Assembly: GCA_965247535.1 (NCBI GenBank) | Contig: OZ252018.1 | Coordinates: 437,046-501,045, forward strand | From: Dehalococcoidia bacterium | GTDB lineage: Bacteria; Chloroflexota; Dehalococcoidia; Lucifugimonadales; UBA2985 | Direction: 5' to 3' | Length of the DNA: 64,000 nt | Shown here: positions 1-64,000 of the stretch, one piece after another | How the letters are laid out: the number at the start of each line of letters is the position of its first letter | Numbering within the stretch: position 1 is the stretch's first letter | Translations under genes and position numbers: made by a program | Notes under the pieces: generated by a model | The model's database searches: none | What the model saw: the letters and a program-made list of their open reading frames with translations, nothing else | What the model was told of the DNA's origin: nothing

Positions 1-80
1 GAATGGCTCTGGCCGGCGGCGTGGCTGCCACCGTCACATTCACCATTGGCAGGCTGGTGGGCACGACGCTGGTGGGCTAG
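1..80 (+). CDS. 3' end of a membrane-protein gene (partial; start lies upstream of the window)
   Basis: Frame 3 reads ...ALAGGVAATVTFTIGRLVGTTLVG, then TAG at 78-80. Only a hydrophobic tail is visible, so no family can be assigned. Confidence 0.25.
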   Translation, partial: MALAGGVAATVTFTIGRLVGTTLVG

Positions 81-102
81 CCGAGCGGCCTCCCGCCCGG
101 CG

Positions 103-1101
103 TTACGCCAGCCGGAACACCACTGCCAGCCCTACCAGGTAGATGCCCACGAAGAGCGGCGGGCTGGGCTCGAGGAGCGAGAACTGCTTCAACGGGCGTC
201 GCATCGCAAGCTGTACCAGTCCAAGCGACATGAGCAGAACGGCGAACAGCCCGGCGGCGACCGTGCCTGCGCTCGTGAAGCTGTAGAGCGAGCCGTCTGT
301 GTACGCCAGGTCTGCGGCCGCCAGGGCCACGATGTTGAAGGAGTTGGTGCCGTACATGTTGGCCAGGCCCAGGTCGTAGGCCTTCATGCGGAAGGCGGCG
401 ATTGTCGTCGTAAGCTCCGGCAGCGTGGTCACCACCGCCAGGGCCAGGACGCCGACAAAGCTGGAGCCTATGCCGGTGGCATCTGCGATGGCCTCGGCGC
501 TGATGGCAAGCGCGGGGCCGGAAACGAATATGGCGGCGGCGGCGGCGAGGAAGACAGTCCATCCCCACGCCAGCGAGTGAGCCGGTTCCTCCTCGTCCGC
601 CCCCTCAGACTCTTCGACCTCTGAGCTGAACTGGCGCAGTAGGCGTGAAATCACCACATAGACCGCGATGATTGCGATGGCCGGTATGCTCACGGCTAGC
701 AGCTTGAAGTCTATCTGCGTGACGGCAAAGAGCGTGGCCATTGCCGTCAGCAGTATGGCTGAGCCCGCAACCCACGTCTGCTGAGGCGCAAGCTGCCGGA
801 ATATCTCGCGCCCGCCGAACAGGGCCATCAGGATGGCCAGGTTGCTCATGTTGAGCATGTTGGCGCCGAGGATGTTTCCGGCGGCAAGCTCGGCGGAGCC
901 GCCGATGGCGGCCGCAACGGCCGTCACAAGCTCCGGCAACGACGTGGCCCCAGCCAGCAGCAGCGACCCGACCCACAGCCGTCCCAGGCCCATCCGGGAG
1001 GCAATTGTATCCGCGGCGGCCGTCAGGAATGACGCCGCCACGACAATCACCACGGCGGCGGCCAGGAACAGCCCTATGGCTGGGGTAAGGCTCAGCTCCA
1101 T
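103..1101 (-). CDS. CaCA-family sodium/calcium exchanger membrane protein (YrbG-like)
   Basis: Taken from the 385-aa ORF, with likely start ATG 1101 (MELSLTPAIGLF...). Two alpha-repeat-like segments are present (GATSLPELVTAV...AAGNILGANMLN and VTTLPELTTTIAA...ANMYGTNSFN). The protein is polytopic and hydrophobic. Confidence 0.85.
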   Translation of the reverse strand: MELSLTPAIGLFLAAAVVIVVAASFLTAAADTIASRMGLGRLWVGSLLLAGATSLPELVTAVAAAIGGSAELAAGNILGANMLNMSNLAILMALFGGREIFRQLAPQQTWVAGSAILLTAMATLFAVTQIDFKLLAVSIPAIAIIAVYVVISRLLRQFSSEVEESEGADEEEPAHSLAWGWTVFLAAAAAIFVSGPALAISAEAIADATGIGSSFVGVLALAVVTTLPELTTTIAAFRMKAYDLGLANMYGTNSFNIVALAAADLAYTDGSLYSFTSAGTVAAGLFAVLLMSLGLVQLAMRRPLKQFSLLEPSPPLFVGIYLVGLAVVFRLA

Positions 1102-1207
1102 GAAGCTCCGCGGGAGCGGAGGGGAGTCAGTCGCCGGTGCAACCTTGTAGGCCTGGAATATCCGGCTCGCCGGAGCGAGACAGCCCCGGACTGAGCGCGC
1201 GGGAGAT

Positions 1208-3892
1208 TCACTCCTGGACCTCCCGTCCTTCCTGGTCCAGAAGGCGTACGGAAACGCCAACCTCCCGCAGGCCCGGCTCGATTACCTCTCTGTCGCCCAC
1301 CACCAGCAGCGTCAGCCGGCCGTTGTCTATATTCTCCGCCGCGGCGCGTCTCACATTCTCCAGCGTCACCGCCTCTATAGCGGATGGAAAAGACTGGTAG
1401 TAGTCGTCCGGGAGGTTGAAGGATACGGTGTGCACGAGCTGCTCAAGCACCTGCCACGAAGTCTCGAAAGACGATGGGAACTGGCGCAGCATGGCCGACC
1501 TGGCCGCCTCGAACTCCGCCTCCGTGACGGGCCTCTCGCCCACCACGTCGCGGAGCTCTCGCAGTGTCTCCTCCACGGCCTCGCGGGTGACCGCCGTCTG
1601 CACGCCTCCGCCCACCATGAACAGCGACAGGCCACGATGCCACTCGAACCAGGAGCGGTAGCCGTAGCTGTAACCCTTGTCTTCTCTGAGGTTCATGTTG
1701 AGCCTGGCGGTGAACTGGCCGCCGAAGAGGTGGTTGAGCAGCGCGAGCGCAGGGTAGTCGGGATGCTGGCGCTCAACGCTTGTCAGCCCAACTCGTATCA
1801 CAGACTGCGCGGCGCCGGGCTTGTCCAGCAGGTACAGGGTTGTGGGAGTTGGCGCGGCGTCTTCAGCCGGCGCGGCCGCGTCAGGGCTGTCGCCGTTGGC
1901 GGCCTGCCAGGCTCCGAGCCACTGCTCCGCCTGTTCCGCGACCTCCCCGAGCGATACGTCTCCAACTACCACGAGCGTAGCCCCCTCTGGCCCGTAATTC
2001 CGGCCGTAGAAGGCCGCCATGTCCTCGCGTGTTATGGCCTCGACGGACTCCTCCGTACCGCTGGGGGGATGGCCGAAGGCGCTCTCCGTGCCCAGAATGA
2101 GACCCGGGGCGTGGCGTCCTGCCATGGCCGTCGGATCGTCCCGCATCCTCCTGAGCGAGGTGAGCCGCTCCCGGCGAAGACGGTCCATCTCGTCCACAGG
2201 AAAGACCGCGTTCTGCACCAGATCGGCTGCAATCTCCAGCGCCTTGGGGAAGTGGCGAGTCAGCGTCTCCGCGGCCAGGGTTGTCGACTCCCTGCCTGTA
2301 GCCGTGGCCAGCTGGCTGCCCATGAACTCCATTTCGTCGGCTATCTGACTGCTTGTGCGTGCGGTGGTGCCCTCCTGGACCATGGCCGTGGTGAAGGATG
2401 CGAGCCCGGGAAGCGTTACAGGGTCGCCGGCCGCGCCAGTATTCAAGACCAGTGCGAAAGACACGGCCGGGAGCTCTCGCCTCTCGACGACCAGGATCTC
2501 CAGGCCGTTCGATAACCTCTGGCGCTCCGGCATGGGAGGAGTGAACGCGGCGGGCGCCGCCGGTGTCGGGCGCTGCGTGCGGTCGATGCCGGCGCTGGCG
2601 TGGCTCCTGGACGGCTCCGGCAGGACCACCATCTGAACCTGCCGCTCGCCCATGTACACTCGCGCGGCCCGCTGCACGTCCTCCGGCTGGACCGCCAGGA
2701 ATCGGTCCATGTCCCGGTTGATGGCTCCCGGATCCCCCGCGAACACGTTGAAGGAGTTGAGACGGTTCGCTCTACCGCCAAACCCTCCGATGTTGGCGGT
2801 CAGGCGCACCTGCTGCCACTCGAGGCGGTTCCTGAAGCGCTCAAGCTCCTCCGGCTGAGGGGGAGCGTCCTGGAGGCGCCTGATCTCGGCTAGCGCAGCC
2901 TCAGCGACCTCCTCTGCGGAATGGCCCGCCGCCGCCGTTACGTCCACGTGGAAGTCCCCGGCGATCTCCGAGGGGCCGTGGCGGACCGCCGCGCTCTGCG
3001 CTATCCGCTTTTCGTACACCAGGGAACGATGCAGCCTTGAGCTCTTGCCGTCGCTTAGCAGGGAGGCCAGAACGGAGAGCGGGGCCTCGTCCGGGTGGAA
3101 GCGCGGGACAGTGGGCCACACGATCGACCAGCGAGGAAGCGTCACCTTGTCGTGGAGCGTGAGGTCTGCGCGGCCCTGCAGGGGCGAGTCGGTGCGGGTC
3201 GCTCGCGGCAATGCGGGGCCGGGCGGAATGTCGCCGAAGTAGCGCTCCGCCAGCTCGGCGGCCTGCTCAGGGCGAAAGTCGCCGGCGATGGCCAGGCTCG
3301 CGTTTGAGGGCGTGTAGAACCTCTGGAAGAAGGCCTTTGCGTCCTCCAAGGAAGCCGCGTCCAGGTCTTCGTGGAAGCCGATGGTGGGCCAGTGGTATGG
3401 ATGTGGCAGCGGATAGACCGCGCCCTGCAGGTGGATGCCGGAGACTCCGTAGGGTCGGTTCTCGTAGCTCTGGCGCCGCTCGTTTTTCACCACGTCGCGC
3501 TGGATGTCCATCCTGCCCTGGTCCAGCGCGTCCAGCAGGAAGCCCATCCGGTCCGACTCCAGCCAGAGAGCCAGCTCCAGGTAGTGGGATGGCAGGTTCT
3601 CCCAGTAGTTGGTCCTGTCGGGCGTGGTGGAGCCGTTGAGGGTTGCGCCCACTTCCTGCAGCGGCTCGAAGTAGCCGCTGTTGTGGTGCTTGGAGCCCTC
3701 GAACATGAGGTGCTCGAAGAGGTGGGCGTAGCCGGTCTTACCGGGCGTTTCGTCCTTGGAGCCGACGTGGTACCAGACGTTGACAGCCACCAGCGGCAGT
3801 GCGTTGTCCTGGTGAAGAATGACGTCCAGCCCGTTCGAAAGGGTGAACTTCTCGAAGTGTACTTGCTGCATGAACTCTCCGCCAATGAGCAT
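1208..3892 (-). CDS. M16-family zinc metallopeptidase, double-unit (insulinase/pitrilysin-like)
   Basis: 894 aa. The inverted zinc motif HxxEH (HLFEHLMFEG) sits near the N-terminus. A second M16-like half lacks the motif. An alternative start is ATG 3871. Confidence 0.9.
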   Translation of the reverse strand: MLIGGEFMQQVHFEKFTLSNGLDVILHQDNALPLVAVNVWYHVGSKDETPGKTGYAHLFEHLMFEGSKHHNSGYFEPLQEVGATLNGSTTPDRTNYWENLPSHYLELALWLESDRMGFLLDALDQGRMDIQRDVVKNERRQSYENRPYGVSGIHLQGAVYPLPHPYHWPTIGFHEDLDAASLEDAKAFFQRFYTPSNASLAIAGDFRPEQAAELAERYFGDIPPGPALPRATRTDSPLQGRADLTLHDKVTLPRWSIVWPTVPRFHPDEAPLSVLASLLSDGKSSRLHRSLVYEKRIAQSAAVRHGPSEIAGDFHVDVTAAAGHSAEEVAEAALAEIRRLQDAPPQPEELERFRNRLEWQQVRLTANIGGFGGRANRLNSFNVFAGDPGAINRDMDRFLAVQPEDVQRAARVYMGERQVQMVVLPEPSRSHASAGIDRTQRPTPAAPAAFTPPMPERQRLSNGLEILVVERRELPAVSFALVLNTGAAGDPVTLPGLASFTTAMVQEGTTARTSSQIADEMEFMGSQLATATGRESTTLAAETLTRHFPKALEIAADLVQNAVFPVDEMDRLRRERLTSLRRMRDDPTAMAGRHAPGLILGTESAFGHPPSGTEESVEAITREDMAAFYGRNYGPEGATLVVVGDVSLGEVAEQAEQWLGAWQAANGDSPDAAAPAEDAAPTPTTLYLLDKPGAAQSVIRVGLTSVERQHPDYPALALLNHLFGGQFTARLNMNLREDKGYSYGYRSWFEWHRGLSLFMVGGGVQTAVTREAVEETLRELRDVVGERPVTEAEFEAARSAMLRQFPSSFETSWQVLEQLVHTVSFNLPDDYYQSFPSAIEAVTLENVRRAAAENIDNGRLTLLVVGDREVIEPGLREVGVSVRLLDQEGREVQE

Positions 3893-4112
3893 TGCGGCCC
3901 GCGTGGGCCAGCATGAACAGCGACAAGCGGATTATACCCCGCGCGCCGCCATATCGCTACTGGCAAGGGCTCGGGACGCGCGAGGTCGCGGCGCGGTGCA
4001 CGCTGGGACGCAGGTTCGTCGGCGTGTGCGGGGCCGGGCATGCGCCGCGGAGCTTGACACCGCGCCATTTGCGAGTACGCTACGCTCTACCACGCTACCA
4101 GGAGTGTAAGCC

Positions 4113-5195
4113 ATGGACAACGTCGAATCCCTGCTGCAGGAGCTGACCAACGCGCACGGCCCTTCCGGCTTCGAGGGCCCGGTACGGGCAATCATGCAGC
4201 GCGAGCTGTCCGGCGTATGCGACGGCCTGGAAACGGACGGCATCGGCTCGCTCATCGGGAGGCTGGGCGAGGAGAGCGGCTCGCCCAGGGTTATGATGGC
4301 CGCCCACATGGACGAGGTGGGCCTCATAGTCAAGCTGATAACCAAAGAAGGATACGTGATGTTCCAAACCCTGGGAGGTTGGCTGGACCAGGCCCTCATC
4401 AATCAGCGATGGGTCATCATGACAAGGAACGGCCCTGTTCTCGGGGTCACCGGCGTGAAGACCGTACACGTGATGACCGCCGAGGCTCGGGGCCAGCTGT
4501 TCAAGAAAGAGCAGATGTTCATCGACGTGGGCGCATCCAGCAAGGAGGACGCCGAGGAGCGCCTGGCGATCCGGCCCGGCGACCCCATAGCGCCGGACAG
4601 CCTGTTCACGTCGCTCAACGGCGGCTCGCTGTACATGGCCAAGGCATGGGACGATCGCGTTGGCCTGGGCGTCATCGTCGAGGTTATGCGCCGCCTCAGG
4701 GAGTCGCCGCCGCCCAGCACGCTGTACGGAGTGGCCACCGTGCAGGAGGAGATAGGCCTGCGAGGCGCGCACACCAGCAGCTATGCCGTTGAGCCGGACT
4801 TGGGGATCAATCTGGAGACCGGCGTTGCTAGCGACTACCCTGGCATCACGCAGGAGGAGGCGCAGGAAAAGATAGGGAATGGCCCCTCCATCTTCCTGCA
4901 CGACTCTTCGATGGTGCCCAACCTCAAGCTGCGCGACCTGTTCGTGGACACGGCGCGCGAGAATGACATTCCGGTCCAGTTCGACGTGCTCAGCGGCTAC
5001 GGCGAGGACGGAGCGGAGATGCAGAGGTCTCGCAGCGGCGCGCCTTCCATCAACATCGCCATTCCCACTCGCTATCTCCACAGCCACAATGGCATCATCA
5101 GCCGGCAGGACTTCGACCGGACGGTGGACCTGGTAGTGGCGGTGGTGAGGAAGCTGGACGCGGACACGGTGCGGGAGCTGCGCAGCTTCGATTAG
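4113..5195 (+). CDS. M42-family aminopeptidase (FrvX/CelM/PepA-like)
   Basis: 360 aa. The N-terminus LLQELTNAHGPSGFEGPVR is typical of the family. Metal-ligand segments are present: AAHMDEVGL, WDDRVG, VQEEIGLRGA. Confidence 0.9.
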   Translation: MDNVESLLQELTNAHGPSGFEGPVRAIMQRELSGVCDGLETDGIGSLIGRLGEESGSPRVMMAAHMDEVGLIVKLITKEGYVMFQTLGGWLDQALINQRWVIMTRNGPVLGVTGVKTVHVMTAEARGQLFKKEQMFIDVGASSKEDAEERLAIRPGDPIAPDSLFTSLNGGSLYMAKAWDDRVGLGVIVEVMRRLRESPPPSTLYGVATVQEEIGLRGAHTSSYAVEPDLGINLETGVASDYPGITQEEAQEKIGNGPSIFLHDSSMVPNLKLRDLFVDTARENDIPVQFDVLSGYGEDGAEMQRSRSGAPSINIAIPTRYLHSHNGIISRQDFDRTVDLVVAVVRKLDADTVRELRSFD

Positions 5196-5360
5196 GCGCG
5201 GTCGCCGACCGCGCCCGAGTCCCCTCAGCCGCATGTGCTGAGCCTGTCGGTGGCCGAGCGGGCACCCGTCCCGCCCACTCTGGCGTCTATTCCTCGTGCC
5301 GACCCGTCGTCGCGCCGCGCGTGCATGCCGGATTGCGACAAGTTAGTGGACAGTGTCAGG

Positions 5361-5388
5361 TTGCATGTCCACATATATCAGATATAAT
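5361..5388 (+). promoter_or_regulatory. Sigma70-type promoter candidate for the Fic gene
   Basis: TTGCAT (5361-5366), a 16-nt spacer, then TATAAT (5383-5388), in an AT-rich patch. GGAC-N3-GTC palindromes flank it at 5348-5357, 5407-5416 and 5419-5429. Confidence 0.45.
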
Positions 5389-5404
5389 ATAGGCGTCAAA
5401 GCTA

Positions 5405-6577
5405 TTGGACACTGTCATGGACGGTGTCCGTATATTGGGGGTAAGGTTGCCAAGCTGGAGCGTCCATTTCGATCTGACCGTACGGGCCGAAACGCCGCAG
5501 ATCATTCGCGACCTTGCCAGGATTCACGCCTTGGCCTCCGTCATTCGCGGCATCCCAATTCCGCCACACGTACAGCACAGGCTGGACAGGCTGAACATAC
5601 TTCGCGCCGCCCGCGGCACCATCGGCATCGAGGGAACGGAGCTGTCCGAGGAAGAAGTCGAGTTGGTTATGGACTCCCCTCCGGACCAGCCTGCCCTTGG
5701 CCCCGGCCGCGAGCGAGAGGAAAAGGAGGCCAGGAACGCCGCGGCTGTCATGCACTACATCCGGGATTACGTGAACGCCAACCCTGAAGCTCGGCTCACC
5801 GAGCCACTCATACGCCACTTCCATCGCGCGCTTACGGAGGGGATTGACTACCAGCGCAACATCCCCGGCGGCTATCGCAGCCACGCTGTCAACGTGGGCT
5901 ACTACCGGCCGCCCGACACCGGCGAACAGGTGCGGCAGCTGATGGCCAAGCTCCTGGAGTGGTTCAACACTGGTGTGGCGGCGTCCTGGGACCCCGTGGT
6001 GCGGGCGATCGTCGCCCACTTCTACGTGGTCAGCATACACCCGTTCGGTGATGGCAACGGGCGCACGTCCAGGGCCGTGGAGAGCTACCTCCTGTACGGG
6101 GCTGGCGTTAACGCCCGCGGCTTCTTCTCGCTGGCCAACTACTTCTACGTGAATCGGCAGGAATACGCGGATCAGTTGAACCTGGTGCAGCTACGAGGTT
6201 CGACGGACTTGACTCCTTTCGTGTCCTTTGCGCTCCGCGGGTTGGTGGAGGAACTGGAGGCGGTGCACGAGGAGGTGCTGGCGGAGGTGAGGGTAATCGC
6301 CTTCCGAGACTACGCACGCGAGACGCTGTCGAAGCACGACCGGCTGGGCACATCGGCGGGCGAGAGACAACTGCGTCTCCTTATACACATGGGCAGAAGC
6401 CCTGTATCACTTAAGGAGCTTCGGTCCGGCAGGCACCCACTATCGCACCTGTACCGTGGCGTGAGCGGACGTACGCTGGCTCGGGATGTGCGATGGTTGC
6501 GGGAGCATCAGCTGGTCGAAATCGACGGTGATGAGATGCGAGCCCGCGTAGACCTGATGACGGACTTCACCGCGTGA
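5405..6577 (+). CDS. Fic-domain protein (AMPylase-type motif, class II auto-inhibited) with a C-terminal winged-helix-like tail
   Basis: Canonical HPFGDGNGRTSR motif. TIGIEG fits the (S/T)xxxE(G/N) inhibitory motif. The exact start is uncertain (TTG 5405 or ATG 5417, neither with an SD). Confidence 0.9.
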   Translation: MDTVMDGVRILGVRLPSWSVHFDLTVRAETPQIIRDLARIHALASVIRGIPIPPHVQHRLDRLNILRAARGTIGIEGTELSEEEVELVMDSPPDQPALGPGREREEKEARNAAAVMHYIRDYVNANPEARLTEPLIRHFHRALTEGIDYQRNIPGGYRSHAVNVGYYRPPDTGEQVRQLMAKLLEWFNTGVAASWDPVVRAIVAHFYVVSIHPFGDGNGRTSRAVESYLLYGAGVNARGFFSLANYFYVNRQEYADQLNLVQLRGSTDLTPFVSFALRGLVEELEAVHEEVLAEVRVIAFRDYARETLSKHDRLGTSAGERQLRLLIHMGRSPVSLKELRSGRHPLSHLYRGVSGRTLARDVRWLREHQLVEIDGDEMRARVDLMTDFTA

Positions 6578-6611
6578 CAGCTGTCTACGGTGGCTATAAC
6601 CGGCCCGCTAA

Positions 6612-6646
6612 TAGCGCAAAATGAAAGACCCCGAAGCGCTTCGGTC
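6612..6646 (-). terminator. Rho-independent terminator candidate
   Basis: The minus strand reads GACCGAAGCGCTTCGGGGTC followed by TTTCATTTT. On the plus strand it could also stop the convergent Fic gene, although no T-run follows on that strand. Confidence 0.5.
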
Positions 6647-6812
6647 TGCGACCGTCCCGGTGGACTTGAGCCGGGAGCTTCGGGGTCCGGTGCCTGCCGG
6701 TATTCCGCAAGCGGATACCGGAGCGCCTTGCGTCCGGTGCCGTTTACGCTACAGACACCTCACTAGAAGTCCGTTTATCAGATAACAATATGGATCACCT
6801 CCTTTCTTAGCG
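6612..6812 (-). ncRNA. Candidate structured small transcript: extended anti-16S SD, 14-codon ORF, nested hairpins and terminator
   Basis: Possible promoter on the minus strand: TTGCGC (6849-6844), 18 nt, TATCTT (6825-6820). AAGAAAGGAGGTGATCCA (complement of 6791-6808). TTG ORF 6788-6744. Hairpins at 6697-6721 and 6627-6687. U-rich tail. No downstream gene on this strand. Confidence 0.35.
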
Positions 6813-6899
6813 TACCCACAAGATACACCCAGTATTTCCGCCAGCGCAAGGGGGTTTTCCAACTATTTTCTTTGACAAGGGCCGTTTGGGCGTGCCGAT

Positions 6900-7544
6900 T
6901 CAGCCCTCGCCCTCTCCGGCCTCCTCCTTCTGCACCATGTCCGCCACCCTCTTGAACAGGTCGTAGGGCTGCGCTCCGGAGAAGAAGTAACGCCCTATGA
7001 TGAAGGAGGGGATGCCCCTGACTCCAATCGAGAGGGCCTCCTCGTACTGCGTCTGCGCGGCGGCGGTGTAGTGGCCCGCGCCCACGCGCTCCTCCATTGA
7101 GGCGGGGTCAAGTCCCACCTGCTTGCCAATCTGCTGGAGAACCGATAGCTCCCCCAGGTTCGCTCCGTCCTCCCATAAGGCGCGGTAGCACTCCCGGTGG
7201 AACGGCTCAAAAAGGCCCTCGTCCTTGGCGAACTCGGAGGCCTCGAAAGCCAGGCGGGTGTTCGGCGTTACAGGCGCGCGGCGCATTACGAGCCCCGACT
7301 CCTCCGCCACCTCGCCCAGGTGGCCTGTCAGTGGCGACCCCGGCTGCTCGCCTTCCTTCTGCTCTCGCACGACGCCCTCGGGGGGCATGTCAGGCCTGAG
7401 GTAGAAGCTCTTGTAGGTAACGTCTAACGGAAAGTCCTGTTCCAGCTGGTCCAACCTGGCCAGTCCCACGTAGCACCAGGGTCAGATGTAGTCGTACCAG
7501 ACGGTAACGGGGACAAGCTTCGTGCCTGAATCACTTGCAGTCAT
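6900..7544 (-). CDS. DsbA/FrnE-family thiol:disulfide oxidoreductase, candidate selenoprotein (in-frame TGA at 7482-7484 = codon 21)
   Basis: ORFs 7482..7718 and 6900..7469 share one frame. Read-through gives VTVWYDYI-U-PWCYVGLARL, with the TGA at the first Cys of the CPWC motif. ATG 7544 has GGGAGGTG 5 nt upstream. A hairpin lies at 7442-7463. Confidence 0.7.
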
Positions 7545-7638
7545 GGGGCACCTCCCTTCGGGCCTGCGGCGGATGGCTCGCCCTGCCATTCTATAGGATG
7601 CGGCCCAAACTCGCCATACGCCGGTAGCCGGCCTGGCG

Positions 7639-7944
7639 TTAGCCCAGCAGGCACTCCTGGCAGCGGCACAGGCGCCGCAGCAGCTCAAACGGGTAGATGC
7701 CGGAGTCGTGGGCGTCACTCCAGAGGAATTGCACGGCGTAGCGGCCTATCTGCATCCATTCGACGGCAAATACGTCCTCCCGCACGTCGTCCTCCGTAAT
7801 CCTTCGGCGGCCCGTCATCTCCTCCACGCACCCGGCGCAGCAGCAGTGGCCGCGCAGGTAGCGGTGCGGGTAGAAGCCCGCGTGTCCGTCGTCCCAGTCT
7901 ATGTGGACGCCGTCGTCCTCGATCTTGAGGTCACGAAGCATCAA
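7639..7944 (-). CDS. DUF971 protein (gamma-butyrobetaine hydroxylase-like N-terminal zinc domain)
   Basis: 101 aa. HIDWDDGHAGFYPHRYLRGHCCCAGC and LWSDAHDSGIYPFELLR resemble the DUF971 family signature. Confidence 0.75.
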   Translation of the reverse strand: MMLRDLKIEDDGVHIDWDDGHAGFYPHRYLRGHCCCAGCVEEMTGRRRITEDDVREDVFAVEWMQIGRYAVQFLWSDAHDSGIYPFELLRRLCRCQECLLG

Positions 7945-8007
7945 GCCTCCTCCTCGTCAACCCGCGGCGTGGCCGCGCGGAATGCAGGCAGAATGTCGGT
8001 CTAAGCA

Positions 8008-8352
8008 TCAGCCCATCGCCCCCAGGCGATTGCCCCCAAGCACGTGCAGGTGCAGATGGTCGACCTCCTGCCCGGAGTCCGGCCCCTGGTTGATGACCAG
8101 TCTGTACCCCGACTCGGCGATGCCTTCGCGCCGCGCCGCCTCACTCGCCATCATCATCATGTGTCCGAGCAGGCCGCCCCCGTCCGGGTCGAAGCACGCG
8201 ATCTGCGTCACGTGCTCGAGCGGGATCACGAGCAGGTGCGTCGACGCCTTGGGGCTGATGTCCCGGATGACGAATGCTGTGTCGTCGCGGTCCAGCATAT
8301 CGCTGGGGACGTCGCCCCGCGCGATTCCGCAGAAGATGCACTGGTCGGTCAT
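8008..8352 (-). CDS. HIT-family (histidine triad) nucleotide hydrolase
   Basis: 114 aa with CIFCGIARGD at the N-terminus and the histidine triad HLHLHVLGG. Confidence 0.9.
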   Translation of the reverse strand: MTDQCIFCGIARGDVPSDMLDRDDTAFVIRDISPKASTHLLVIPLEHVTQIACFDPDGGGLLGHMMMMASEAARREGIAESGYRLVINQGPDSGQEVDHLHLHVLGGNRLGAMG

Positions 8353-8449
8353 GGGAAACTGTTACTCCTGTGCCACTCCGGGCCGCGTGTCCCTGCGACT
8401 CAAACCGCGCAGGAAGGGTCCGGAACCTGAGCAGCGGGTGCTACGCCCG

Positions 8450-8686
8450 CTACATGCTCACCGAGAGGTAGGTTGTGGTACGCTGGATACCGCCGATGGT
8501 GTGGATGTTGCCCGTGACCAGGTCACCGATGGCGTTCAGGCTTTCCGCCTCAACCACGGCCACCACGTCGTACTCGCCCGTGACCGCGTCAGCCTCCCTC
8601 ACGCCGTTAACCGAACGGAGCGCCATCAGCACGTCCCTGGTCTTGCCAACCGCAGTCGAAATGAGCACGTACGCCTTGGTAGTCAT
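8450..8686 (-). CDS. Stand-alone Lrp/AsnC ligand-binding (RAM) domain protein
   Basis: 78 aa. AYVLI...V..LMALRSVNGVREADAVTGEYDVVAVVEAESL matches the RAM-domain pattern. There is no HTH. Confidence 0.75.
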   Translation of the reverse strand: MTTKAYVLISTAVGKTRDVLMALRSVNGVREADAVTGEYDVVAVVEAESLNAIGDLVTGNIHTIGGIQRTTTYLSVSM

Positions 8687-8843
8687 GAATCTGCCTCCTT
8701 GCCATCGCGGTGCGCCTTATCGCCCTGCCTCCGCCGCGGATTCCAGGACACGCCCATTCTAGGATTGGCGCGTATGGCTGTCAAATGCTGCTGATGCGTA
8801 ACTCTCACGACTTGGTACAATTGCGAAATCGCTTGTAGGATTC

Positions 8844-10142
8844 TTGCAGACCACGAGACCGCTCACCCACGGGAGGAACGCGATCGCCATCCCGACATCC
8901 GCGACTCGCTTCGACCCTCATACACCACATGCGGCTTTGGAGACCGCCGTGGTGTTTCGCGACCTTGTGCCGGAGATTCCATCCACGACGTACGCCACGT
9001 TTGGCCTCTACAAGTATCCGGCCAAGTTCATCCCGCAGGTTATCGCCTACGCGCTGAAGACCTACGCCTCGCCCGGCATGAGCGTGATCGACCCGTTCGC
9101 CGGATACGGCACCGTGGGAACCGTGGCACGCGTATACGGCCACGACTACGAGCTATGGGACCTGAACCCCCTGCTGGAAAACCTTCACGCCGTTGCCGTA
9201 GCTCCTCCGTCCGCCGTGGACGCCGCTGCCCTGGTGGATGCGCTGCGTGCCCATCGCTCGCCGTTCAAGCCCGACTGGCCCAACGTATCTTACTGGTACC
9301 CCGAGCCCTTCCTCCCAATGCTGTCGGAAGCCTGGGGCTTCTACCACTCCCTTCAGGACGAGGACCTCCGGCGGGTGCTGCTCATACCGCTCATGAAGAC
9401 CACTCGATACTTCTCCTACAACGACGAGCGACGCCAGAAACTCTCCCGATCCACCATTGCCATGAGAAGGACCGAAAAGCTGGAGGGGGAGGACTGGCGC
9501 GCGACGTTCTACCGCCGCGTGCGAGCGGGGGTGGAACACGTTATCGCCTCACAGGAAGAGTACGCCAGGCTCGGCCCCGGGTCGGTGCGCTCAACGGTAA
9601 GGGCTGGCGTCGACGGTTTGGCAACGACGCCGGAGGCCGACCGCGATGTGCTCATAACGTCGCCGCCCTACCTGCAGGCGCAGGAATACATCCGTGCCTC
9701 CAAGATGGACCTGTTCTGGCTGGGCCACTCCCAGCGAGGGGTGCGGGAGTTGGTCAAGCACGAGTTCCCGTACCAGGACGTGCCAGAATCCCCAATTCAC
9801 TCGGAGACCTATCTCGAGTGCCTAAGTGAAATCCATGAGCCTCACATGGCGCGGCTGTTCCGGCGATACTTCTTTGGGGTGCTCGGCACGCTCACAAACC
9901 TTCAGGAGCACATATTGGACCGGCTGCTCATTTTCGTGGGGCCGGCCACCATACGTACCAGGCCCATTCCCATTGACCGCATATTCATCGAGCACTTCGA
10001 AGCTCTGGGCTGGCGCCACGAGGCCACGCTTGTGGACACCATAGTCTCGAAAAACCTGTTCTCGTACAGGGTAAACCCCGCCACGGGCGCGCCGGATCAG
10101 CGCATGAAAACTGAGAACCTGGTCGTTCTATCGAGGAGTTAA
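8844..10142 (+). CDS. SAM-dependent DNA methyltransferase (motif I DPFAGYGT upstream of motif IV SPPY; N4-C or N6-A type)
   Basis: YKYPAKFIPQVI...VIDPFAGYGTVG (AdoMet motif), ELWDLNP, then TSPPYLQAQEY about 190 aa later. The start is uncertain (TTG 8844 has no SD). Confidence 0.75.
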   Translation: MQTTRPLTHGRNAIAIPTSATRFDPHTPHAALETAVVFRDLVPEIPSTTYATFGLYKYPAKFIPQVIAYALKTYASPGMSVIDPFAGYGTVGTVARVYGHDYELWDLNPLLENLHAVAVAPPSAVDAAALVDALRAHRSPFKPDWPNVSYWYPEPFLPMLSEAWGFYHSLQDEDLRRVLLIPLMKTTRYFSYNDERRQKLSRSTIAMRRTEKLEGEDWRATFYRRVRAGVEHVIASQEEYARLGPGSVRSTVRAGVDGLATTPEADRDVLITSPPYLQAQEYIRASKMDLFWLGHSQRGVRELVKHEFPYQDVPESPIHSETYLECLSEIHEPHMARLFRRYFFGVLGTLTNLQEHILDRLLIFVGPATIRTRPIPIDRIFIEHFEALGWRHEATLVDTIVSKNLFSYRVNPATGAPDQRMKTENLVVLSRS

Positions 10143-10143
10143 C

Positions 10144-10668
10144 TTGGCTGCAAGAAGGGAAGAAATTGGCAGAGATGCCGCGGTAACGGGATTTGCAAAT
10201 GAGTTAATCGCTACCGGCATCCTGATGAAACGATACCAAAATGTATCCCAAGTTAACCTCCCTCTCTCACCTTACGACGTAGTTGCAGTTTTCAAGGGAG
10301 CCGACGGTAAAGAGAACGTAGTCCGTGCTCAAATACGGACGGCTAGTAAGAGCGTGGGCTTTACTGGAGGTTCCAGGGGAGGCGTGGATAGGACCTACAG
10401 GTCTGGCGTCAAGACGTATACTCAATCCACAATGACTTCTGACGTGGTAGTAGGAATAAACGACGTAGGGAATAATTCGTTTGACCTGTACTTTGTGCCG
10501 ACGGTTCTAATCGAGGCGCTAAAGCAGAGTAGCATTTCCCTGTCCAAGATAGCGCCTTTGAAAAACAACTACGAGATGTTCGAGAGGTGCAAGGATAGCT
10601 CATTCGTGCTGGCGCAGAGTATAGAATACGGCATTCTCAGAAGACAGGTGGGTTACTTTCTCCGTTAG
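10144..10668 (+). CDS. Candidate restriction endonuclease partner (small PD-(D/E)xK-like protein)
   Basis: 174 aa. TTG start lies 1 nt after the methyltransferase stop. PYDVVAV...(x13)...VRAQIRT resembles a D...(E/Q)x(K/R) nuclease core. The gene is markedly AT-richer than its neighbours. Confidence 0.45.
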   Translation: MAARREEIGRDAAVTGFANELIATGILMKRYQNVSQVNLPLSPYDVVAVFKGADGKENVVRAQIRTASKSVGFTGGSRGGVDRTYRSGVKTYTQSTMTSDVVVGINDVGNNSFDLYFVPTVLIEALKQSSISLSKIAPLKNNYEMFERCKDSSFVLAQSIEYGILRRQVGYFLR

Positions 10669-10698
10669 CCAGGGAACTCCCCGCTTTCGGGAAGGGCA

Positions 10699-11001
10699 TT
10701 AACCCACCGGCCGCGGCGGCGGCCAAACGCCCTCGAAGAAGCAGCGGGTGCCCGTGCTCTGCGCGTCCATCATGGTTGGCGGCAGTATGCGCGCCGTCGC
10801 CCCGTCCTCGCACTCGATGAGCAGCGCCTTCTTCTCCACCTGCACGAGGGCGAAGTCGAAGAAACGCCCGCCGATCCCCATCAGCTCGCCGTGCCAGCGC
10901 CTCGTCCCGTCATCGCTGCTAACCCAGCCGAGCATACGACACCGCCCGTACTCGACGCCGTCCCTGTCTAGCAGGGTCACGATCTCATCATACGCCCACA
11001 T
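10699..11001 (-). CDS. Hypothetical protein
   Basis: A 100-aa ORF with genome-typical GC. No motif recognised. Confidence 0.4.
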   Translation of the reverse strand: MWAYDEIVTLLDRDGVEYGRCRMLGWVSSDDGTRRWHGELMGIGGRFFDFALVQVEKKALLIECEDGATARILPPTMMDAQSTGTRCFFEGVWPPPRPVG

Positions 11002-11031
11002 TGCATTCTCCGTAGGTTCAAATCGTGCTTG

Positions 11032-12303
11032 TCAGGGCGCAAAGCTGTAGACCACGGGAACCTCGGAAACGACGGTGACCGAGGCGTCCGTGTGATGGTA
11101 GATGTTGACCCGGCCTGTGCCGCAGTCCCCGAACTCGTCGCACGAGATGGTCCCGATTATGCCCTCGAATCCGGCGGTCGCGGTCAGGGCCTGCCTCAGT
11201 TCCTCGCGGTCGATGACGAGTGTGTCCCCATCGACGACCGCCACCTCCTCGATTGCGCGTAGCAGGACGGTGGTGGCGTCGTAGGCGTGGGCCAAGTAGG
11301 CCGTAGAAGGCTCCTCGCCGTACATCTCCCGGTAGTCGGCGATCAGCTGCGCACCGCTCTTGCCGGTGGCCTCGTTGACCTGGTCGCCGAAGTCTTGCTC
11401 CGGGCCGGGGAGGTACATGCCCTCCGACTCCGGCAGGGCCAGGGTGCCAGGCTCCAATAGCGCGGCGCCCCCGATGAGCGTCGCGTCCTCCAGTCCGGCC
11501 ACGCCGGCAACCTGACCGATCACGTGCGCGCCCTCGGCCGGGAAGAGCGGGAAGAACAGGCCGTCCGGGCTTCCGCCCGCGAGCTGAGACAGGACTGAGC
11601 CCATGTCCGTCTGGCCCTTTTCGATGGCCGCGATCTCGGTCGCTCCGCCCAGCTCGCCGAACGCGCCCTCGAACGCGCTGACCAGACCTTCCGTGTACGG
11701 ATCGCCGTCGTGGATCGCGCCCACGCTGCGCAGGCCCAGCTCCTCATAGGCGAACCGCGCCACGGCCCCGGCCTGGTGCAGGTCGTTATTCGAGAGGCGG
11801 TAGTAGCCGGCGCGTTGGTTGGAGCCGGCGTTGCCCGCCAGATTGGACGTCAGGGAAGGCGCGGTGTTCGATGGCGAGACCATGACGAGGCCGGCCTCGC
11901 TGATGACCGGCGCGGCTGCGCTTCCGGCTACCGAGCACGACGTGCCCATGGCTCCGGCGACCCGCGGGTCGCCCGCCACGGTCTCGGCGGCAAGGCGTCC
12001 TCCGACCGAGGAGCACTGCGAGTCCAGCCCGGCTCCGGGCGAGACTGCGCGGCCGTGGATGTCGCCGTAGTCCGCGATCGCCATCTCGAAGCCCCGGCGC
12101 TCGGGGACGCCCAGGCTGGCGACGCCAGTGAGCGACGTCATGGAGCGTACGTGGATGGATTCGCCGGGCCCCACTTCGACTGCGCCCAGCGGCCCGGCTT
12201 CGAACTCGCCCGTGTCGCAGGCTACGATGACGACCGTCAGCAAGACAGCGAGCATCGCAGGCGCGAGCGGGGTTCTAAAGCGAATCAGGCTCGCTGATGT
12301 CAT
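11032..12303 (-). CDS. ABC transporter substrate-binding lipoprotein (branched-chain amino acid / LivJ-type)
   Basis: Start ATG 12303 gives MTSASLIRFRT...LLTVVIVAC, a signal peptide with lipobox Cys. Overall it resembles type-I periplasmic binding proteins. Confidence 0.75.
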   Translation of the reverse strand: MTSASLIRFRTPLAPAMLAVLLTVVIVACDTGEFEAGPLGAVEVGPGESIHVRSMTSLTGVASLGVPERRGFEMAIADYGDIHGRAVSPGAGLDSQCSSVGGRLAAETVAGDPRVAGAMGTSCSVAGSAAAPVISEAGLVMVSPSNTAPSLTSNLAGNAGSNQRAGYYRLSNNDLHQAGAVARFAYEELGLRSVGAIHDGDPYTEGLVSAFEGAFGELGGATEIAAIEKGQTDMGSVLSQLAGGSPDGLFFPLFPAEGAHVIGQVAGVAGLEDATLIGGAALLEPGTLALPESEGMYLPGPEQDFGDQVNEATGKSGAQLIADYREMYGEEPSTAYLAHAYDATTVLLRAIEEVAVVDGDTLVIDREELRQALTATAGFEGIIGTISCDEFGDCGTGRVNIYHHTDASVTVVSEVPVVYSFAP

Positions 12304-12515
12304 ACAGGCATTCCCTGCCTTTCGTGCAGACGTGGTATCTGGCGAGATTGTACACAATGGGCGGCCCGTCGACAATTGCAGCCTGTTTGGGCTCGGCTGC
12401 CACTGCTTGGACTGTGAGGCCTGGGTGGCCCTCCTGGCGTCCGCCTGACGCTTCACGGCTCTGCACCTGCGCCGTGTGCTATACTCATTGCCAGATTTCG
12501 CAAGGGTGAGACGTA

Positions 12516-14255
12516 ATGGTGCGCAAGCTGCGCCTGGCAATGGCCCAGATCAACACGACGGTCGGCGACCTGGAGGGCAATACCTCCAAGGTGCTGGAGT
12601 ACGTGGAGCGCGCGAGGACGCAGCAGGCAGACCTGGTGGTCTTCCCGGAGATGGCCATCCCCGGCTACCCGCCGGAGGACCTGCTCTTCAAGCCGTCGTT
12701 CATTCGCGCCAACATCGATGCCATGCAACGCGTGGTGGCGGCGTCCAGCGGCATCACGGTCGTGGTGGGTTTCGTCGACCTGCAGAGCGACATCTACAAC
12801 GCCGCCGCGGTGGCCCACGACGGGCAGCTGCTGGGTGTCTACCACAAGATGTACCTGCCCAACTACGGCGTCTTCGATGAGGACCGCTACTTCAAGGCGG
12901 GCTCCGTTTGCCCCGTGTACGTGGTCAACGGCGTCCATATAGGAGTGAACATCTGCGAGGACATCTGGTACGCCCTCGGCCCGTCTGCAGTGCAGCGCGA
13001 TGCGGGCGCCGAGATCATCCTGAACATCAACGCGAGCCCCTACCACGCCGGCAAGCTGGCCTTCCGGGAGCGGATGGTGGCCACACGCGCGGCCGACAAC
13101 GGCGTGTACGTCTCCTACACCAACCTGGTGGGAGGCCAGGACGAGCTGGTCTTCGACGGAGGCAGCATGGTATACGACCAGGGAGGCGAGCTCGTGGCAC
13201 GCGGACGCCAGTTCGAGGAGGACCTCGTGCTGGCCGACCTGGACGTGGATACGGTGCTGCACCATCGCCTCCGCGATCCCAGGCCCCGCAAGGAGCGGCC
13301 GATCCTGAGCAGTGTTGGAGCCTCCCAGGTGGTGTGCCACTCGGAGCACACGCCCAGGCTGGCCCGGCCGGCGCTGGACGGCTGCGTCTCCGAGCCTCTC
13401 GACCCGCTTGCGGAGGTGTACTCCGCGCTGGTCCTCGGCACCGGCGACTACGTACGAAAGAGCGGGTTCGGCAAGGTGCTCATCGGCCTGTCCGGCGGAA
13501 TCGACTCGAGCCTGACGGCGGCAATAGCGGCCGACGCCCTGGGTAGCGAGAACGTAACCTGCGTGGCCATGCCGTCGCGATACTCGTCGGAGGGCAGCCT
13601 CACCGACGCCAAGGCCTTGGCTGCCAACCTCGGCATCGAGCTTCTCACCATCCCCATCGAAGAGGCGTTCGAGGCGATGCTGCACATGCTGGCGGAGCCG
13701 TTCCGCGGCACCCAGCCCAACGTGGCGGAGGAGAACCTGCAGACGCGCATTCGGGGCAACATTCTCATGGGCCTGTCCAACAAGCACGGCCGGCTGGTGC
13801 TCACAACGGGCAACAAGAGCGAGGTCGCCACGGGCTACGCCACGCTCTACGGCGACATGGCGGGCGGCTTCTCGGTGATCAAGGACGTGCCCAAGACGCT
13901 GGTGTACAGGCTGGCCCGGTACCGCAATGAGCACGGCTCGCCCCCGAACGTGATACCGGACAGCGTGCTGGACAAGCCGCCCAGCGCGGAGCTGAAGCCC
14001 GACCAGACCGACCAGGACACGCTACCGCCCTACGACCTGCTGGACCGGATACTGGAAGCGTACGTGGAGCAGGACCGCAGCTACGCGGACATCGTGGAGA
14101 TGGGCTTCGAGGCGGGGACGGTTGGCCGCGTGATTGCGATGGTGGACCGCAACGAGTACAAGCGCCGGCAGTCGCCGCCCGGGATCAAGATCACGCCGCG
14201 CGCGTTCGGGCGCGACTGGCGCCTGCCAATAGTGAACAGGTATCGGCAGGGGTAG
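12516..14255 (+). CDS. nadE: Glutamine-dependent NAD+ synthetase
   Basis: 579 aa. The N-terminal CN-hydrolase domain begins LRLAMAQINTTVGDLEGN. The C-terminal domain carries the PP-loop SGGIDSS. Confidence 0.95.
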   Translation: MVRKLRLAMAQINTTVGDLEGNTSKVLEYVERARTQQADLVVFPEMAIPGYPPEDLLFKPSFIRANIDAMQRVVAASSGITVVVGFVDLQSDIYNAAAVAHDGQLLGVYHKMYLPNYGVFDEDRYFKAGSVCPVYVVNGVHIGVNICEDIWYALGPSAVQRDAGAEIILNINASPYHAGKLAFRERMVATRAADNGVYVSYTNLVGGQDELVFDGGSMVYDQGGELVARGRQFEEDLVLADLDVDTVLHHRLRDPRPRKERPILSSVGASQVVCHSEHTPRLARPALDGCVSEPLDPLAEVYSALVLGTGDYVRKSGFGKVLIGLSGGIDSSLTAAIAADALGSENVTCVAMPSRYSSEGSLTDAKALAANLGIELLTIPIEEAFEAMLHMLAEPFRGTQPNVAEENLQTRIRGNILMGLSNKHGRLVLTTGNKSEVATGYATLYGDMAGGFSVIKDVPKTLVYRLARYRNEHGSPPNVIPDSVLDKPPSAELKPDQTDQDTLPPYDLLDRILEAYVEQDRSYADIVEMGFEAGTVGRVIAMVDRNEYKRRQSPPGIKITPRAFGRDWRLPIVNRYRQG

Positions 14256-14278
14256 CGGGGGGTTTAGCCACTAAGTGC

Positions 14279-16333
14279 CTACTCTCCTTGCCCGCGTCGC
14301 GGCGCCCAGACATTGAAATCCCGGAACTCTGGCTCGCCTCTGTCATTAATGAAGAAGTCGCCCATCACATAAATGTTCCCACTGTCCAGATTGTGGCTAA
14401 GGTTGAGCGTGGCTACCAGTTGCCCATTGACAAAGAACCAGCCCCTTTCTCCCACGGCCATCACCAGAAGGCGATTGCTGCCGCCAGACCACCCGGAACC
14501 TGTCAAATACCCCGAGGCTATTTCAGTATACTTGTCGTCTCCGACATCGTGTGTCTTGTGGAACCACCAACTTTCATCGGTAATGCCAATCACTTCTAGT
14601 CGGTCGAATTCTGGGTTACGCACAATGAACCCGTAACTCCAGTCTCCGCCCTCTGGGTTGTCGAACTCGGCCTCCGCAACAAAGTCTCTAGCCCAAACCT
14701 GACTCCAATGGTGATTGATCACCCCGTCGTCTCTTTCCTCTAGTTGGCCAAGTGTGGGGCCGTACTCCCTCCTCAACTCACGCCCAGTGAAGCCCTCGAA
14801 GCGTGTTTCCGCACCCGCAACCTCGTCGCCTGTGTACGCCCCTGTAATTACTGCAACGTCGCCATAATGCATCACATTACCCAAATCAACCTCAGCAATG
14901 AAGTCGCCGTTGACAAAGAACCAGCCCCGCTCCCCGATGACAACCGCCATCAAGTGGTTTCTTTCTCCGGCTCCAGTTCGAAGTCCATTAACCGTTCCCA
15001 AGTCCAGTCGGTCGTAGGGGGCATTCACTCCCTTCAACACCTCCCCACTTCGATTCCCCGAAACTACAAACTGCAGGAAGGGTTCGTCTTGGTTGCGGCG
15101 CAGTATGAAGCCGTAGTCCCAAGATGCAGTGCTTGCCGAGTACGGGTTGACGAACGTAGCCTCCACAACCATATCTGCAATCGAAACGTCTGCGTACGCA
15201 GTCTTAATGAGACCGTCATTAGGGTTGTGAGGTAACTCACCGCTTGACGGCCCCCAGTCGCCCATGCCTGCCGGACGTGCTGTGGGAGTGGCCGCTGGGC
15301 CAGCCGTGGGGAGCGGAGTGGGCAGGGTCTGACCGGAGCGTAGCGCCGGGAGAGTCTGCTGCACGGTCACCACAGATATGGCGAATCCCAATCCCTCCAC
15401 TCCTAGTTCTGCAGCCTTGAATGTGTTTATTCCCAGCACTTCGCCGTCTAAGGACAGCAACGGGCCTCCGCTGTTGCCGGGATTAATGGGTGCATCAGTT
15501 TGAATTACTTCAGCATCAAGTCCGCTACTGAAGCGAACCGCAGAGATTATTCCTCTGGTGACGGTCGCTGGTCCCTCAATTCCCAAAGCGTAGCCGATGG
15601 CTACAACCTCGTTGCCAACGTCCAAGGCAGGGGCATCTCCCAAGGTGAGGGCGGTGAAACTGCCACAGCAAATGCCTACTATTGCTAAATCGCGGACAGC
15701 GTTGAACCCCACCACTGTAGCGTCGTAGGCGTGAGTATCCTCAACCGTAACCCGGAGACGCGCGTTGTTCTCAACCACGTGGTAGTTGGTGAGTATGTAT
15801 GCCGTTTGCTGATCTACTTCAAATATCACGCCGGTTCCCACTGAGTTATTCCCAGAGATCCTTACCACTGAAGGTCGGATCCGCCCAATCATCTCGCTCA
15901 GTGCAGGGCTGGGTTGCGCAGTTGGCGTCGGTGTGGGGGCCGGTGTAGGAGTGCGCGTTGGCGTGGGTGTGGAGGTGGCAGGCGGGACCGCAGTCCAAGT
16001 GGGTTCGGGAGTCCAGGTAGGGAAGGCCGTCCAAGTTGGTGCAGGGGTTGGTGTGGGACGCGGCAGCGCATTCATTCGGGCTTCAACGGTGGCCTCTATG
16101 TTTGGTGTCGGAGTTGGCCTCGCAGTTGGCAGCGCTGCAGCGACGGCGGCCTGTACGGTAGCTTGCAGGTTGGGAGTCGGAGTGGGAATCTCTGTGGGGA
16201 GCGCGGCAGCCACCGCCGCCTGTACAGTTGCCTCTAGGTCAGGCGTTGGGTGGGTCGTCGGCACCTCGCTTTCGCTCGAACAAGCGATTAGCAGGGCCGC
16301 TAGGAGCATTACCAGGAGGCTAACGATTCTCAT
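14279..16333 (-). CDS. Secreted lipoprotein: S1C (HtrA-like, no PDZ) serine protease with TP-rich linkers and two copies of an uncharacterised C-terminal module
   Basis: Lipobox LLIAC. Catalytic triad segments TNYHVVEN, RDLAIVGI, NPGNSGGPLL. Two C-terminal repeats carry W(D/S)YGFI(L/V)R and GERGWFFVNG. Confidence 0.85.
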   Translation of the reverse strand: MRIVSLLVMLLAALLIACSSESEVPTTHPTPDLEATVQAAVAAALPTEIPTPTPNLQATVQAAVAAALPTARPTPTPNIEATVEARMNALPRPTPTPAPTWTAFPTWTPEPTWTAVPPATSTPTPTRTPTPAPTPTPTAQPSPALSEMIGRIRPSVVRISGNNSVGTGVIFEVDQQTAYILTNYHVVENNARLRVTVEDTHAYDATVVGFNAVRDLAIVGICCGSFTALTLGDAPALDVGNEVVAIGYALGIEGPATVTRGIISAVRFSSGLDAEVIQTDAPINPGNSGGPLLSLDGEVLGINTFKAAELGVEGLGFAISVVTVQQTLPALRSGQTLPTPLPTAGPAATPTARPAGMGDWGPSSGELPHNPNDGLIKTAYADVSIADMVVEATFVNPYSASTASWDYGFILRRNQDEPFLQFVVSGNRSGEVLKGVNAPYDRLDLGTVNGLRTGAGERNHLMAVVIGERGWFFVNGDFIAEVDLGNVMHYGDVAVITGAYTGDEVAGAETRFEGFTGRELRREYGPTLGQLEERDDGVINHHWSQVWARDFVAEAEFDNPEGGDWSYGFIVRNPEFDRLEVIGITDESWWFHKTHDVGDDKYTEIASGYLTGSGWSGGSNRLLVMAVGERGWFFVNGQLVATLNLSHNLDSGNIYVMGDFFINDRGEPEFRDFNVWAPRRGQGE

Positions 16334-16535
16334 ACCTTAGATTGTACATGAAAGTGCGGGGGGTTCTCCCTCCTCCAGTCTTCGCCGCGCCCCCGTCGCT
16401 CAACAAGCCTGGCAAAGGGCCGGTTGGCCGGCTTCGGATTTGTTGAGTCAACAACACTCTATCCCAACGCCACCCTGTCTTCGCAGGGTCCTATCTTCCG
16501 GGTTCTCGGGAGCCATTGCCCCACCCTCGCAGCGC

Positions 16536-16623
16536 GTGACACAATTCACGACTTCGTGATTCGCTTCACGCAAACACGCGCTTCTCAACCCAGCGAGCCG
16601 TGACTCCTTGTGATATTCGTCAC
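16536..16623 (+). promoter_or_regulatory. Three CRP/FNR-type half-site palindromes GTGA-N6-TCAC
   Basis: GTGACACAATTCAC (16536-16549), GTGATTCGCTTCAC (16556-16569) and TGTGATATTCGTCAC (16609-16623). Centres are 20 bp and 54 bp apart. Confidence 0.45.
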
Positions 16624-16627
16624 CATT

Positions 16628-16657
16628 TTGACGGATTCCTCAACGCAGGGGTACAAT
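16628..16657 (+). promoter_or_regulatory. Sigma70-type promoter candidate for the aldehyde dehydrogenase operon
   Basis: TTGACG (16628-16633), 18 nt, TACAAT (16652-16657), immediately downstream of the third GTGA-N6-TCAC site. Confidence 0.4.
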
Positions 16658-16727
16658 TCAATTGAACGGGGAGTTCAACGGTCCAAGCGAAGGGAAAGCA
16701 ACGTCTTCGCAGGGAAAGGGGGCGGAA

Positions 16728-18233
16728 ATGCTGACTACAACCACCAAGGGCATGAACTACACCGGCGGCACATGGGCGGCGGCGGCCGGGGAGACCTTTG
16801 AGGACAGGAACCCGGCGTGCACGGGTGAGCTTCTCGGGGTCTTCCCACGGTCGGGGTTGCAGGAGGTTGAGGACGCAGTGGCCGCAGCCCGTGCCGCCTT
16901 CCCGGGCTGGAAGAGGGAGTCGCGCATTCGCCGGGCGGAGTACCTGGACGCCTTTGTCCAGCTGGTGAAGCGGGACCAGGAGGAGCTGGCACAGCTGCTG
17001 AGCAGGGAGTCCAGCAAGTGCATCGCGGAGGCCCGCGCAGACATAGTGGAGGGCATTCACGCCGCTCAGTACTGGTTTGGCAGGGCGCGCATGGAGTGGG
17101 GCGACGTGCTGGCATCGGAGATACCGGAGAAGGACGTCTTCGTCCACCGGAAGCCCAAGGGAGTGGTTGCGGCGATCGCGCCCTGGAACTTCCCGTTCGC
17201 CATACCCCTGTGGCTGATCTGCCCGTCGCTCGTCGAGGGCAACACGGTGGTGTTCAAGCCCGCCGAGGAGACTCCTCTCATGGGGCAGCGCATCGCCGAG
17301 TACTTCGATGAGGTGGGGCTTCCTCCGGGAGTCCTGAACCTGGTGCAGGGATACGGCGAGGAGGCTGGCTGGCCCCTTGCGACCCACCCCGACGTGGACG
17401 TGGTGCTATTCACTGGCTCCGCCCAGGTCGGCTCGATGATCAGGGAGGCCTGCGCGAGGGACTATCGCAAGTTCTGCGTGTGCGAGATGGGCGGCAAGAA
17501 CGCCGTGATCATCTTCGATGACGCCGACTTCGACCTGGCCGTAAACGCCGCCGTCATCTCGGCCTTCCGCACCACCGGCCAGCGGTGCGTCTCCGCGGAG
17601 CGCATCCTGGTGCAGCGGGGCATCTTCGATCGCTTTGTCGACGCCTTCGTGGAGCGGGCGCGGAAGATTCGGGTGGGCGATCCACTGGACGAGGCCACGT
17701 TCATGGGCCCGCTGGTGAGCGAGGCCGCGGTCGAGAAGTTCGAGTACTACTGCAGGCTGGCGGCCGAGGAGGGAGCCAAGGTGCACCTGGGTGGCGGACG
17801 GCTCACGGAAGGGGAGTACACCAGCGGGTACTTCGTCGGACCCTTCGTCTACACAATGGAGCACAACCCGGAGGCCAGGGTGCTGAGAGAAGAGGTCTTC
17901 GGGCCGCACGTGGGGATCGTACCCTTCGACGACTTGGAGGAGGCAGTCCGCATATACAACGACTCCGAGTACGGATTCGCGCTCTCCGTGTGCAGCCGGG
18001 ACTACCGGACCATACGCGCAGCCCGCGAGGGGTGCGACTTCGGCGTCGGGTACGTTAACCTGCCGACCATCGGCGCTGAAGTGCATCTGCCCTTTGGCGG
18101 GCTGAAGAAGAGCGGCACCGGGATGCCCTCGGCCGCGGGCCTGCTTGAGGCCGTGAGCCACAAGGTTTCCTGGACGGTCAACCACGCGGAGGACATCAAG
18201 CTGGCGCAGGGCCTGAAGGCGGACCTCGACTAG
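16728..18233 (+). CDS. NAD(P)-dependent aldehyde dehydrogenase
   Basis: ATG 16728 follows AAGGGGG. The catalytic Glu segment is CEMGGKNA and the catalytic Cys segment is TGQRCVSAERILV. Confidence 0.9.
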   Translation: MLTTTTKGMNYTGGTWAAAAGETFEDRNPACTGELLGVFPRSGLQEVEDAVAAARAAFPGWKRESRIRRAEYLDAFVQLVKRDQEELAQLLSRESSKCIAEARADIVEGIHAAQYWFGRARMEWGDVLASEIPEKDVFVHRKPKGVVAAIAPWNFPFAIPLWLICPSLVEGNTVVFKPAEETPLMGQRIAEYFDEVGLPPGVLNLVQGYGEEAGWPLATHPDVDVVLFTGSAQVGSMIREACARDYRKFCVCEMGGKNAVIIFDDADFDLAVNAAVISAFRTTGQRCVSAERILVQRGIFDRFVDAFVERARKIRVGDPLDEATFMGPLVSEAAVEKFEYYCRLAAEEGAKVHLGGGRLTEGEYTSGYFVGPFVYTMEHNPEARVLREEVFGPHVGIVPFDDLEEAVRIYNDSEYGFALSVCSRDYRTIRAAREGCDFGVGYVNLPTIGAEVHLPFGGLKKSGTGMPSAAGLLEAVSHKVSWTVNHAEDIKLAQGLKADLD

Positions 18234-18302
18234 AAGCAGCCTGGATGCACCTCGCCGGCCGGAGCGGCGGGGAACCTGGAGTGAAGATTGAGTGGGGCTG
18301 AA

Positions 18303-19208
18303 ATGAAGACCGGAAAGTTCGCGAGGATACTAGCAGCGCTTCGGGGTGATACGAGTCGCATTCTCATGTGCCCTCCGTACCATTTCGACGTCAGGTATGA
18401 GATCAACCCCTGGATGAACACGCGAGACAGGGTTGACCGCAAAGTGGCATTGAAGCAGTGGCGCGCCCTGTACCGCGTGCTGGCCGGCGAAGTCGGAGCG
18501 AAGGTGGAATTCGTCGTCCCTGTAGCCGGGCTTCCGGACTGCGTTTTCACGGCCAACGCTGGGCTGCTCGCGGGCAACACCTTCATAGCCTCCAGCTTCC
18601 GTCATGCCCAGAGGGCGCGGGAAGAGGGACACTGGCAGGCGTGGTTTGAGTCGAAGGGCTACAGGGTAGTCCGGCTGTCGCCGGAGTTGCGCTTTGAGGG
18701 GGAAGGCGACCTGCTCGCGGCCGGTGATCTGGTCCTGGCGGGCTACGGATTTCGGTCCGACCGTGAGGCGGTGGAATGCGCAGGCCGGCTGCTGCAGAAG
18801 GAGGTATTGGCGCTGGAGCTCGCCGACCCCTGGTTCTACCACCTCGACACCTGCGCGTGTCCACTCAACGACAGCACCATCCTCTACTATCCGGGGGCGT
18901 TCACGGCGGTCGGCCGCGCCCTGATTGAAGACCGCTTTGCCGATGCGATTCCGGTTCCGGAGCAGGAGGCCCGCCGCTTCGCCTGCAATTCCGTCGTTAT
19001 AGACCGCCACGTGGTGATGAACGAGAACTGCCCTGTGGCCGGGGCGGAGCTGCGAGCCAGGGGATTCGAGGTCCACGAGGTGGACGTCAGCGAGTTTCTC
19101 AAGGCGGGCGGCGGTCCGAAGTGCCTGGTCTTGATTCTGGATCGCGGAGCCATGCGAGAGAGCCGCAGCGACGCGGGCCTCGGGGTCAGACGGCAGCTCG
19201 CAGCCTGA
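18303..19208 (+). CDS. Amidinotransferase/DDAH-superfamily enzyme (guanidino-group modifying)
   Basis: MCPPYHFDVRYEINPWM at the N-terminus and GGGPKCLVL (Cys nucleophile) near the C-terminus. An alternative start is TTG 18288. Confidence 0.7.
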   Translation: MKTGKFARILAALRGDTSRILMCPPYHFDVRYEINPWMNTRDRVDRKVALKQWRALYRVLAGEVGAKVEFVVPVAGLPDCVFTANAGLLAGNTFIASSFRHAQRAREEGHWQAWFESKGYRVVRLSPELRFEGEGDLLAAGDLVLAGYGFRSDREAVECAGRLLQKEVLALELADPWFYHLDTCACPLNDSTILYYPGAFTAVGRALIEDRFADAIPVPEQEARRFACNSVVIDRHVVMNENCPVAGAELRARGFEVHEVDVSEFLKAGGGPKCLVLILDRGAMRESRSDAGLGVRRQLAA

Positions 19209-19253
19209 AGGCTCTAGAGGCCTGCGTTCCAGGTGAATGCGAAGTGCTTCTGC

Positions 19254-19385
19254 CTAGCTGCCGTTGCTCCCGCGCTTCCTGCGCTCCGACAGCCTGGCTA
19301 TGCCGAGCAGCGCTAGGTAGACGCCGCCTATCCCAAGGAAGAACAGCAGGGCAAGGAGCAGCAGGAAAACCGCTACGACGGACAT
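19254..19385 (-). CDS. 43-aa single-pass membrane peptide (below the ORF-track cutoff)
   Basis: AGGAGG lies 6 nt upstream of ATG 19385. The product is MSVVAVFLLLLALLFFLGIGGVYLALLGIARLSERRKRGSNGS. It sits directly after the EamA genes on the same strand. Confidence 0.4.
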   Translation of the reverse strand: MSVVAVFLLLLALLFFLGIGGVYLALLGIARLSERRKRGSNGS

Positions 19386-19395
19386 GGCCCGCCTC

Positions 19396-19875
19396 CTATG
19401 AACCGCTGCGGCTCAGCGTGATGATCACCACGCCCAGCACCACCAGCAGCGTGCCCAGTATAGTCCGCTTGGTGATGCGCTCAAGCCGCTGGAGAAAGAT
19501 ATGCGCCAGCGTTAGTGTAATCAGCGGGTTGATTGCCACAACCGGCGAGACAACCACCACAGGGGCCTTGCTCAGCGCGAAGTAGAGAAGCGTAACGCCG
19601 GCCGCCGAGGCGATGCCGGACAGGCCGAACCACAGGAAGCCCTGTTTCCGGCTGCCGCGAAGATCCGTGGGTATGTGCCGGTGGAACATCACGGATACGA
19701 ACGCCAGCCCGAACAGCAGCGCAAAGGCGGTACCCACGAGCGGAGGCGCGTACTCGGTGGTTACGTGCTTTCCAACCGTCTGTGATGCCCCGTAGGACAG
19801 GGCGGCGCCCATCGCAAAGCCGTAGCCGAGCCACAGGCGGCCGCTTCCGCGGATTCTCGACTGGATTGCCTTCAT
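19396..19875 (-). CDS. EamA-domain (DMT superfamily) half-transporter, second unit
   Basis: 159 aa starting at MKAIQSRIRG. It holds a single EamA-like repeat. ATG 19875 overlaps the upstream stop (ATGA). Confidence 0.7.
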   Translation of the reverse strand: MKAIQSRIRGSGRLWLGYGFAMGAALSYGASQTVGKHVTTEYAPPLVGTAFALLFGLAFVSVMFHRHIPTDLRGSRKQGFLWFGLSGIASAAGVTLLYFALSKAPVVVVSPVVAINPLITLTLAHIFLQRLERITKRTILGTLLVVLGVVIITLSRSGS

Positions 19876-20300
19876 CGCACCTGCTCGCTCGTAATCAGCG
19901 CTATGCCGCAAACGATGGTCACGGTGCCCACGATGATCCACGGCGTGACGGACTCGCCCAGGAATATGACGGCCAGTATGGTGGCGAAGAGGGGCGCAGT
20001 GCTGAACAGCGGCGTGGCGCGGGCCACGCCCGCCATCTGGATGCTCACGGCGTTGAAGAAGCGGCCGAGCGCAAAGTTGAACAGCCCGCTGAGCGCAAAC
20101 CACAGGAATGCAACTGCCGTCAGTGTGGGGAACACGTCCGGGTTGAACACCAGCGCCAGCGCCATCACCAGGACGGTGCCGGGAAGCAGCGATAGCCACG
20201 TGCCAGTGGTCGGGCGGATGTGCTGCAGTCCCAGCCGCACCAGAATGGCGCTAAAGCCCCAGCACGTGGCGGCCAAGAGGCCGAAGGCGATGCCTAGCAC
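19872..20300 (-). CDS. EamA-domain (DMT superfamily) half-transporter, first unit
   Basis: 142 aa with a single EamA-like repeat (LLAATCWGFSAILVRLG...). The stop is at 19872-19874. Confidence 0.7.
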   Translation of the reverse strand: MLGIAFGLLAATCWGFSAILVRLGLQHIRPTTGTWLSLLPGTVLVMALALVFNPDVFPTLTAVAFLWFALSGLFNFALGRFFNAVSIQMAGVARATPLFSTAPLFATILAVIFLGESVTPWIIVGTVTIVCGIALITSEQVR

Positions 20301-20336
20301 AGCGCGGCTCTCCGGATCAGGTCCGGCATGTCGAGC

Positions 20337-20777
20337 TTACGAAAGCCTCGTGAAGGCCCGCTTCTTTACGGACATGGTCACGAAGGTCTCGCTGCGCCGG
20401 ATTCCGTCGATTCTTCCTACCTTGCCAAGCAGGAATTTCTGGAGCTCCTCCGGCGAGGGCAGCGCCACCCATGCGAAGAGGTCAAAGGCGCCGGTGGTCA
20501 CGGCAACGTTCAGGGCCTCAGGAGCCTGGGACAGCTCCGCGGCCACGTACTCGATCTTGCTGGGGTCCACCTGCAGGCCGACTATGGCCTCCGTGTTGAA
20601 GCCCAGCTTGTTGGGCTCAGGAAGCGCCATCACCTGGATGGCTTCCTCTTCTATCAGCCGCTTGAGGCGGCGACGGATGGTGCCCTCGCTGACGCCCAAC
20701 TGGCGGGCGATCTTGGCGTTGGAAGCCCTGCCGTCTTGCTGGAGTATTCCGACAATCTTCTTATCCAATTCGTCCAT
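20337..20777 (-). CDS. Lrp/AsnC-family transcriptional regulator
   Basis: 146 aa from ATG 20777. It has an HTH (LDKKIVGILQQDGRASNAKIARQLGVSEGTIRRRL) and a RAM domain. It lies upstream of the EamA genes on the same strand. Confidence 0.9.
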   Translation of the reverse strand: MDELDKKIVGILQQDGRASNAKIARQLGVSEGTIRRRLKRLIEEEAIQVMALPEPNKLGFNTEAIVGLQVDPSKIEYVAAELSQAPEALNVAVTTGAFDLFAWVALPSPEELQKFLLGKVGRIDGIRRSETFVTMSVKKRAFTRLS

Positions 20778-20968
20778 GAACTCTTCTACCTCTTGTTGGA
20801 TTCTCACCCTATATCCTATATCACGGTACGAATTATGGCAATACCCGCGCGGCGAAATGGCGGGCGCGGCGCGCGAACGTCGTGAACAGCCTAGAACACT
20901 GAGACGCGCATCTGGACGCGGTGGCGCTGGGCAAGCAGATGCGCGAGAATTGGGGAGGAGGCACCCCA

Positions 20969-22590
20969 TGTTCTTGTTGCGATGCGTCAGTCTTATCATC
21001 GTCGTACTATCCGCTCTCGGTTGCGTCACGGTCAATAACGCGCCAGTCCAACCGGACGCATCGCCGACGGAGATCCTGACGCCGACGCCTGTGCCATCTC
21101 TAACTCCGGTCCCAACGCCCACTCCCTACCCCACCTCCACGCCATATTCGACCCCAACTCCCTATCCGACTAGTACATCTCGACCGACTCCTACCCGTAC
21201 TCCCACTCCCACCGCGATGCCCACGCCCGCAATCGACGGGATAAAGGCCTTGGGAGAACTGAGCGACATGATTACGAGGGTGCGCCCGGCGGTTGTGCTC
21301 ATAGATACTCCCGAAGGGCGTGGCTCCGGCGTCATCATCAAGGCGGAGAATGACACAGGGTATCTGGTTACGAATCACCATGTCATCGCGGGTTTCTCCA
21401 GCGTGACGGTCATTGTCAACGACCAAGAACGTTTCACCGGCCGTGTGGTGAAGTCGGCAGCGATGATTGACCTGGCCCTTGTCTCCATTTGTTGCGACCG
21501 CTTTACTGCACTGTCATTTGGGGATGAGTCAGACATTATTGCGGGCAAACAGGTGATCAACATGGGTTATCCGCACTCTTACGCGATCACTGGTGAAGCC
21601 ACAGCAACCACGGGTATAATCTCCGCTGTACGCTACGCAACGCACATGAACAGCAATGTCATCCAGACCGATGCTGCTATCAACCCCGGCAATAGCGGTG
21701 GTCCAATGCTCTCCGTGGATGGCCAGGTGCTGGGCATTAACACGTACAAATACGAAGAGACGCCGGACGGCAGGCCGCTGGATAACTTAGGCTTTGCAGT
21801 GTACGGCCCAACGGTGAGTGCCTGGGTTGGGAATCCTGACACAACCCGTCCTACGCCGACAGCTAGGCCGAGGGCTACAGCGACTACTGCTCCGACGGCT
21901 ACGCCGACAGCTAGGCCGAGGGCTACAGCGACTACTGCTCCGACGGCTACGCCGAGGGCTAGGCCCACAGCTACGCCAAGGCCTATAGCAACGCCAACCC
22001 CCATGCCTACAGTGCGCCCAACGGCTACGCTGGCTCCATGGGTGCTGCCATTCGGTCCTCTGAGCGGTGAGCTGAAGCATGACCCAACTGGCGACCAGGT
22101 TGTTTGGGTCGTGTCGGATTTTGATGTCGCGGACATTCACCTGTCGGTTAGGTTCCACAATCCATACTCTCCAGGTGTTGTGGGCACGGAGTGGTCGTAT
22201 GGCTTTGTAATTCGAGATAGCGAGGCCGGCAACGTGCGCGTTGTCATTCACAGCCGTGGAACTTGGGCGATAGGCCGCTATGTGTCTTCCACGGGGGAAT
22301 TCATCGATCTTGGAAGCGGTACCACATACTCTCGACTGAATGCCAACCTTGGCCAGTCGAATACTGTTGAGCTGATTGTAAAGGGGCGCAACGCAACGCT
22401 CTGGGTGAACGGATGGTTGCAGGCCGTCGATATAGACATGGGAGGTATTGAAAGCGGTCGTTTCGGTCCTGCGACAGGCTTGTACGTAGACACCGAAATT
22501 GCGGGGGCTTCAACGTGGTACGAGGACTACCTGGCACGGGAGCCTGTTTGTGAGACCATCCCGCCGCTGTCGTCTAAATGCGACAGATGA
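20969..22590 (+). CDS. Secreted lipoprotein: S1C serine protease paralogue with a TP-rich repeat linker and one copy of the uncharacterised C-terminal module
   Basis: ATG 20969 follows GGGGAGGAGG. Lipobox LSALGC. Triad segments TNHHVIAG, IDLALVSI, NPGNSGGPML. The C-terminus carries WSYGFVIRD...ATLWVNG. Confidence 0.85.
21853..21948 (+). repeat. Perfect 48-nt tandem duplication inside the protease linker
   Basis: acgccgacagctaggccgagggctacagcgactactgctccgacggct occurs twice, encoding TPTARPRATATTAPTA x2. A degenerate third copy follows. Confidence 0.85.
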
Positions 22591-22626
22591 TATCGATGAT
22601 AGATGGTGAAGGATGGGAGGTGGAAA

Positions 22627-23325
22627 ATGACAGAGACCGGCCCGCCAGAATTCACCGACGAGCAAGTGACCCAATTGGCCTCATTCGTTGCGGAACAATT
22701 GGAATCAGGGACTTCAAAGGAGTCTCTAGTCGATAGACTCGCAAGGGGTGGAGTGCAGTACCATGAAGCCGTGAGCTTCGTGGACGAGATCGACAGAATA
22801 CGGAGAACGCAGCGCCGGAACGGTGCACACAATAGCATCATTTGGGGAATCGTTATTCTTGCCGTTGCAGGAGCTATCACTGTAGGTAGTTACATAGCCG
22901 CAGCTCCTGGTGGCACTTACTTGATAACTTGGGGGGCAATGATCTGGGGCGGCATAAAGATTCTCACTGGTTTGGCTAACGCAAGCAACTTCTGGCGTGC
23001 TCTCGGCCTGGTAATGGCAGCGACTATGGTAGGCGCTAGCCTATTTGCCTTCCTGCAGTCGAACGACCAGTCCGCATATTGGAACACCATTGAGGTTGGT
23101 GATTGTCTTAGTGGTGAGGGACTTCCGACAGATTGCGACACACCTGGTTCTTACGTGGTGCTGCATGTCAAGAGATACCCGGATGATATAGCGTATCCCG
23201 GAACCGCAAGGTTCGAAGCAGACTCTACAGTATGCCCCGGGTCAACGCTCTATTTCTCGCCGACATTAGAATCATGGAACCAAGGTGATCGTTCGTTGCA
23301 ATGCGTGAGTTCGGCTAACCCATGA
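22627..23325 (+). CDS. Hypothetical membrane protein with a Cys-containing extracytoplasmic C-terminal domain
   Basis: ATG 22627 follows GGGAGGTGG; ATG 22603 is an alternative. Several hydrophobic helices are followed by a 4-Cys soluble tail. AT-richer than the backbone. Confidence 0.55.
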   Translation: MTETGPPEFTDEQVTQLASFVAEQLESGTSKESLVDRLARGGVQYHEAVSFVDEIDRIRRTQRRNGAHNSIIWGIVILAVAGAITVGSYIAAAPGGTYLITWGAMIWGGIKILTGLANASNFWRALGLVMAATMVGASLFAFLQSNDQSAYWNTIEVGDCLSGEGLPTDCDTPGSYVVLHVKRYPDDIAYPGTARFEADSTVCPGSTLYFSPTLESWNQGDRSLQCVSSANP

Positions 23326-23441
23326 AGGGTTCCATACTCCAGCACAGGGACGGCATAGCCTGCAAGAGTCTTCCAAACTAAGTCACTGCCAGCGATCTAG
23401 GGACGAGACAAGCTAGCAGCATCCGTGTACGCCTGTTAAGC

Positions 23442-23512
23442 GATTGGCCTCGGGCACCGAGGCCAATCGTGGCCTCTAGTGCCCCGGCGTCAATACGGCG
23501 TCGGGGCACTAG
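23442..23512. terminator. Two strong hairpins between convergent genes (possible bidirectional terminators; no clear U-tracts)
   Basis: GATTGGCCTCGG-gca-CCGAGGCCAATC (23442-23468). CTAGTGCCCCG...CGGGGCACTAG (23476-23512). Confidence 0.35.
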
Positions 23513-23580
23513 CATTGGGCGGCGTCGAGCATATTGGGGTCGGTGCGGGGAGCCCAGCCCGCGCTGCTGCCTCACCCCCC

Positions 23581-24474
23581 CTACTCCTCCCGCGTCATCA
23601 CGTTGCCTATCGTGCCAGTCTCGCCGCCGGCCTCGCTCCTCGCCGCGGCCATCGAGCCGGCCCTGTACACGAAACGCCCCCCCGGCTCCAGCTCCTCCAT
23701 GTACAGCACTTCCTCGTGGCCCGGGAACCTCACGACGAGCGCGAACCAGTACGTCCCCGGCACGATCACCTCGGCGTATCCCTGCGCGTCCGTGCGTGAC
23801 GTTGCCCCACCGACAAGCGTCACCTCCGCGTCCGGCACGGGGTTGCCGTCACCGTCCAGGACCCTGATCCAACACGGGCTGCCCTCGATTTCGGCGCCCG
23901 GAATCTTCACAACCACGTCCCGCTCGTACTCCCCGGAACGCCTCGGGGTCTTCCACTCCGGGCCGTACTTCAGGGCAAGGTACTCCTCCGGCGGGTTGGG
24001 AACGTTGAACCGCTCGCCCAGGAATTCGATCTGCTTGGGCTCTGTGAACATGACGGAAGGCAGGAGGACTCCGGGGTATGAGAAGACGTTCTCGCCCCGA
24101 ATGCGCAGCCACTCCAGGCTCAGCCTCACGCTGTCCTTCATTGTCATAAGCACAATTGAGTCCAAACCGTCCTGCCTCATTACGTGATAGCCGCCCTCCT
24201 GGAACGCATCGACGGTCGTATCGATGGATTCGTCGGTCATGCCGTTGACGCCAAGGACGGTCAGCAGGTCAATGTCGTCGTCCCAAGGGATGAAGGCGCC
24301 GTCCCTCGTAGCTCCCAGGCAGGAGCCGGAGCCCAGCATGAAGGCCACTCCAAGGCCGTCCAGGATGGTCTTTACGTGCTTCAGGTTGCGCTCAGCCGCC
24401 TCGTGGTCCATTGGCGGGTTGTACTTCAGGGTGTAGTCCAGGGCTGCTTGTTCGTTTCCAATTCCGGATTCCAC
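23581..24474 (-). CDS. LicD-family phosphotransferase with a C-terminal carboxypeptidase-regulatory-like beta domain
   Basis: GSCLGATRDGAFIPWDDDIDL matches the LicD motif. The C-terminus RVLDGDGNPVPDAEVTLVGGATSRTDAQGYAEV resembles the CarboxypepD_reg fold. Confidence 0.75.
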   Translation of the reverse strand: MESGIGNEQAALDYTLKYNPPMDHEAAERNLKHVKTILDGLGVAFMLGSGSCLGATRDGAFIPWDDDIDLLTVLGVNGMTDESIDTTVDAFQEGGYHVMRQDGLDSIVLMTMKDSVRLSLEWLRIRGENVFSYPGVLLPSVMFTEPKQIEFLGERFNVPNPPEEYLALKYGPEWKTPRRSGEYERDVVVKIPGAEIEGSPCWIRVLDGDGNPVPDAEVTLVGGATSRTDAQGYAEVIVPGTYWFALVVRFPGHEEVLYMEELEPGGRFVYRAGSMAAARSEAGGETGTIGNVMTREE

Positions 24475-24589
24475 GGTTTCCTCCTCTAGCTAACTTGGGT
24501 TGGCAAATTGGGCAAGGCTATAGTGTACCACGACAGCCTCGCAGCGTGCCCGCGGCGAAACTTCCGGCAGCACGGGAGAAGAGAGGCGC

Positions 24590-25222
24590 CTACTCCTGCC
24601 GCAGGGCGTCGCCGAGCGCCGCCAGCCACTCGCGCACCTCACCCCCCGACCTCAACACCACCACCTCCAGGTGCGCGTGCTCCGGCTGCTCCAGGGATTG
24701 CGGTATGCTGACGCGAAGCCTGCGAAAGGTGCCTGCCTGCCATCTGAACAGCGAGTCCGTGCTCAGAAACTGCGTCCTGAATGCCTCCCGGTTCCCGTTC
24801 CAAAGCTCCTCTCGCGTAAACACACGCTTCAGTGTGCGCCACAGGAGGCGCCACGAGACAACTCGATAGGGCAGGTTCAGCCACACAAGCATGGCCGCTC
24901 GAGGCCAGACCAGGTCGCGTACTGCGGAGTAGTTGCCGTCGACCACCCAGGCTTCGCCTGTCAGCGCATCGCGCACCCGCTGCCGGAAGACGTCCGTCTC
25001 AGCGGCGGTCCAGTCGGGTTCCCAGTTGAGGGCGTCAAGCTCGACGTGTGGGGCGTCGAGCAGCCGGGCAAGGCTACGAGCAACCGAGGTCTTGCCTGAA
25101 CCGGTGCAGCCCACCACCACTACGCGCGGCGCGCTCGCCAGGATATCGCGGTACTCGGCGGTGGTGTGTCCGGCGTGCAAGGCGTCGCCTGCCCTGCGGT
25201 CGTTGGATCCGGGAGGAGACAT
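24590..25222 (-). CDS. P-loop NTPase/kinase (adenylate-kinase-like, topology-modulation-protein-like)
   Basis: Walker A VVVVGCTGSGKTSVARSLA. About 210 aa from ATG 25222. Confidence 0.65.
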   Translation of the reverse strand: MSPPGSNDRRAGDALHAGHTTAEYRDILASAPRVVVVGCTGSGKTSVARSLARLLDAPHVELDALNWEPDWTAAETDVFRQRVRDALTGEAWVVDGNYSAVRDLVWPRAAMLVWLNLPYRVVSWRLLWRTLKRVFTREELWNGNREAFRTQFLSTDSLFRWQAGTFRRLRVSIPQSLEQPEHAHLEVVVLRSGGEVREWLAALGDALRQE

Positions 25223-25423
25223 GCGCCGATTATACGGCATCTCGCAGGGCCAACGGCAGCCCACGCGAACGGCTCTGAGCGCGGGCCCAACGCACGTCCG
25301 TGAGGCCATTCGTCACCTTGACACCCTCCCTGTCTGCGATTAATATCGACCAAGACCCCCAATCGTGGGGGTATGGATATTTCCGGGCCTTGGCGGCCCG
25401 GTCGGAAAGGAGGGTTTGGGACA

Positions 25424-26950
25424 ATGGATGCATTGATCATTGTCCTGGCCGTCCTGGCAGCCCTGGGGACAGGTGGAGCAGCCGGTTTCGTCTTGAGAGC
25501 CGTCATTCTGGGCAAGTCAACCAGTAATGCCGTTGCAGAGGCGTCCCGCATAGTAGAGGAGGCGGAGGAGGAGCGAAAGAGGGCCGTCCTTGAAGCCAAG
25601 GAGGAGGCCCTTACCCTTCGCACAGAGGCGGAGGCGGACCTGCGGGAGCGGCGGTCGGAGCTGCAGCGCCAGGAACGAAGGTTGAGCAACCGGGAAGAGA
25701 ACCTGGAGCGGCGCTCGGACAACCTGGATGAGAGGGAACGGAGCCAGGCGGCAGACGAGAAGCGGCTTGAGGAGGAGCATGCCAGGCTGGCGGACATGAA
25801 GCGGCAGGAGACCGAGATTCTGGAGAACCTAGCCTCCCTCTCAGTCAACGATGCCAGGGATCTTCTCATGCGAAAGGCTGAGGAGGAGATCCAGTACGAC
25901 GTGGCGCGTCGATACAGGGACGTAGAGCAGCTGGCCAAGGACGATGCCGACCAGAACGCCCGCAAGGTAATCACGCTTGCCATCCATCGCCTCGCCTCGG
26001 ACGTGGTGTCCGAGAACTCGGTTAAGGTCATCGGCCTGCCCAACGACGACATGAAGGGTCGCCTGATTGGGCGGGAGGGCCGGAACATCCGCGCCATCGA
26101 GGCCGCTACGGGTGTCGATCTCATTATCGACGACACGCCAGAGGCCGTGACCATCTCGTGTTTCGACCCGGTCCGGCGGGAGATTGCCAGGCAGGCCATC
26201 ACCAAGCTCATCTCGGACGGCAGGATCCACCCCGCACGCATAGAGGAGGTGGTGGAGAAGACCCGCCTGGAGGTGGAGGAGAACATTCGCGAGGAGGGGG
26301 AGCGGGCTGTCTTCGAAGCGAAGGCGCGTGGCATGAACCCTGAGCTGGTGAAGCTGCTGGGACGTCTCAAGTACCGCTTCAGCTACGGAGAGAACATCCT
26401 GCAGCATAGCGTGCAGGTGTCGCAGCTGTCGGCCATGCTGGCCGCGGAGATAGGCGCCAACATCGAGGTTGCCAAGCTCGGCGGGCTGCTGCACGACATC
26501 GGCAAGGCCCTCACCCACGAGGTGGAGGGCCCGCACGCCGAGATCGGCGCGGAGGTGGCCCGCAGGTTTGGAATACCGCACGAGGTGGAGCGCGCCATCA
26601 TGGAGCACCACGACGAGGAGCGCGGCTCCGTGGAGGCGTTCATCGTAGCCGCTGCGGATGCCATCAGCGCCGCCCGCCCCGGCTCTCGCCGGGACACGCT
26701 CGAGCACTACGCCAAGAGGCTGGAGGAGCTGGAGAAGGTTGCGCAGAGCTTCCCGGGCGTGGAGAAGAGCTACGCAATCCAGGCCGGCCGCGAGGTTAGA
26801 GTCCTGGTCAAGTCCGCGGAGATAGACGACGTGATGGCTTCCAAGCTGGCCAGGGACGTGGTGAAGAAGATAGAGGACACTCTGGTCTATCCCGGCCTCA
26901 TCAAAGTGACGGTGATACGTGAGACTCGCGCGGTGGAGGTCGCCCGCTAG
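25424..26950 (+). CDS. rny: Ribonuclease Y
   Basis: ATG 25424 follows GAAAGGAGGG. It has an N-terminal TM helix, a coiled coil, a KH domain (GREGRNIRAIEAATGVDLIIDD) and an HD domain (LLHDIGKA). Confidence 0.95.
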   Translation: MDALIIVLAVLAALGTGGAAGFVLRAVILGKSTSNAVAEASRIVEEAEEERKRAVLEAKEEALTLRTEAEADLRERRSELQRQERRLSNREENLERRSDNLDERERSQAADEKRLEEEHARLADMKRQETEILENLASLSVNDARDLLMRKAEEEIQYDVARRYRDVEQLAKDDADQNARKVITLAIHRLASDVVSENSVKVIGLPNDDMKGRLIGREGRNIRAIEAATGVDLIIDDTPEAVTISCFDPVRREIARQAITKLISDGRIHPARIEEVVEKTRLEVEENIREEGERAVFEAKARGMNPELVKLLGRLKYRFSYGENILQHSVQVSQLSAMLAAEIGANIEVAKLGGLLHDIGKALTHEVEGPHAEIGAEVARRFGIPHEVERAIMEHHDEERGSVEAFIVAAADAISAARPGSRRDTLEHYAKRLEELEKVAQSFPGVEKSYAIQAGREVRVLVKSAEIDDVMASKLARDVVKKIEDTLVYPGLIKVTVIRETRAVEVAR

Positions 26951-27043
26951 GGTACGTTTCTCCAGCCGCAACTCGGCCGTGGAGCGTACGCCCACTTCGC
27001 CACGGCGGTATGGCCGCTCGAAGGCCCGCCGGGGGGTGGTTGC

Positions 27044-27811
27044 TTGCGTGCATTGATGATCGGCGACGTTATCGGCAGGCCGGGAAGGCGGGCCGTGCAG
27101 GCTCTGCTTCCCGGCCTCCGGGATGAGTTCGCCATTGACTTGGTGGTGGCCAACGGCGAGAACGCTGCCGCGGGTTTCGGCCTCACTCTGGACACCGCTC
27201 ACGAGCTCTTCGATTCAGGCGTGGACGCGATCACGTCCGGCAACCACATCTGGGACCAGCGAGAGATCATACCTCACCTGGACTCCGATCTGCCCATCCT
27301 TAGGCCGCTCAACTACCCGCCAACCGCCCCCGGCAGAGGCAGCGTGGAGGTGAACGGCGTTGTGATTGTGAGCCTCATCGGCCGCGTGTTCGTGGGCAAC
27401 TACGACTGCCCGTTCCGAGCAATGGACGACTTCATGGGCACTCTCGGCGCGAGACGTCGCGTGGTGCTGGTGGACTTCCACGCCGAGACCACCTCTGAGA
27501 AGGCCGCGATGGGCTGGTACCTGGACGGCAGGGCCACCGCCGTGGTGGGGACTCATACCCACGTGGGCACCGTGGACACTAGGCTGCTCTCAAACGGCAC
27601 GGCCTTCGTGAGCGACCTTGGCATGGTGGGCCCGCGCCAGTCCGTCATCGGCAGCAACATTCAGGATGCCCTGGAGCGTTTCCTGCACCAGATGCCGCAC
27701 CGCCTGACGGTCGCCGCAGGGGCGGTACGGTTCAACTCGGTGCTGGTGGACATCGACGAGGAGACGGGCAGGGCGACGGCGATCGCACGCGTTGACAGGG
27801 AAGTGGGGTAG
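27044..27811 (+). CDS. ymdB: YmdB-type metallophosphoesterase (TIGR00282 family)
   Basis: MRALMIGDVIGRPGRRAV at the N-terminus, and conserved position directly after rny. Confidence 0.85.
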   Translation: MRALMIGDVIGRPGRRAVQALLPGLRDEFAIDLVVANGENAAAGFGLTLDTAHELFDSGVDAITSGNHIWDQREIIPHLDSDLPILRPLNYPPTAPGRGSVEVNGVVIVSLIGRVFVGNYDCPFRAMDDFMGTLGARRRVVLVDFHAETTSEKAAMGWYLDGRATAVVGTHTHVGTVDTRLLSNGTAFVSDLGMVGPRQSVIGSNIQDALERFLHQMPHRLTVAAGAVRFNSVLVDIDEETGRATAIARVDREVG

Positions 27812-27813
27812 CC

Positions 27814-28656
27814 GTGGCGGAAGTCGATCTGCACCTGCATACCACATGCTCCGACGGCCGCCTCACGCCCACGCAGTTGGTGGAGCTTGTCGTGGCCAGA
27901 GGCATTGTCGTGGCCGCGATTACCGATCACGACTCGACGGAGGGCCTCCCTGAGGCCTTGGAGGCGGCCTCCCGATTCCCTCAGCTGACCATCATCCCGG
28001 GCGTGGAGCTCAGCACGGACATTCCCGGCAACGAGATCCACGTGCTTGGCTACTTCATCCGGTACGAGGACGCTGCCTTCCAGGAGACGCTGCGGAGCTT
28101 CCGCGACGGCCGCGTGGACCGGGCGCGGGAGATGGTGGACAAGCTCGCCGCGCTCGGCCTTCCGGTTGACTGGGAGCGCGTATGCGAGTTGGCACAGGGC
28201 GCCGTCGGTCGTCCCCACATTGCGCAGGCGATGGTTGAGAAGGGCTACATCAGCTATCCGCAGGAGGCGTTCACCCACTACATAGGGCGCAACGGCCCTG
28301 CCTACGCAGAGAGGGATAAGATGACTCCTGCAGAGGCGGTCGAGTATATCCTGGGCGTGGGTGGCGTTCCGGTCCTTGCGCATCCTCACGTTGTCGATGA
28401 CGTGGAATCCCTGCTGCCGGAGCTTGCGGAGGCCGGCCTGGCTGGCCTGGAAGTGCACTACAAGGAGTACACGCCGGCGGAGGTGCAGGCGTTTGGGGCC
28501 ATGGCCGCCCGGTACGGCCTGCTTCCCTGCGGCGGCAGCGACTACCACGCGTTCGGCACGCCTGGCGAGGAGGAGCCGGGGACATCGGGGCCGCCGCTCG
28601 AGACTGTTGACCGGCTGCGAGCGCTGGCCGCCGAGGTGTCGGCGTCGAGGTCGTGA
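27814..28656 (+). CDS. PHP-domain metal-dependent phosphoesterase (TrpH/YciV-like)
   Basis: VDLHLHTTCSDGRLTP at the N-terminus, followed by ITDHDS. Confidence 0.85.
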   Translation: MAEVDLHLHTTCSDGRLTPTQLVELVVARGIVVAAITDHDSTEGLPEALEAASRFPQLTIIPGVELSTDIPGNEIHVLGYFIRYEDAAFQETLRSFRDGRVDRAREMVDKLAALGLPVDWERVCELAQGAVGRPHIAQAMVEKGYISYPQEAFTHYIGRNGPAYAERDKMTPAEAVEYILGVGGVPVLAHPHVVDDVESLLPELAEAGLAGLEVHYKEYTPAEVQAFGAMAARYGLLPCGGSDYHAFGTPGEEEPGTSGPPLETVDRLRALAAEVSASRS

Positions 28657-28787
28657 GGCTGTGCCGGTTGTGTCACGAACGACGGGGACGTGCGTCCAGT
28701 CACGGCAGACCGGGCCAATCTTCCCGCTCGCGGGGACTGGAGTGCGCGTGACGCGGCCGCGCCAGCGCTGTCGCCCAGGTTGAAGAC

Positions 28788-29453
28788 ATGATGACGGACG
28801 CCGCGCTGGTCCTGGTGGCATATCTGGTTGGCTCCATTCCCATGGCATACTTGGTCGGCCGCGCTTCGCGAAGGATCGACATCCGGCAGTTCGGCAGCGG
28901 CAACGCTGGCGCGTCGAACGTGTGGGTCCAGGTCGGAAAGGGGATCGGGCTGGCGGTCGGCGTATTCGACGTACTGGTGAAGGGGTCGTTGCCTGCCTAC
29001 CTTGCGTGGGAGTTTGGCACAGGCCCCTGGATCGCGGTAGCGGTTGGATTTGCCGCCGTAGCCGGTCACAACTGGTCGGCCTACCTGGGCTTCACGGGCG
29101 GCAGAGGCGTGACCGTGGTCATGGGCGTGATGCTGGTGCTGGCATGGCAAGAGCTGCTTGCGGCGATTCTGGTGGCGCTGGTCGGGTGGCTCATCACTCG
29201 CAGTTCCGCGCTGTGGGTCGGACTGGCTCTGTTGCTTACTCCGGCATGGAGCGTGGCCCTGGGCAGTCCTCCACACGTCACCGGGCTTTGCACGGGACTT
29301 GTAATCCTGGTGGCAGCCAAGCGCGTGCATTCGAACGGGGAGCAGCGCCCGGAGGACGAGCCGTGGCCGAGGGCGTTGTTCCACAGGCTGGTCTACGACA
29401 GGGACGCAGGCAGCCGCGAGGACTGGGTGTACCGGCGCCCTCCGGAGGCGTAG
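28788..29453 (+). CDS. plsY: Glycerol-3-phosphate acyltransferase PlsY
   Basis: GSGNAGASNV motif. Polytopic, 221 aa. Confidence 0.9.
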   Translation: MMTDAALVLVAYLVGSIPMAYLVGRASRRIDIRQFGSGNAGASNVWVQVGKGIGLAVGVFDVLVKGSLPAYLAWEFGTGPWIAVAVGFAAVAGHNWSAYLGFTGGRGVTVVMGVMLVLAWQELLAAILVALVGWLITRSSALWVGLALLLTPAWSVALGSPPHVTGLCTGLVILVAAKRVHSNGEQRPEDEPWPRALFHRLVYDRDAGSREDWVYRRPPEA

Positions 29454-29457
29454 GGCA

Positions 29458-29979
29458 TTGGCCGGTCCGGAGACCACCTACTGCGCGCGCCATCCGAGGG
29501 TGGAGAGCCGCTTGGGATGCAGCAGGTGCGGCGCCCTCATCTGTCCACGATGCCTGGTGCAGTCCGACGTTGGCGCACGCTGCCCGGACTGCGCCCAGGT
29601 GCGGAGACTGCCTGTCTTTCAGCTCGACGGCCTGACGATCGCCAAGGCGGTGGTTGCGGCGGTCGTGCTTGCAGGATTGACGGGCGCGGCGTGGGGGCTG
29701 CTCTTCTTCCGGGTGTTCTCGATTCCGTACCTGCCCTGGCTGATCCTGCTGGGCATTGGCTTCCTGACGGGCGAAGGGATAAGCGTATCGGCGAATCGCA
29801 AGCGCGGGCGGGTGCTGCAGTACATTGCCGCGGCCGGCGTGGTGGCTAGCTACGTGGTTGCGAGCATCTTGGCGGTCAGTACGCTGGAACCGCTAGTGCT
29901 GAGATTCATAGCTCCGGACCTGTTCACGCTGCTTGCGATTGGAGTTGGCGCGTACATAGCGGCGAGCCGCGTGGGGTGA
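29458..29979 (+). CDS. Membrane protein with an N-terminal B-box/zinc-ribbon (4 x CxxC-like)
   Basis: YCARHP...CSRCGALICPRCL...CPDC, followed by four hydrophobic helices. Confidence 0.55.
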   Translation: MAGPETTYCARHPRVESRLGCSRCGALICPRCLVQSDVGARCPDCAQVRRLPVFQLDGLTIAKAVVAAVVLAGLTGAAWGLLFFRVFSIPYLPWLILLGIGFLTGEGISVSANRKRGRVLQYIAAAGVVASYVVASILAVSTLEPLVLRFIAPDLFTLLAIGVGAYIAASRVG

Positions 29980-30041
29980 GGCGCACGGCGACGGCCGCGG
30001 TTGCGCCTGCGAAGGGCCTCTGGTATATTTGAGGCTCGCGT

Positions 30042-30117
30042 GGGGCTGTGGCTCAGTCGGGAGAGCGCCTCAATGGCATTGAGGAGGTCGGGGGTTCGAC
30101 TCCCCCCAGCTCCACCA
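30042..30117 (+). tRNA. tRNA-Ala (anticodon GGC), CCA encoded
   Basis: Cloverleaf read by hand. Acceptor GGGGCTG/CAGCTCC with the G3:U70 Ala identity pair. Anticodon loop ATGGCAT. T-loop TTCGACT. Confidence 0.9.
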
Positions 30118-30439
30118 GACTTGACGAAATCAAGAACTTCACCTTGAGATTCAGGTTGGTACTATAGAATCCTGGGTTGACCCATCATCTCGATACGTCA
30201 TGAACGCCGGCGGGTCGAACGTGAGGCAGTTGACGGACAATCCCGAGTGGGATGGGTACGCATCTCGTCCAGACATATGATCCTGGCCACTCTTTGTCCC
30301 ACTCTATCTCCACTGATTACGTACCGGGCATTCAGTGGAGTCAAGATTGGGCCGATAACTGAACAAAGACCTACGCGGGCATTGGAGTTGCCCCGATTTG
30401 GTGGACACCCGAAGATTAAGTAGGGAGGTGTCCACAATG

Positions 30440-30500
30440 CCAGTTCCACCAGAACTTGACGAATTCAAGAAACCTCCGTGTTGCGATTCGTTCTGGACCC
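30440..30500 (+). repeat. Copy of the tRNA-Ala 3' end plus downstream flank (att-like)
   Basis: ccagttccaccagaacttgacgaattcaagaa compared with ccagctccaccaga-cttgacgaaatcaagaa at 30107-30137. Confidence 0.7.
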
Positions 30501-30879
30501 GTAGGCATCTCAGACAGTAAACCGGAAGTCGCTGTCGTTATGGCAGGCACTTCCGATGTCCTTGCAGCGCGAGTCTCCCTTACGTCAATGAGTGTGCCCG
30601 AATCGTCCCCGATTCTCACTTTCACCTCCCATTGGTCTGGAAACGGCGTCGGCTCTCCAGTCGTAGAAGGTCTGGGCGGCTGCGGCAGGTCAATAGAGTG
30701 CAATTGGCCCTGATCTGCGCTTTCTTCGCAATGTTCTTGTCAGGCGTCCACCGAAGGACCTTATTATCCTTAAATCATATCAGTCGGGTGGTACAATTGT
30801 ACCCTGACCGGCCATGACCGCAGAACGGGATGTTTGGAACAATCTGGACAGTGCTGAACCTGGAAAGGAGCACATAAGT

Positions 30880-31167
30880 ATGCCAGCATTTGTGATAACC
30901 GATGTAGAGATAACGGATGCGAGTCTGTATGGACAGTTTGTGGAGCGGGTGACGAGTACCGTTGAGGCTCACGGCGGCAAGTTCGTGGCACGCGGTGGCG
31001 GGCTGGAGGTCATACTGGGTGACTGGACGCCCAAGCGCCTCGCAGTTCTGGAATTCGACATCCTACAGCAAGTCCGCACGTGGCTGGACTCGCCGGAGTA
31101 CACGGCGCTCGACGACATTCGCTCCAGGTCCTCCAACGTCAACATGGTGGTGGTCGAGGGCCTGTAG
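30880..31167 (+). CDS. DUF1330-family protein
   Basis: ATG 30880 follows GAAAGGAG. 95 aa, MPAFVITDVEITD...YTALDDIRSRSS..NMVVVEGL, typical of DUF1330. Confidence 0.75.
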   Translation: MPAFVITDVEITDASLYGQFVERVTSTVEAHGGKFVARGGGLEVILGDWTPKRLAVLEFDILQQVRTWLDSPEYTALDDIRSRSSNVNMVVVEGL

Positions 31168-31375
31168 TCCCGTCGACGACCAGAATTGCAACCCTTTACT
31201 CTGCCGGTGGTGATCCCACAACCTTGAGACCGCTACGCGACAGGTTCGGACACCAGACTCGATGTAGTCGGTCCTGAAGAGCAATGGGGATGTGGCGTGT
31301 CTCAGGGCCATGCCTCCCGGCTCCTGACCTAGGGGCACAGGCTGACAAAGTAATCCAGTTGGAGGAAGGCGAATC

Positions 31376-33064
31376 ATGGCCGAAATGAGCGGAGGGGAAG
31401 CCCCCGCCAGGTCGCTTGTCGGAGAGGGCGTTGACGTTGTTTTTGGCATTCCCGGCATACAGATCTACGGCATTGTCGCTGCCCTACGAGACGAGCCGGG
31501 CATTCGAATGGTCACCACGCGCCACGAACAGGCCGCAACCTACATGGCCGACGGCTATGCCCGCGCGTCCGGCAAGCCAGGAGTGGCGCTGGTGGTCCCT
31601 GGAGCAGGTCTCTACAACGCCGCGTCCGGCCTGACCAATGCCTACTCGCGCTCCGCGCCCGTACTCCTCATCGCGGGCCAGATCCCGCGCGGCGCCATAG
31701 GCAGGAATCTCGGAGCCGTTCACGAAATCGCCAACCAGCCTGACACTGTTCGCCCGGTGACCAAGTGGCAGGAGCGGGCTTCCAGACCCCGCGAAGTGCC
31801 TCATGCCGTGTTCGAAGCGTTCAGGCAGATGCGCACCGGCCGCCCACGTCCCGCACTGATCGAGATGCCTCCCGAGGCAGGAGTGGAGCGAGAGGAAGTC
31901 CAATTGCGGACTCCCGCCCGTATCTCCCGAATTGTGCCCAATTCCGAAGACCTCCGGGCGGCCGCCGAAGTCATCTCTCAATCCGGGACCCCCCTCATCT
32001 TTGCCGGAGGCGGCGTGGCGCGGTCGGACGCAGAGGCAGCCCTTGTCAAGCTGGCCGAGGCGACAAACATACCTGTCGTAACTTCCAGCGGCGGCAAGGG
32101 TGTCATTCCCGACAGTCATCCTCTGTCCTACGGCTCCTGCTTCAGTCCCAAGGGAGAGAGACAGGAGATGAACCAGCTCTACGAGGTCATGCAGTCCGCC
32201 GACGTGGTAATCGGGATAGGCACGCGTTTCTCGCTGGGCAATCCCGCCGGCGAGACCTCCACGCTGGTGAACATCAACATAGACGACACAGAACTATCGA
32301 GACTCCAGGCCAACACAATTCCCCTGCACGGCGACGCCAGGGCTACCATCGAAGCACTCCTGCCGATTCTCATGGAGGCAGGGGCCGGAGGGCGGCCATC
32401 GCCCGCCGAGGCGGTGAGCGCCGCCCGCAACCTGATAGCCTACTACGACATCGGCCTCAAGGAGCCTCAGTACCCGGTGCTGGAGGCCATCCGCAGTGGC
32501 ATTCCGGACGATGCATTCATAGTCTGGGACGTTATGCAGTTCGGCTACTACGCCCGCACCCACTGGCCGGTTAATCACCCGAAGACGTACATCGACTCCG
32601 GGTACTCCTTCAACCTTGGCTACGCGTTCCCGACGGCATTGGGCGTCAAGGTGGCAAGGCCCGACCGCCCGGTGCTCTGCATGACGGGAGACGGAGGGTT
32701 CATGTTCAATGCGTCGAAGCTTTCCACCGCTCTCAAGTACGGCATCAACGTCGTGACCGTGATCTTCAGAAACGACTCCTACGGCAACGTCGCCCGCGAT
32801 CTGGACGATGCCTTTGGCGGCGCTTACGGGACCGACCTGCATAACCCTGACTTCGTCAAGTTCGCAGAGTCGTTCGGCGCAGTTGGAATGAGAGCAAGCG
32901 ACCAAATGGAGCTGGAGAGGCTGATACCTCTGGCGTTGGAGCAAAAGGCTCCGGTGATTATCGACGTGCCCTTTGGAGAGATGCCGATACCGCGCGCGCC
33001 GCAGATTGCGTTTGTCTACAATCTGCCTTGGACACAGCCGCAGGAGGGTCTGATCCCTTCCTGA
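31376..33064 (+). CDS. Thiamine-diphosphate-dependent enzyme (acetolactate synthase large-subunit-like)
   Basis: 562 aa. N-terminal Pyr domain (VFGIPGIQIYGI...HEQAATYMADGYAR). ThDP motif GDGGFMFN...N. Confidence 0.85.
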   Translation: MAEMSGGEAPARSLVGEGVDVVFGIPGIQIYGIVAALRDEPGIRMVTTRHEQAATYMADGYARASGKPGVALVVPGAGLYNAASGLTNAYSRSAPVLLIAGQIPRGAIGRNLGAVHEIANQPDTVRPVTKWQERASRPREVPHAVFEAFRQMRTGRPRPALIEMPPEAGVEREEVQLRTPARISRIVPNSEDLRAAAEVISQSGTPLIFAGGGVARSDAEAALVKLAEATNIPVVTSSGGKGVIPDSHPLSYGSCFSPKGERQEMNQLYEVMQSADVVIGIGTRFSLGNPAGETSTLVNINIDDTELSRLQANTIPLHGDARATIEALLPILMEAGAGGRPSPAEAVSAARNLIAYYDIGLKEPQYPVLEAIRSGIPDDAFIVWDVMQFGYYARTHWPVNHPKTYIDSGYSFNLGYAFPTALGVKVARPDRPVLCMTGDGGFMFNASKLSTALKYGINVVTVIFRNDSYGNVARDLDDAFGGAYGTDLHNPDFVKFAESFGAVGMRASDQMELERLIPLALEQKAPVIIDVPFGEMPIPRAPQIAFVYNLPWTQPQEGLIPS

Positions 33065-33096
33065 GGCGCTGCCATGACATGGTGCGGGAATGGCGT

Positions 33097-33147
33097 GCCC
33101 ACCTAGCTGGACGGAATCAAGAACCATGACGCTGAGATTCGCTCTGG
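33097..33147 (+). repeat. Degenerate copy of the tRNA-Ala-flank repeat
   Basis: gcccacctagctggacggaatcaagaaccatgacgctgagattc aligns to ctccaccagacttgacgaaatcaagaacttcaccttgagattc. Confidence 0.55.
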
Positions 33148-33214
33148 ATCTGTAGTCAACGCCGATACGTTCCGTCAGGTGAAGATACAGATGAGGAGAG
33201 GACAGCCTTGACAC

Positions 33215-33570
33215 TTGGCACCCCTCACGTCCAGAATTCCAACATCCAACATGTCGATGCGCCCCCGTTTCGCAATTGACTCGGCATCCGCCGAGCTCTG
33301 TTTCGCCTTTGGACGTCGCAGTATCCTGATGGACACAAACACTACGAGAATTGCGCAAAGGTTGATGGGGGGCCATCTACACCTTGGCGCCAACTGCTCT
33401 ACTTGCACCGGTTGGCTGGACCCAAGGGCGCGACCGCCGAATGGAACAAGGCACTATTGGATCTCGGTGCGTTGGTTTGCACGGCTCAAAAGCCCAAGTG
33501 TGGCACCTGCCCAGTTCGCGCCTATTGCGCCACGGGAAGCGAGCCACTCAACTCGCATTCCACCTTATAG
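33215..33570 (+). pseudogene. Endonuclease III / HhH-GPD glycosylase fragment, N-terminally truncated and frameshifted
   Basis: One frame reads AELCFAFGRRSILMDTNTTRIAQRL. A second frame reads EWNKALLDLGALVCTAQKPKCGTCPVRAYC, the Cx6Cx2Cx5C FeS loop. The HhH part is missing. Confidence 0.7.
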
Positions 33571-33690
33571 AGAAGTCTGATGACCGCCGAAGTTACACAC
33601 GAGATCACTCAACGATTCCGGCTTAGTGCCAGAGTGTTTCAGCTGCTTGGCAACGATGAGTTCGTTGCCGCCCGGGTATCGGTTTAAGTT

Positions 33691-35247
33691 ATGGCCGCTG
33701 AACAAATTGGCCGGGCATGGATGAGGCTCAAAGCCTCGTTGTCGGGAAGAGGAGGCAAGCTTCCCCGTTTGAATGAATACGAGGCTCTAGAATTCTATAA
33801 GGAACGGGACCCGAAAGAAAATTGTGAGACTTCCCCACCGGACGACGAAGCGGTTGGCTTGCACTGTGCTTGGGCGGTTGAATTCTACACGCCTGCGCAC
33901 ATGGACAACCTTGCCAAGAACCTACTCCACTTCAACCGGACAAGCGGCATTCGGGAATACGACGCCGAACACCTGGAAACCTGGGTCAACGAATTGCACC
34001 GAGCTCGCTATGGGGGAGGATGGATCAATCTAGGGATCTTGGAGCGAAAAGGCGAACCCTCAAAATTCTTTGGTACGACTCGCCGGGTAGAATTGCCCCC
34101 TTCGGTCGAATACGCTCTCGCACACACCTTTCAGGTCTCACCGTCAATCGTTTGCATCGCTGTCTGCTTCGTATTCGACGAAGAGTTTTCCTCCGGTTTA
34201 GATAGTACCCTCCGCAGATACAGGGAATCCTTTGCCGAGCCAATCGACACAGGGTTCTCGATCTTTACACCTGAAGTTCAAAAACTTGAAGACATTGGAT
34301 TAATTCGGTCGAAGATCTCGAGCCAATCCACCAATTGGTTCAGGGACAATTTCCCAGGGCTATTTTCCTCCGGACTACTGGGGGGGCATGTACCAGTTTG
34401 CGAATTCATCACACTACGGAAGGCCAGGCCTTTTCCTAAGCGCGAAGTGGATGGTCACCAAGCGCCGCTCTACCTACAGTTACTTGGGTTGAACATTGAC
34501 TGGGACGCGTGGAGATGCACTGATATCCCCGGATTGCACTTTTCTATCCAGAGGCATCGCCGTAGGTCGCCTCTCCGTTACTCTACGTTGTCTGCAAACG
34601 GTCACGACTTCCCTGACCGCGTCAATAGTTATGGCGGTCACAAAGGTCAACTCGCCCGAATATACTACTTGAACAGTGCTATGCCAAATCTACTATGTAT
34701 GTGGGCAGCGTTGGCTTTGCTGGACGTGTTTACGGAGAATCTAAATGGAATCCGCAACTCAATTGAGTTTAGAATCGGAGAAAGCGATAATCCGGTCAAG
34801 AATCTGCAACGACTGAAAGACCACATATCTTCGTTGACTGACGTTGGTGCGGTTTCGGCGGACTTCTGCAGAGACTCGAAGTCCCGGTTATGGACCTTCG
34901 GGCCCATAGCTACATTCGCGCCGTGTATGCCAGAAGTTTACGAAGCCAACGCAACACTGGATGCGGTCTTTAGGCGTGAGATAGCTGAGCGGGCAGTTTG
35001 GCTTCACGATACGGACCTTTCCGTCCGAGACCAATTAATGCAAATGGGCGCGATAATTAATGCGAGCGAGAGCGTTCGACTCCAGAAGACTGTTGCCAAA
35101 CTGACCTGGGTTGTTGTGTTGCTCACGCTAATGGCTGTGGTACTCGCTACGGCGCAATTACTTGACATCAATTGGGGAGACGCCGCGAAGGATTTGGGCA
35201 ACACCCTCGCCGCATTATCAAGAATACTATGGCTTCGAGGATCTTGA
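33691..35247 (+). CDS. Orphan 518-aa protein with a C-terminal transmembrane anchor
   Basis: A long ORF in AT-rich DNA. One hydrophobic helix sits near the C-terminus (LTWVVVLLTLMAVVLATAQLL). No motif recognised. Confidence 0.6.
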   Translation: MAAEQIGRAWMRLKASLSGRGGKLPRLNEYEALEFYKERDPKENCETSPPDDEAVGLHCAWAVEFYTPAHMDNLAKNLLHFNRTSGIREYDAEHLETWVNELHRARYGGGWINLGILERKGEPSKFFGTTRRVELPPSVEYALAHTFQVSPSIVCIAVCFVFDEEFSSGLDSTLRRYRESFAEPIDTGFSIFTPEVQKLEDIGLIRSKISSQSTNWFRDNFPGLFSSGLLGGHVPVCEFITLRKARPFPKREVDGHQAPLYLQLLGLNIDWDAWRCTDIPGLHFSIQRHRRRSPLRYSTLSANGHDFPDRVNSYGGHKGQLARIYYLNSAMPNLLCMWAALALLDVFTENLNGIRNSIEFRIGESDNPVKNLQRLKDHISSLTDVGAVSADFCRDSKSRLWTFGPIATFAPCMPEVYEANATLDAVFRREIAERAVWLHDTDLSVRDQLMQMGAIINASESVRLQKTVAKLTWVVVLLTLMAVVLATAQLLDINWGDAAKDLGNTLAALSRILWLRGS

Positions 35248-35318
35248 TCCCTCTGCGTCCTTGGAGCAAATGCACGTGTTGACCTTACCCCAAGATTCGT
35301 ATCAGTGGCCATACTAGA

Positions 35319-35635
35319 GGCCACCTGAAGTGGCTCGAATCCCCGCAAGAGTCCCCGTGATATGGGCTCACAGAGCGCCCCCAGCCACATCTCGAAGATG
35401 GTTCCACCTACCATCCACTTATACCCACACTAGGTGGGTCGAGTTGTCCCGTAAGGAGCGCTGCGCCAAGTATCACAGAGCCCCCAACCGCATTTCGAAG
35501 ATGGTTCTGTCTATCATCCACTTTGGCCCACCTAGCTGGACTCGAACCATAGTAAGAGTCCCTGATGTGGTAACTGATGTGGGAAGACACTCTGAGACAC
35601 TGCCATATCCCAGCCAAGTACGGTTCTCCAGCTCC
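35319..35635 (+). repeat. Three tandem diverged ~100-nt units of the tRNA-flank repeat family
   Basis: Units start near 35319, 35424 and 35525. Each has CCACC(T/A)..GG.CTCGAA...AAGAGTCCC.GTGAT...CACAGAGC.CCC...CAT.TCGAAGATGGTTC. Confidence 0.7.
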
Positions 35636-35942
35636 GCCATGACACGCCTCACCGTCCTGTGGCCTCATGCGGCGAAGGCGGGACGGGGAAGCAGCGCGTG
35701 GCTAATTCGACAAACTTCGCCCACAAGAGCTCGTCAACGCTCCGAAGGATCGCTTCCATGAGCTTGCCGATGTGGGAGTCCTCGGCGAGGACGCGCCCTT
35801 TCCGACCAACGCCAACCCGATGACCTACCGGACGGAGTCAGGGAGCAATTCGTCGTGATTGCCACGGGCCGTGGCACGGACGCGGTACTCGTCGCATTCG
35901 CGCTGCCCGGGTAGTGAGAAGGAGCGCCGACATGAAGACCGG

Positions 35943-36803
35943 CTAGCCTTCCTCCATTCCGTCCGCCGGCTCTGTCAGTCTTTCGCTCAACTCCCAGAGG
36001 CCCGAGGCCAGCCCAGCGTCGTAGCTCAGGGCGGAAGACTGCACGGCGCGGCTGTCCACGAAATACTTGCCGGTGAGGCCCTCGACTTCGGGCGAGGATG
36101 CCAGGTAGATCATCGTCCTCGCTCCCCTAGCGGCATTGACACCGCCGGCACCGATGAAGAAGTTGACGACCCGGCCGAGAAGTCCGTTGTTTCGCGCGAT
36201 GTTGGTGCGGACCAGCCCTGGGTGCAGGGCGTTGACCGTCAGGCCCGAACCCTCCAGGCGTCGCGCCAGCTCGTAGGTGAACAGGATGTTGCAGAGCTTG
36301 GAGCGCGCGTATGCGCGATAGCCGCCACTGCTTTCGAGCATGGGCAGGTCTTCCAGTCGGAAGTTGCGGGCGGAGAAGTGGGCGCCGGACGATACGTTGA
36401 CAATCCTGGCCGGCGAAGAGCCCCGCATGAAGTCCAGCAGCAGGGTGGTCAATAGAAATGGGCCAAGGTGATTGAGGGCGAATGTCATCTCGACGCCGTC
36501 AACGCTCCGGCGACGGGAGAGAAATACGGCGCCGGCGTTGTTCATGAGAACGTCCAGCCTCGGCACCTCCTCCTTGATCTGAGCCGCAAGCCTGCGCACC
36601 TCGGACTGCGACGACAGGTCGGCCAGCAGGTAACGCACTGAGCGGTTGCCGGTGTCCTCGATGATGCGGGCCGTGGAGGCCGCGGTCTTGGCGGGATTCC
36701 GGCCGGCGATTAGCACCGTCGCACCCATCCGGGCGAGGTCCAGCGCGGCCGCATACCCGATTCCGTCACTGCCGCCGGTGATCAGGCATGTCTTGCCGTC
36801 CAT
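35943..36803 (-). CDS. Short-chain dehydrogenase/reductase (SDR)
   Basis: TGGSDGIG cofactor motif and YxxxK (YARSK). Confidence 0.9.
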   Translation of the reverse strand: MDGKTCLITGGSDGIGYAAALDLARMGATVLIAGRNPAKTAASTARIIEDTGNRSVRYLLADLSSQSEVRRLAAQIKEEVPRLDVLMNNAGAVFLSRRRSVDGVEMTFALNHLGPFLLTTLLLDFMRGSSPARIVNVSSGAHFSARNFRLEDLPMLESSGGYRAYARSKLCNILFTYELARRLEGSGLTVNALHPGLVRTNIARNNGLLGRVVNFFIGAGGVNAARGARTMIYLASSPEVEGLTGKYFVDSRAVQSSALSYDAGLASGLWELSERLTEPADGMEEG

Positions 36804-37328
36804 GAATGGGATTCTACCGCAGGTCTATTGAGGGCACCATGAGACGGTCGTTTTGGGTGCTCCTGTCATGGCTTGTCTAGCCTGCCAAGACCTGCAAGCT
36901 GTCCTTCAGAAGTGGCCCCCCAAACTGCGGACGGAGGCCCGACTGCTCCCGAGCCCGGATTACGACGCGGCCGCCGTCCACGACTTCGATGCTTAGATCA
37001 TGTTGGTCCTGCAAGCGCGGGAGCCCGATCAGCGGGCATGAGCGGCTCGTGCTGCGGGCAGACCTTGCCGGGCCACTGACTTGCCCGGATGGTCAGTGGA
37101 TGAGGCAGGGAGCTGTCTAAGTTGCATTTGCGGAGTTGCAGTGTGCTTTGCGATGACGATATACTGGCGGCGCACTTGAAGCATCAACATCAAGGGAGGA
37201 AGCCTCCGAGTCCGATCCCGTGAACCCTAACCCGCAGGGGGCCTGGCTGGCAGGAGCCCCAGGCGCAGGTCTCCTCTTGTCGGCACCATGCACGTCATAG
37301 GCCGCGTCCGCATGGAAAGAAGGAGACT

Positions 37329-38033
37329 ATGAGAGCCATACTACTGCTCCTGCTGGCAACCCTCATCCTGGCGCTCGCCTGCGAGGCCGAGCCCACCGCC
37401 ACAACGGCGCCGACTCTTCCGCCAACCATTAACCCGGGGCCCGCGCCCAGCGAGACGCCGGAGCTGACGCCAACGGCCGTGCCGACTCTCCCCCCAACGG
37501 CCACGTCGCCGCCCACCGACACGTCGGCGCCGACGGCGACGCTCACGCCAACCGCAACGCCTGCGCCGGGATTCGGTGAGGGCACATGGCGCGTGGGCGC
37601 CGAGCTCGAACCTGGAATCTACGCTGCGCCGGGAGGCGGCTTCTGTTACTGGGAGCGCCTGGCCGGCTTCGGCGGGGACCTGGACGACATCATCGCCAAT
37701 GACCTGGGCGCTTATAGGCACGTCGTGCACATTGTTAAATCTGACGCGGGCTTCAATAGCTCGGGATGCGGACGCTGGACGCCCATTGACCACGCGATCA
37801 TGCCCGTCACCAGCATACCGGATGGTACCTGGCTGGTCGGTGATGAGGTCTCACCTGGCACTTACGCCGCTCCGGGAGGGGAGTTTTGCTACTGGGCGCG
37901 CCTGAGAGGGTTCACGGGCGACCTGGATGACATCATCACCAATGACTTGGGCGAAGCACGCCACCTGGTGGATATCGCACCCACCGACGCCGGATTCCAG
38001 AGCTCCGGTTGCGGGGAGTGGAATCCGGCCTAG
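37329..38033 (+). CDS. Lipoprotein with a TP-rich linker and two copies of a 2-Cys module
   Basis: Lipobox LALAC. Repeats GTW(R/L)VG.E..PG.YAAPGG.FCYW.RL.GF.GDLDDII.NDLG...H.V.I...DAGF.SSGCG.W.P occur twice. Confidence 0.7.
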   Translation: MRAILLLLLATLILALACEAEPTATTAPTLPPTINPGPAPSETPELTPTAVPTLPPTATSPPTDTSAPTATLTPTATPAPGFGEGTWRVGAELEPGIYAAPGGGFCYWERLAGFGGDLDDIIANDLGAYRHVVHIVKSDAGFNSSGCGRWTPIDHAIMPVTSIPDGTWLVGDEVSPGTYAAPGGEFCYWARLRGFTGDLDDIITNDLGEARHLVDIAPTDAGFQSSGCGEWNPA

Positions 38034-38108
38034 CATGGCGCTGCCCCTCTACGGGGACAACTCCCAAGCCTGTTGCGGAGCTGAAAGGCGCGGCGCCACC
38101 CGAGAAGG

Positions 38109-38675
38109 ATGATGGCAATGTCAGGAAAGTCTACGTGGGGCAATCGGCTTCTGATCTCGCTCATTCCGCTTGGAGTGCTAGGGGTTGTGGCATTCATTGC
38201 CTACGCAATCTCGGTTTCTGCTCCCGGGGACGAGATCGACAGCCCGTGGGAGGTCTTCTGGACTTCCTGCACGTTCTTCATCTGGTTGGCGTGGTGGATC
38301 GCCTTGCCGACGGGCATTGTGCTCAAGGTTTGGGGCGGCGCCGAGACGCGCCGGGTCTACCGGGAGGCACGCCAGTACGCCGAGATGCACAACCGGCAGC
38401 AGATCTCGGACACTACCTGGAAGGGCTACAGGCCAAGGAACGTGGTCATGACCGTATCGCAGGCGTTCGAGAGGCCCACCTATATCCTCTCCGTCGAGCA
38501 CGAGGGCGAGTCCGTCACGACGGACGGGTTCTCACGCTCCGTGTACGCGCTCAGGTTCGCCGACTTCCTGTGGGACCACGTCATGTCCGGTAGATCGCAC
38601 GTGGACGCCGAGGCGATGCGGGCTGCGCGCCGTGAATGGGGAAGCCGCTACCCACAGCTATCGTCCGGCAGATAG
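38109..38675 (+). CDS. Hypothetical membrane protein
   Basis: 188 aa with two hydrophobic helices followed by a soluble tail. No motif recognised. Confidence 0.5.
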   Translation: MMAMSGKSTWGNRLLISLIPLGVLGVVAFIAYAISVSAPGDEIDSPWEVFWTSCTFFIWLAWWIALPTGIVLKVWGGAETRRVYREARQYAEMHNRQQISDTTWKGYRPRNVVMTVSQAFERPTYILSVEHEGESVTTDGFSRSVYALRFADFLWDHVMSGRSHVDAEAMRAARREWGSRYPQLSSGR

Positions 38676-38794
38676 CCGCCAGCATCGGAACGATAGAGGG
38701 AGGGAGGTCGATCCATGTGGGAAGAGTTCTTTGGGACCATCTGGCGCTTTTTGGCGGGCGTCTTCAATATGGTGTCGGCATCCCAAACTGCGGA

Positions 38795-40081
38795 CTAGCT
38801 CGAACGGCGAGCCGAACGTTCCGCTGCTCTCTCTGCTTCCTCTGGAGGCTTGAGGTTGCGGAACATGAAGAATAGGGCTATATCGTACGCAATCTTCAGC
38901 ACTGCACAGCCAATCAACGGCGCGCTGGCCGAGACGGCCTGCCACAGGGCCGTCGCTACGGTTGGCCCACCGATTCCCGAAACACTCCTTCCAACGGTGT
39001 GAATGCCTGCCATTGCTACTCGCTCCTCAGGCCCTACCACCGCCATTATGTACGACGTGCGGGTGGGCACGTCCATCTGGCCCAGGAAGGAGCGAAGCTG
39101 CCAGAAAACCACGGCGAGTGTGGCTGAAGGAGCGAATGCGGCCCCTATCAGGAACAGGTTCGCCGGTATGTGCGTGAACACCATGGTGTTTATCAGGCCT
39201 ATTCTGGCGGCTATCCTGGCGGCCAGCCACAGAGATATGGCTGAAAGTAACTGGGAAAAGAAGAACACAAGGGCCAGTGCCCCAAGCTCCAAGCCGAACC
39301 GTGTGCTGAACCAGTAGGCAACCAGGCTTTGAAGCAGCAAAGACCCCGCAAAGTTGTCAACGCTGAACAGCGCCGTGAGAGTGAATATTATCCGCCTTGA
39401 AGGGAGAGCCAGCGGGTTCATCCAGCGTCTGGCCTCGGCTCGCACCTCTACACCGGAGGAGAGCAGGCTGTAGAGCAGCGCCACGACAAGCAGAAGCACA
39501 ACAAATGCGACAAACATCACCTTGAAGGCGCCAAGCTCGCTGGCTCCGAACCGGCTCTGGAAGACCTCCGGAAGTCCCGCCGCCAGCGCGCCGACGGCGG
39601 CCGCCCCGGTGGAGGCGATCCCATACACCGCAAACAGGTCCGTTCGCCGCGCTGCAGGGGCCGCGTCGGCCAGGCTCGCCTGTTCCAGTGGCTGAGTCGG
39701 CTGTGCGCCGCCGCCGCCGCCGACTCCGCTCAGGGTGCCCAGAAACGCAAAGGCCGTCAGTACCGCAACGTCGTTAGTCACGACCAGCACCACACCGGCG
39801 GCGGCCGTCGTCAGTGTCAGCGCCACCATCAGGCGGCGCCGGCCCACTTTCTCAGCCATCAGTGACACAAAGAACGAAAAGAGCGCCGCACCGGCAACAC
39901 CAAAGCTGAAGAACACCCCAATCTGCGTGAGCGTGAAGCCCAGCAGGTCCAGGTAGACCGCAAATAGCACCGCAATGGAACCCTGGGCAAAAGCTCGCGC
40001 AGACCTGGCCAGGATGATTATCTTGCCGTCACGGCTCACCCAGCCAAGGGGAAGAACTCTACTTTGCAGCATATTTGGCAT
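38795..40081 (-). CDS. MFS transporter
   Basis: 428 aa with about 12 hydrophobic helices and a central loop. Confidence 0.75.
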   Translation of the reverse strand: MPNMLQSRVLPLGWVSRDGKIIILARSARAFAQGSIAVLFAVYLDLLGFTLTQIGVFFSFGVAGAALFSFFVSLMAEKVGRRRLMVALTLTTAAAGVVLVVTNDVAVLTAFAFLGTLSGVGGGGGAQPTQPLEQASLADAAPAARRTDLFAVYGIASTGAAAVGALAAGLPEVFQSRFGASELGAFKVMFVAFVVLLLVVALLYSLLSSGVEVRAEARRWMNPLALPSRRIIFTLTALFSVDNFAGSLLLQSLVAYWFSTRFGLELGALALVFFFSQLLSAISLWLAARIAARIGLINTMVFTHIPANLFLIGAAFAPSATLAVVFWQLRSFLGQMDVPTRTSYIMAVVGPEERVAMAGIHTVGRSVSGIGGPTVATALWQAVSASAPLIGCAVLKIAYDIALFFMFRNLKPPEEAERAAERSARRSS

Positions 40082-40287
40082 CGCGCCCCGTCAGGCCTCC
40101 TGGGCTGCTCTTTCTACTACCTCTGGGGGCAGCACATTGCGGAACCGGCCACTGAGCGAAGTGAATTGTAGCACGATCAGCACCAGATGGACGGCCAACC
40201 GGGGCATCGGGTATACGGCTGTGCAGGTTCTCAGCGAGAATTGGATACTGGAAGGCGCAGATATATCAGGTAGTGCTGACTTGAGGC

Positions 40288-40362
40288 TGGCTCCCCGAGT
40301 AGGATTCGAACCTACGACCTAGCGGTTAACAGCCGCCCGCTCTACCGCTGAGCTATCGGGGA
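40288..40362 (-). tRNA. tRNA-Asn (anticodon GTT), CCA encoded
   Basis: The minus strand reads TCCCCGATAGCTCAGCGGTAGAGCGGGCGGCTGTTAACCGCTAGGTCGTAGGTTCGAATCCTACTCGGGGAGCCA. Confidence 0.9.
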
Positions 40363-40518
40363 TTGACGACGCGGAGGTACGGCGGTCTCGCGCGGTGTCC
40401 GTTCCTCCGTCCAACTGCGGATTATAGCACTGCAGCTGTGGGGCAACAAGGCGCGCTCGGTGCAGCGCGATCGCGGCCTGCCGCGGGCACGCGCCGAAGG
40501 TTGGGCTCGCCGGCCGCG

Positions 40519-41214
40519 ATGACTCGAGACGCGATACGGGCTATAATTGGTCTTCGACCTGCCCGGGGGAAGGCATACTTGTCACTCTCAGCTATAAGGG
40601 ACTTCATAACGGACATTCTCGAGACCGTGTCGCTGGCTCTCGTGATCTTCTTTCTGCTCCAGTCCTCGGTGCGCAACTACCGGGTGGAGCTCTCCAGCAT
40701 GGAGCCGACCCTTTCTCACGAGGACAGGCTGATCGTGAACAAGCTGGTCTACTTCAATCTGGACGCGGAGGCACTGGACCGCCTGGTGCCCTTCTGGGAC
40801 ATCTGGGAGGAGGACAACCTGCTGTACCCATTCCATGACCCCCAGCGCGCGGAGGTGATCGTATTCCAGTATCCTTATGATCCAACCAGGGACTTCGTGA
40901 AGAGAGTTATCGGTCTGCCGGGCGAGACCGTTTCGATCCAGCGCGGCACGGTATACATCGACGGTGAAGTGATCGATGAGCCGTACCTGGCGGAGAGTGG
41001 CCTGGACAACCTGGCTCCGGTGCTGGTCCCGCCCAACAGCTACTTTGTGATGGGCGACAACCGGCGCGGCAGCAGCGATTCGAGGCACTGGGGGCCCGTG
41101 CCAATAGACAACGTCGTGGGGAAGGTGGTGGTGCGATACTGGCCCTTCTCCGAGCTTTCGTTCATACCGGTAGACCCATCGCCGGACGCGTCCGGCGCCA
41201 TTGATAATCGATAG
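40519..41214 (+). CDS. lepB: Signal peptidase I
   Basis: ATG 40519; the longer ORF would overlap tRNA-Asn. Catalytic Ser box SSMEPTL, plus VKRVIGLPGE and GDNRRGSSDSRHWGPV. Confidence 0.9.
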   Translation: MTRDAIRAIIGLRPARGKAYLSLSAIRDFITDILETVSLALVIFFLLQSSVRNYRVELSSMEPTLSHEDRLIVNKLVYFNLDAEALDRLVPFWDIWEEDNLLYPFHDPQRAEVIVFQYPYDPTRDFVKRVIGLPGETVSIQRGTVYIDGEVIDEPYLAESGLDNLAPVLVPPNSYFVMGDNRRGSSDSRHWGPVPIDNVVGKVVVRYWPFSELSFIPVDPSPDASGAIDNR

Positions 41215-41244
41215 CGCGTTGGTTAGAATCGGCGATACGGCGAG

Positions 41245-41321
41245 GGGCCGTTAGCTCAGCCTGGCAGAGCTCCGGACTTTTAATCCGGGAGTCCAGGGTT
41301 CGAATCCCTGACGGCCCACCA
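41245..41321 (+). tRNA. tRNA-Lys (anticodon TTT), CCA encoded
   Basis: GGGCCGTTAGCTCAGCCTGGCAGAGCTCCGGACTTTTAATCCGGGAGTCCAGGGTTCGAATCCCTGACGGCCCACCA. Confidence 0.9.
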
Positions 41322-41330
41322 ACGGCAAGA

Positions 41331-41376
41331 GTAGATAGAACCGTCTTCGAGATGTGGCTTGGCGGACTGTGAGCCA
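41331..41376 (-). repeat. Inverted partial copy of the tRNA-flank repeat (second half of the unit)
   Basis: The reverse complement tggctcacagtccgccaagccacatctcgaagacggttctatctac aligns to 35365-35412. Confidence 0.65.
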
Positions 41377-41385
41377 ACATTCGCA

Positions 41386-43426
41386 CTTCACAAAAGACAC
41401 GAATTACTCAGGAACTCGTGGGAAGTGGACTTGAAGCCAGCCCACAGTGAGAGGTGACCGCCTACTGCCATTGACACCTCTCGAGCACATGCTTTCGCAA
41501 CTGCCCAGTGCCTGATCACGGCTTGATAGTCTAATGGAACTTCTCTAGTATGAAATAAACTGATGGAGATGACCTTGCTGTCTTCTCCCAGAGGTGTACG
41601 CCTCTGTTGGTAGTCGGGTCCGGTCAGTAGAGGTCTGATCCACGGAGATTTCGCTAACGACGGAGGGTTGACGGCCATGACCATATCAATATCAGTACCT
41701 GGGCCAACCGAACCCTGCAACATCGAATTGGCTCCCGGCGAGATTCTGTACGTGCTCGGTGCAAACGGGACCGGTAAGTCAGCCCTTGTCCACCGTCTGA
41801 ATTCTGATCATAGGACAAAGTCACACTGGGTTCCTCCACATCGTCGGACGTGGTTGCAGTCTGGTGGGTCTAACTTAACGGCGGCCGACAAGCAAGAGCA
41901 AGAAACCAATCTGCAAAGCCTGGCCACCCGACCTGACGCTCGATGGATGGATCACAATCCTGAAGTTCGGGTGAATATGGCAATATTTGATCTGATCCAC
42001 AAGCGAAGCCAGCTGAGTCAGGAAATAGCCGACGCATTCCGTGCGGGAGATAAGGCGCGGGGACAGGAATTGATAGGGCGTGACGAAGATCCATTAGTGG
42101 CCCTGAGCGGTTTGTTGACTAATGCCAACTTGCCCTTCGAATTCTCAGTAGACAGGAACGCAACGATCGTCGTGACCAAGGCCGGGATAGAACCATATAG
42201 TGCGGCAGAGATGTCGGATGGAGAACGTAACGCTTTGCTGCTGGCCGCGGAGGTACTGACGGTACCTGCAGACACATTAATCCTGATCGACGAGCCCGAG
42301 CAGCATTTGCATAGGTCGATAGTGTCGCCGCTTCTCAATGGCCTCTTTTCCAAGAGGCCCGACTGCATGTTCGTAGTGTCCACTCACGAATTGACGCTGC
42401 CTCCCGACAATCCAGCATCCAAGATATTGCTTGTCAGGAGTTGCACTTATCAAGGTGGCACCGCTGTGGCCTGGGACGTTGATCTGGTAAACTCACCGAT
42501 CGAGATCGACGAGGACCTAAAGACGGATGTCTTGGGTGCCCGACGCACCGTGGTATTTGTGGAGGGGGAAAGAAGCAGCCTAGATACGCCTCTCTACAGC
42601 TTGATTTCCCCTTGTGTATCAGTCATTCCCCGAGGAACGCGGAAGTCTGTAGAAGATGCGGTAAAGAGCATCCGTGCGTCAAGTGCACTGCACCGCGTCA
42701 AGGCTTACGGACTCGTGGATAGCGACGGTCGAAACACTGCCGAAGACGTAAGCGAACTGAGGGAAGAGGGCATCTACCCGATCGAGGTCTACTCAGTCGA
42801 GTCCATTTACTTCGATCAGAGGCTCCAAGAGGAAGTGGCCAAGAGACGGACCAACCTAGCCGGCGATAATGTTTCGTCTCGCCTGGAACCTGCAAGCGCC
42901 GCGGCGATAAACGCAATCAGGAACAGTGCCGATCATCTAGCCAGGCTTGCAGCGGGACGCAAGCTACGGGAGGCAATGCTGAAACACCTGCCAAACCCAA
43001 AGACATCCCCCCTAGACCAACCAATTCAGATCGATATGGATGCTCCGGGCATACTGCAACAAGAGCGCCAGGCGCTAGATGAGTTGATTGATGCCAACGA
43101 CCTTGGCGCCATCATACGACAATATCCAATTAGGAGGACCAGTGCTCTCGATCATATCTCGAAGCACCTTGGTCTCGACGACGAGAAAGAGTACGCAAGG
43201 GCGGTTCTCCAACTTCTGAAAGACGACGAAGACATGCTTAAGCATGTGAGAGAACTAATCGGGCCATTGCCGAGCGATATCCTCTCAGATGACTGAGTCC
43301 GAGTGCGATAACCGTGATCCCACGAAACGTCCTGTCATACAGGCGTAGCCTGGTTCGGTCTCTTCCGGTGATTCTGTCGTCTTCAGGAATCTCAAGCGGG
43401 CGAATTAGCTGCCCCTAACATTCGCA
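41386..43426 (+). mobile_element. Candidate inserted ~2-kb cassette carrying the ATPase-Toprim gene
   Basis: AACATTCGCA occurs at 41376-41385 and again at 43417-43426 as a direct repeat. The interior is AT-rich. It sits beside tRNA-Lys between repeat-family copies. Confidence 0.45.
41668..43296 (+). CDS. ABC-type ATPase fused to a Toprim/DUF4435-like domain (OLD-family or fused PARIS AriA-AriB-like defence candidate)
   Basis: Walker A GANGTGKS, signature-like MSDGERNALLLA, Walker B LILIDEPEQHLH, H-loop VVSTHE. These are followed by VVFVEGERSSLD and AYGLVDSDGRN (Toprim E and DxD). Confidence 0.7.
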   Translation: MTAMTISISVPGPTEPCNIELAPGEILYVLGANGTGKSALVHRLNSDHRTKSHWVPPHRRTWLQSGGSNLTAADKQEQETNLQSLATRPDARWMDHNPEVRVNMAIFDLIHKRSQLSQEIADAFRAGDKARGQELIGRDEDPLVALSGLLTNANLPFEFSVDRNATIVVTKAGIEPYSAAEMSDGERNALLLAAEVLTVPADTLILIDEPEQHLHRSIVSPLLNGLFSKRPDCMFVVSTHELTLPPDNPASKILLVRSCTYQGGTAVAWDVDLVNSPIEIDEDLKTDVLGARRTVVFVEGERSSLDTPLYSLISPCVSVIPRGTRKSVEDAVKSIRASSALHRVKAYGLVDSDGRNTAEDVSELREEGIYPIEVYSVESIYFDQRLQEEVAKRRTNLAGDNVSSRLEPASAAAINAIRNSADHLARLAAGRKLREAMLKHLPNPKTSPLDQPIQIDMDAPGILQQERQALDELIDANDLGAIIRQYPIRRTSALDHISKHLGLDDEKEYARAVLQLLKDDEDMLKHVRELIGPLPSDILSDD

Positions 43427-43439
43427 GTACAGTACACTT

Positions 43440-43525
43440 GGTCCACCAGAAGAGGCTCGAAATCCCCTTAAGGGTCGCGGTGCCAAGGATCACAGTGCCA
43501 CCATCAACTCAAACTTGGTACTGCG
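43440..43525 (+). repeat. Full-length copy of the tRNA-flank repeat family
   Basis: ggtccaccagaagaggctcgaaatccccttaagggtcgcggtgccaaggatcacagtgccaccatcaactcaaacttggtac aligns to the units at 35319-35635. Confidence 0.6.
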
Positions 43526-43831
43526 TTCAGTCAAGTAAGGCCCACCATCGGTCACGGGTGGCCAAGACGCGCCCTCGACAGAGGTTCAGCGCCGTGCCCT
43601 ACGCCTCAGGGGCCGGAGGTGTGCGCCACAGGAAGGTTCTGCCGAGGCAACTTCCCAAATGAAGTCGATCCCCCGACGAGTAGGTAAACTTTGCTAAGGC
43701 AAGCTGCGGCCACATAGCCGGTTGCTGGTCGGATGAGGGCATAGCCTGTACGATGCAGGAGAGGCTGGGACTCGCAACACGACGGCACGACCTCCAGTTG
43801 CGCCGCAGGATCACTGGATTGGGAGGTACCG

Positions 43832-44575
43832 ATGAAGAATTCTGAGCAACACGACTACTCCGCCGCAGAGTGGCAAGCTCGCGTGGATCTGGCGGCTGCA
43901 TATCGCCTAACTGACCACTTCGGCATGACAACGCTCATCTACAACCACATTACGTCGCGTGTCCCGGGCACGGAAGACCAGTTCCTCATCAATGAGTACG
44001 GTCTCGGGTACGACGAGGTCACAGCGTCCAACCTGGTCAGGATCGACATGGACGGGAACATTCTCGACGAAGGCGATCACCGTATCAACGTCACCGGCTA
44101 CGTCATCCACTCAGCGGTCCACGCGGCAAGGCACGACGTGACCTGCGTGATGCACACCCATACGCCCTACGGAATGGCCGTATCGGTGATGGCGACGGGC
44201 CTGCTGCCACTTCAGCAAGATGGCTACCAATTCCATGAGCGCATTGCCTACCATGAGTTCGAGGGAGTAGCCGTCGATATCGATGAGCGAGAACGGCTCG
44301 TGACCGACCTCGGCGACAAGAATGCGATGATAATGCGCAATCACGGCCTGCTGACCGTGGGCCGCTCCGTCGCTGAGGCATGGCTCCGGATGTGGCAGCT
44401 TGAGCAGGCCTGCAAGGTCCAGGTCCTGGCTCAATCGACTGGCCAACCCATCCGCCAGGCGCCTGTGCCCGCCATTGAGAAGACAGCTGCCCTGTCCGAC
44501 AACGAGCCCGTGGCCCTGGAGTGGGCCTGGCTTCTGCGGACAATCGACCGGAAGGACTCGTCGTACAGGACGTAG
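43832..44575 (+). CDS. Class II aldolase/adducin-family protein
   Basis: 247 aa with the HTHTPYGMA metal-binding segment. Confidence 0.85.
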   Translation: MKNSEQHDYSAAEWQARVDLAAAYRLTDHFGMTTLIYNHITSRVPGTEDQFLINEYGLGYDEVTASNLVRIDMDGNILDEGDHRINVTGYVIHSAVHAARHDVTCVMHTHTPYGMAVSVMATGLLPLQQDGYQFHERIAYHEFEGVAVDIDERERLVTDLGDKNAMIMRNHGLLTVGRSVAEAWLRMWQLEQACKVQVLAQSTGQPIRQAPVPAIEKTAALSDNEPVALEWAWLLRTIDRKDSSYRT

Positions 44576-44718
44576 CCAACGCGGCAGGGTGCGTCCATGC
44601 GCGCCCAGATACGGCGGCCGGCAGTCTGGCGCCGTCCACGCGGCAGTCCGGCGCGCACAATCCTCGCTACGATGTGGTATAATTCGTAAGGTATCTCTAT
44701 TCATCCGGGAGTGCTGTC

Positions 44719-45840
44719 ATGGAAGATGTTTTCAGAGAAGCGCAGAATCTGCTCAGCGACGGTCGGCCCTTTGTGATTGCCACAGTTGTGGGCACCAAGG
44801 GTTCCACGCCCCAGAAGCCGGGAGCCAAGCTCCTGGTGAGGGAGGACGGCAGCGGCGTGGGCACCCTGGGCGGCGGCTGCGTCGAGGGTGACATCTGGTT
44901 TGCCGCCAAGATGCTCCTGAAGGAAGGCGGCGGCCCGACGATCACCGACTACGAGCTGAACGAGGACATCGCCGCGAGGGAGGGCCTGGTCTGCGGCGGC
45001 ACAATGTACTTCCTCATCGATCCGGTACTGGAGCCTGACGCCGTTCGGCCCACGGTCAGCAGCATCGTGGACGCATACGACGGCAGCCCCAGCGTGGGCG
45101 TGGCCACTCTGCTGAAGGCCGTGAAAGGCAAGGGGCAGGTTGGCGACAAGATCTGCATCGACGCGGACGGCGAGGCCAAGGGCTCACTGGGCGACCCCGC
45201 CCGCGATGCCGAGGCCGTCGAGGCCCTCCGCGAGCTCGTCGACTTCGGTCGTGTCAAGACGCTGAACACCCAGGACGGAGCGCAGGTCTTCCTGGAGGGG
45301 TTCACCAAGCCTGCCGCGGTCATAGTGGCCGGCGGCGGTCACATAGGCAAGTCCCTGGCTCCGCTAGTCAAGATGATGGGTCTCCGGCTCCACGTTGTGG
45401 ACGACCGGCCGGAGTTCGCCAACAAGGAGCGTTTCCCGGATGCGGACAGCGTTGTGGTGGCGGACTACGCCGAGGGTCTGACGCAGCTGGACATTCGCCC
45501 CAACAGCTCCGTTGTGGTGGCCACCCGCGGCCATCGCGAGGACGACCGTGCGCTGGAGGCAGCGGTCCGCAGCCCCGCGGGCTACGTTGGCCTGGTGGGC
45601 AGCCGTCGCAAGACCATCCTCATCTACGAGGAGCTGCTCAAGAACGGCATCCCGCTGGAGAGGCTGCAGGCCGTGCATGCGCCGGTTGGCCTGGACATCG
45701 GCGCCAAGACGCCGGAGGAGATTGCCATGAGCATCGTGGCGGAGATTGTGGCCTTCCGCGAGGGCCGCTCCGGCAAGGGCATGACCATGGAGAACCGCTA
45801 CCTGCAGCGCATAGCCCAGAAGGTTGGCGTACCGGCCTGA
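44719..45840 (+). CDS. XdhC/CoxI-family molybdoenzyme maturation protein
   Basis: N-terminal XdhC_CoxI-like segment (FVIATVVGTKGSTPQKPGAKLLV) and a Rossmann-like C-terminal half (VIVAGGGHIG). Confidence 0.85.
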   Translation: MEDVFREAQNLLSDGRPFVIATVVGTKGSTPQKPGAKLLVREDGSGVGTLGGGCVEGDIWFAAKMLLKEGGGPTITDYELNEDIAAREGLVCGGTMYFLIDPVLEPDAVRPTVSSIVDAYDGSPSVGVATLLKAVKGKGQVGDKICIDADGEAKGSLGDPARDAEAVEALRELVDFGRVKTLNTQDGAQVFLEGFTKPAAVIVAGGGHIGKSLAPLVKMMGLRLHVVDDRPEFANKERFPDADSVVVADYAEGLTQLDIRPNSSVVVATRGHREDDRALEAAVRSPAGYVGLVGSRRKTILIYEELLKNGIPLERLQAVHAPVGLDIGAKTPEEIAMSIVAEIVAFREGRSGKGMTMENRYLQRIAQKVGVPA

Positions 45841-45850
45841 TCCGTCGTCA

Positions 45851-46456
45851 ATGAGCGGAATCTCGGCCATCCTGCTGGCCGCGGGCGAGTCCACCCGCAT
45901 GGGCCGCCTCAAGGCCCTTCTGCCCTGGCAGGGCGCGACCCTGATCGAGTACCAGGTTGCCTCGCTGCTCGACGCCGGCGTATCGCAGCTTGTGGTGGTC
46001 GTCGGCCATAGAGGCGACGAGGTAGGCGCTCCCATTGCAGGCCGCGCGGGCGTCACCACGGTCGAGAACCCGGACTACCGGCAGGGCAAGACCACGTCCA
46101 TCAAGGCCGGCCTTCGCGCCATATCGCCGGACGCCGCGGCTATCCTGGTGCTCGCCGTCGACCAGCCGCGACCTCCCGACATCCTGGGGACCGTCATCGA
46201 GGCACACCTGTCGCGCTCGCCGCTGATCACCAGCCCCGTCTACGACGGACGCGGCGGCCATCCGATGATCTTCGATGTGGAGCTGCTGCCTGAGCTGGCC
46301 GCCATCACGGAGGAGAGTGAGGGCCTGCGTGAGGTCACGCGCCGGCACGCCTCCGACATCTACAAGCTGGAGCTTGACGACCCGGTCGTGCGGGTGGACG
46401 TCAACACGCCGGAGGACCTGCAGGCGGCCCAGCCTCTGTTCGAGGGCCGCGGCTAG
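45851..46456 (+). CDS. Molybdenum cofactor nucleotidyltransferase (MocA/MobA-like)
   Basis: ATG 45851. ISAILLAAGESTRMGRLKALLPW is the NTP_transf_3 motif. It lies directly after the XdhC-family gene. Confidence 0.8.
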   Translation: MSGISAILLAAGESTRMGRLKALLPWQGATLIEYQVASLLDAGVSQLVVVVGHRGDEVGAPIAGRAGVTTVENPDYRQGKTTSIKAGLRAISPDAAAILVLAVDQPRPPDILGTVIEAHLSRSPLITSPVYDGRGGHPMIFDVELLPELAAITEESEGLREVTRRHASDIYKLELDDPVVRVDVNTPEDLQAAQPLFEGRG

Positions 46457-47646
46457 ATCGCGCCGGCCTCTCGCAGGGCGGCGAGCTCCTCGTCGCTCAT
46501 ACCAGCCAGCTCCCTGAGCACCTGCTCGGTGTGCTCGCCCATGTCCGGGGCAGGCCGCTCGGCGCCTCCGGGCGTTCGGGACATCCTCAGCGGCGTATTC
46601 GTCATGCGGACGCTGCCCAGGCGGGGGTGCGGAACGTCCGCTATCATCCCGCGGTGCAGCACCTGTGGGTCGTGCGCCACCTGGTCGATGGTGTTGATTG
46701 GGCCGCAGGGAATGCCCATCGCCTCCATCTCCTCCAGCCATTCCGCGGTGGTCTTGACCATGAGGGCCTCAGCGATGATGGGCTCCAGCACGTCCCACCG
46801 CCGGCTCCGCACCCAGCCGTCCTCGAACCGCGGGTCGTCGATCAGCTCGATGCGGTCGATTGCGGAGCAGAACAGCGGCCACATGTCCTGCCGGCCGTCG
46901 GCAAGGGCGATGGTCATGTAGCCGTCGGCGGTGCGGAACGCCTGGAAGGGCGCGGTGACGGGATGCCGCGTGCCCAGGGGCTGCGGCACCTCGCCGGTGG
47001 CGAAGTATCGGCCGAACGCGTTCTCCAGGATTGCCACCTGGCAGTCGAGCATGGCAATGTCGACCATCTGGCCTAGCCCGCTTCGCTCGCGCTCCTGAAG
47101 CGCCGCGAGTATGCCAATCACGCTGTAGAGGCCGGCGGTGATGTCGCCCTGGGAGACACCGGGCCGGATGGGCGGCCCGCCCGGCTCGCCGGTGATGCTC
47201 ATGACCCCGCCCATGCCCTGGACGACGACGTCGAGCGCGCGCTTGGTGGCGTAGGGGCCGTCCTGCCCGAAGCCGGAAATTGCGGCGTAGACGATGCGCG
47301 GGTTTCGCTGCGACAGAACGGAATAGTCGAGGCCCAGCCTGCGCATGGCGCCGGGCGTGAGGTTCTCCAGGACGACGTCGGCGTTATCGACGAGCCTCAG
47401 GAACGCGTCGCGGCCCTCGGGCATGGACAGGTCCAGCGTGACGCCCAGCTTGCCGCGGTTGATGCTCATGAAGTAGGTGCTCTCGCCGTCGATGAAGGGG
47501 CCGCTGGCGCGTGCGCGGTCGCCGACGCCGGGTTGCTCGATCTTGACGACGCGTGCGCCGAGGTCGGCGAGGGTGGCCGCCGCGAACGGGCCGGCGAGGA
47601 CGTGCGTGACGTCCAGCACTACGATGCCGCTGAGTGGGCCTGGCAT
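46453..47646 (-). CDS. Family III CoA-transferase (CaiB/BaiF)
   Basis: 397 aa. The N-terminus GIVVLDVTHVLAGPFAAATLADLGARVVKIE is typical of the family. Confidence 0.9.
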   Translation of the reverse strand: MPGPLSGIVVLDVTHVLAGPFAAATLADLGARVVKIEQPGVGDRARASGPFIDGESTYFMSINRGKLGVTLDLSMPEGRDAFLRLVDNADVVLENLTPGAMRRLGLDYSVLSQRNPRIVYAAISGFGQDGPYATKRALDVVVQGMGGVMSITGEPGGPPIRPGVSQGDITAGLYSVIGILAALQERERSGLGQMVDIAMLDCQVAILENAFGRYFATGEVPQPLGTRHPVTAPFQAFRTADGYMTIALADGRQDMWPLFCSAIDRIELIDDPRFEDGWVRSRRWDVLEPIIAEALMVKTTAEWLEEMEAMGIPCGPINTIDQVAHDPQVLHRGMIADVPHPRLGSVRMTNTPLRMSRTPGGAERPAPDMGEHTEQVLRELAGMSDEELAALREAGAI

Positions 47647-47741
47647 GGCTCCGCACCTCCGCGATGGCTAGGTGCTGAGGATATTACCACCAACCGGCTC
47701 GCATCGGTAGCCGGAGGCGCGGGGGAGACGGGCGGCCGCGG

Positions 47742-48824
47742 TCAGCAGAACGGCAGCCCGAGCCGGTCGATGTCATTGGAGGACACTCGTAGAAGCCCCC
47801 TGGGGACGCACCCGGTCAGTGGGTTATCGGAGAGGTATAGGCCTCTAAGGTTGGAGAGGGTCGCAAGCTCCTGAGGAAACTCACCGCTCAACTGATTGTA
47901 ACCGAGGTACAACCCTTCGAGACTGGCTAGCTTGCCCAACGCGGGCGGAATCTCGCCACTCAGCTCGTTGCCTTCGAGGTTGAGCCCCAGCAAATCAGTC
48001 AAGTTGCCCAGCTCCGGCGGAATCTCACCGCTAAACTCGTTCCTATTGAGGTACAGCTTCTTCAGATTAGCGAGGCTGCCCAGGTACGCCGGAATCTCGC
48101 CGCTCAGCTGGTTGAAGGAGAGATTCAAGCTTTGCAGGCCGATCAGGCTGCTCAACTCCGGCGGTATTGTCCCGCTCAACTCGTTGCTCGCAAGAGACAG
48201 CCGCTCAAGGCTGGTCAGGCTCCCCAGCTCTGCCGGCAGCTCCCCGCCCAGTTCGTTGAAGTCCAAGCGTAGCCAATGGAGGCTGGCCAGCCCGCCGAGT
48301 TCAGGGGGTATGTCACCGCTCAACCGGTTAGACGTCAGCCAAAGCGTTCGGAGGCTGGTGAAGTTGCCCAACTGCGGCGGTATCTCTCCGCTCAGCTGAT
48401 TGTCACCGAGGTAAAGCGCCCGCAGGCCGGTGAGGCTTCCGAGCTCAGGAGGAATCTCACCAGTCAACTGATTGCTGAAGAGCGACAGCGCTACAACGCG
48501 GCCGCTTTCGTCCGTGGCCACGCCGTGCCATTCGTCTAAGGGGGCGTCACTCAGCCAGTTGGTGCTGTCAACCCAATTGGCGCCGTCCGTGGAGTTGTAT
48601 AGAGCCAGTAGCGCGGCTCGGTCCGCATCCGTCGGCAACGTAGGCTCGGGTGTCAGAGTAGACGCCGGCACATGAGTCCGCGTTGGTGGAGGCGTAGCGG
48701 TGGGTGCAGCTGTCGCGGTGGGCGAGGGCGACGGTGTTGGAGTCGGGTCCTCGTCGCAGGACGCGAGTAGAAGCGCTGCAGCAGTAGCTATGACGATGGC
48801 AATGAGTCCGGCTGCCTTACGCAT
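47742..48824 (-). CDS. Lipoprotein with plant-type leucine-rich repeats (one LRR block, ~10 repeats)
   Basis: Lipobox LLLASC, TP-rich linker, N-cap ADRAALLALYNSTDGANW..W.GV, 24-residue repeats LxxLxxLxLxxNxLSGxIPxELGx, C-cap NPLTGCVPRGL...LGLPFC. Confidence 0.9.
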   Translation of the reverse strand: MRKAAGLIAIVIATAAALLLASCDEDPTPTPSPSPTATAAPTATPPPTRTHVPASTLTPEPTLPTDADRAALLALYNSTDGANWVDSTNWLSDAPLDEWHGVATDESGRVVALSLFSNQLTGEIPPELGSLTGLRALYLGDNQLSGEIPPQLGNFTSLRTLWLTSNRLSGDIPPELGGLASLHWLRLDFNELGGELPAELGSLTSLERLSLASNELSGTIPPELSSLIGLQSLNLSFNQLSGEIPAYLGSLANLKKLYLNRNEFSGEIPPELGNLTDLLGLNLEGNELSGEIPPALGKLASLEGLYLGYNQLSGEFPQELATLSNLRGLYLSDNPLTGCVPRGLLRVSSNDIDRLGLPFC

Positions 48825-49041
48825 GTTGCGCGCTGCCTCCCGGGCTGCGTATGCCCCTCAACGCTCCTGGCACAGTGGAGCCTCTTGATCCTGTGAGAGT
48901 AGATTTCAAGTGCTCAGTCTCTCAATCTACAACTCAGCAGAATTTCACGCAAGGGAAGATCGTCACCCGTAGGGCTACCGGCGGGCTTAGCCTCTTGTGC
49001 TTACCAGTGACTTAGGTTCCTGACCATCATTGGTCGCCGTA

Positions 49042-51297
49042 CTAGCAGAACGGCAGGCCGAGGCGGTCGATGTCGTTGGAGGACACTCGCAGAAGCCCCC
49101 TGGGGATGCAGCCGGTCAGTGGGTTATCGGAGATGTACAGGCTTCTCAGGTTGGAGAGGGTTGCGAGCTCTTGGGGGATTTCCCCGCTCAACTGATTGTA
49201 ACCGAGGTACAACCATTCAAGGCCGGCTAGCTTGCCCAGCTCCCGTGGAATCTCGCCACTCAGCTCGTTGCCTTCCAGGTTCAGCCCCTGCAGATAAGTC
49301 AAGTTGCCCAGCTCCGGCGGAATCTCTCCGCTCAGCTCGTTCCCGGAAAGGTCAATCGAATGTAGGTAGGCCAGCCTGCCCAGTTCCGGCGGAATCTCGC
49401 CGCTGAGCTCGTTCTCGGAAAGGTCAATCGACCAGAGGTAGGCTAGCCTGCCTAGCGCAGTCGGCATTGCCCCGCTTAGCTGGTTTCCAGAGAGAAACAG
49501 CTGCCCTAGGCTGGGAAGGTTGCCCAACTCTGGCGGTATCTCTCCGCTCAACTCGTTGCTGTGGAGATACAGCCTCCGCAAGTTTGGGAGTCCGCCCAAT
49601 GCCGCCGGCAGGCTGCCGCTCAACTCGTTGTAGGCGAGATTCAGCGTCTGCAGGTTGACGAGGCTGCCCAACTCCGAGGGTATCTCACCTGTCAACTCGT
49701 TGCTGCCGAGACTAAGCTTTTTCAGCTTGACGAGGTTGCCAAGCTCCGGCGGAAGCTCGCCCGTCAGCCCATTGCGGGAGAAGGCCAACTCCTCCAGGTT
49801 GGAGAGGTTTCCAATCCCCCGCGGCAATCTTCCACTAAGGTTTTTGTCGGAGAGGTCTAGCTTAACAACGCGGCCGCTGTCGTCCGTGGTGACACCGTGC
49901 CATTGTCCCAGAGGCGCGTCGCTGAGCCAGTTTGTGTTGTCGGTCCAGTTCGGGCCGTCCGTGGCGAAGTATAACGCCACCAGCGGCTGCCTGTCAGAGT
50001 GGCAGTAGGCCAAGCCAAGCTCATCAAAATCGTCGAAATAGATCCTCAGACCATTGGGTATGCACCCGGTTAGCCGGTTGTCGGAGAGGTACAGATCCTC
50101 TAACCTGGAGAGTCTACCCAGTTCCGGAGGTATATTTCCGCGCAGCTGGTTTTGGCGGAGGTTCAGTTCCCTCAAATTGGACAAATCTCCCAGCGAAAGT
50201 GGAATCTCACCGCCCAGCTGGTTGTCTGGGAGGTTCAAGGACTCCAGCATTGAAATGTTCCCCAGTTCCGGTGGGATGTCACCGCTCAGGTAATTGTCTC
50301 CGAGGTCCAACTGCCTGAGGTTGGCGAGTCTTCCCAGCTCCGGCGGAATCTCGCCTGTCAATTGGTTGAGAGAGAGATCCAAGATTCTCAGTCTGGCGAG
50401 GTTGCCCAATTCCGGCGGTATCTCTCCGCTCAGCTGGTTCCCCAAGAGTTTCAGCCATAGAAGGTTGGACAGACTGCCGAGCTCCGGCGGTATAGGTCCG
50501 CTCAACTCGTTCCCAAAGAGGTTCAGCCATTGAAGGTTGGCTAGACCGCCAAACTCCGGTGGTATCTCTCCGCTCAACCGGTTGTCCGAGAGGTACAGGC
50601 CTTCGAGACTCGACAGGCTGCCGAGCTCCGCAGGAATTGCCCCGCCCAGGTCGTTCAGGCCGAGACTTAGCCTTCGCAGATTGACGAGGTTGCCCAGTTC
50701 CGGCGGTATCTCTCCGCTCAGCTGGTTGCTCCTGAGGTTAAGCGACTCCAGGTTGGAAAGGTTACCTAGTTCCGGCGGAATAGGTCCGCTCAACTCGTTC
50801 CCCAAGAGGTGCAGCGACTCCAGGTTGGAAAGGTTACCTAGTTCCGGCGGAATCTCTCCGCTCAACTGGTTGAACCACAGGCCTAGGCCTTTGAGGTTAG
50901 AGAGGCTGCCCAGCTCCCGGGGAATCTCTCCGCTCAGTCGGTGCTTGGAGAGGAGCAGATCTACAACGCGGCCGCTGTCGTCCGTGTTGACGCCGAACCA
51001 ATCTCCCAGGGGCGCTTCGGTGAGCCAGTTGGTGTCGTATCTCCAGTTGGGGCCATCCGTTGCGTTGTAGAGCGCGATCAGCGCGGCCCGGTCCGCGTCC
51101 GCCGGCACCGGAGTCCACGTGGGCGGAGGCGTTGGTGTGGCCTCAGGTGTACTCGTGGGAGCCGCAGTTGCAGTGGGTGCTGCTGTCGCGGTGGGCGAGG
51201 GCGACGGTGTTGGTGTCGGGTCCTCGGCGCAGGACGCGAGTAGAAGCGCTGCAGCAGCAGCTATGACGATGGCAATGAGTCCGGCTGCCTTACGCAT
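49042..51297 (-). CDS. Lipoprotein with plant-type leucine-rich repeats (two cap-LRR-cap blocks; 13+11 repeats by my count)
   Basis: Same architecture as 47742..48824. The first ~45 residues are nearly identical to that gene. Confidence 0.9.
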   Translation of the reverse strand: MRKAAGLIAIVIAAAAALLLASCAEDPTPTPSPSPTATAAPTATAAPTSTPEATPTPPPTWTPVPADADRAALIALYNATDGPNWRYDTNWLTEAPLGDWFGVNTDDSGRVVDLLLSKHRLSGEIPRELGSLSNLKGLGLWFNQLSGEIPPELGNLSNLESLHLLGNELSGPIPPELGNLSNLESLNLRSNQLSGEIPPELGNLVNLRRLSLGLNDLGGAIPAELGSLSSLEGLYLSDNRLSGEIPPEFGGLANLQWLNLFGNELSGPIPPELGSLSNLLWLKLLGNQLSGEIPPELGNLARLRILDLSLNQLTGEIPPELGRLANLRQLDLGDNYLSGDIPPELGNISMLESLNLPDNQLGGEIPLSLGDLSNLRELNLRQNQLRGNIPPELGRLSRLEDLYLSDNRLTGCIPNGLRIYFDDFDELGLAYCHSDRQPLVALYFATDGPNWTDNTNWLSDAPLGQWHGVTTDDSGRVVKLDLSDKNLSGRLPRGIGNLSNLEELAFSRNGLTGELPPELGNLVKLKKLSLGSNELTGEIPSELGSLVNLQTLNLAYNELSGSLPAALGGLPNLRRLYLHSNELSGEIPPELGNLPSLGQLFLSGNQLSGAMPTALGRLAYLWSIDLSENELSGEIPPELGRLAYLHSIDLSGNELSGEIPPELGNLTYLQGLNLEGNELSGEIPRELGKLAGLEWLYLGYNQLSGEIPQELATLSNLRSLYISDNPLTGCIPRGLLRVSSNDIDRLGLPFC

Positions 51298-51373
51298 GTG
51301 CTCGGTCTCTCCAATCTACACCTTGGCTTAAGTCGAAGCAAGTGAGAGTCGTCGTGCCGGAGGATGGCAATGC

Positions 51374-53920
51374 CTAGCAGAACGGCAGGCCGAGCCTCAC
51401 GAAGTCGTTGTTGGGCACGAACAGCAGCCCGTATGGGACACAGCCGGTGAGCCGGTTGTCGGAAAGGTATAGGCTTCTCAGGTTGGAGAGGCTGCCTAGC
51501 TCCGGCGGAATCTCTCCGGTCAGATTGTTGTCCGACAGAACAAGATATTCGAGGTTGGTGAGCTGGCCCAGCTCCGGCGGAATCTCGCCGCTCAACTCGT
51601 TACCATCTAGGCCCAGCCCCAACAGGTTGACCAAGTTGCCCATCTCCGGTGGTATCTTACCGCTCAACTCATTCCTTCGGAGAGTCAGCCTCTGCAGGTT
51701 GGCAAGGTTGCCTAATTCTGGAGGCAAGCTACCGCTCAACTGGTTGAAGGAGACATCCAGGCTTTGCAGGCTGGCGAGCCTACCCAGCTCCGCCGGTATT
51801 GTTCCACTCAACTCATTCCCGAAGAGAGACAGGTGTCGGAGGCTGGCCATATCGCCCAGCGCAGGCGGAATTGTCCCACTCAACTCGTTCCCGACTAAGT
51901 CCAGCCAATTGAGGTTGGTCAGCCTGCCCAATTCCTGCGGAATCTCTCCGCTCAACCGGTTGGACTGCAGCATAAGTGTTCGCAGGTCGGTCAGGTTGCC
52001 CAACTGCGGTGGTATCTCTCCGCTCAGATCGTTCCGGGAAAGGTCCAGCGATTGAAGATCGACTAGACTGCCCAGCTCAGGAGGAATCTCTCCGGTCAAT
52101 TGATTCTCGGAGAGGAACAGCAATTCAAGGTTGGGCAAGCTGCCCAGCTCCGGCGGTATAGCGCCGCTCAGCTGGTTGGAGAAGAAGTCCAGTTCCTGCA
52201 AACTGGCGAGGTTGCCCAGCACCGGCGGTAACTCCCCGCTCAGCTCGTTGAAGCCCAGGTACAGGGATCGCAGGCTGGTCAGGCTGCCGAGTTCCGGGGG
52301 TATCGCGCCGCTCAGCTGGTTGCCGCGGAAATTCAATGTCTGCAGGCTGGCGAGGCCGACAAGCTCCACCGGCAGACCGCCGCTCAACTCGTTGCTATCC
52401 AGATACAGCTCTTGCAGGTTTACGAGACCGCCAAGTTCGGGCGGTATCGCGCCGGTCAGCTCGTTCCTGCTGAGACTGAGCGTTTGCAGCTCGACGAGGC
52501 CGCCGAGCTCGGGGGGTATCTCGCCGGTCAACTCGTTTCTGCTGAGATCGAGCGTTTGCAGCTCGACGAGGCCGCCAAGCTCCGGCGGAAGCTCGCCCGT
52601 CAGCCCATTGCGTGAGAGGGCCAACTCCTCCAGGTTGGAGAGGGTTCCAATCCCCCGCGGCAATCTTCCACTAAGGTTATTGTCGGAGAGGACTAGCTTA
52701 ACAACGCGGCCGCTGTCGTCCGTGGTGACACCGTGCCATTGTCCCAGAGGCGCGTCGCTGAGCCAGTTTGTGTTGTCGGCCCAGTTGGTGCCGTTCGTGG
52801 CGCAGTACAGGGCCAACAGCGCGGTCCTGTCCGCTGACTCAGCGAGTGATTGAGCTAGAGCTGCGTCGCCGAAGGGCACCCCCACCTCGTCCAGGTCATT
52901 GTTGGGCACGTTGAACAGCACGTCGGGCACGCACCTCGAAAGCGAGTTGCCCGCAAGCCGGAGATGTCGCAGGCTGGGGAGGTCGCCCAGCTCCGGTGGT
53001 ATGTCGCCGCTCAACCGGTTGTTGCTGAGGGCAAGCTCCCGCAGGCTGCGGAGGCTGCCCAGCTCCGCTGGTATGTCTCCGCTCAGGTGGTTGTCGCTGA
53101 GGGCAAGCACCTGGAGGTCGTGGAGATCACCCAGGTCCGGCGGAATCCCCCCGTTCAACCGGTTGTGACGCAGGTTCAGCTGCCTCAGACTGGAAAGGCC
53201 TCCCAGCTCTGACGGTATGGCTCCGCTCAGGTCATTCTGTGAGAGGCTCAGCGCTTCCAGTGCGGTCAGCTTGCCGAGCTCCGGCGAGATACTGCCGCTC
53301 AGCCCGTTGTTGTAGAGGCTAAGCTCTGTCAGGTTAGAAAGCTCGGCAAGCTCCGGCGGAATCTTGCCGCTCAGATCGTTGCTGTTGAGGTGCAGGGTCT
53401 CCAGGCCGGAAAGGCCGCCCAGCTCGGGCGGGATCTCGCCCGTCAACTGGTTGGCTCCGAGGGAGAGCGTCTGCAGATCGGAAAGGGTGGCCAGCTCCTT
53501 CGGTATCTCACCGTGCAGCCCGTTGTTGCTGAGCTCAAGCCATCGCAGATTCGCAAGGCTTGCCAGCTCCGGCGGTATCTCTCCCCTCATGCCGTTGCCC
53601 CAGAGGTAGAGGCTCACCACACGGCCGTCGTCGCCCGTGTCGATGCCGTACCAGTCATCCAGGGGCGAGTCGCTCAGCCAGTTGTTGTTGCTCCCCCAGT
53701 GCGGGCCGCCCGTGGCGAAGTAGAGCCGAACCAGCACGGCCCTCTCGGCGTCCGAATCCGAGGGTGTTGGGGTGGGAGTCGGCGTGCGCTCTGATGTGGG
53801 AGTCGGCGTGTGCGCGGGAGTGGCCGTTGGGGTAGGGGTCGGCGCAACAGCGCAGGCCGCGAGTAGGAGCGCGGCCACCACGGCCAGTGTCAGGGTCACG
53901 TGTCTCGTCGGGTTTGGCAT
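51374..53920 (-). CDS. Lipoprotein with plant-type leucine-rich repeats (two blocks; 10+18 repeats by my count)
   Basis: Lipobox LLLAAC, TP-rich linker, the same caps and the same 24-residue consensus. It ends in RLGLPFC. Confidence 0.9.
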   Translation of the reverse strand: MPNPTRHVTLTLAVVAALLLAACAVAPTPTPTATPAHTPTPTSERTPTPTPTPSDSDAERAVLVRLYFATGGPHWGSNNNWLSDSPLDDWYGIDTGDDGRVVSLYLWGNGMRGEIPPELASLANLRWLELSNNGLHGEIPKELATLSDLQTLSLGANQLTGEIPPELGGLSGLETLHLNSNDLSGKIPPELAELSNLTELSLYNNGLSGSISPELGKLTALEALSLSQNDLSGAIPSELGGLSSLRQLNLRHNRLNGGIPPDLGDLHDLQVLALSDNHLSGDIPAELGSLRSLRELALSNNRLSGDIPPELGDLPSLRHLRLAGNSLSRCVPDVLFNVPNNDLDEVGVPFGDAALAQSLAESADRTALLALYCATNGTNWADNTNWLSDAPLGQWHGVTTDDSGRVVKLVLSDNNLSGRLPRGIGTLSNLEELALSRNGLTGELPPELGGLVELQTLDLSRNELTGEIPPELGGLVELQTLSLSRNELTGAIPPELGGLVNLQELYLDSNELSGGLPVELVGLASLQTLNFRGNQLSGAIPPELGSLTSLRSLYLGFNELSGELPPVLGNLASLQELDFFSNQLSGAIPPELGSLPNLELLFLSENQLTGEIPPELGSLVDLQSLDLSRNDLSGEIPPQLGNLTDLRTLMLQSNRLSGEIPQELGRLTNLNWLDLVGNELSGTIPPALGDMASLRHLSLFGNELSGTIPAELGRLASLQSLDVSFNQLSGSLPPELGNLANLQRLTLRRNELSGKIPPEMGNLVNLLGLGLDGNELSGEIPPELGQLTNLEYLVLSDNNLTGEIPPELGSLSNLRSLYLSDNRLTGCVPYGLLFVPNNDFVRLGLPFC

Positions 53921-54210
53921 GAGGCGTACAGCCTCCTGGCGCTGGTTTCACCTGCCCTGCCACGACGTGCACGCGTAGGCCTTCGGGCCGGTGAAGACGG
54001 ACTGGGATGCGGTCGGTCTCCGTAATCTACAACTCCGCGTGCCTCGGCGCAAGCGAGACTCGCCACGCGGAGGGTGGGCGTGGGCTCGACATTTCGCCCG
54101 TTCCTGATAGTCGCCCGGCCGTGAGCGCGTGGCCGGTTCAGGTTGTGCTCTTTGCTGAGCGTGCCATATAATGTAGGTTGGTAAATTCCACGTTTGGACA
54201 GATTAGCAGC

Positions 54211-55335
54211 ATGGCCAATCAGAAAGATTACTATCAGGTTCTCGGCGTTCCTCGCAGCGCGTCCCAGGAGGACATCAGGACCAAGTTCAGGCGCTTGGCC
54301 CTGGAGTACCACCCTGACAGGAACAGGGATCCGAGCGCGCAGGAGCGTTTCAAGGAGATAAACGCCGCCTACCAGGTACTCAGCGACCCGCAGAAGAGGG
54401 CGCAGTACGACCGATTCGGGAACGTGGGCGCCGGACGGGGCAGCGGCTTTGAGGGATTCGAGAACTTCGGTGGGTTTGGCGACATATTCGACGCATTCTT
54501 CGGCGGGTTCGGCGCTCGCACCCGGCGCGCTCCGCAGCGCGGCCGCGACATCCAGGCTGGCACCACCATATCGTTCGAGGAGGCGGTGTTCGGCGTGGAC
54601 CGCGAGATCGACTTGGAACGCGTCGAGCCCTGCCGCGAGTGCAAGGGCAGCGGCGCAGAGCCCGGCAGCGCGCCCGTCCAGTGCAGCCAGTGCAACGGCT
54701 CCGGCCAGGTGCGCAGGGTGCAGCGCAGCATATTCGGCCAGTTCACGCAGGTTGGCGCCTGCACCCAGTGCAATGGCGAGGGCAGCGTGATCACCAGCCC
54801 GTGCTCCAACTGCCGCGGCTCCGCCCGCGAACGAAGGAGACGGCGCATCCAGGTCGACATCCCGCCGGGCGTGGAGGACGGGATGCAGGTCCGCCTGAGC
54901 CGCGAGGGCGACGCAGGGTCCAACGGCGGTACGCCGGGCGACCTGTACATAAACCTGGTGGTGGAGCCCCACGGCTTCTTCTCTCGCAGGGATCACGACA
55001 TACTCCTCGAGCTGCCGATCAACTTCGCACAGGCGGCGCTGGGCTACGAGCTTGAAGTGCCCACACTCAACGGCCCGGAAACCCTGCGGATCCCCGGAGG
55101 CACGCAGTCCGGCACCGAGTTTCGCATCAAGGGCCGCGGAGTGCCGTACTCGGTCAAGGGCCGGCGGGGAGACCAGATGGTGGTGGTGAACGTGGTCACG
55201 CCCAGCAACCTCGACGACCGCCAGCGACGGCTCTTTGCAGAGCTCGGGGAATCCATGGGCAACGGCTCCCGCGAGGACAAGAGCTGGTTCGGCAGGTTCA
55301 AGGACTCCATCGGCAAGGACGGCAAGGGGTCGTGA
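54211..55335 (+). CDS. dnaJ: Molecular chaperone DnaJ
   Basis: J domain (DYYQVLGV...HPDRN), G/F region and four CxxCxG(S/E)G zinc motifs. Confidence 0.95.
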   Translation: MANQKDYYQVLGVPRSASQEDIRTKFRRLALEYHPDRNRDPSAQERFKEINAAYQVLSDPQKRAQYDRFGNVGAGRGSGFEGFENFGGFGDIFDAFFGGFGARTRRAPQRGRDIQAGTTISFEEAVFGVDREIDLERVEPCRECKGSGAEPGSAPVQCSQCNGSGQVRRVQRSIFGQFTQVGACTQCNGEGSVITSPCSNCRGSARERRRRRIQVDIPPGVEDGMQVRLSREGDAGSNGGTPGDLYINLVVEPHGFFSRRDHDILLELPINFAQAALGYELEVPTLNGPETLRIPGGTQSGTEFRIKGRGVPYSVKGRRGDQMVVVNVVTPSNLDDRQRRLFAELGESMGNGSREDKSWFGRFKDSIGKDGKGS

Positions 55336-55350
55336 CGCGGCGAATGGGCA

Positions 55351-56256
55351 ATGAAGTGGCTTGAGCTGAGCATCCGGGCTCCCCAGGAGTACGTCGAGCC
55401 GCTATCGGCGGTGTTCCAGCGTCACGGATACGGCGGCGTTGCCGTGGAGCTGGAGGGCGGCTACAACCCGGATGAGGGCGAGTCCGAATCCGACGAGGCA
55501 ACCGCCGTACTTCGCTCCTACCTTCCGCTCGACAGCACGACTGCATCAAGCCGCGAGCAGATCCGCGTGGCCGTCGCCCTCATCTCCCTGCTGTGTCCGC
55601 TGCCTCCGCTCGAGGAGCGGGTCATCGACGAGAACGAGTGGCTGGAATCGTGGAAGGACCACTTCACCCTGCTGCACATAGGACGCCTGGTCGTGCGGCC
55701 GTCTTGGATGGAGTACGAGGCCGCGGACGGCGAGGTGGTCATAGGCATGGACCCGGGCATGGCCTTTGGCACGGGACACCATCCGACGACCCGCATGTGC
55801 TTGGCCGAGCTGGACAAGCTGGTGAGGCCCGGCATGAGCGTTCTGGACGTCGGGACCGGCTCCGGGATACTTACGATAGCGGCGGCAAAGCTGGGCGCCG
55901 GCAGCGTCCGCGCCCTTGACGTCGACCCGGTGGCCGTCCGGGCGGCGCGAGCCAACGTGCGAGCCAACGGCTTGAGCCACCGGGTCAGGCTTGAGGAGCG
56001 CGCGCTTGCCGCGGACGCCGAGCCGCCGGGCGAGTTCGATCTCGTGGTTGCGAACCTTTACACCAACGTCATTCTCAAGCTTGCGCTGGCCCTCGTGGCG
56101 CACACGGCTGCAGGCGGCGCCCTTGTGGTCAGCGGCATCATGGCCGATCGCGCGGGCGAGGTGGAGCGCGCCCTCGGCGACGCGGGCTGCCCGGTCGAAC
56201 GCACCGAACGCGAGGGCGACTGGGCCGCGCTGGTAGCCCGCAAGAGCGGGGCCTAG
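55351..56256 (+). CDS. prmA: Ribosomal protein L11 methyltransferase
   Basis: MKWLELSI N-terminus, the SAM motif VLDVGTGSGILTIAAAKLGA, and position after dnaJ. Confidence 0.9.
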   Translation: MKWLELSIRAPQEYVEPLSAVFQRHGYGGVAVELEGGYNPDEGESESDEATAVLRSYLPLDSTTASSREQIRVAVALISLLCPLPPLEERVIDENEWLESWKDHFTLLHIGRLVVRPSWMEYEAADGEVVIGMDPGMAFGTGHHPTTRMCLAELDKLVRPGMSVLDVGTGSGILTIAAAKLGAGSVRALDVDPVAVRAARANVRANGLSHRVRLEERALAADAEPPGEFDLVVANLYTNVILKLALALVAHTAAGGALVVSGIMADRAGEVERALGDAGCPVERTEREGDWAALVARKSGA

Positions 56257-56258
56257 CC

Positions 56259-57074
56259 GTGCACCGGTTCTTCGTAGACCCCGGTTGCATTCGCGAGGGG
56301 CGCGCCATCGTGGAAGGCGCGGTCGCAAGGCAGGTCTCGCAGGTGCTCCGGATTCGCGCTGGAGAGAGCATCGCGCTGATGGACGGCTCGGGCCGGGGGT
56401 GGGTCGTGCTGCTCAGCAGCGTATCGCCGTCCAGGCTGGAGGGAGACGTTGTGCGCGAGTCGTTCCTGAGCGGCGAGCCGGGCGTGTCCGTCACTCTATT
56501 CCAGGGCATCCTCAAGGGCGAGAAGTTCGAGATGGTGCTACAGAAAGGGACGGAGCTGGGCATCTCCACATTCGTTCCGGTGGAGTGCCGCCGCAGCATA
56601 CCGAGAGCCGCCGGAGGCCGCGCCGACACCAGGTTCAGGCGGTGGCAGAGCATCGTGCGGGAGGCGGCCGAGCAGTCGGGCAGGACGCGCATCCCAGTCG
56701 TGGAGGCTCAGGTTTCGCTTGGCGATGCGCTGGGGTCGGCGCGGGGCGTGACGCTCATTGCCTGGGAGGGTGAGCGAGAGACCGGGCTCAGGGAGGCGCT
56801 GGCGGAGGGGCTCGAACGGGCCCGCGTTGAGGGACTAGGCCTGCTGGTTGGCCCGGAGGGTGGCTTCGATCCGGCTGAGGTGGAGCTGGCTATGGAGGCG
56901 GGCGCGGCGCCGGTCAGCCTCGGCAGGCGAACGCTGCGGAGCGAGACTGCCGGCCTTGCCATGACGGCCGCGGTGATGTACGAGATGGGCGAGCTCGGCA
57001 GTCCGAGCGGCGACGCCGGAGGCACGCGCGCGGGCCAGACCGTGCTCCGCGAACAGAGCGGCGTGCTGGACTGA
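56259..57074 (+). CDS. rsmE: 16S rRNA (uracil1498-N3)-methyltransferase
   Basis: MHRFFV N-terminus with a GTG start and a SPOUT C-terminal half (LLVGPEGGF...E). Conserved dnaJ-prmA-rsmE order. Confidence 0.85.
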   Translation: MHRFFVDPGCIREGRAIVEGAVARQVSQVLRIRAGESIALMDGSGRGWVVLLSSVSPSRLEGDVVRESFLSGEPGVSVTLFQGILKGEKFEMVLQKGTELGISTFVPVECRRSIPRAAGGRADTRFRRWQSIVREAAEQSGRTRIPVVEAQVSLGDALGSARGVTLIAWEGERETGLREALAEGLERARVEGLGLLVGPEGGFDPAEVELAMEAGAAPVSLGRRTLRSETAGLAMTAAVMYEMGELGSPSGDAGGTRAGQTVLREQSGVLD

Positions 57075-57101
57075 CTGGGACGCAATCGAAGGAGGTGCAC
57101 G

Positions 57102-57533
57102 ATGGCGCAGATGAACGATCTCCGGGAGGCGTACTCCGGCCTGGACCACAGCTACGAGGTGCGAGGCGAGTCCGAAATCGACGCCTCATGCCTGCTGGCG
57201 TTCGATTACGACTACCCCGGCAGCGAGTGCGAGGTGGCGCTGGACACCGACGAGTTCACGGCGGTGTGTCCGTGGACGGGTTTGCCGGATTTCGGGACGC
57301 TCACAGTGCGCTACGTGCCCGAAAGGGCGCTTCTGGAGCTGAAGTCGTTCAAGTACTACCTGCTGTCGTACAGGCAGGTGGGGATAGTGCAGGAGCACGC
57401 TGCCAACCGGATTCTGCAAGATCTCGTGGCAGTGTGCCGGCCGGTGCGCATGTGCCTTACGCTGGACTACAAGACACGCGGCGGCGTCCACACGACGGTC
57501 GAGGTGAGTTACAGCGCGCCGGAGGCCAGCTAG
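57102..57533 (+). CDS. queF: NADPH-dependent 7-cyano-7-deazaguanine (preQ0) reductase
   Basis: 143 aa. Catalytic Cys context FTAVCPWTGLPDFG and the QueF motif ELKSFKYYLLSYR. Confidence 0.9.
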   Translation: MAQMNDLREAYSGLDHSYEVRGESEIDASCLLAFDYDYPGSECEVALDTDEFTAVCPWTGLPDFGTLTVRYVPERALLELKSFKYYLLSYRQVGIVQEHAANRILQDLVAVCRPVRMCLTLDYKTRGGVHTTVEVSYSAPEAS

Positions 57534-57667
57534 CCCGCTCTTGGTGAGCCGAGAGTTTACCCTGAGCCCAGCCGAGGGGAACCATGTGAGCGGGTCGTTG
57601 CGAGCCGTCCGCTCATGTCCTTCGACGAGCTCAGGATGAGCGGACCGCCACGGCGCGTGGCACCTGC

Positions 57668-57982
57668 TCAGCCCGAAGGTTGCACCAGTACGTCGTCACC
57701 GTCCACGCGGACGGCGTATGTGGCGACCGGTTCGTAGGCCGGCGGGCTGGCCGGCTCGCCGGTTGTCACGTCGAACTCGCTGCCGTGGCAGGGACAGACC
57801 AGCATCCGGCCGTCGACGTCACCCTCCGACAGCGAGCACCCCGCGTGGGTGCATTCGTCCGCCACGGCGTACAGCTCGCCTTCCACGTTCACCAGAGCCA
57901 CTCGCTCGCCGTCCACCTCCGCGAGAACCACCTGTCCCGGCGACACGTCTGATATCGAGGCCACCTTCACGAAATCTGCCAC
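57668..57982 (-). CDS. Rieske [2Fe-2S] ferredoxin-type protein
   Basis: CTHAGCSL...CPCHGSEF. I prefer GTG 57982, which has GGAGGT 6 nt upstream, over the longer ORF (ATG 58021/58132) that has no SD. Confidence 0.85.
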   Translation of the reverse strand: MADFVKVASISDVSPGQVVLAEVDGERVALVNVEGELYAVADECTHAGCSLSEGDVDGRMLVCPCHGSEFDVTTGEPASPPAYEPVATYAVRVDGDDVLVQPSG

Positions 57983-58131
57983 GGTTCTACCTCCGACGAT
58001 GGTATTCTTTGCCGGGAACATGTTATCACTATGAATGCGACCTGTCAGCATGAGAGCGCGGCAGTCCCCGCAGGCATTTCCTGCGGTCATGTGATAGGAT
58101 AGCGGGAATACATACGACAAGAGGGTTCCCA

Positions 58132-59349
58132 TTGCAGGACCGGGAGGATACGTCCCAGGAAACAGAAGGCATCACCTCAGGCCAGCGGCTCACGCTGCTG
58201 GTGGTCGCGGTGGCCGGGCACGGCCTCAAGCACACCTTCAATGCCGCATTCTTTGTGCTCCTGCCTGAGATCAAGGCCGGCCTTGGGCTGAGCAACGCGC
58301 AGATTGGCCTGATGTCCACGTTCCGCAACGTGGCAGGCGGTCTCGCCAACATTCCGGCTGGGTACACCGGCGATCGGTTTGCCAACCAGCGCGCTGAGGT
58401 GCTGGGCCTGACCATGATCCTGGTGGCGGTGTTCGCGCTGGCGCTGGGCTTTGCAACAAACTTCCTAGTGGCGTTGGTAGCCGCCTCGCTGTTCACGGTC
58501 GCCATCACCTTCTGGCACCCTTCGGCCATAGCGTCACTCTCCAGGGAGTTCGCGTCGCGCCGGGGATTTGCAATCTCGCTGCATGGCACGGGTGGGAGCA
58601 TCGGCGAGACGCTGGGTCCCGTGCTCGTAGGCGTGCTCTTGGGGGTGGTGACCTGGAGGGTGATTCTTCAGGGCAGCATTGCGCCCGGGCTGCTGTTCGG
58701 CGTGGTGATCTGGGTTGTGCTGAAGGGAATACCAGCTCGCTGGCCTTCCTCGGTGAGCATGAGGGCGTACATGGGGTCCGTGGGAGGACTGCTGAAGAAC
58801 CGGCGACTGCTGCTCGTGCTGCTCTTCGCGGCAGGGTTTGTGGGAGGGCAGAGCACCGTGCTGACCTTCCTGCCGATCTACCTGGAAGAAGACCTGGGAG
58901 TATCGACCACGGCGCGAGGCCTGTACCTGTCGCTTGCGCAGGTGGCCGGCATTGTGTCGCAGCCGTTGCTGGGCTACGCATCGGACCGGATTGGGCGCAG
59001 GCTTGTGCTGACGCCCAGCTTGATCGCGCTTGGTCTCGCCAGCATCGGGCTGAGCGTGGCGCCGGCCGGCTGGATGTTCGCTCTGGTGGTGCTTGGCATG
59101 GGGGCGTTCCTGTTCCCCATGATGTCCATTCTGCTGGCCTCCGCGATGGACCTTGTTTCACTGGGGGCGCAGGCCACCACAGTGTCCCTTGTGTTTGGCT
59201 CAGCCATTGTGGTCTCGGCGTTTGCGCCGCTGATAGCCGGGATATTGGCCGATGCGGAAGGCACGCGGGCCGCGTTCCTGTTCGGCGCGGGCGTGGTGCT
59301 GGTCACCGCGTTCCTGACGATTGTAACCAGGTGGCAGCCGTCGCGTTGA
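58132..59349 (+). CDS. MFS transporter
   Basis: 405 aa and polytopic. The start (TTG 58132) is uncertain. Confidence 0.75.
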   Translation: MQDREDTSQETEGITSGQRLTLLVVAVAGHGLKHTFNAAFFVLLPEIKAGLGLSNAQIGLMSTFRNVAGGLANIPAGYTGDRFANQRAEVLGLTMILVAVFALALGFATNFLVALVAASLFTVAITFWHPSAIASLSREFASRRGFAISLHGTGGSIGETLGPVLVGVLLGVVTWRVILQGSIAPGLLFGVVIWVVLKGIPARWPSSVSMRAYMGSVGGLLKNRRLLLVLLFAAGFVGGQSTVLTFLPIYLEEDLGVSTTARGLYLSLAQVAGIVSQPLLGYASDRIGRRLVLTPSLIALGLASIGLSVAPAGWMFALVVLGMGAFLFPMMSILLASAMDLVSLGAQATTVSLVFGSAIVVSAFAPLIAGILADAEGTRAAFLFGAGVVLVTAFLTIVTRWQPSR

Positions 59350-59455
59350 GGCGCGGCCACTGGGGTGCGCCCGTTTGCGGATCCTGAGTGCCCATGTTTG
59401 TTGACAAGGCCGCCATCGTGTTCCTACAATCAACTACTACCATGCGGGACTTAAG

Positions 59456-60157
59456 ATGACCATCGCACAGCAGCTCTACGACCTCCTAGGCATCGATGGC
59501 GAGCTTGACAGGTGCAGAAGCTCCATCGCCTCCATCGACGAGACCCTGGCGGACGACAAGACGCTCCGGGATCGCCGCCGGGTCGTGGAGGCGGGTCGCG
59601 CCGTCCTCGGCCGGCAGGAGACGGAGCGCCGCGACATTGAGCTCCTGATCGGCTCTTCCCAGGAGAAGGGCAAGCAGCTCGAGGAGAACCTCTACGGCGG
59701 CTCCGTGCGCAACTCCAGGGAGCTGGAGGGCATGAACACGGAGCTTAACCTTCTCAAGGAGAACCAGCGAAGGCAGGAGGAGGGACTCCTCCGCGCCCTG
59801 GAGGCGATCGAAGATACGGAGCGCAAGCTGGGGAGGCTTGAGGGCGGCCTGCGAGAGATGGAGGAGACGCGCGAGCAACAGCGCGTAGACCACCTCGGCC
59901 AGCGGGCGCAGCTGGAGGCAAGAACCGAGGCGCTGGAGGAGCGGCGAAGGGGCATGGCGTCGCAGGTGAGCCCTGAGCACCTCCGCCTCTACGACAGGAT
60001 GCGCGTCGCGCGTCAGGGTCACGCCGTTTCCCGCGTCGAGCGCGGGGTATGCGGAGGCTGCCGCATCTCGCTGCCAAGCAGGGTGGTCCAGCAGGCCCGC
60101 ACGTCGGAGCGTCCTGTACAGTGTCCAAGCTGCAGCCGCATTCTCTTCGTGAGCTAG
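59456..60157 (+). CDS. COG1579-type coiled-coil protein with a C-terminal C4 zinc ribbon
   Basis: A long coiled coil, then CGGCRISLP...VQCPSCSRILF. Confidence 0.8.
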   Translation: MTIAQQLYDLLGIDGELDRCRSSIASIDETLADDKTLRDRRRVVEAGRAVLGRQETERRDIELLIGSSQEKGKQLEENLYGGSVRNSRELEGMNTELNLLKENQRRQEEGLLRALEAIEDTERKLGRLEGGLREMEETREQQRVDHLGQRAQLEARTEALEERRRGMASQVSPEHLRLYDRMRVARQGHAVSRVERGVCGGCRISLPSRVVQQARTSERPVQCPSCSRILFVS

Positions 60158-60163
60158 AATTCC

Positions 60164-61522
60164 ATGAGGGCAATAGGGTACTTCTGTGCCCAGGCAGGGC
60201 CTGGGGCCGAGACTGCGATTCTCGAACAGCAGGAAGCCTTTGACGCCTACTGCCGGAGGAACCGGCACCAGACGGTTGCCACGTTCACGGAGGACTCCCC
60301 GGACGGAGACCACTCCGGCTTCGAGGAGATGCTCAACCACATGAGGTCCTCCGGCTCCGAGTATCTGGTCGTGCTGCCCGACGCCCACTACGTAGGCGAC
60401 AGCATGGAGGCGGTGGTCCGCCGCGTGCTCGAGCTCGACGCCCTGCGCGCCAAGGTGGTGTGCAGCGATAGCGAGATGCCGGACCCGCTCCAGCAGACCC
60501 TCAGGCACTGGCGCAAGGGAGGCTCGCGAGGCGAACGCATCCGCTCGGCCATGATGGCCAAGGCGCTCAGGGGCGAGGGCCTCGGCAAGCCTCCGTACGG
60601 CTACGCCATCGGATCGGATGGCAGGCTGGAGGTTGTGCCTGAGGAGAGCGAGGCGGTGCGTCTGATCTTTCGCATGTACAACCGGGACGGCGTGGGCATG
60701 AGACGCATTGTGCGCAGTCTGAACGAGAAGGGAGTGCCCACCCGGGGAGGCCGCGGCTGGAGCCTGGTTACGGTCAGGGACGTGCTGCGGAACCGGTCTT
60801 ACCTGGGCACGTATACGCGCTTCGGCTTGAGGGTGCCTGCCAATCACCCCGCCATCATCGACCGGGATGATTTCCGGCTTGCGCAGGAGAAGATGGAGCG
60901 GGGCAGGACAAGACGCAGAGCGTCACATCCATCCGAACCGTTCCTGCTCTCCGGACTGGCATACTGCGCCAACTGCGGCAATCGCATGATGGGCGTCAGC
61001 CGCCGCCAGGGATGGCGCCGCAAGGATGGCACCAGCAGCGTGGGCCAGTACAGGTACTACCAGTGCCAGTCCCGCGCCAACCAGGGCACCTGCGGCTACC
61101 ACACGTGGCGCGCCGGAGACCTGGAGGAGGCGGCGCTGCAGGCCACCAGGGATGGACTGGAACGCGGAGAGCTGGCGATTGACGGGGGCGCGTACCTGGG
61201 CCAAGCCTCGGACGACGCCGACGGGCTCCACGCGGACGCGCGCTTCATGCGGGAGCTGGAGAGGACCGCAGCCGGACTGACCTCGCTGGAGAGGCTCCGC
61301 TCGGTGGTGGCGGAGCTCGACGTCGCGAGAGCGGGCGCGGGCGGCAGCCTGCCGGACGCAGTTCGAGACTCGCTGGCGGCGGGCGACGTTGCAGCCCTGC
61401 TGCAGGAGTGGGACACGCTGGAGGGCGCGGCCGCCGGGCGTGTGCTGCGGGCGCTGGTGTCACGCGTGGCCGTGAGCGACGGCTCTGTTAAGGTGACACC
61501 GGTTTTGGCCGGAAGCGGGTAG
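60164..61522 (+). CDS. Large serine recombinase homologue with a degenerate catalytic domain
   Basis: Recombinase domain (PPYGY...VRLIFRMY...GMRRIVRSLNEKGVPT..G..W....V..VLRNRSYLGTY) and zinc ribbon (CANCG...YYQC). The N-terminus reads RAIGYFCAQAG where Y-x-R-V-S is expected. Confidence 0.75.
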   Translation: MRAIGYFCAQAGPGAETAILEQQEAFDAYCRRNRHQTVATFTEDSPDGDHSGFEEMLNHMRSSGSEYLVVLPDAHYVGDSMEAVVRRVLELDALRAKVVCSDSEMPDPLQQTLRHWRKGGSRGERIRSAMMAKALRGEGLGKPPYGYAIGSDGRLEVVPEESEAVRLIFRMYNRDGVGMRRIVRSLNEKGVPTRGGRGWSLVTVRDVLRNRSYLGTYTRFGLRVPANHPAIIDRDDFRLAQEKMERGRTRRRASHPSEPFLLSGLAYCANCGNRMMGVSRRQGWRRKDGTSSVGQYRYYQCQSRANQGTCGYHTWRAGDLEEAALQATRDGLERGELAIDGGAYLGQASDDADGLHADARFMRELERTAAGLTSLERLRSVVAELDVARAGAGGSLPDAVRDSLAAGDVAALLQEWDTLEGAAAGRVLRALVSRVAVSDGSVKVTPVLAGSG

Positions 61523-61637
61523 TGCCTCAGTTTGAAATGCGGCGTCGTGTGCTACCTTCGCAATACGGTTCGGAACTTACCCTATCTTTGCACAATCCCA
61601 GACAATAGGGCGGGAACGGAGCCACTTACATCAACTC

Positions 61638-62330
61638 ATGAAGAAACAGTACTTCGCAGACAAGCGAGACTACCTGAAATACAGCATTCTTCGGCATCTG
61701 CTAGCTCAGGGAATCAGCATCACCGTCTGTTGGATGATGACTCCGGACGATCAGACAGGACAGGGAGCGCAGAAGCGTTACCTGCAGAATCCGAAGAGAT
61801 GGCGGAGCTTCGACCCTTACGTCTTCGACACTCTCAAAGCGCAAGTGGACGGTGGATTCGCTGACATCAAGTCAATGGAACGCGAGGGGCCGATTTCAAG
61901 CTGTCGCTTCTATTGGGAGTGCTTTCAGCCTGATTTCGTCAGCCGGAAGCGATACCTTGATGATTGCCTGCACATGGCATCCGGCACTGACCTCGTGTTC
62001 TTCGACCCCGACATCGGACCTGAGCCTGAGAAGCCGAAAGATATGGACAAGTATGTGCTTTGGGATGAAATTGAGCGCACATACCACCTGGGTCACTCTG
62101 TGATGGTATTCAACTTCCTGCGTGGCGGAATGTCGAGCAAGAACAATCTGGTTGCCACGAGGAGGGAGTTACTTCAGCGCAAACTGCCTAAGGCGGCCGT
62201 AACCGTTCTTCGTTCTCATGACCTCGCGTTCTACTTTGCCGTGCATAACACACACGGCTATGCATTCGACCGGGCCACTCGGGCAATCTTGGACGGTTGG
62301 AAGATGCAGGTACTCGTAGGGGAAAGCTAG
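61638..62330 (+). CDS. Orphan 230-aa protein (AT-rich gene)
   Basis: A clean ORF in a low-GC patch. The most conserved-looking segments are FADKRDYLKYSILRHLL and LVFFDPDIGPEP. No family assigned. Confidence 0.55.
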   Translation: MKKQYFADKRDYLKYSILRHLLAQGISITVCWMMTPDDQTGQGAQKRYLQNPKRWRSFDPYVFDTLKAQVDGGFADIKSMEREGPISSCRFYWECFQPDFVSRKRYLDDCLHMASGTDLVFFDPDIGPEPEKPKDMDKYVLWDEIERTYHLGHSVMVFNFLRGGMSSKNNLVATRRELLQRKLPKAAVTVLRSHDLAFYFAVHNTHGYAFDRATRAILDGWKMQVLVGES

Positions 62331-62428
62331 CCCTAGCGGGCAAAACTTCTGCTTTCGAACTGAGACCCTACCCGGAAGCGCCTCGCTTTGACCCGCGGTC
62401 GAGTGCAGTGCTACACTGCATCGACGTT

Positions 62429-62781
62429 GATAGGTAGGCTGGGTGATCGCTCTGACGCTGTCAGGGAGGAAAGTCCGAGCTCCACTGGGCAGGATGCTGG
62501 CTAACGGCCAGGCGGGGAAACCCGACGGAAAGTGCCACAGAAAACATACCGCCCCGCACGCGGGGTAAGGGCGAACCGGTGAGGCAAGAGCTCACCGCTC
62601 CGGTGGCAACACCGGGGGCACGGTAAACCCCATCCGGAGCAAGGCCGAATAGGAGGACCAAGGGCGCCCGGCCTGTCCTCGGGTTGGCTGCTAGAGGCGC
62701 TGGGCAACCGGCGTCCCAGATAGATGATCGCCATCCCGTCGTTAGATGGGATACAGAACTCGGCTTACAGGCCTGCCTATC
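62429..62781 (+). ncRNA. rnpB: RNase P RNA, bacterial type A
   Basis: GAGGAAAGTCCGAGCTCC, CACAGAAAACATACCGCC, GGTAAGGGCGAA, GGTAAACCCCATCCGGAGCAAGGCCGAATAGG, ACAGAACTCGGCTTAC. P1 pairs GATAGGTAGGCTGG with CAGGCCTGCCTATC. Confidence 0.9.
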
Positions 62782-62843
62782 AACGGCGCCCTGCATCGGC
62801 CAGTCCGACGCAGCCACGATCCTGTTCTCCCGGGGCCACACAC

Positions 62844-63656
62844 ATGACCACGTTCGCGACACCTTACGGCGATCCCATCGACTCACAGAGCATTCGCTCC
62901 GCGCTCACTACAACCGTGATGGGCTGCCGCGTCGACTACCTGCCCTCCACGCGCTCCACTATGGACGACGCGCGCCGCGCCGCCGCGGAGGGCGCGCCGG
63001 ACGGCACGCTAATAGTAGCGGACGAGCAGTCGGCGGGGCGCGGCCGGTTCCAAAGGACCTGGGTGTCGCCGCCGGGCGTCAACCTGTACATTTCTCTGCT
63101 GCTGCGGCCGTCGCATGAAGTGGCATCGCAGCTGTCCATGATGGCGCCGCTGGCGCTTGCTCGCGCGCTCCGCCGCGTGGCCGCCGGCCGGGGCGGCGCC
63201 GTTACGATCAAGTGGCCCAACGACGTTCGCATGGGAGGCAGGAAGATAGGTGGCATCCTAATCGAAAGCTCTCTGGGGCAGGACGGCGCTGAGGGCTTTT
63301 CGATCGTTGGGATAGGCGTGAACGTGAACTTCGACCCTGCGGACCACCCGGAGATTCGGGACATCGCCACGGGACTGCTCGGCGAGCTGGGCCGGCACGT
63401 GCCGCGAGTGGAGCTCCTGTCCGCGCTGATGGAGGAAACGGAGGAGCTGTACCTTGCGCTGGGGCAGGGTATCTCGGTGCGCGAGGAGTGGGCGTTGTTG
63501 CTGGACACGCTGGGCCAGCGCGTGAGTGTAGCCTGGGGCGATGTGGTGTACTTGGGAACTGCCGAAGGTGTGGACGACGAGGGCGGGTTGCTGCTGCGCC
63601 TAGCCGACGGCAGCATCGAGAGCTTTCCGGCGGGCGAGGTGACGCTGAGCGTGTGA
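62844..63656 (+). CDS. birA: Biotin--[acetyl-CoA-carboxylase] ligase
   Basis: ATG 62844, chosen because the longer ORF overlaps rnpB. Motifs: QSAGRGRFQRTWVSPPG and KWPNDV. Confidence 0.9.
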   Translation: MTTFATPYGDPIDSQSIRSALTTTVMGCRVDYLPSTRSTMDDARRAAAEGAPDGTLIVADEQSAGRGRFQRTWVSPPGVNLYISLLLRPSHEVASQLSMMAPLALARALRRVAAGRGGAVTIKWPNDVRMGGRKIGGILIESSLGQDGAEGFSIVGIGVNVNFDPADHPEIRDIATGLLGELGRHVPRVELLSALMEETEELYLALGQGISVREEWALLLDTLGQRVSVAWGDVVYLGTAEGVDDEGGLLLRLADGSIESFPAGEVTLSV

Positions 63657-63689
63657 CGGCGCGCCGAGCGGCGCTGGCGAAACGCCAGG

Positions 63690-64000
63690 CTACGGCGTCT
63701 CTGCGGGCACCGCAATGTACACGCCGTCGTCGCGGCTGAGCACGTAGAGGCTGCCGTCCAGACCCCTCCCGAACGAGGTGATGGCCAGGTCCGAGTCCAC
63801 AAGCAGCTGCGGCTCGGTTGCGGTCTCGCCGTCATAGCTGATGCCCCAGATGCGGCCGGTGCAGAAGTCAGCGTAGACGTAGGCGCCCACCAGCCCCGGC
63901 AGGTCGCTGCCGCGGTAGACGTGACCGCCGGTGACTGAGCAGCCTTCGCTGCGGCCGTACTCGGCCACGGGCATCTCCAGGCCTGCGGTATCGCATCCCT
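63690..64000 (-). CDS. Beta-propeller sugar dehydrogenase-like protein (PQQ-dependent GDH/sorbosone-DH family), C-terminal part; gene continues beyond the window
   Basis: GCSVTGGHVYRGSDLPGLVGAYVYADFCTGRIWG is typical of the family. The stop is at 63690-63692. Confidence 0.55.
   Translation of the reverse strand, partial: GCDTAGLEMPVAEYGRSEGCSVTGGHVYRGSDLPGLVGAYVYADFCTGRIWGISYDGETATEPQLLVDSDLAITSFGRGLDGSLYVLSRDDGVYIAVPAETP

Follow-up and report, generated by a model that had tools for sequence, protein, structure and literature searches.

A conserved in-frame TGA as a candidate selenocysteine codon in the active site of an FrnE/DsbA-like oxidoreductase of Dehalococcoidia

Gene layout and protein family

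In the 64-kb stretch of Dehalococcoidia DNA analyzed here (the window), two open reading frames of the minus strand, 7482..7718 and 6900..7469, were found to lie in a common frame and to be parted by a single TGA codon (7484–7482). Read-through from the ATG at 7544–7542 (minus strand), identified from the sequence and its translation, gave the product MTASDSGTKLVPVTVWYDYI-[TGA]-PWCYVGLARLDQLEQ..., in which the internal TGA had the context VWYDYI-[TGA]-PWC. The translation agreed with the gene proposed in the initial annotation: the full-length frame (6900..7544, minus strand) consisted of 214 codons and a terminal TGA (6902–6900), and the internal TGA (7482..7484) was codon 21, which we propose as the selenocysteine (Sec) codon on the basis of its conservation and of an alignment with FrnE. 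A Shine–Dalgarno-like sequence, GGGAGGTG, was read directly from the minus strand at 7549..7556. The ribosome-binding site that had been claimed was thus present, but its spacer to the ATG, CCCC, was 4 nt and not 5 nt long. The codons TGA CCC TGG TGC (7473..7484, minus strand) corresponded to a U-P-W-C redox motif by translation and by alignment with homologues. The shortened ORF that appears in the ORF list and is chosen by gene callers (6900..7469, minus strand) starts with a GTG at 7469 and encodes 189 amino acids, lacking both strand beta-1 and the active site.

When U was replaced by C, residues 13–198 of the protein matched the Pfam family PF01323 (DSBA) with an E-value of 5.9e-30 and a score of 104.9 bits (cut-off, 25.6), and positions 2–187 of the 191 in the profile were covered. 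The only NCBIfam match was NF041057, the Rcas_1661 thioredoxin-like (seleno)lipoprotein of Roseiflexus, a family of the same phylum (Chloroflexota) that has Sec members; membership in it was rejected, as the match scored 32.5 bits, below the cut-off of 190 bits, was confined to residues 98–202 in the C-terminal half, and came without a lipoprotein signal. Among solved structures, the best match was Deinococcus FrnE (PDB ID: 5CNW), with residues 8–196 and an E-value of 2.8e-22. The U-P-W-C motif aligned column for column with the C-P-W-C of FrnE, and the first Cys corresponded to the TGA codon, in agreement with the position initially assigned to it within CxxC. A predicted cis-Pro loop, G177-I178-P179 (7008..7016, minus strand), opposite the active site, aligned with G-V-P of FrnE, and G177 and P179 were invariant across the family alignment. 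Deinococcus radiodurans FrnE (PDB IDs: 5CNW and 5CP1), a cytoplasmic DsbA-fold oxidoreductase/isomerase, resembles the window protein in the ...W.D..CPWCY.G... context and in the G-[VI]-P cis-Pro loop, and it likewise lacks a signal peptide, whereas it has Cys where the window protein has the proposed Sec, is 260 rather than 214 amino acids long, and is approximately 30% identical. The last Cys of the window protein was C119, and its C-terminus lay at residue 214 (…KEEAGEGEG). The C-terminal tail of FrnE carries an additional CX4C motif, which was not found in the 214-residue protein, and the assignment as an FrnE proper of the Deinococcus type was not retained. By inspection, no signal peptide was obvious: the N-terminus, MTASDSGTKLVPVTVWYDYIU, enters strand beta-1 directly and contains no hydrophobic segment. 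The protein is therefore presumably cytoplasmic, and the missing N-terminal export signal argued against a classical periplasmic DsbA.

In the neighborhood of the gene, synteny of the upstream DUF971-HIT-AsnC genes was seen only in the closest relatives; because it was so confined, a functional partner could not be inferred from it, and a conserved operon partner was rejected. A conserved RNA was located downstream of the gene in the window. Since it was absent from the flanks of three related loci (L005, L026, and L042), its adjacency is probably a matter of local synteny, and a functional link with the gene was not retained. In a related clade, a second conserved TGA-containing gene, which matched the CC/Se-motif (seleno)protein family NF041239, was observed 2.2–2.4 kb downstream of that clade's copy of the gene.

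Conservation of the TGA codon and its flanks

We collected 95 Dehalococcoidia/SAR202-related loci covering the site from GTDB genomes, JGI/ENA metagenomes, and Logan assemblies, with protein identities to the window of 39–98%; a full-length match of 98% identity was found in OZ244716.1, and a gene of 96% identity in ERZ25072670 (ctg256743_12x_c). TGA was present at exactly this codon in 90 of the 95 loci, which included approximately 60 distinct nucleotide sequences and comprised 86 loci with the VWYDYI-U-PWC context and four more distant ones with U-PFC. TGT, encoding Cys, occupied the codon in a groundwater lineage only (L005–L008 and L067; P0007/L005). In a neighbor-joining tree this lineage was nested within the Sec clade, and its position points to a Sec-to-Cys reversal that probably took place once, in the groundwater lineage. 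Homologues of approximately 30% identity (P0061, P0062, and P0067, together with FrnE) had CPWC at the site. The expectation that homologues would carry either Cys or TGA in this column was borne out by these three groups, namely the 90 TGA loci, the single TGT lineage, and the distant FrnE-like CPWC proteins. A blind screen of all collected DNA for in-frame TGA codons with open flanks also brought out the cluster of this gene, with 86 members and 60 unique sequences; its minimum nucleotide identity was 0.59, whereas that of every other cluster was at least 0.64 and mostly at least 0.78. Significance beyond chance comes from the recurrence of the TGA at one and the same codon across 90 of the 95 homologous loci, and not from the downstream hairpin alone.

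In the eleven codons upstream of the TGA (−11 to −1), variation was found almost solely at third positions, which indicated that these codons are translated. The amino acids V-W-Y-D-Y-I (−6 to −1) and P-W-C-Y (+1 to +4) were invariant or nearly invariant over varying third positions; the P, W, and C of the motif did not vary at the amino acid level among the 65 unique sequences, and the codons for P and C varied in their third position. Purifying selection at the protein level extended from codon −11 to codon −1 before the TGA and from codon +1 to codon +13 after it. The start codons of orthologues lay 17–22 codons upstream of the TGA; those sampled had an ATG at the position corresponding to ATG 7544, and a ribosome-binding site was visible in most of them. 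The initial annotation had raised the possibility that orthologues might be consistently truncated pseudogenes. They are not in decay: both flanks were under purifying selection, and every orthologue kept an upstream start.

A hairpin downstream of the UGA codon

The local minimum free energy fold of the mRNA downstream of the UGA was a SECIS-like hairpin (7446..7463, minus strand; −7.8 kcal/mol) that begins 18 nt past the UGA and has 7 bp plus a bulge. It is composed of a 5' arm CUGGCCA (7463–7457), an apical loop GGU (7456–7454), and a 3' arm UGG(A)CCAG (7453–7446) in which A 7450 is bulged. [quoted passage not shown] The window hairpin taken alone was not above shuffled sequence (z of −0.6 to −1.0; z of −1.0 with dinucleotide shuffles), and neither was the folding of a 91-nt stretch (z of +0.48). 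As single-sequence folding was not significant, comparative and synonymous-recoding tests were used instead. When RNAalifold was applied to 60 Sec sequences, the pan-clade consensus contained only a trivial 4-bp helix, and a single SECIS structure common to all clades was rejected; the clades were analyzed separately, because the hairpin registers differ between them.

In clade A, which comprises 20 distinct sequences, the hairpin was 99.3% paired, two of its pairs showed double compensatory changes, and its covariation score was reached by none of 500 shuffles. Synonymous double changes from C:G to U:A were found in L027/L058, L064, and L030/L066. When segments along the gene were compared with synonymous recoding, the lowest z (mean of −1.39) was that of the 39-nt segment from the UGA. 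We found three clade-specific hairpins at similar positions, each 95–100% paired, with apical loops that start with G (GGU, GGCN, and a GCN type consisting of GCN, GUA, and GAU) at 23–30 nt from the U of the UGA. The Cys orthologue had no stable hairpin (−4.6 kcal/mol, z of +1.4). A conserved hairpin after the UGA, for which the initial annotation had proposed a search among orthologues, was thus present, with compensatory synonymous changes and the lowest recoding z. The fold that it had drawn for 7442–7463, pairing CUGGC with GCUGG and GGU with ACC, is possible and was 95.6% paired, but it showed no compensatory changes and was not above shuffles. Because the co-changing positions 26/32 and 21/38 (counted with the U of the UGA as 0) sit in the bulge and loop of that pairing, the register 7463–7446 was preferred. 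The covariation rests on few substitutions, since most stem positions are invariant and are also constrained by the peptide GLARLD, and the support for a SECIS-like hairpin is accordingly modest. Whether the three hairpins represent mutually exclusive SECIS registers, built within one orthologous family from synonymous GLARLD codons, is in our estimate an even bet.

Decoding of the UGA codon and alternative readings

Of the 29 large ORFs of the window, 12 end in TGA, the gene itself among them, which indicated that the codon has not been reassigned. No tRNA-Sec, selA, selB, or selD was detected by ARAGORN and tblastn in the 64-kb window or in approximately 1 Mb of related-locus flanks, where the tblastn queries were approximate E. 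coli SelA, SelB, and SelD sequences; the sole SelB-like match, in L026, was TypA/BipA. We infer that selA, selB, selD, and tRNA-Sec lie elsewhere in the genome. Indirect support for Sec machinery in the lineage is available from the literature (PMC13326102, PMC5649159, bioRxiv 10.1101/2022.01.25.477282), and two Dehalococcoidia MAGs, with 49 and 46 genes, are among the top ten bacterial selenoproteomes (PMC13326102). Two screens for in-frame TGA codons, one by GC3 and the other by codon-usage log-odds of the flanks, revealed no further selenoprotein genes in the window; the other in-frame TGAs were antisense-frame artefacts or gene ends running in frame into the next gene.

The best explanation, to which we assign a probability of about 0.92, is that the gene at 7544–6900 encodes a 214-residue FrnE/DsbA-like thiol-disulfide oxidoreductase with Sec at the position of the nucleophilic active-site Cys (U21-P-W-C24). 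The comparison as a whole, with the TGA in 90 of 95 loci, the conserved flanks, the Cys homologues, and the hairpin, strongly supported the candidate selenoprotein suggested at the outset. UGA codon 21 would be decoded by Sec-tRNA(Sec) brought by the elongation factor SelB, which the hairpin at 7463–7446, lying 18 nt past the UGA within the coding sequence and carrying the GGU loop, would recruit. The enzyme would alternate between a selenolate/thiol form and a Se–S (selenenylsulfide) bond with Cys24, in a cycle that may serve the reduction or isomerization of substrate disulfides. Such insertion would resemble the E. coli fdhF type, in which the hairpin also lies within the coding sequence, directly past the UGA, and carries a small loop starting with G; the hairpins of this family start 13–18 nt after the UGA, a further likeness to fdhF-type Sec insertion. 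Compared with the fdhF element, the hairpin here is shorter and weaker, three alternative pairings occur among the clades, and SelB binding is putative.

DsbA-like UxxC selenoproteins (COG2761/PF01323) have been catalogued since 2005 in marine metagenomes, as the initial annotation had stated: from the Sargasso Sea (PMC1088965), from GOS (PMC2398784), and in a 2026 review that lists a 'DsbA-like protein form 1, PF01323, UxxC' (PMC13188914). Both this published form 1 (DsbA 1) and the window gene belong to PF01323, have a UxxC motif with Sec first, come from marine sources, and carry within the coding region a SECIS or SECIS-like hairpin whose small apical loop contains G. The likeness to the published representatives AACY01178397 and NIP15863.1 is one of domain and motif description, and the clade described here differs from the published DsbA-like selenoproteins in belonging to the Dehalococcoidia/SAR202-type Chloroflexota.

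An alternative is that the UGA is read through without Sec, a suppressor tRNA or a non-canonical one supplying Cys or, for example, Trp to give a CPWC or WPWC protein; one such case would be a Cys-charged tRNA that has a UCA anticodon and depends on SelB. In some bacteria, SelB-dependent tRNAs are described as inserting Cys at UGA. One ENA pipeline rendered the codon in P0015 as W, so that the residue at the UGA is not decidable from the sequence alone, although this W is a translation-table artefact, as the DNA has TGA and the product does not match it under table 11. The termination of 12 of 29 large ORFs by TGA argues that general suppression is absent, and a UGA at the catalytic Cys, followed by a SECIS-like hairpin, is the classical signature of Sec. 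Dehalococcoidia MAGs are also on record as rich in selenoproteins (PMC13326102). With Cys insertion, TGA should often have given way to TGT or TGC, whereas this was seen in one lineage only. We consider non-Sec read-through very improbable. Slightly less probable still is its lineage-wide, site-specific form, in which recoding without selenium would be carried out by a SelB/SECIS-dependent non-canonical tRNA inserting Cys or another residue.

It might also be supposed that the TGA is a true stop and that the 189-residue product from GTG 7469, chosen by every public gene call, is a genuine DsbA-domain protein without CxxC, the upstream 20 codons being a separate small ORF or an untranslated leader. 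Some DsbA-fold proteins, such as the HCCA isomerase-like ones, do function without CxxC. This supposition leaves unexplained why codons −11 to −1 and PWCY vary synonymously over a conserved amino acid sequence, and the upstream codons together with the downstream part rebuild strand beta-1 of FrnE and the start of the CPWC helix. In addition, the starts called in orthologues vary (MGLARLD, MDQLEQ, MEQDF, and MKKEF), which indicated that the downstream start is not conserved, and we regard the shorter product as hardly credible. A pseudogene formed by nonsense mutation, or a TGA due to sequencing or assembly error, has a negligible probability: seen in one sequence, a lone stop within a frame that is otherwise undamaged would resemble a recent nonsense mutation, but the same TGA occurred in 90 independent assemblies from short reads, long reads, and different projects, in approximately 60 different sequences with protein identities as low as 39%, with the rest of the frame intact and both flanks under purifying selection, and the divergence of the loci excluded copies of one contaminant.

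The reading of codon 21 as Sec has consequences for annotation. All public products examined (NCBI, JGI, ENA, and Logan) were 'DsbA family protein' entries of 180–191 amino acids starting after the TGA, and those of P0001 and other records had a truncation identical to the 189-residue call in the window; automated callers thus do cut off the active site, as had been predicted. The gene is cut short by pipelines because a Sec codon looks like a stop, and since there is no curated NCBIfam model for the family, the error will keep spreading. As a consequence of the truncated annotation, thiol-redox inferences for SAR202-type Dehalococcoidia are wrong. General knowledge of selenoproteins is unchanged, the gene being a mis-annotated addition to the published DsbA-like UxxC family. 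The family would offer a clean natural example of a SECIS hairpin rebuilt in different registers beneath a fixed peptide, and it adds a well-supported, nearly universally Sec-containing FrnE-like oxidoreductase to a selenoprotein-rich clade of marine Chloroflexota.

The TGA-interrupted gene and its homologues

The DsbA/FrnE-like gene occupies a single frame on the minus strand (7544–6900), which contains 214 sense codons and one interrupting TGA at 7484–7482. This TGA is codon 21, in the surroundings KLVPVTVWYDYI-[TGA]-PWCYVGLARLDQLEQ, and the ORF list carries the gene as a piece upstream of the TGA (7482..7718, minus) and a downstream piece with a GTG start (6900..7469, minus). The frame and its two ORF pieces were present in the sequence, as the initial annotation had described; the RBS-like sequence that it had noted, GGGAGGTG at 7556–7549, was also found before the ATG start (7544–7542), with a spacer of 4 nt, not 5. 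With the TGA entered as Cys, residues 13–198 matched Pfam DSBA (PF01323) with an E value of 5.9e-30 and 104.9 bits (cut-off, 25.6), and the nearest solved structure was Deinococcus radiodurans FrnE (5CNW/5CP1; E 2.8e-22). FrnE VDIWSDIACPWCYIG was aligned to VTVWYDYI[TGA]PWCYVG of the gene, and the G-V-P loop of FrnE to G177-I-P179. The FrnE alignment puts the TGA on the leading Cys of CPWC in the active site, and what had been noted from the sequence alone is confirmed.

Among 5.8 billion predicted proteins searched, nearly all close homologues (60–96% identity) were 180–191 aa long and began directly past the TGA position, with the N-termini MGLARLD..., MDQLEQ..., and MEQDF.... Only two close homologues were full-length, the public proteins P0007 (CPWC) and P0015 (WPWC); the Trp of P0015 is a pipeline translation, and the underlying DNA (locus L004, 104–739; ENA ERZ2662549) reads a Sec TGA. 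We fetched DNA for 40 loci in GTDB representative genomes, for 51 metagenome loci, and for contigs obtained by exact protein look-up. The genome records of the homologues were labelled Dehalococcoidia, Chloroflexota, or SAR202 cluster bacterium, and the nearest of them, OZ244716.1, was 98% identical. Among the 95 loci that covered the site, 86 had TGA within VWYDYI-U-PWCY[IV]GL, four further and more distant loci (39–43% identity) had TGA within WFDYT-U-PFC, and five, all one groundwater sequence, had TGT. The Sec-bearing set comprised approximately 60 distinct nucleotide sequences.

In 65 unique sequences, the amino acids at codons -6 to -1 and +1 to +4 were invariant or nearly so while third positions varied freely, with three codons in use for Ile -1 and all four third-position bases for Val -6. 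The sampled orthologues had an ATG 17–22 codons 5' of the TGA, most with an RBS. This synonymous-type variation and the upstream starts indicated that the stretch 5' of the TGA is translated in the same frame, by which a true stop followed by a downstream restart is effectively excluded. A pseudogene is likewise effectively excluded by the retention of TGA in 90 of 95 loci and the purifying pattern on both sides, and a sequencing error by the recurrence of the same codon in those loci and in the distinct Sec-bearing sequences. TGA is not reassigned here; it terminates 12 of the 29 large ORFs in the window, the gene under study among them. A blind screen of all in-frame TGAs with open flanks, across all fetched DNA, singled out the TGA cluster of this gene (86 members, 60 unique; minimum nucleotide identity, 0.59), and the remaining clusters were off-frame images of conserved genes with identities of at least 0.64, mostly at least 0.78. 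The reading of the TGA as Sec, as given in the initial annotation, is supported by its presence in 90 of 95 loci and by codon conservation on both sides.

The TGT sequence (L005–L008 and L067; groundwater metagenome ERZ909605/GCA_900218215.1) was the sole Cys form in the family, and its source was groundwater, not marine. In a neighbour-joining tree this lineage was nested in the Sec clade beside a SAR202 sequence; from this position, Sec appears to be ancestral and the Cys form a Sec-to-Cys reversal. Its neighbourhood differed, with a Na+/H+ exchanger upstream and MoxR/DUF58 downstream, and the Cys orthologue had no stable hairpin (-4.6 kcal/mol, z +1.4).

Hairpins downstream of the UGA

Positions are numbered with the U of the UGA as 0. 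The window sequence did not fold convincingly by itself, with z scores of +0.48 (91 nt) and -1.0 (hairpin), and RNAalifold on all clades together gave no consensus structure, because three clades of orthologues use different hairpins. Individual folds showed that all three are built from synonymous codons of one peptide, G-L-A-R-L-D/E. The hairpin of clade A, to which the window belongs, is CUGGCCA[GGU]UGG(A)CCAG at 21–38 (window 7463–7446, minus; -7.8 kcal/mol, 99% paired within the clade), that of clade B is UCGGCCU[GGCN]AGGC(U)CGA at 16–34 (about -8 kcal/mol, 95% paired), and that of clade C is UCGGGCUG[GCN-type: GCN, GUA or GAU]CGGCUCGA at 16–34 (-10 kcal/mol, z -3.0, 100% paired). Each structure fitted the other clades poorly (48–74% paired). 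All three apical loops start with G, the base that the consensus for bacterial SECIS elements requires (PMC1088965; PMC13582414). Compensatory synonymous double changes to U:A were found at C26:G32 (L027/L058), C21:G38 (L064), and C20:G29 (L030/L066). Across 20 distinct clade A sequences, 99.3% of cells were paired and two pairs had changed on both sides; the covariation score was reached by none of 500 shuffles, and every slid control scored far lower. The initial annotation had proposed a hairpin here, and its conservation with compensatory changes held, but the base-pairing register first drawn for the same bases is less well supported (95.6% paired, zero double changes, no excess over shuffles). 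When each gene was compared with its random synonymous recodings, the most over-structured stretch was the 39-nt window from the UGA (mean z -1.39; p ≤ 0.05 in 36% of sequences). The support for a SECIS-like element is real but moderate, because most stem positions are invariant and constrained by the peptide as well.

Sec machinery and neighbouring elements

Insertion of Sec would proceed by the bacterial SelB/SECIS route. The only tRNAs in the window (30042–30117, 40288–40362, and 41245–41321) were tRNA-Ala(GGC), tRNA-Asn(GUU), and tRNA-Lys(UUU); a class A RNase P RNA was found at 62431–62783 (plus; 314 bits). In the window and approximately 1 Mb of related flanks, ARAGORN detected no tRNA-Sec, and E. 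coli queries detected no SelA, SelB, or SelD; one weak SelB-like match in the flanks was TypA/BipA. Two Dehalococcoidia MAGs, with 49 and 46 selenoprotein genes, are in the BSepDB top ten of bacteria, one with an isolate-name style like that of the genomes found here (PMC13326102). SelA/SelB are enriched in sponge-symbiont bins of several phyla (PMC5649159), Lost City SAR202 MAGs encode GrdB, and the glycine-reductase MAGs of that study had SelA and SelB in most grd clusters (bioRxiv 10.1101/2022.01.25.477282).

Loci of clade C, a related Dehalococcoidia clade, contained a second candidate selenoprotein gene of 93 codons, 2.2–2.4 kb downstream of the DsbA-like TGA (L089 4858–5139, plus, TGA at 4933; MTDEARDHIRDLGRPIALDYLSAIG-[TGA]-GGHAKVSVDTYARK...; also in L040–L045, L048, L081–L086, L088, L092, and L093). 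Its in-frame TGA (…DYLSAIG-U-GGHAKV…) was kept in 16 loci with 10 unique sequences, and the ORF gave a full-length match to the CC/Se-motif (seleno)protein model NF041239 at 32.7 bits (E 5.7e-8), under the 40-bit cut-off; the window had no counterpart of it. This gene and the literature on Dehalococcoidia, SAR202, and sponge bins lend indirect support to the presence of Sec machinery.

A conserved structured RNA of approximately 194 nt (6620–6813, minus) followed the selenoprotein gene in the same orientation, 87 nt further downstream, and recurred in L009 (10732–10925), L016 (12132–12325), L031 (11583–11743), and about 30 other loci. It just passed the gathering score of Rfam RF02471 Ms_IGR-5 (46.5 bits; gathering score, 45), which Rfam describes as an actinobacterial sRNA of unknown function, whereas the host genomes here are Chloroflexota. 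Across about 30 loci the RNA kept 83–100% identity, against only ~70% between the DsbA-like proteins of those loci, and had compensatory changes at 11 base pairs. It contained a conserved 14–15-codon ORF (MLSDKRTSSEVSVA) that starts with TTG or ATG and has its indels in multiples of three (3 and 6 nt), and it ended in a branched terminator-like stem and a U-rich tract. Its 5' end, AAGGAGGUGAUC, is a 12-nt perfect complement of what we take to be the 16S rRNA 3' end, and the GGUG inside it was predicted to pair with CACC ~125 nt downstream. In more distant clades the RNA did not accompany the selenoprotein gene: the flanks of L005, L026, and L042 lacked it, and a functional tie between the two is therefore unlikely. 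In L026, from the MAG of SAR202 cluster bacterium OSU_TB53, the DsbA-like selenoprotein gene was followed after ~200 nt by a TPP riboswitch (RF00059, 62 bits; 10837–10948, plus).

Elsewhere in the window, three tandem genes of 360, 751, and 848 aa (47742–53920, minus) began with lipoprotein-like N-termini and continued into long Pro/Thr-rich linkers; the N-terminal ~45 residues of the first two were almost identical (MRKAAGLIAIVIA.AAALLLASC.EDPTPTPSPSPTATAAPTAT...), which suggests a recent duplication. Of two consecutive ORFs at 8844–10668 (plus), the first, of 432 aa, had an SPPY motif, presumably that typical of N4/N6 DNA methyltransferases, and the second, of 174 aa, had a third-position GC of 0.54 versus about 0.8 in neighbouring genes; together they may form a restriction-modification pair that was acquired horizontally.

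The predicted product and its family

Judged by its sequence, the product is most likely a FrnE-like thiol-disulfide oxidoreductase whose active site is U-P-W-C; no signal peptide was visible in it, and it is presumably cytoplasmic. Sec21 would be the exposed nucleophile and would form a selenenylsulfide with Cys24. The product lacks the extra C-terminal cysteines that we take to be a feature of FrnE. The DUF971, HIT, and AsnC-type neighbour genes were syntenic in the closest relatives only and thus gave no clue to function. The gene fits by definition (PF01323 and UxxC) the published DsbA-like UxxC family, and is not a member of the Rcas_1661 family (32.5 vs. 190 bits). DsbA-like (COG2761/PF01323) UxxC selenoproteins are on record from the Sargasso Sea (nine sequences, 2005; PMC1088965) and from GOS, where 63 sequences named 'DsbA 1' showed enrichment in marine samples (PMC2398784); a 2016 count put them in 41 organisms, and a 2026 review has them as 'DsbA-like protein form 1' (PMC13188914).

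The gene is almost certainly a genuine selenoprotein gene that has been mis-annotated, and as such is unsurprising. No NCBIfam model covers the family, and the public products examined for the clade were all shortened 'DsbA family protein' or hypothetical proteins, in agreement with the expectation that gene callers truncate it. For P0015, the caller presumably chose a genetic code with TGA as Trp on a short contig, and records of this kind could falsely put Trp at the catalytic position in alignments.

Follow-up and report, generated by a model that had tools for sequence, protein, structure and literature searches.

A stretch of 64,000 nucleotides from an uncultured Dehalococcoidia bacterium (the window) carries a gene for a fused PARIS protein, AriAB, as identified by its profile matches, conserved residues and C-terminal fold model. 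The gene is not native to its present position. It rides in a small unit bounded by two repeats, which we call R and R', and this unit occupies a replaceable hotspot beside a tRNA-Lys gene. The reading that best explains all the data jointly is a merged PARIS AriAB, presumed by analogy with the E. coli system to be a triggered tRNA nuclease, and travelling on a mobile R/R' unit in a hotspot. We put the probability of this reading at about 80%.

The open reading frame on which the preliminary description was based, 41668..43296 on the forward strand, is intact and encodes 542 aa when counted from its TTG codon. Its translation contains all the motifs quoted there, namely GANGTGKS, MSDGERNALLLA, LILIDEPEQHLH, VVSTHE, VVFVEGERSSLD and AYGLVDSDGRN. 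The protein itself is probably slightly shorter than the 542 aa first given. The Shine-Dalgarno sequence GGAGGG (41662-41667) is directly abutted by TTG 41668, and ATG 41677 lies 9 nt downstream. Homologues are 537-539 aa long, and an identical database protein (P0001) has 539 aa. Because of the Shine-Dalgarno spacing and the homologue lengths, the true coding sequence is most likely 41677..43296 (+), i.e. 539 aa and a stop codon starting at ATG, with TTG 41668 as an unlikely alternative start. Upstream of it, a consensus scan found a candidate sigma-70-like promoter, TTGATA-17-TAGTAT (41523..41551, +), which is a consensus match only (9 of 12 positions). A conserved 5' leader with a predicted long stem follows (41559..41676, +); it carries the GGAGGG and is present even in the 'short-form' copies. 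The blastn limits of leader homology fall at 41550-41559 in L003, L007 and L009. RNAalifold gave the leader -27.4 kcal/mol and 39 pairs, 4 of them with a compensatory change, in an alignment of seven sequences.

We aligned 34 homologues, with a lowest identity of 43%, and numbered residues according to the 539-aa form. The Walker A residues G28, N30, G31, G33, K34 and S35 were invariant. The same was true of the signature S180-D-G-E-R184, the Walker B residues D205 and E206 and the H-loop H237, as well as the Toprim acids E296-G297, D303, D348xD350 and E375. Judged from this alignment, the motifs of the ORF are not due to chance. The AriA-like ABC ATPase half comprises residues 1-245 (41677..42411, +) and is supported by the AAA_21, ABC_tran and AriA 8ux9 profile matches. 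It includes Walker A (41758-41781), a helical insertion predicted by the model (residues 46-150, 41812-42126), the signature (42214-42228), Walker B (42277-42300) and the H-loop histidine (42385-42387), all on the forward strand. The AriB-like Toprim core (DUF4435) spans residues 289-380 (42541..42816, +), as supported by Pfam, the invariant acids and Foldseek, and its acids are encoded at 42562-42564 (E296), 42718-42726 (D348xD350) and 42799-42801 (E375), likewise on the forward strand. Model secondary structure and per-domain dN/dS define a C-terminal helical domain, residues 381-539 (42817..43293, +). The dN/dS of ariAB was 0.18-0.36, which shows that the gene is maintained under purifying selection. 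The Toprim and ATPase cores were the most constrained, while the insertion and the C-terminal helical domain evolved fastest and are candidate specificity regions.

Profile searches assigned the protein to merged PARIS. The PADLOC profile for fused AriAB, PDLC02982, matched with E=9e-58 and 194 bits over about 360 residues (162-521, on positions 200-551 of the 570-position profile), so that the divergent N-terminal ~160 aa lie outside the best-matching stretch. A second AriAB profile, PDLC02981, gave 9e-12 and the PADLOC AriA profile 2e-9. In Pfam, AAA_21 (6e-10, 40.1 bits, cut-off 27), ABC_tran (31.1 bits, cut-off 25) and DUF4435 (4.9e-9, 36.7 bits, cut-off 27; residues 293-396 of the 542-aa form) scored above their cut-offs, and Toprim_OLD (PF20469) had no match at E<=1. 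A family profile compared with solved AriA (8ux9, 8v45) aligned the signature, Walker B and H-loop with E=3e-8; the aligned block in 8ux9 comprises residues 306-425. The preliminary description had offered either an OLD-family protein or a fused PARIS, and these matches favour the latter. Neither of the outcomes named there as refuting occurred: the C-terminal half matches DUF4435, and the homologues are spread over seven different contexts instead of a single housekeeping one.

Structure prediction pointed in the same direction. The full-length model (pLDDT 84) gave PtuA, Rad50 and SMC heads as its top fold matches; that search was dominated by ABC heads, and the C-terminal domain was modelled separately (pLDDT 84, pTM 0.77). 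Foldseek placed AriB (8v46_D) first among 350,542 PDB chains for the C-terminal model with a probability of 0.97, although the match itself is weak (E=5e-3, TM 0.33-0.35, rmsd ~15 Å). Ranks 2-3 were the C-terminal/Toprim region of Xanthomonas OLD (6njw, 6njx). When all PDB chains were searched with phmmer and a 14-sequence profile, the C-terminal half had no match to E. coli B185 AriB at E<=10. The link to the characterised enzyme is thus made through family profiles and fold only, as might be expected if the merged clades are distant. Merged ariAB makes up two of the 11 PARIS clades, 'merged 1/2' (Burman et al. 2024; PMC11464382), which bears out the earlier statement that fused forms had been reported. 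Fused ariAB being already published, the Dehalococcoidia gene adds a member to merged PARIS. Homologues of ~537 aa number more than 1,300; they are found in Dehalococcoidia, cyanobacteria, Gemmatimonadota, Bradyrhizobium and Burkholderia, and public records label them merely 'AAA family ATPase'. The DefenseFinder label for merged PARIS is PARIS_II_merge. Our literature search turned up no experiments on any merged PARIS.

The unit that carries ariAB is 2,060 bp long (41376-43435). Its left end is the R module (41376..41555, +), with the core AACATTCGCAC and a conserved head, defined by blastn edges and a genome scan. The head of ~66-85 nt is common to 20 other loci, and the remainder of the module occurs in the 'long form' only. 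A hairpin followed by a T-run lies on the minus strand of R (41420-41398). The coding sequence is followed by a conserved 3' tail (43297..43416, +; alignment and junction listing) ending in GGCGGGCGAATTAGCTGCCCCT and then by the short R', AACATTCGCAGTACAGTAC (43417..43435, +), a member of repeat family D9 that has the orientation of R and shares with it the core AACATTCGCAG. The homology edge is sharp at 41376 against L001, L002, L006 and L008, and homology to L001 ends at 43435. The same type of R' recurs in L018, L021 and L022. No transposase is encoded inside the unit, and we identified no recombinase for it.

The preliminary description had called the cassette mobile-looking, and the comparisons agree: the GC content is 0.55 in the slot and cassette vs 0.62-0.69 in the flanks, and the homology borders are sharp. 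The 11 ariAB loci fall into seven different genomic contexts, of which two are rich in IS or defence genes. At three unrelated sites, represented by the window, by L001/L002/L008 and by L006, the unit is identical and its ends are sharp to the base; in L006, units are arranged in tandem. Copies of R also stand at the head of 20 loci without ariAB, distributed over 19 Dehalococcoidia genomes and one Latescibacterota genome. At these other places, R...R' pairs enclose 1.3-5.3 kb of different cargo, and wherever R-linked accessory cargo was examined, it matched defence profiles (DRT, NucC-like, PDC candidates). Since several ORFs adjoining R at other loci are plain housekeeping genes, not every R heads a cargo. 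The most direct case of exchange is that of L001 vs L035, where ariAB is replaced by a defence reverse transcriptase (DRT). The swap is confined precisely to the interval from R+83 to the R' core, and beyond it the genomes are 96-98% identical. At insertion site 2, we found no clean empty site: L036 lacks the whole island, its junction is rearranged (HD gene 78% identical), and it yielded no attB sequence.

Within the window, the unit sits in a variable slot of 2,500 bp (41322..43821), delimited by blastn against the sister genome L031, between tRNA-Lys(UUU) and an aldolase-like gene. ARAGORN and Rfam place the tRNA-Lys gene at 41245..41321 (+); the TTG codon follows 346 bp downstream, in agreement with the ~350 bp given earlier. 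The left border of the slot coincides with the last base of this tRNA gene, and the mobile unit begins 54 nt further on. These 54 nt (41322..41375, +; blastn and junction listing) are a remnant whose last ~45 nt resemble both the distal R module (+129..+171) of L018 and the sequences that directly precede R in L020, L023 and L028. The rest of the slot lies 3' of the ariAB unit (43436..43821), and the right flank is a class II aldolase/adducin-like gene (43832..44575, +) conserved in relatives. In L031, the slot holds 2,310 unrelated bp with a YopA-domain gene, and the flanks are 97-98% identical. Collinearity with L031 starts at tRNA-Asn(GUU) (40288..40362, -; ARAGORN), which serves here as context only, runs over 40288-41321 at 97.3% identity and stops exactly at 41321.

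The 3' flanks of tRNA genes are well-known hotspots of insertion. The earlier suggestion that the tRNA-Lys adjacency reflects integration-site choice held up: the tRNA is outside the unit, the slot content is swapped in L031, and no tRNA was found within 5-6 kb of ariAB at the ten other loci, L001-L010 (by tRNA scan for L001-L005 and by gene contexts for the others). As judged by these locus comparisons, the adjacency is incidental. One could still imagine a functional role for tRNA-Lys(UUU) and tRNA-Asn(GUU) in the system, e.g. as protected or decoy copies of nuclease targets, since two of the three tRNA species that E. coli AriB targets (PMC12409363) lie within 1.4 kb upstream of ariAB. However, both tRNAs are in the block collinear with L031, a genome without ariAB, the mobile unit begins only after tRNA-Lys, and L001-L010 have no tRNA nearby. 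These comparisons largely refute a functional tie, and we consider it very improbable. A 13-mer at 43539-43551 resembles the tRNA-Lys 3' end with 12 of 13 positions matching; we rejected it as a tRNA-derived att repeat since a match of this kind is at chance level among 17 similar repeat families. The slot contains no integrase ORF.

The protein could alternatively be a class 1 OLD nuclease, a P2 Old-like ATPase with a Toprim domain that would respond to a different trigger, e.g. RecBCD inhibition, and have a different nuclease specificity. The overall design matches, as class 1 OLD proteins (P2 Old and those of Xanthomonas and Burkholderia) are likewise single chains of an ABC ATPase and a Toprim domain with a role in defence. 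Xanthomonas OLD follows AriB in the fold search, and there is a weak PADLOC match to ATPase-Toprim_I-B (5.8e-6, Walker B only). One paper reports tRNA cleavage by P2 Old and cutting of tRNA anticodon arms by OLD (PMC12445682), so the functional gap to PARIS is small. However, the Pfam domain in the ariAB protein is DUF4435 and not the Toprim_OLD of class 1 OLD, the OLD-like profile reached ~23 bits vs 194 bits for the AriAB profile, and AriB ranks above OLD by fold. We therefore regard an OLD identity as unlikely. Gabija GajA shares the design of ATPase and Toprim with the ariAB protein; the ariAB family profile gave a weak partial match to GajA across the Walker B-Toprim junction (E~2e-4), the gene is solitary in its slot, and no GajB (UvrD-type helicase) lies beside ariAB in the window. 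We rejected this candidate.

A selfish role was considered as well, in which ariAB would act mainly as an addiction module, similar to a toxin-antitoxin pair, and keep its cassette stable, with phage defence secondary or absent. In the deposited entries of the solved complexes, AriA goes by the name 'antitoxin', the Pfam name of AAA_21 is 'putative AbiEii toxin, Type IV TA system', and ariAB is invariably the sole gene of its small mobile unit. Yet addiction needs a differential stability of toxin and antitoxin, which is impossible with a single fused polypeptide, and the defence profiles matched by the other R...R' cargo suggest defence as the common theme. This leaves addiction improbable, by a hair less so than OLD. 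Almost no weight falls on a housekeeping ABC/SMC-like ATPase of the RecF, SbcC or ABC-F type. The P-loop and signature regions do match transporter and ABC-F ATPases in NCBIfam and PDB sequence searches, Rad50 and SMC heads appear in the full-length fold search, and the sources annotate homologues as ABC transport ATPases. However, every NCBIfam match is far below its cut-off and covers only short motif stretches, presence is patchy, the context is variable instead of conserved, and the protein has a Toprim/DUF4435 half. Context and domain evidence thus refute the housekeeping reading.

For a merged PARIS, the E. coli system suggests how the protein might work. E. coli AriB is a two-metal Toprim tRNase with the catalytic acids E26, D30, D88, E90 and E122, and its cleavage of tRNA-Lys, mentioned in the preliminary description, is on record (PMC11464382). 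Its targets are tRNA-Lys(UUU), Thr(UGU) and Asn(GUU) (PMC12409363). In the fused protein, the AriA-type ABC ATPase half would act as sensor and restrainer; a short β-hairpin linker joins it to a complete AriB-type nuclease whose C-terminal domain is helical. If E. coli B185 PARIS is taken as a guide, the ATPase half would keep the nuclease inactive within an oligomer. The trigger would be a phage protein; in E. coli, triggers are anti-restriction proteins, e.g. Ocr, or Ptr1/Ptr2. Its binding would cause an ATP-dependent rearrangement and the pairing of two Toprim domains. Once active, this dimer would cleave the anticodon stem-loop of certain host tRNAs, with a specificity that is not readable from the sequence, and translation would stop and the infection would be aborted. 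Since the halves are covalently joined, release of AriB as in E. coli is impossible, and activation would have to proceed through a rearrangement within or between fused subunits. Moreover, the segment from Walker A to the conserved C-terminal ATPase block has ~85 aa here vs ~260 aa in AriA. With ~175 aa fewer, the coiled coil and trigger-binding scaffold of the solved complex would be largely missing, and its hexamer architecture may not apply to the ariAB protein.

What R and R' are is a separate matter. They could be recombination sites of an undescribed Dehalococcoidia cassette system, with the integrase acting in trans, that swaps single defence genes between slots, the ariAB unit being one such cassette. 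We offer this tentatively, as a possibility that falls somewhat short of even odds. Such a system would be integron-like in function, with a conserved site of ~80 nt defined by its primary sequence where integrons have a folded attC, and with scattered units. R may instead be just a conserved module with a regulatory or terminator function that travels with islands as a passenger, the exchange occurring by ordinary homologous recombination. No integrase was found in the ~8-13-kb loci inspected, save an unrelated one on the tRNA-Asn side in L031. R has no known RNA family in Rfam and no matches in viral contigs and JGI metagenomes. A structured RNA was rejected (RNAalifold consensus of 22 R copies, -0.9 kcal/mol, no covariation), and so was an attC-like single-stranded DNA (z-scores of +0.35 to -2.05 for folds of both R strands and of the tail+R junction). 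Judged by eye for likeness to dif, IS200/IS605, IS110 and IS ends, R copies showed no consistent upstream target motif.

The value of the gene itself is modest, in that it extends merged PARIS to uncultured Dehalococcoidia. As a compact natural fusion of 539 aa, it suits the question of how a nuclease is activated without release from its ATPase, and it also bears on which parts of the large AriA insertion are dispensable. The larger potential value lies in the R/R' vehicle. If R and R' are recombination sites, they would represent a new route for shuffling defence genes in streamlined, IS-poor genomes, and new defence genes in the phylum could then be sought with R as a tag.

Like tRNA-adjacent islands and defence hotspots, the slot starts exactly at the tRNA-Lys 3' end and its content differs between near-identical genomes. 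Unlike tRNA-targeting islands, it lacks an integrase and a convincing tRNA repeat, and the ariAB unit has the non-tRNA R and R'. With integron cassettes, the units share the small size of one or two genes, the bounding repeats, exchangeable defence cargo, the lack of an internal recombinase and a tandem case (L006). However, R has neither the palindromic fold of attC nor its GTTRRRY / RYYYAAC pair, the units are single and scattered over chromosomal sites instead of forming arrays next to intI, and the conserved ~80-nt head of each is paired with a partner of just 15-19 nt at the opposite end. Two-gene PARIS of E. coli B185 consists of AriA (464 aa) and AriB (~305 aa; structures 8ux9, 8v45-8v49). 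It shares the ATPase motifs, the Toprim fold and the acidic catalytic set with the ariAB protein, in which, by contrast, the halves are fused and ~175 aa of the AriA insertion are absent. From merged PARIS, we found no structural difference: there, too, one polypeptide carries an AAA_21-type ABC ATPase followed by DUF4435/Toprim, the 539 aa fit the 570-position profile, and the gene described here is the Dehalococcoidia member, with a divergent N-terminal ~160 aa.

The reading frame of the preliminary description, 41668..43296 (+), was confirmed: it encodes 542 aa from a TTG, and all the quoted motifs occur in the translation. Its start, however, had to be corrected. The Shine-Dalgarno sequence GGAGGG (41662-41667) abuts the TTG and lies 9 nt ahead of an ATG at 41677, and the homologues are 537-539 aa long, the identical database protein having 539 aa. 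Because of this spacing and these lengths, we place the start at the ATG (CDS 41677..43296) and use the 539-aa numbering. A sigma-70-like TTGATA-17-TAGTAT (41523-41551) stands upstream of a 118-nt 5' leader (41559-41676), which is kept even in short-form copies without R, the left end of the unit holding the gene. The leader may be regulatory; a long stem is predicted (-27.4 kcal/mol, 39 pairs, 4 compensatory) from seven sequences, five of them near-identical. In the predicted fold the Shine-Dalgarno lies inside the terminal hairpin loop.

We conclude that the gene is probably a merged PARIS ariAB, one more member of an already known kind (probability about 0.8). Pfam matched AAA_21 (6e-10) and DUF4435 (4.9e-9), both above the gathering score, and also ABC_tran; the DUF4435/Toprim character proposed for the C-terminal half is thus upheld. 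The PADLOC profile for fused AriAB covered residues 162-521 (9e-58, 194 bits), followed by a second AriAB profile and then by AriA profiles. NCBIfam gave only sub-threshold transporter or ABC-F matches, at the P-loop and signature. Across 34 aligned homologues, the most distant at 43% identity, there is no variation in Walker A, signature, Walker B, H-loop or the Toprim acids E296, D303, D348, D350 and E375. AlphaFold modelled the full-length protein with a pLDDT of 84 and the C-terminal domain alone with a pLDDT of 84 and a pTM of 0.77. A fold search with the full-length model returned ABC heads (PtuA, Rad50, SMC). With the C-terminal model, AriB (8v46_D) ranked first of 350,542 chains, a weak match (E=5e-3, TM ~0.35), and E. 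coli AriB gave no sequence-level match to this half.

The preliminary description had left the choice between an OLD-family protein and a fused PARIS. The Toprim region of Xanthomonas OLD does occupy ranks 2-3 of the C-terminal fold search, but the Pfam search gave no Toprim_OLD match, and the fused-AriAB profile, DUF4435 and the first fold rank all point to PARIS; we therefore rejected OLD. Gabija was likewise rejected. A housekeeping role is refuted, since the eleven ariAB loci (copies 65-100% identical) occupy seven unrelated contexts. In two of these, IS or defence genes abound (TIR, DDE transposases, an AAA_21 gene beside a UvrD-PDDEXK gene). The homologues number >1,300 matches in several phyla and are annotated only as 'AAA family ATPase'. 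Against copies at 98, 93, 90 and 83% identity, dN/dS was 0.26, 0.36, 0.33 and 0.18, respectively, which shows that the gene is maintained. Constraint is strongest in the cores of the ATPase and Toprim domains, and change is fastest in the insertion (residues 46-150) and in the C-terminal helical domain. Synonymous divergence from the ariAB locus L001 is ~0.32 in the first 150 codons (41677-42126) and 0.03-0.11 in the remainder, which suggests recombination between ariAB alleles.

The gene lies next to tRNA-Lys(UUU) (41245..41321) and near tRNA-Asn(GUU) (40288..40362), both called by ARAGORN. A sister genome, L031, matches the window collinearly (97.3% identity) between tRNA-Asn and the final base of tRNA-Lys (41321), and 98.4% identity resumes at 43822. 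In place of 41322-43821, it carries 2,310 unrelated bp (L031:3681-5990) encoding a 436-aa YopA-domain protein, for which PADLOC gave no match. More distant relatives (L032/L033:3640-5260) have GmrSD_N and HEPN_RiboL-PSP genes there, upstream of the same aldolase-like gene that flanks the slot in the window. Since unrelated content sits between near-identical flanks, the slot from the tRNA-Lys 3' end is a replaceable hotspot, and since L031 is collinear across both tRNAs, these are conserved backbone. Islands are commonly drawn to tRNA flanks. The tRNA is outside the unit, which begins 54 nt past it, and the ten other ariAB loci have no tRNA within 5-6 kb; this supports integration-site choice as the reason for the adjacency, as had been supposed. 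E. coli AriB targets three tRNAs, including Lys(UUU) and Asn(GUU) (PMC12409363). We rejected a link between ariAB and the tRNAs, because L031, whose slot lacks ariAB, shares the backbone in which they lie. The position beside two of these three species is most plausibly a coincidence, combined with the usual attraction of islands to such flanks.

The 54 nt (41322-41375) resemble the distal R of L018 (+129..+171) and the DNA that immediately precedes R in L020, L023 and L028; they look as if left behind by a previous unit at this slot. The tRNA pair is flanked on its opposite side by a second variable slot: directly beyond tRNA-Asn, the window carries a transporter gene, and L031:696-2478 a tyrosine integrase and an AlpA-like gene.

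Ungapped DNA homology to the 90% copies (L001, L002, L008) and the 98% copy (L006) spans 41376..43431/43435 and stops abruptly at both ends, while short-form copies (L003, L007, L009) share only leader, gene and tail, from 41550/41559 on. The left end is the R module (41376-41555), which begins AACATTCGCA / AACATTCGCAG and is conserved over ~60-180 nt; the right end is R' (43417-43435, AACATTCGCAGTACAGTAC), in the same orientation, such partners being generally 15-30 nt long. The sharp ends, the GC of 0.55 over 41-44 kb against 0.62-0.69 in the surroundings and the seven contexts bear out the earlier impression of a mobile cassette. No recombinase was found inside the unit.

A degenerate R pattern retrieved 20 loci from species-representative genomes (19 Dehalococcoidia, 1 Latescibacterota), all of them without an AriAB gene. 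Viral contigs and JGI metagenomes yielded neither R nor R'. The observations on R and R' draw on the window and on loci L001, L003, L006, L008, L011-L030 and L035. R loci begin at the same abrupt left edge, stay conserved for 60-180 nt and then differ; the apparent invariance of R is partly a product of the search pattern. R'-type partners lie 1,284 bp (L021), 2,996 bp (L018) and 5,333 bp (L022) downstream, and L006 forms an array of R, 4 kb with a TIR gene and a transposase, R, ariAB and R'. No Rfam family matches R or R', and neither shows a conserved fold; R also lacks an attC-like ssDNA fold. In L006:9025-11620, an AAA_21 ATPase (512 aa) and, after it, a UvrD-helicase/PDDEXK protein (981 aa) adjoin ariAB within one IS-rich island, as a further pair of ATPase and helicase-nuclease.

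The most telling result on the R/R' vehicle is a swap of cargo within the same borders (L001:5700-7760 versus the L035 reverse complement 3627-5740). At this HD / Methyltransf_28 site identity between the two loci is 96-98%, breaks off at R+83 and returns within the R' core. The intervening segment is 1,973 bp with ariAB in L001; in L035 it measures 2,022 bp and encodes, on the opposite strand, a reverse transcriptase (PADLOC RT_UG21, 4e-63). In L036 the flanking genes are ~10 bp apart, but this junction is rearranged. Defence profiles were also matched by other accessory cargo, namely a NucC-like PD-DExK nuclease (L021, 4e-21), PDC-S31 (L028, 4e-16), PDC-M11A (L022, 8e-15) and TIR (L006, 3e-9) beside R, and several R copies directly adjoin housekeeping genes. 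The geometry is attL/attR-like, with a common 11-15-nt core flanked on just one side by a long conserved arm, and fits movement of the ariAB unit through site-specific recombination by a trans-acting enzyme. Once cassettes exist, however, homologous recombination between alleles of one slot is an equally good explanation for the difference between L001 and L035. Cargo-swapping defence cassettes bounded by R and R' are the part possibly new to specialists.

Elsewhere in the window, a solitary 518-aa frame with a C-terminal hydrophobic segment (33691-35247, +) occupies the lowest-GC patch (0.51-0.57); it had no Pfam or PADLOC match and may be a further accessory or defence gene. Two adjacent paralogous lipoprotein-like proteins of 360 and 751 aa (47742-48824 and 49042-51297, both -) have Pro/Thr-rich linkers, many plant-type leucine-rich repeats (…NQLSGEIPPELGNL…) and have their last ~40 residues in common.

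Merged ariAB genes form 2 of the 11 PARIS clades and derive once, from clade 9 (Burman et al., PMC11464382). The label PARIS_II_merge is in use in genome surveys, and our literature search found no functional study of any merged PARIS. In E. coli PARIS, AriB is sequestered by the AriA hexamer. AriAB would work by analogy with this system, except that the fused protein cannot release AriB; we give tRNA cleavage roughly even odds as its effector activity. Against solved AriA (8ux9, 8v45), the family profile aligned with AriA residues 306-425 (E=3e-8), and this block follows Walker A by ~85 aa in AriAB versus ~260 aa in AriA. Compared with E. coli PARIS, the two halves are therefore not only fused, but ~175 aa of the AriA insertion are missing.

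What the first reader, a model, noticed from the sequence alone, without database searches (positions are those of the whole stretch)
47742..53920. Three tandem paralogous lipoproteins made of plant-type 24-residue LRRs (about 62 repeats in 6 kb)
All three genes share one architecture:
- Signal peptide with lipobox Cys, then a TP-rich linker.
- An N-cap (A.R.AL.ALY.AT.G..W....NWL.....L..W.GV......GRVV.L.L) resembling the plant LRRNT_2 cap.
- Repeats of LxxLxxLxLxxNxLSGxIPxELGx.
- A C-cap N.LTGC(I/V)P.GL....ND...LGLPFC, ending exactly at a Cys.

The second and third genes contain two complete cap-LRR-cap blocks each. By my count the repeats number about 10, 13+11 and 10+18.

The 24-residue ..NxLSGxIP.. 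class is characteristic of plant receptor ectodomains and is unusual in bacteria. The first ~45 codons of genes 1 and 2 are nearly identical at the DNA level, which implies recent duplication or gene conversion. The 72-nt periodicity makes the locus recombination-prone, so it could be a variable surface-recognition family.
Basis: partly seen in the sequence, partly recalled or inferred. Interest (0 to 1): 0.6.

Follow-up and report, generated by a model that had tools for sequence, protein, structure and literature searches.

The report
Plant-type LRR surface lipoprotein array
Three neighbouring genes of an uncultured Dehalococcoidia bacterium encode lipid-anchored surface proteins built from 62 plant-style leucine-rich repeats; they are real and vary between close relatives, but they belong to a very large family of "eukaryote-like" proteins already noted in sponge-associated Chloroflexi.

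Summary
There are three intact minus-strand ORFs of 360, 751 and 848 aa. Their 24-residue LRR units number 10, 13+11 and 10+18, 62 in all, in perfect register. Each has a lipobox Cys23, a Thr/Pro-rich linker, Cys-free N-caps and C-caps with a C-x20-C pair that ends the protein.

The repeats are of the plant-specific class by consensus, by sequence (best solved relatives GSO1 2.6e-178 and FLS2 1.2e-137) and by fold (all 50 top Foldseek hits are plant ectodomains). The N-cap does not score as Pfam LRRNT_2.

Gene conversion is shown. One g3 tract is 93% identical to paralog g2 but 76% identical to its ortholog in a sister genome. That sister genome lacks one whole module of g2 and one 24-aa unit of g3. 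Across the genus the dnaJ/CoA-transferase site holds 0, 1 or 3 LRR genes.

The class is not rare in this lineage. Matches occur in 8/8 genomes of the genus and in more than 5,000 homologous proteins. LRR "eukaryote-like proteins" were already reported for sponge SAR202 and Caldilineae, and this scan has met the same class in at least 7 other genomes.

The ligand and function are inferred, not shown. Verdict: a new member of a known kind, of modest interest.

The parts
47742..48824 (-). g1: 360-aa LRR lipoprotein. Signal peptide plus lipobox, aa 1-23 (48824-48756). TP-rich linker, aa 24-66. N-cap, aa 67-106. Ten 24-aa LRR units, aa 107-346 (48506-47787). C-terminal tail to Cys360. Cys339/Cys360 pair.
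   Evidence: AF2 model: aa 62-360 have pLDDT >93 and aa 1-61 are disordered.
49042..51297 (-). g2: 751-aa two-module LRR lipoprotein. Module 1: N-cap plus 13 units, aa 108-419 (50976-50041), with Cys412/Cys432. Module 2: N-cap plus 11 units, aa 474-737 (49878-49087), with Cys730/Cys751.
   Evidence: The sister genome has only the module-2 repeat set behind a chimeric N-cap (396 aa).
51374..53920 (-). g3: 848-aa two-module LRR lipoprotein. Module 1: 10 units, aa 98-337 (53629-52910), with a degenerate C-cap (second Cys lost; extra Cys373 in the next N-cap). Module 2: 18 units, aa 403-834 (52714-51419), with Cys827/Cys848.
   Evidence: The sister ortholog is exactly 24 aa shorter.
48691..48824 (-). 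5' conversion/duplication tract of g1 (nt 1-134). It is 94% identical to g2 nt 1-134 (window 51164-51297).
47742..48043 (-). 3' tract of g1 (last three units plus C-cap). It is about 90-92% identical to the 3' end of g2 (window 49042-49343).
49714..49973 (-). g2 module-2 N-cap plus the first two units (nt 1325-1584). It is 93% identical to g3 nt 1112-1371 (window 52550-52809). The same g3 tract is only 76% identical to its sister-genome ortholog, which indicates gene conversion in this lineage.
52437..52585 (-). Two adjacent g3 units that are about 90% identical (LVELQTLDLSRNELTGEIPPELGG / LVELQTLSLSRNELTGAIPPELGG). This is the probable site of the one-unit difference from the sister genome.
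48910..48933 (-). Conserved upstream element of g1, GTTGTAGATTGAGAGACTGAGCAC. It contains a -10-like TAGATT with a TTGCGT about 17 nt upstream, and lies about 85 nt before the ATG.
   Evidence: A pattern search finds the element only at this locus in the genome. The promoter reading is inference.
51298..51322 (-). Copy of the same element directly abutting the g2 start codon (GGTGTAGATTGGAGAGACCGAGCAC-ATG).
54008..54033 (-). Copy of the same element about 90 nt upstream of the g3 start codon (GTTGTAGATTACGGAGACCGACCGCA).

Best explanation
The three genes encode Sec-exported, lipid-anchored proteins.

Proposed maturation and display:
- After cleavage by LspA, the acylated Cys23 holds each protein on the outer face of the membrane.
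- A disordered Thr/Pro-rich stalk of 34-44 residues projects one or two rigid LRR solenoids away from the cell.
- The repeats are of the plant-specific 24-residue class.
- Each solenoid is closed by a Cys-free helical N-cap and by a C-cap whose two conserved Cys (C-x20-C, the second being the last residue) probably form a disulfide.
- The concave beta-face carries the most variable positions (6, 8, 10 and 11 of each unit) and is the likely ligand-binding surface.

Family and evolution:
- The genes are ordinary members of a very large family of 'eukaryote-like' LRR surface proteins. The family is expanded in particular Dehalococcoidia (SAR202-type) and Caldilineaceae clades, many of which are known from sponge microbiomes.
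- The array sits in a strain-variable site between dnaJ and a CoA-transferase gene.
- It evolves by duplication of whole genes with their promoter, gain or loss of whole cap-to-cap modules, gain or loss of single 72-nt units, and short gene-conversion tracts between paralogs.

Shown versus inferred:
- Shown: gene integrity, architecture, repeat class, fold, lipobox plus Lgt/LspA in the genome, mosaicism, and presence/absence and size variation.
- Inferred: actual lipidation, the disulfide, surface exposure, and a role in binding a host or partner ligand.
For: - Architecture and counts.
- Lipobox rule met by all three proteins. Lgt (181.9 bits) and LspA (120.4 bits) are present in the same genome.
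- AF2 model of g1: pLDDT 87.9 overall and >93 for aa 62-360. The N-terminal 61 residues are disordered. There are two short strands per repeat.
- Foldseek: the top 50 PDB matches are all plant LRR ectodomains (MIK2, HSL1, ERL1/2, FLS2, PEPR1, GSO1, PGIP), E 1e-21 to 1e-16.
- Sequence: GSO1 2.6e-178 and FLS2 1.2e-137, against 2.5e-53 for the best bacterial structure, Leptospira LIC11098.
- Entropy is highest at unit positions 6, 8, 10 and 11 (3.1-3.5 bits), against 0.1-0.5 bits for scaffold positions.
- C339 and C360 are at least 90% conserved in a 21-sequence alignment. In 106 of 134 complete family ORFs the last Cys lies within 0-2 residues of the C-terminus.
- Family size and spread: >5,293 proteins at E<=1e-20; 466+ loci, almost all in Dehalococcoidia or Caldilineaceae MAGs, including the Aplysina sponge bins MPMJ/MPML; genus 8/8 and relatives 27/61; phylum sample 18/200, concentrated in a few families.
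- Variation: sister-genome genes are 360/396/824 aa, with flanking proteins 95-100% identical. The dnaJ/CoA-transferase gap is about 180 bp and empty in two genomes of the genus, holds IS remnants in one, one LRR gene in two, and three LRR genes in two.
- Conversion.
- dN/dS is 0.32-0.57, against 0-0.25 in the flanks.
- Literature: LRR ELPs in sponge SAR202 and Caldilineae (PMC6306507); LRR repeats enriched in sponge MAGs compared with seawater MAGs (PMC8163846).
Against: - No ligand, expression data or localisation data exist.
- The habitat of this particular genome is not stated anywhere I could read. Sponge association is inferred from named relatives.
- The genome has no Ank_2 ankyrin genes, although ankyrins were reported in all six sponge Chloroflexi genomes of PMC6306507.
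- Substitutions between the two orthologous arrays are not enriched on the concave face relative to other variable positions (43/240 vs 59/336, p=0.91), and whole-gene dN/dS is below 1. There is therefore no direct sign of ligand-driven positive selection.
Confidence: 0.7

Rival explanations
1. The proteins serve a function unrelated to a host. They could be surface scaffolds that capture proteins, peptides or other macromolecules from the surroundings, mediate bacterium-bacterium adhesion, or act as phage receptors or decoys. Array variation would then be driven by phage or competitor pressure.
For: - The architecture (anchor, stalk, binding solenoid) is neutral as to ligand.
- The same capped LRR cassette is fused to Fn3-like, cadherin-like and other domains elsewhere in this genome.
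- In two genomes of the genus the LRR gene lies next to a membrane-tethered trypsin-like protein.
- There are no ankyrin genes.
- Strain-level presence/absence is also typical of phage-exposed surface genes.
Against: - The family is all-or-none by genus and concentrated in clades whose named members come from sponge metagenomes.
- Published comparisons find LRR repeats enriched in sponge MAGs over seawater MAGs (PMC8163846).
Confidence: 0.2
2. They are injected or secreted effectors that act inside eukaryotic cells, like Xanthomonas XopAC/XopL/XopAE or Salmonella SlrP.
For: The best NCBIfam hits are XopAC (75-232 bits), XopAE and XopL. Those effectors also carry plant-like LRRs.
Against: - All hits lie far below the curated cut-offs of 450-600 bits.
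- There is no enzymatic or E3 domain. The proteins consist only of caps and LRRs.
- A classical lipoprotein signal peptide with Cys23 is present.
- PMC8163846 notes that few sponge-symbiont lineages encode secretion systems.
Confidence: 0.04
3. The array is an assembly artefact: a collapse or expansion of a repetitive region.
For: The region has 72-nt periodicity. Reads could not be checked.
Against: - Units are only 59% identical on average. Only 3 of 1,891 unit pairs reach 90%, and the longest exact repeat in the 6.2 kb is 87 nt.
- All frames are intact and in perfect register.
- An independently assembled sister genome has the same three-gene layout in the same site.
- The genome is a single 1.98-Mb contig.
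Confidence: 0.02
4. The genes were recently acquired from a plant or alga by horizontal transfer, which would explain the plant-type repeat.
For: - The closest solved structures and sequences are plant receptor ectodomains.
- A protist protein (P0038, eukprot) carries the same Cys-free N-cap.
- GC is slightly lower (0.59-0.60) than in the flanks (0.65-0.68).
Against: - Identity to plant proteins is only about 35-40% and is dominated by the repeat consensus.
- The caps differ from plant LRRNT_2 and the plant C-cap.
- The family has thousands of bacterial members with bacterial lipoprotein signals, spread over several Chloroflexota families. Any transfer would therefore be ancient, and its direction is unresolved.
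- The GC dip can follow from the Leu/Asn/Ser/Glu-rich composition.
Confidence: 0.04

Closest known systems
Eukaryote-like LRR proteins (ELPs/ELRs) of marine sponge symbionts, including SAR202 and Caldilineae Chloroflexi (Bayer et al. 2018, PMC6306507; Robbins et al. 2021, PMC8163846; Slaby et al. 2017, PMC5649159)
   Same: - Same lineage (Dehalococcoidia/SAR202-type) and same Pfam LRR content.
- Multi-copy expansion and patchy, clade-specific distribution.
- Close homologues lie in the Aplysina bins MPMJ01/MPML01.
   Different: - Those papers count Pfam LRR hits only. They do not describe the plant-specific repeat class, the lipoprotein anchor with TP stalk, the Cys-free N-cap, the C-x20-C terminal cap or the cap-to-cap modularity.
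- The host of this genome is not documented.
- This genome has no ankyrin genes.
Plant-specific (PS) class LRR ectodomains of receptor kinases, receptor-like proteins and PGIP (e.g. GSO1 6s6q, FLS2 4mn8, MIK2 8wee, HSL1 7odk, PGIP 8ikw)
   Same: - 24-residue unit with consensus LxxLxxLxLxxNxLSGxIPxxLGx.
- Two strands per repeat in the model.
- Best sequence matches (E down to 2.6e-178) and best fold matches (TM up to 0.73, rmsd about 2 A).
   Different: - No transmembrane helix or kinase, and no island domain.
- Anchored at the N-terminus by a lipid instead of at the C-terminus by a helix.
- The N-cap lacks the LRRNT_2 Cys pair and does not score with PF08263.
- The C-cap has a C-x20-C pair at the very C-terminus.
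- Several complete capped solenoids can be strung together in one chain.
Bacterial LRR surface lipoproteins and adhesins: Leptospira LIC proteins (4u08, 4u06, 4u09; NF047464 LIC_11051 family) and Listeria internalins
   Same: Surface-displayed bacterial LRR solenoids used to bind host molecules. The Leptospira proteins are also lipoproteins. These are the best bacterial matches among solved structures.
   Different: - They match far more weakly than plant proteins (2.5e-53 vs 2.6e-178).
- Scores lie well below the NCBIfam cut-offs: 72-185 bits vs 1000 for the LIC_11051 family, and 61-128 bits vs 1600 for internalin A.
- From general knowledge: internalins have 22-residue units, an Ig-like inter-repeat domain and LPXTG/GW anchors. 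None of these is present here.
Xanthomonas type III effectors with plant-like LRRs (XopAC/AvrAC NF041381, XopAE NF041400, XopL NF041351)
   Same: Bacterial proteins with plant-like LRR units. They are the top NCBIfam hits.
   Different: Scores of 43-232 bits are below the cut-offs of 450-600. There is no Fic or E3 catalytic domain. The proteins carry a Sec/lipoprotein signal rather than a T3SS signal.

Membership tests
Plant-specific (PS) LRR class | 24-residue unit with consensus LxxLxxLxLxxNxL(S/T)GxIPxxLGx | tested here: met
   The 62 units are in strict 24-aa register. Conservation: L1 87%, L4 92%, L7 97%, L9 92%, N12 97%, L14 97%, S/T15 89%, G16 98%, I18 77%, P19 98%, L22 94%, G23 81%.
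Plant-specific (PS) LRR class | Closest sequence and fold relatives are plant LRR ectodomains; a second short strand in each repeat | tested here: met
   phmmer against PDB: the top 41 hits are plant proteins, led by GSO1 at 2.6e-178. Foldseek: the top 50 are all plant. DSSP on the model shows two strands per unit.
Plant LRR receptor ectodomain (LRR-RK/RLP) as a protein family | LRRNT_2 N-terminal cap with a conserved Cys pair (Pfam PF08263) | tested here: not met
   No PF08263 hit in the whole proteins at E<=0.01 or in the isolated N-caps at E<=10. The only match is a sub-threshold LRR_10 (PF18805), 16-21 bits against a cut-off of 30. Four of five N-caps contain no Cys.
Plant LRR receptor ectodomain (LRR-RK/RLP) as a protein family | C-terminal transmembrane helix with or without a kinase domain | tested here: not met
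   The proteins end at the C-cap Cys, and there is no kinase or other Pfam domain.
Bacterial lipoprotein (SPase II substrate) | Signal peptide with a lipobox ([LVI][ASTVI][GAS]C), Cys at residue 15-35, and K/R in the n-region | tested here: met
   A PROSITE-type rule matches all three...LLLASC23...LLLASC23 and ...LLLAAC23, with R/K within the first 7 residues. No dedicated predictor (LipoP/SignalP) was available.
Bacterial lipoprotein (SPase II substrate) | Lgt and LspA encoded in the genome | tested here: met
   PF01790 LGT scores 181.9 bits at C1:1326441-1327175. PF01252 Peptidase_A8 scores 120.4 bits at C1:1459652-1460044.
Bacterial lipoprotein (SPase II substrate) | Actual N-terminal acylation and membrane or surface localisation | not testable with these tools
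   Needs mass spectrometry, globomycin sensitivity or fractionation.
Eukaryote-like LRR proteins of sponge symbionts | LRR Pfam domains in a bacterial protein of a sponge-associated lineage | tested here: inconclusive
   The LRR domains are met. Close homologues lie in Aplysina aerophoba bins MPMJ01/MPML01/MPNA01, and many lie in 'MAG: Dehalococcoidia bacterium' records. The source of this window's genome is not given to me.
Eukaryote-like LRR proteins of sponge symbionts | Enrichment relative to free-living relatives | tested here: inconclusive
   The distribution is all-or-none by genus. In the window's own family, two genera score 8/8 and 7/7 while eight other genera score 0/13. In the same order, 12 of 33 families have matches. 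Published enrichment: PMC8163846.
Internalins (class 1) and Leptospira LIC_11051 family | NCBIfam curated score cut-off | tested here: not met
   InlA 61-128 bits vs cut-off 1600. InlH 38-91 vs 1050. LIC_11051 72-185 vs 1000.
Xop LRR type III effectors (XopAC, XopAE, XopL) | NCBIfam curated score cut-off plus a catalytic domain | tested here: not met
   XopAC 75-232 bits vs 450. XopAE 74-220 vs 600. XopL 43-130 vs 500. No non-LRR domain is present.

The most novel reading that the evidence does not exclude
The array, and the many like it in this lineage, may be a recombination-driven repertoire of surface receptors. New binding specificities would be assembled by swapping capped modules, single units and short conversion tracts between paralogs. 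That would make it a bacterial counterpart of plant R-gene/RLP clusters, determining which host or partner a symbiont strain can colonise. The evidence shows the raw material: module and unit indels, conversion tracts, occupancy of the site by 0 to 3 genes, and raised dN/dS. It does not show selection on the binding face or any ligand.
Probability: 0.2. Interest if true: 0.55.

Novelty: new member of a known kind. Interest (0 to 1): 0.3.

Why it matters
Sponge-symbiont 'eukaryote-like' LRR proteins are widely cited but have been described almost only as Pfam counts. How they reach the host has been an open point, because PMC8163846 notes that few of these lineages encode secretion systems.

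This locus gives a clean, fully resolved example that suggests an answer for this family. The proteins carry ordinary lipoprotein signals and stalks, so they are probably displayed on the symbiont surface rather than injected.

It also documents how such arrays change between close relatives: whole capped modules, single units and conversion tracts. A 300-residue capped solenoid such as g1 is a tractable candidate for expression, structure determination and ligand fishing.

As a discovery it is incremental. The family is huge, and this scan has met it repeatedly.

Tried and rejected
I relied instead on unit divergence, the longest exact repeat and the independent sister assembly.
- First blastn between the genes: it returned nothing because my filter was too strict. 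Merged long HSPs hid the tracts, so I replaced it with a diagonal sliding-window scan.
- LRRNT_2 membership of the N-cap: rejected.
- Positive selection on the concave face between orthologs: tested and not found. Concave x positions against other x positions gave p=0.91. The apparent enrichment against all positions (p=0.0002) only reflects scaffold conservation.
- The upstream 24-nt element as a genome-wide regulatory motif: rejected. It occurs only at these genes, so it was probably copied along with the genes.
- The generic sigma-70 scan found no promoter in the intergenic regions and found fewer terminators than in shuffles.
- The look-up of encoding contigs for g1: nothing on record.
- Literature search for accession OZ244716, to learn the host: nothing found.
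- Ankyrin genes as a symbiont hallmark: none in this genome.
- A repeat-based phylogeny against plant LRRs was not attempted, because repeat shuffling and consensus-driven similarity make it uninformative. A cap-based tree is proposed instead.

Full report
**1. Observation**

The window holds three consecutive minus-strand ORFs at 47742-48824 (g1, 360 aa), 49042-51297 (g2, 751 aa) and 51374-53920 (g3, 848 aa). A motif scan shows LRR units spaced by exactly 24 residues. The regex missed one g2 unit, which is in register.

TRF independently reports periods of 72, 144 and 288 nt. Pfam LRR_1, LRR_4, LRR_8 and LRR_14 score with E 1e-21 to 1e-101.

All three N-termini satisfy a PROSITE-type lipoprotein rule with the Cys at residue 23. 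A linker of 34-44 residues follows, 58-62% Thr+Pro.

The only cysteines are Cys23 and one pair per C-cap: 339/360, 412/432, 730/751 and 827/848. The second Cys of each terminal pair is the last residue of the protein. The internal cap of g3 has lost its second Cys, and an extra Cys373 sits in the following N-cap helix.

**2. Repeat class and fold**

The 62-unit consensus is LxxLxxLxLxxNxLSGEIPPELGx, with scaffold positions 77-98% conserved. This is the plant-specific (PS) LRR consensus.

By sequence, the 41 best solved structures are all plant receptor ectodomains or PGIP-type proteins: GSO1 2.6e-178, FLS2 1.2e-137, RGFR 1.7e-125 and PEPR1 3e-115. The best bacterial structure, Leptospira LIC11098, scores 2.5e-53.

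An AlphaFold2 model of g1, built on a 21-sequence alignment, has pLDDT >93 for residues 62-360. The signal peptide and linker are disordered. The model shows a capping helix (64-78) and two short strands per repeat. Its 50 best Foldseek matches in the PDB are all plant LRR ectodomains, with TM up to 0.73 and rmsd about 2 A.

The caps are not the plant ones. No LRRNT_2 (PF08263) hit appears even at E<=10 on isolated N-caps. The only match is a sub-threshold LRR_10. The phmmer alignment to GSO1 does run into the W..W.GV part of the cap. The C-cap has a C-x20-C pair, unlike the closely spaced Cys pair I recall at the C-terminal end of plant ectodomains (general knowledge, not compared here).

A protist protein (P0038, eukprot) has the same Cys-free N-cap but no signal peptide. 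The cap type is therefore shared with microbial eukaryotes.

**3. Lipoprotein reading**

The genome encodes Lgt and LspA above the Pfam cut-offs, so the maturation pathway is available. At least a dozen other ORFs in the genome match only the signal peptide plus TP-linker part of g1. This suggests the 'lipobox + TP stalk' is a common export and display module here. Lipidation itself is inferred.

**4. Organism and family**

The window lies in a single-contig 1.98-Mb genome.

- A pattern scan of species-representative genomes found more than 466 encoding loci. The 75 loci kept come almost entirely from 'MAG: Dehalococcoidia bacterium' records. A few are Caldilineaceae and SAR202 MAGs, including MPMJ01, MPML01 and MPNA01.
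- The MPMJ/MPML accessions occur in the Aplysina aerophoba sponge binning paper (PMC5649159).
- In those 75 loci I found 134 complete family ORFs. They carry 1-10 N-caps and reach 2,628 aa. In 106 of them the last Cys lies within 0-2 residues of the C-terminus. About half have a lipobox by a rough regex.
- The protein database returned 5,293 homologues at E<=1e-20 among only 8,000 scored candidates. Almost all are unnamed, 'hypothetical' or 'LRR protein'.
- The distribution is all-or-none by clade. The window's own genus scores 8/8 and a second genus of the family 7/7. Eight other genera of the family score 0/13. In the order, 12 of 33 other families have matches. In a phylum sample, 18 of 200 genomes at least 90% complete have matches, concentrated in a few families.
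- This genome has six LRR-bearing ORFs, three of them in the window. Elsewhere the same capped cassette is fused to Fn3-like and cadherin-like domains.

Bayer et al. 2018 already reported LRR 'eukaryote-like proteins' in sponge SAR202 and Caldilineae genomes (PMC6306507). Robbins et al. 2021 found LRR repeats enriched in sponge MAGs relative to seawater MAGs, and noted that few of these lineages encode secretion systems (PMC8163846).

Earlier notes of this scan describe the same class in at least seven other genomes. I treated those notes as leads only.

**5. Evolution of the locus**

Within the window, most of the DNA of the three genes is 59-70% identical, but there are discrete near-identical tracts:

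- g1 nt 1-134 and g2 nt 1-134 are 94% identical.
- The last ~300 nt of g1 and g2 are about 90-92% identical.
- g2 nt 1325-1584 and g3 nt 1112-1371 are 93% identical.
- Two adjacent g3 units are about 90% identical.

A sister genome (OZ244716.1) has flanking proteins 95-100% identical to those of the window. It carries the same three genes in the same site, but with 360, 396 and 824 aa:

- g2' has a single module. Its N-cap begins like module 1 of g2 and continues into the module-2 repeats, as expected from recombination between the two N-caps.
- g3' is exactly one 24-aa unit shorter.

Identity of g3 to g3' is patchy along the gene, from 66% to 100% in 30-codon windows. The tract that is 93% identical to paralog g2 is only 76% identical to the ortholog. 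That points to gene conversion after the two genomes split.

dN/dS is 0.32-0.57 for the LRR genes, against 0-0.25 for six flanking genes. The amino-acid differences are not concentrated on the concave-face positions relative to other variable positions (p=0.91).

Across the genus, the interval between dnaJ and the CoA-transferase gene varies:

| Genomes | Content of the interval |
|---|---|
| G007, G009 | About 180 bp, empty |
| G008 | IS-type transposase remnants |
| G004, G006 | One two-module LRR lipoprotein gene plus a zinc-ribbon/TM/trypsin-like gene |
| The window's genome and its sister | Three LRR genes |

**6. Assembly**

Collapse or expansion is nevertheless unlikely:

- Units average 59% nt identity.
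- Only 3 of 1,891 unit pairs reach 90% identity.
- The longest exact repeat in the 6.2 kb is 87 nt.
- All frames are intact.
- An independent assembly shows the same layout.

**7. Regulation (in passing)**

Each gene is preceded by a copy of a ~24-nt element, GT(T)GTAGATT..GAGAC.GA.C. It occurs nowhere else in the genome. It contains a -10-like TAGATT with TTGC(G/T)(T/C) 17 nt upstream.

In g2 the element abuts the start codon. In g1 and g3 it lies about 85-90 nt upstream, and GGGAGG/AGGAGG Shine-Dalgarno sequences follow it. The simple consensus scan did not call these sites. The promoter reading is inference.

**8. Mechanism and verdict**

The best-supported reading is a set of lipid-anchored, stalked, capped LRR solenoids displayed on the cell surface, which bind ligands through a variable concave face. 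They are members of the large eukaryote-like LRR family of (probably sponge-associated) Dehalococcoidia, sitting in a strain-variable site and diversifying by module and unit indels and by gene conversion.

A host-directed ligand is plausible from the literature but is not shown here. The absence of ankyrin genes and the lack of binding-face-specific substitution are mild counter-evidence.

Its claim of rarity is not, and its own refutation condition, that the class is 'common and already described in this lineage', is largely met. I rate this a new member of a known kind, with interest 0.3.

Noticed in passing
window 48910-48933, 51298-51322, 54008-54033 (minus strand): A ~24-nt element (GTTGTAGATT..GAGAC.GA.C) precedes each of the three LRR genes at different distances from the start codon. 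It occurs nowhere else in the genome. It reads as TTGCnn-17-TAGATT, so it looks like a promoter. In g2 it abuts the ATG, which would make the mRNA nearly leaderless. This was also noted earlier in the scan (e1-2835276).
   Followed up: partly
L097 (G008:C1:2065500-2070000) 1649-2736; L098 and L099: The same dnaJ/CoA-transferase interval is empty (about 180 bp) in two genomes of the genus. In a third it holds two adjacent ORFs that look like a split IS-type transposase. The site is therefore an accessory-gene hotspot.
   Followed up: partly
L095 4734-6080 (-) and L096 3955-5280 (-): In two genomes of the genus, the single LRR gene at this site is followed by a conserved protein of about 445 aa. 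It has an N-terminal double zinc-ribbon, one TM helix, a TP-rich linker and a C-terminal trypsin-like (GDSGSP) domain. This protein is absent from the window.
   Followed up: no
L009 344-3090 (G000:C1:1662541-1666227): Elsewhere in the same genome, a 555-aa protein combines the same N-cap with about 5 PS-LRR units, two repeated Cys-containing domains of about 100 aa, and a C-terminal domain. The gene just upstream encodes a 315-aa protein of RCC1-like 'HTCG(V/I)RxDGSVACWG' repeats.
   Followed up: no
L010 709-3147 (-) (G000:C1:27484-30918): An ORF of about 812 aa contains a three-unit LRR cassette with both caps, including the Cys pair. The cassette is embedded between a large unknown N-terminal domain and Fn3/cadherin-like C-terminal domains. 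The capped LRR cassette is evidently used as a portable module.
   Followed up: no
window 52802-52933 (g3 aa 330-373): The internal C-cap of g3 has lost the second Cys (VGVPFG instead of LGLPFC), while a unique Cys373 appears in the next N-cap helix (LYCATNG). The sister genome keeps the same arrangement. It may be an alternative inter-module disulfide.
   Followed up: no
P0038 (eukprot g20224.t1): A protist protein carries three copies of the same Cys-free N-cap plus PS-LRR blocks. The blocks are joined by coiled-coil-like linkers and there is no signal peptide. The cap type is therefore shared between marine bacteria and microbial eukaryotes.
   Followed up: no
window 44719-57074 vs L094: Synonymous divergence between the two sister genomes is very uneven among neighbouring housekeeping genes: xdhC dS 0.011, dnaJ 0.10 and rsmE 0.19. 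This suggests mosaic homologous recombination along the chromosome.
   Followed up: no
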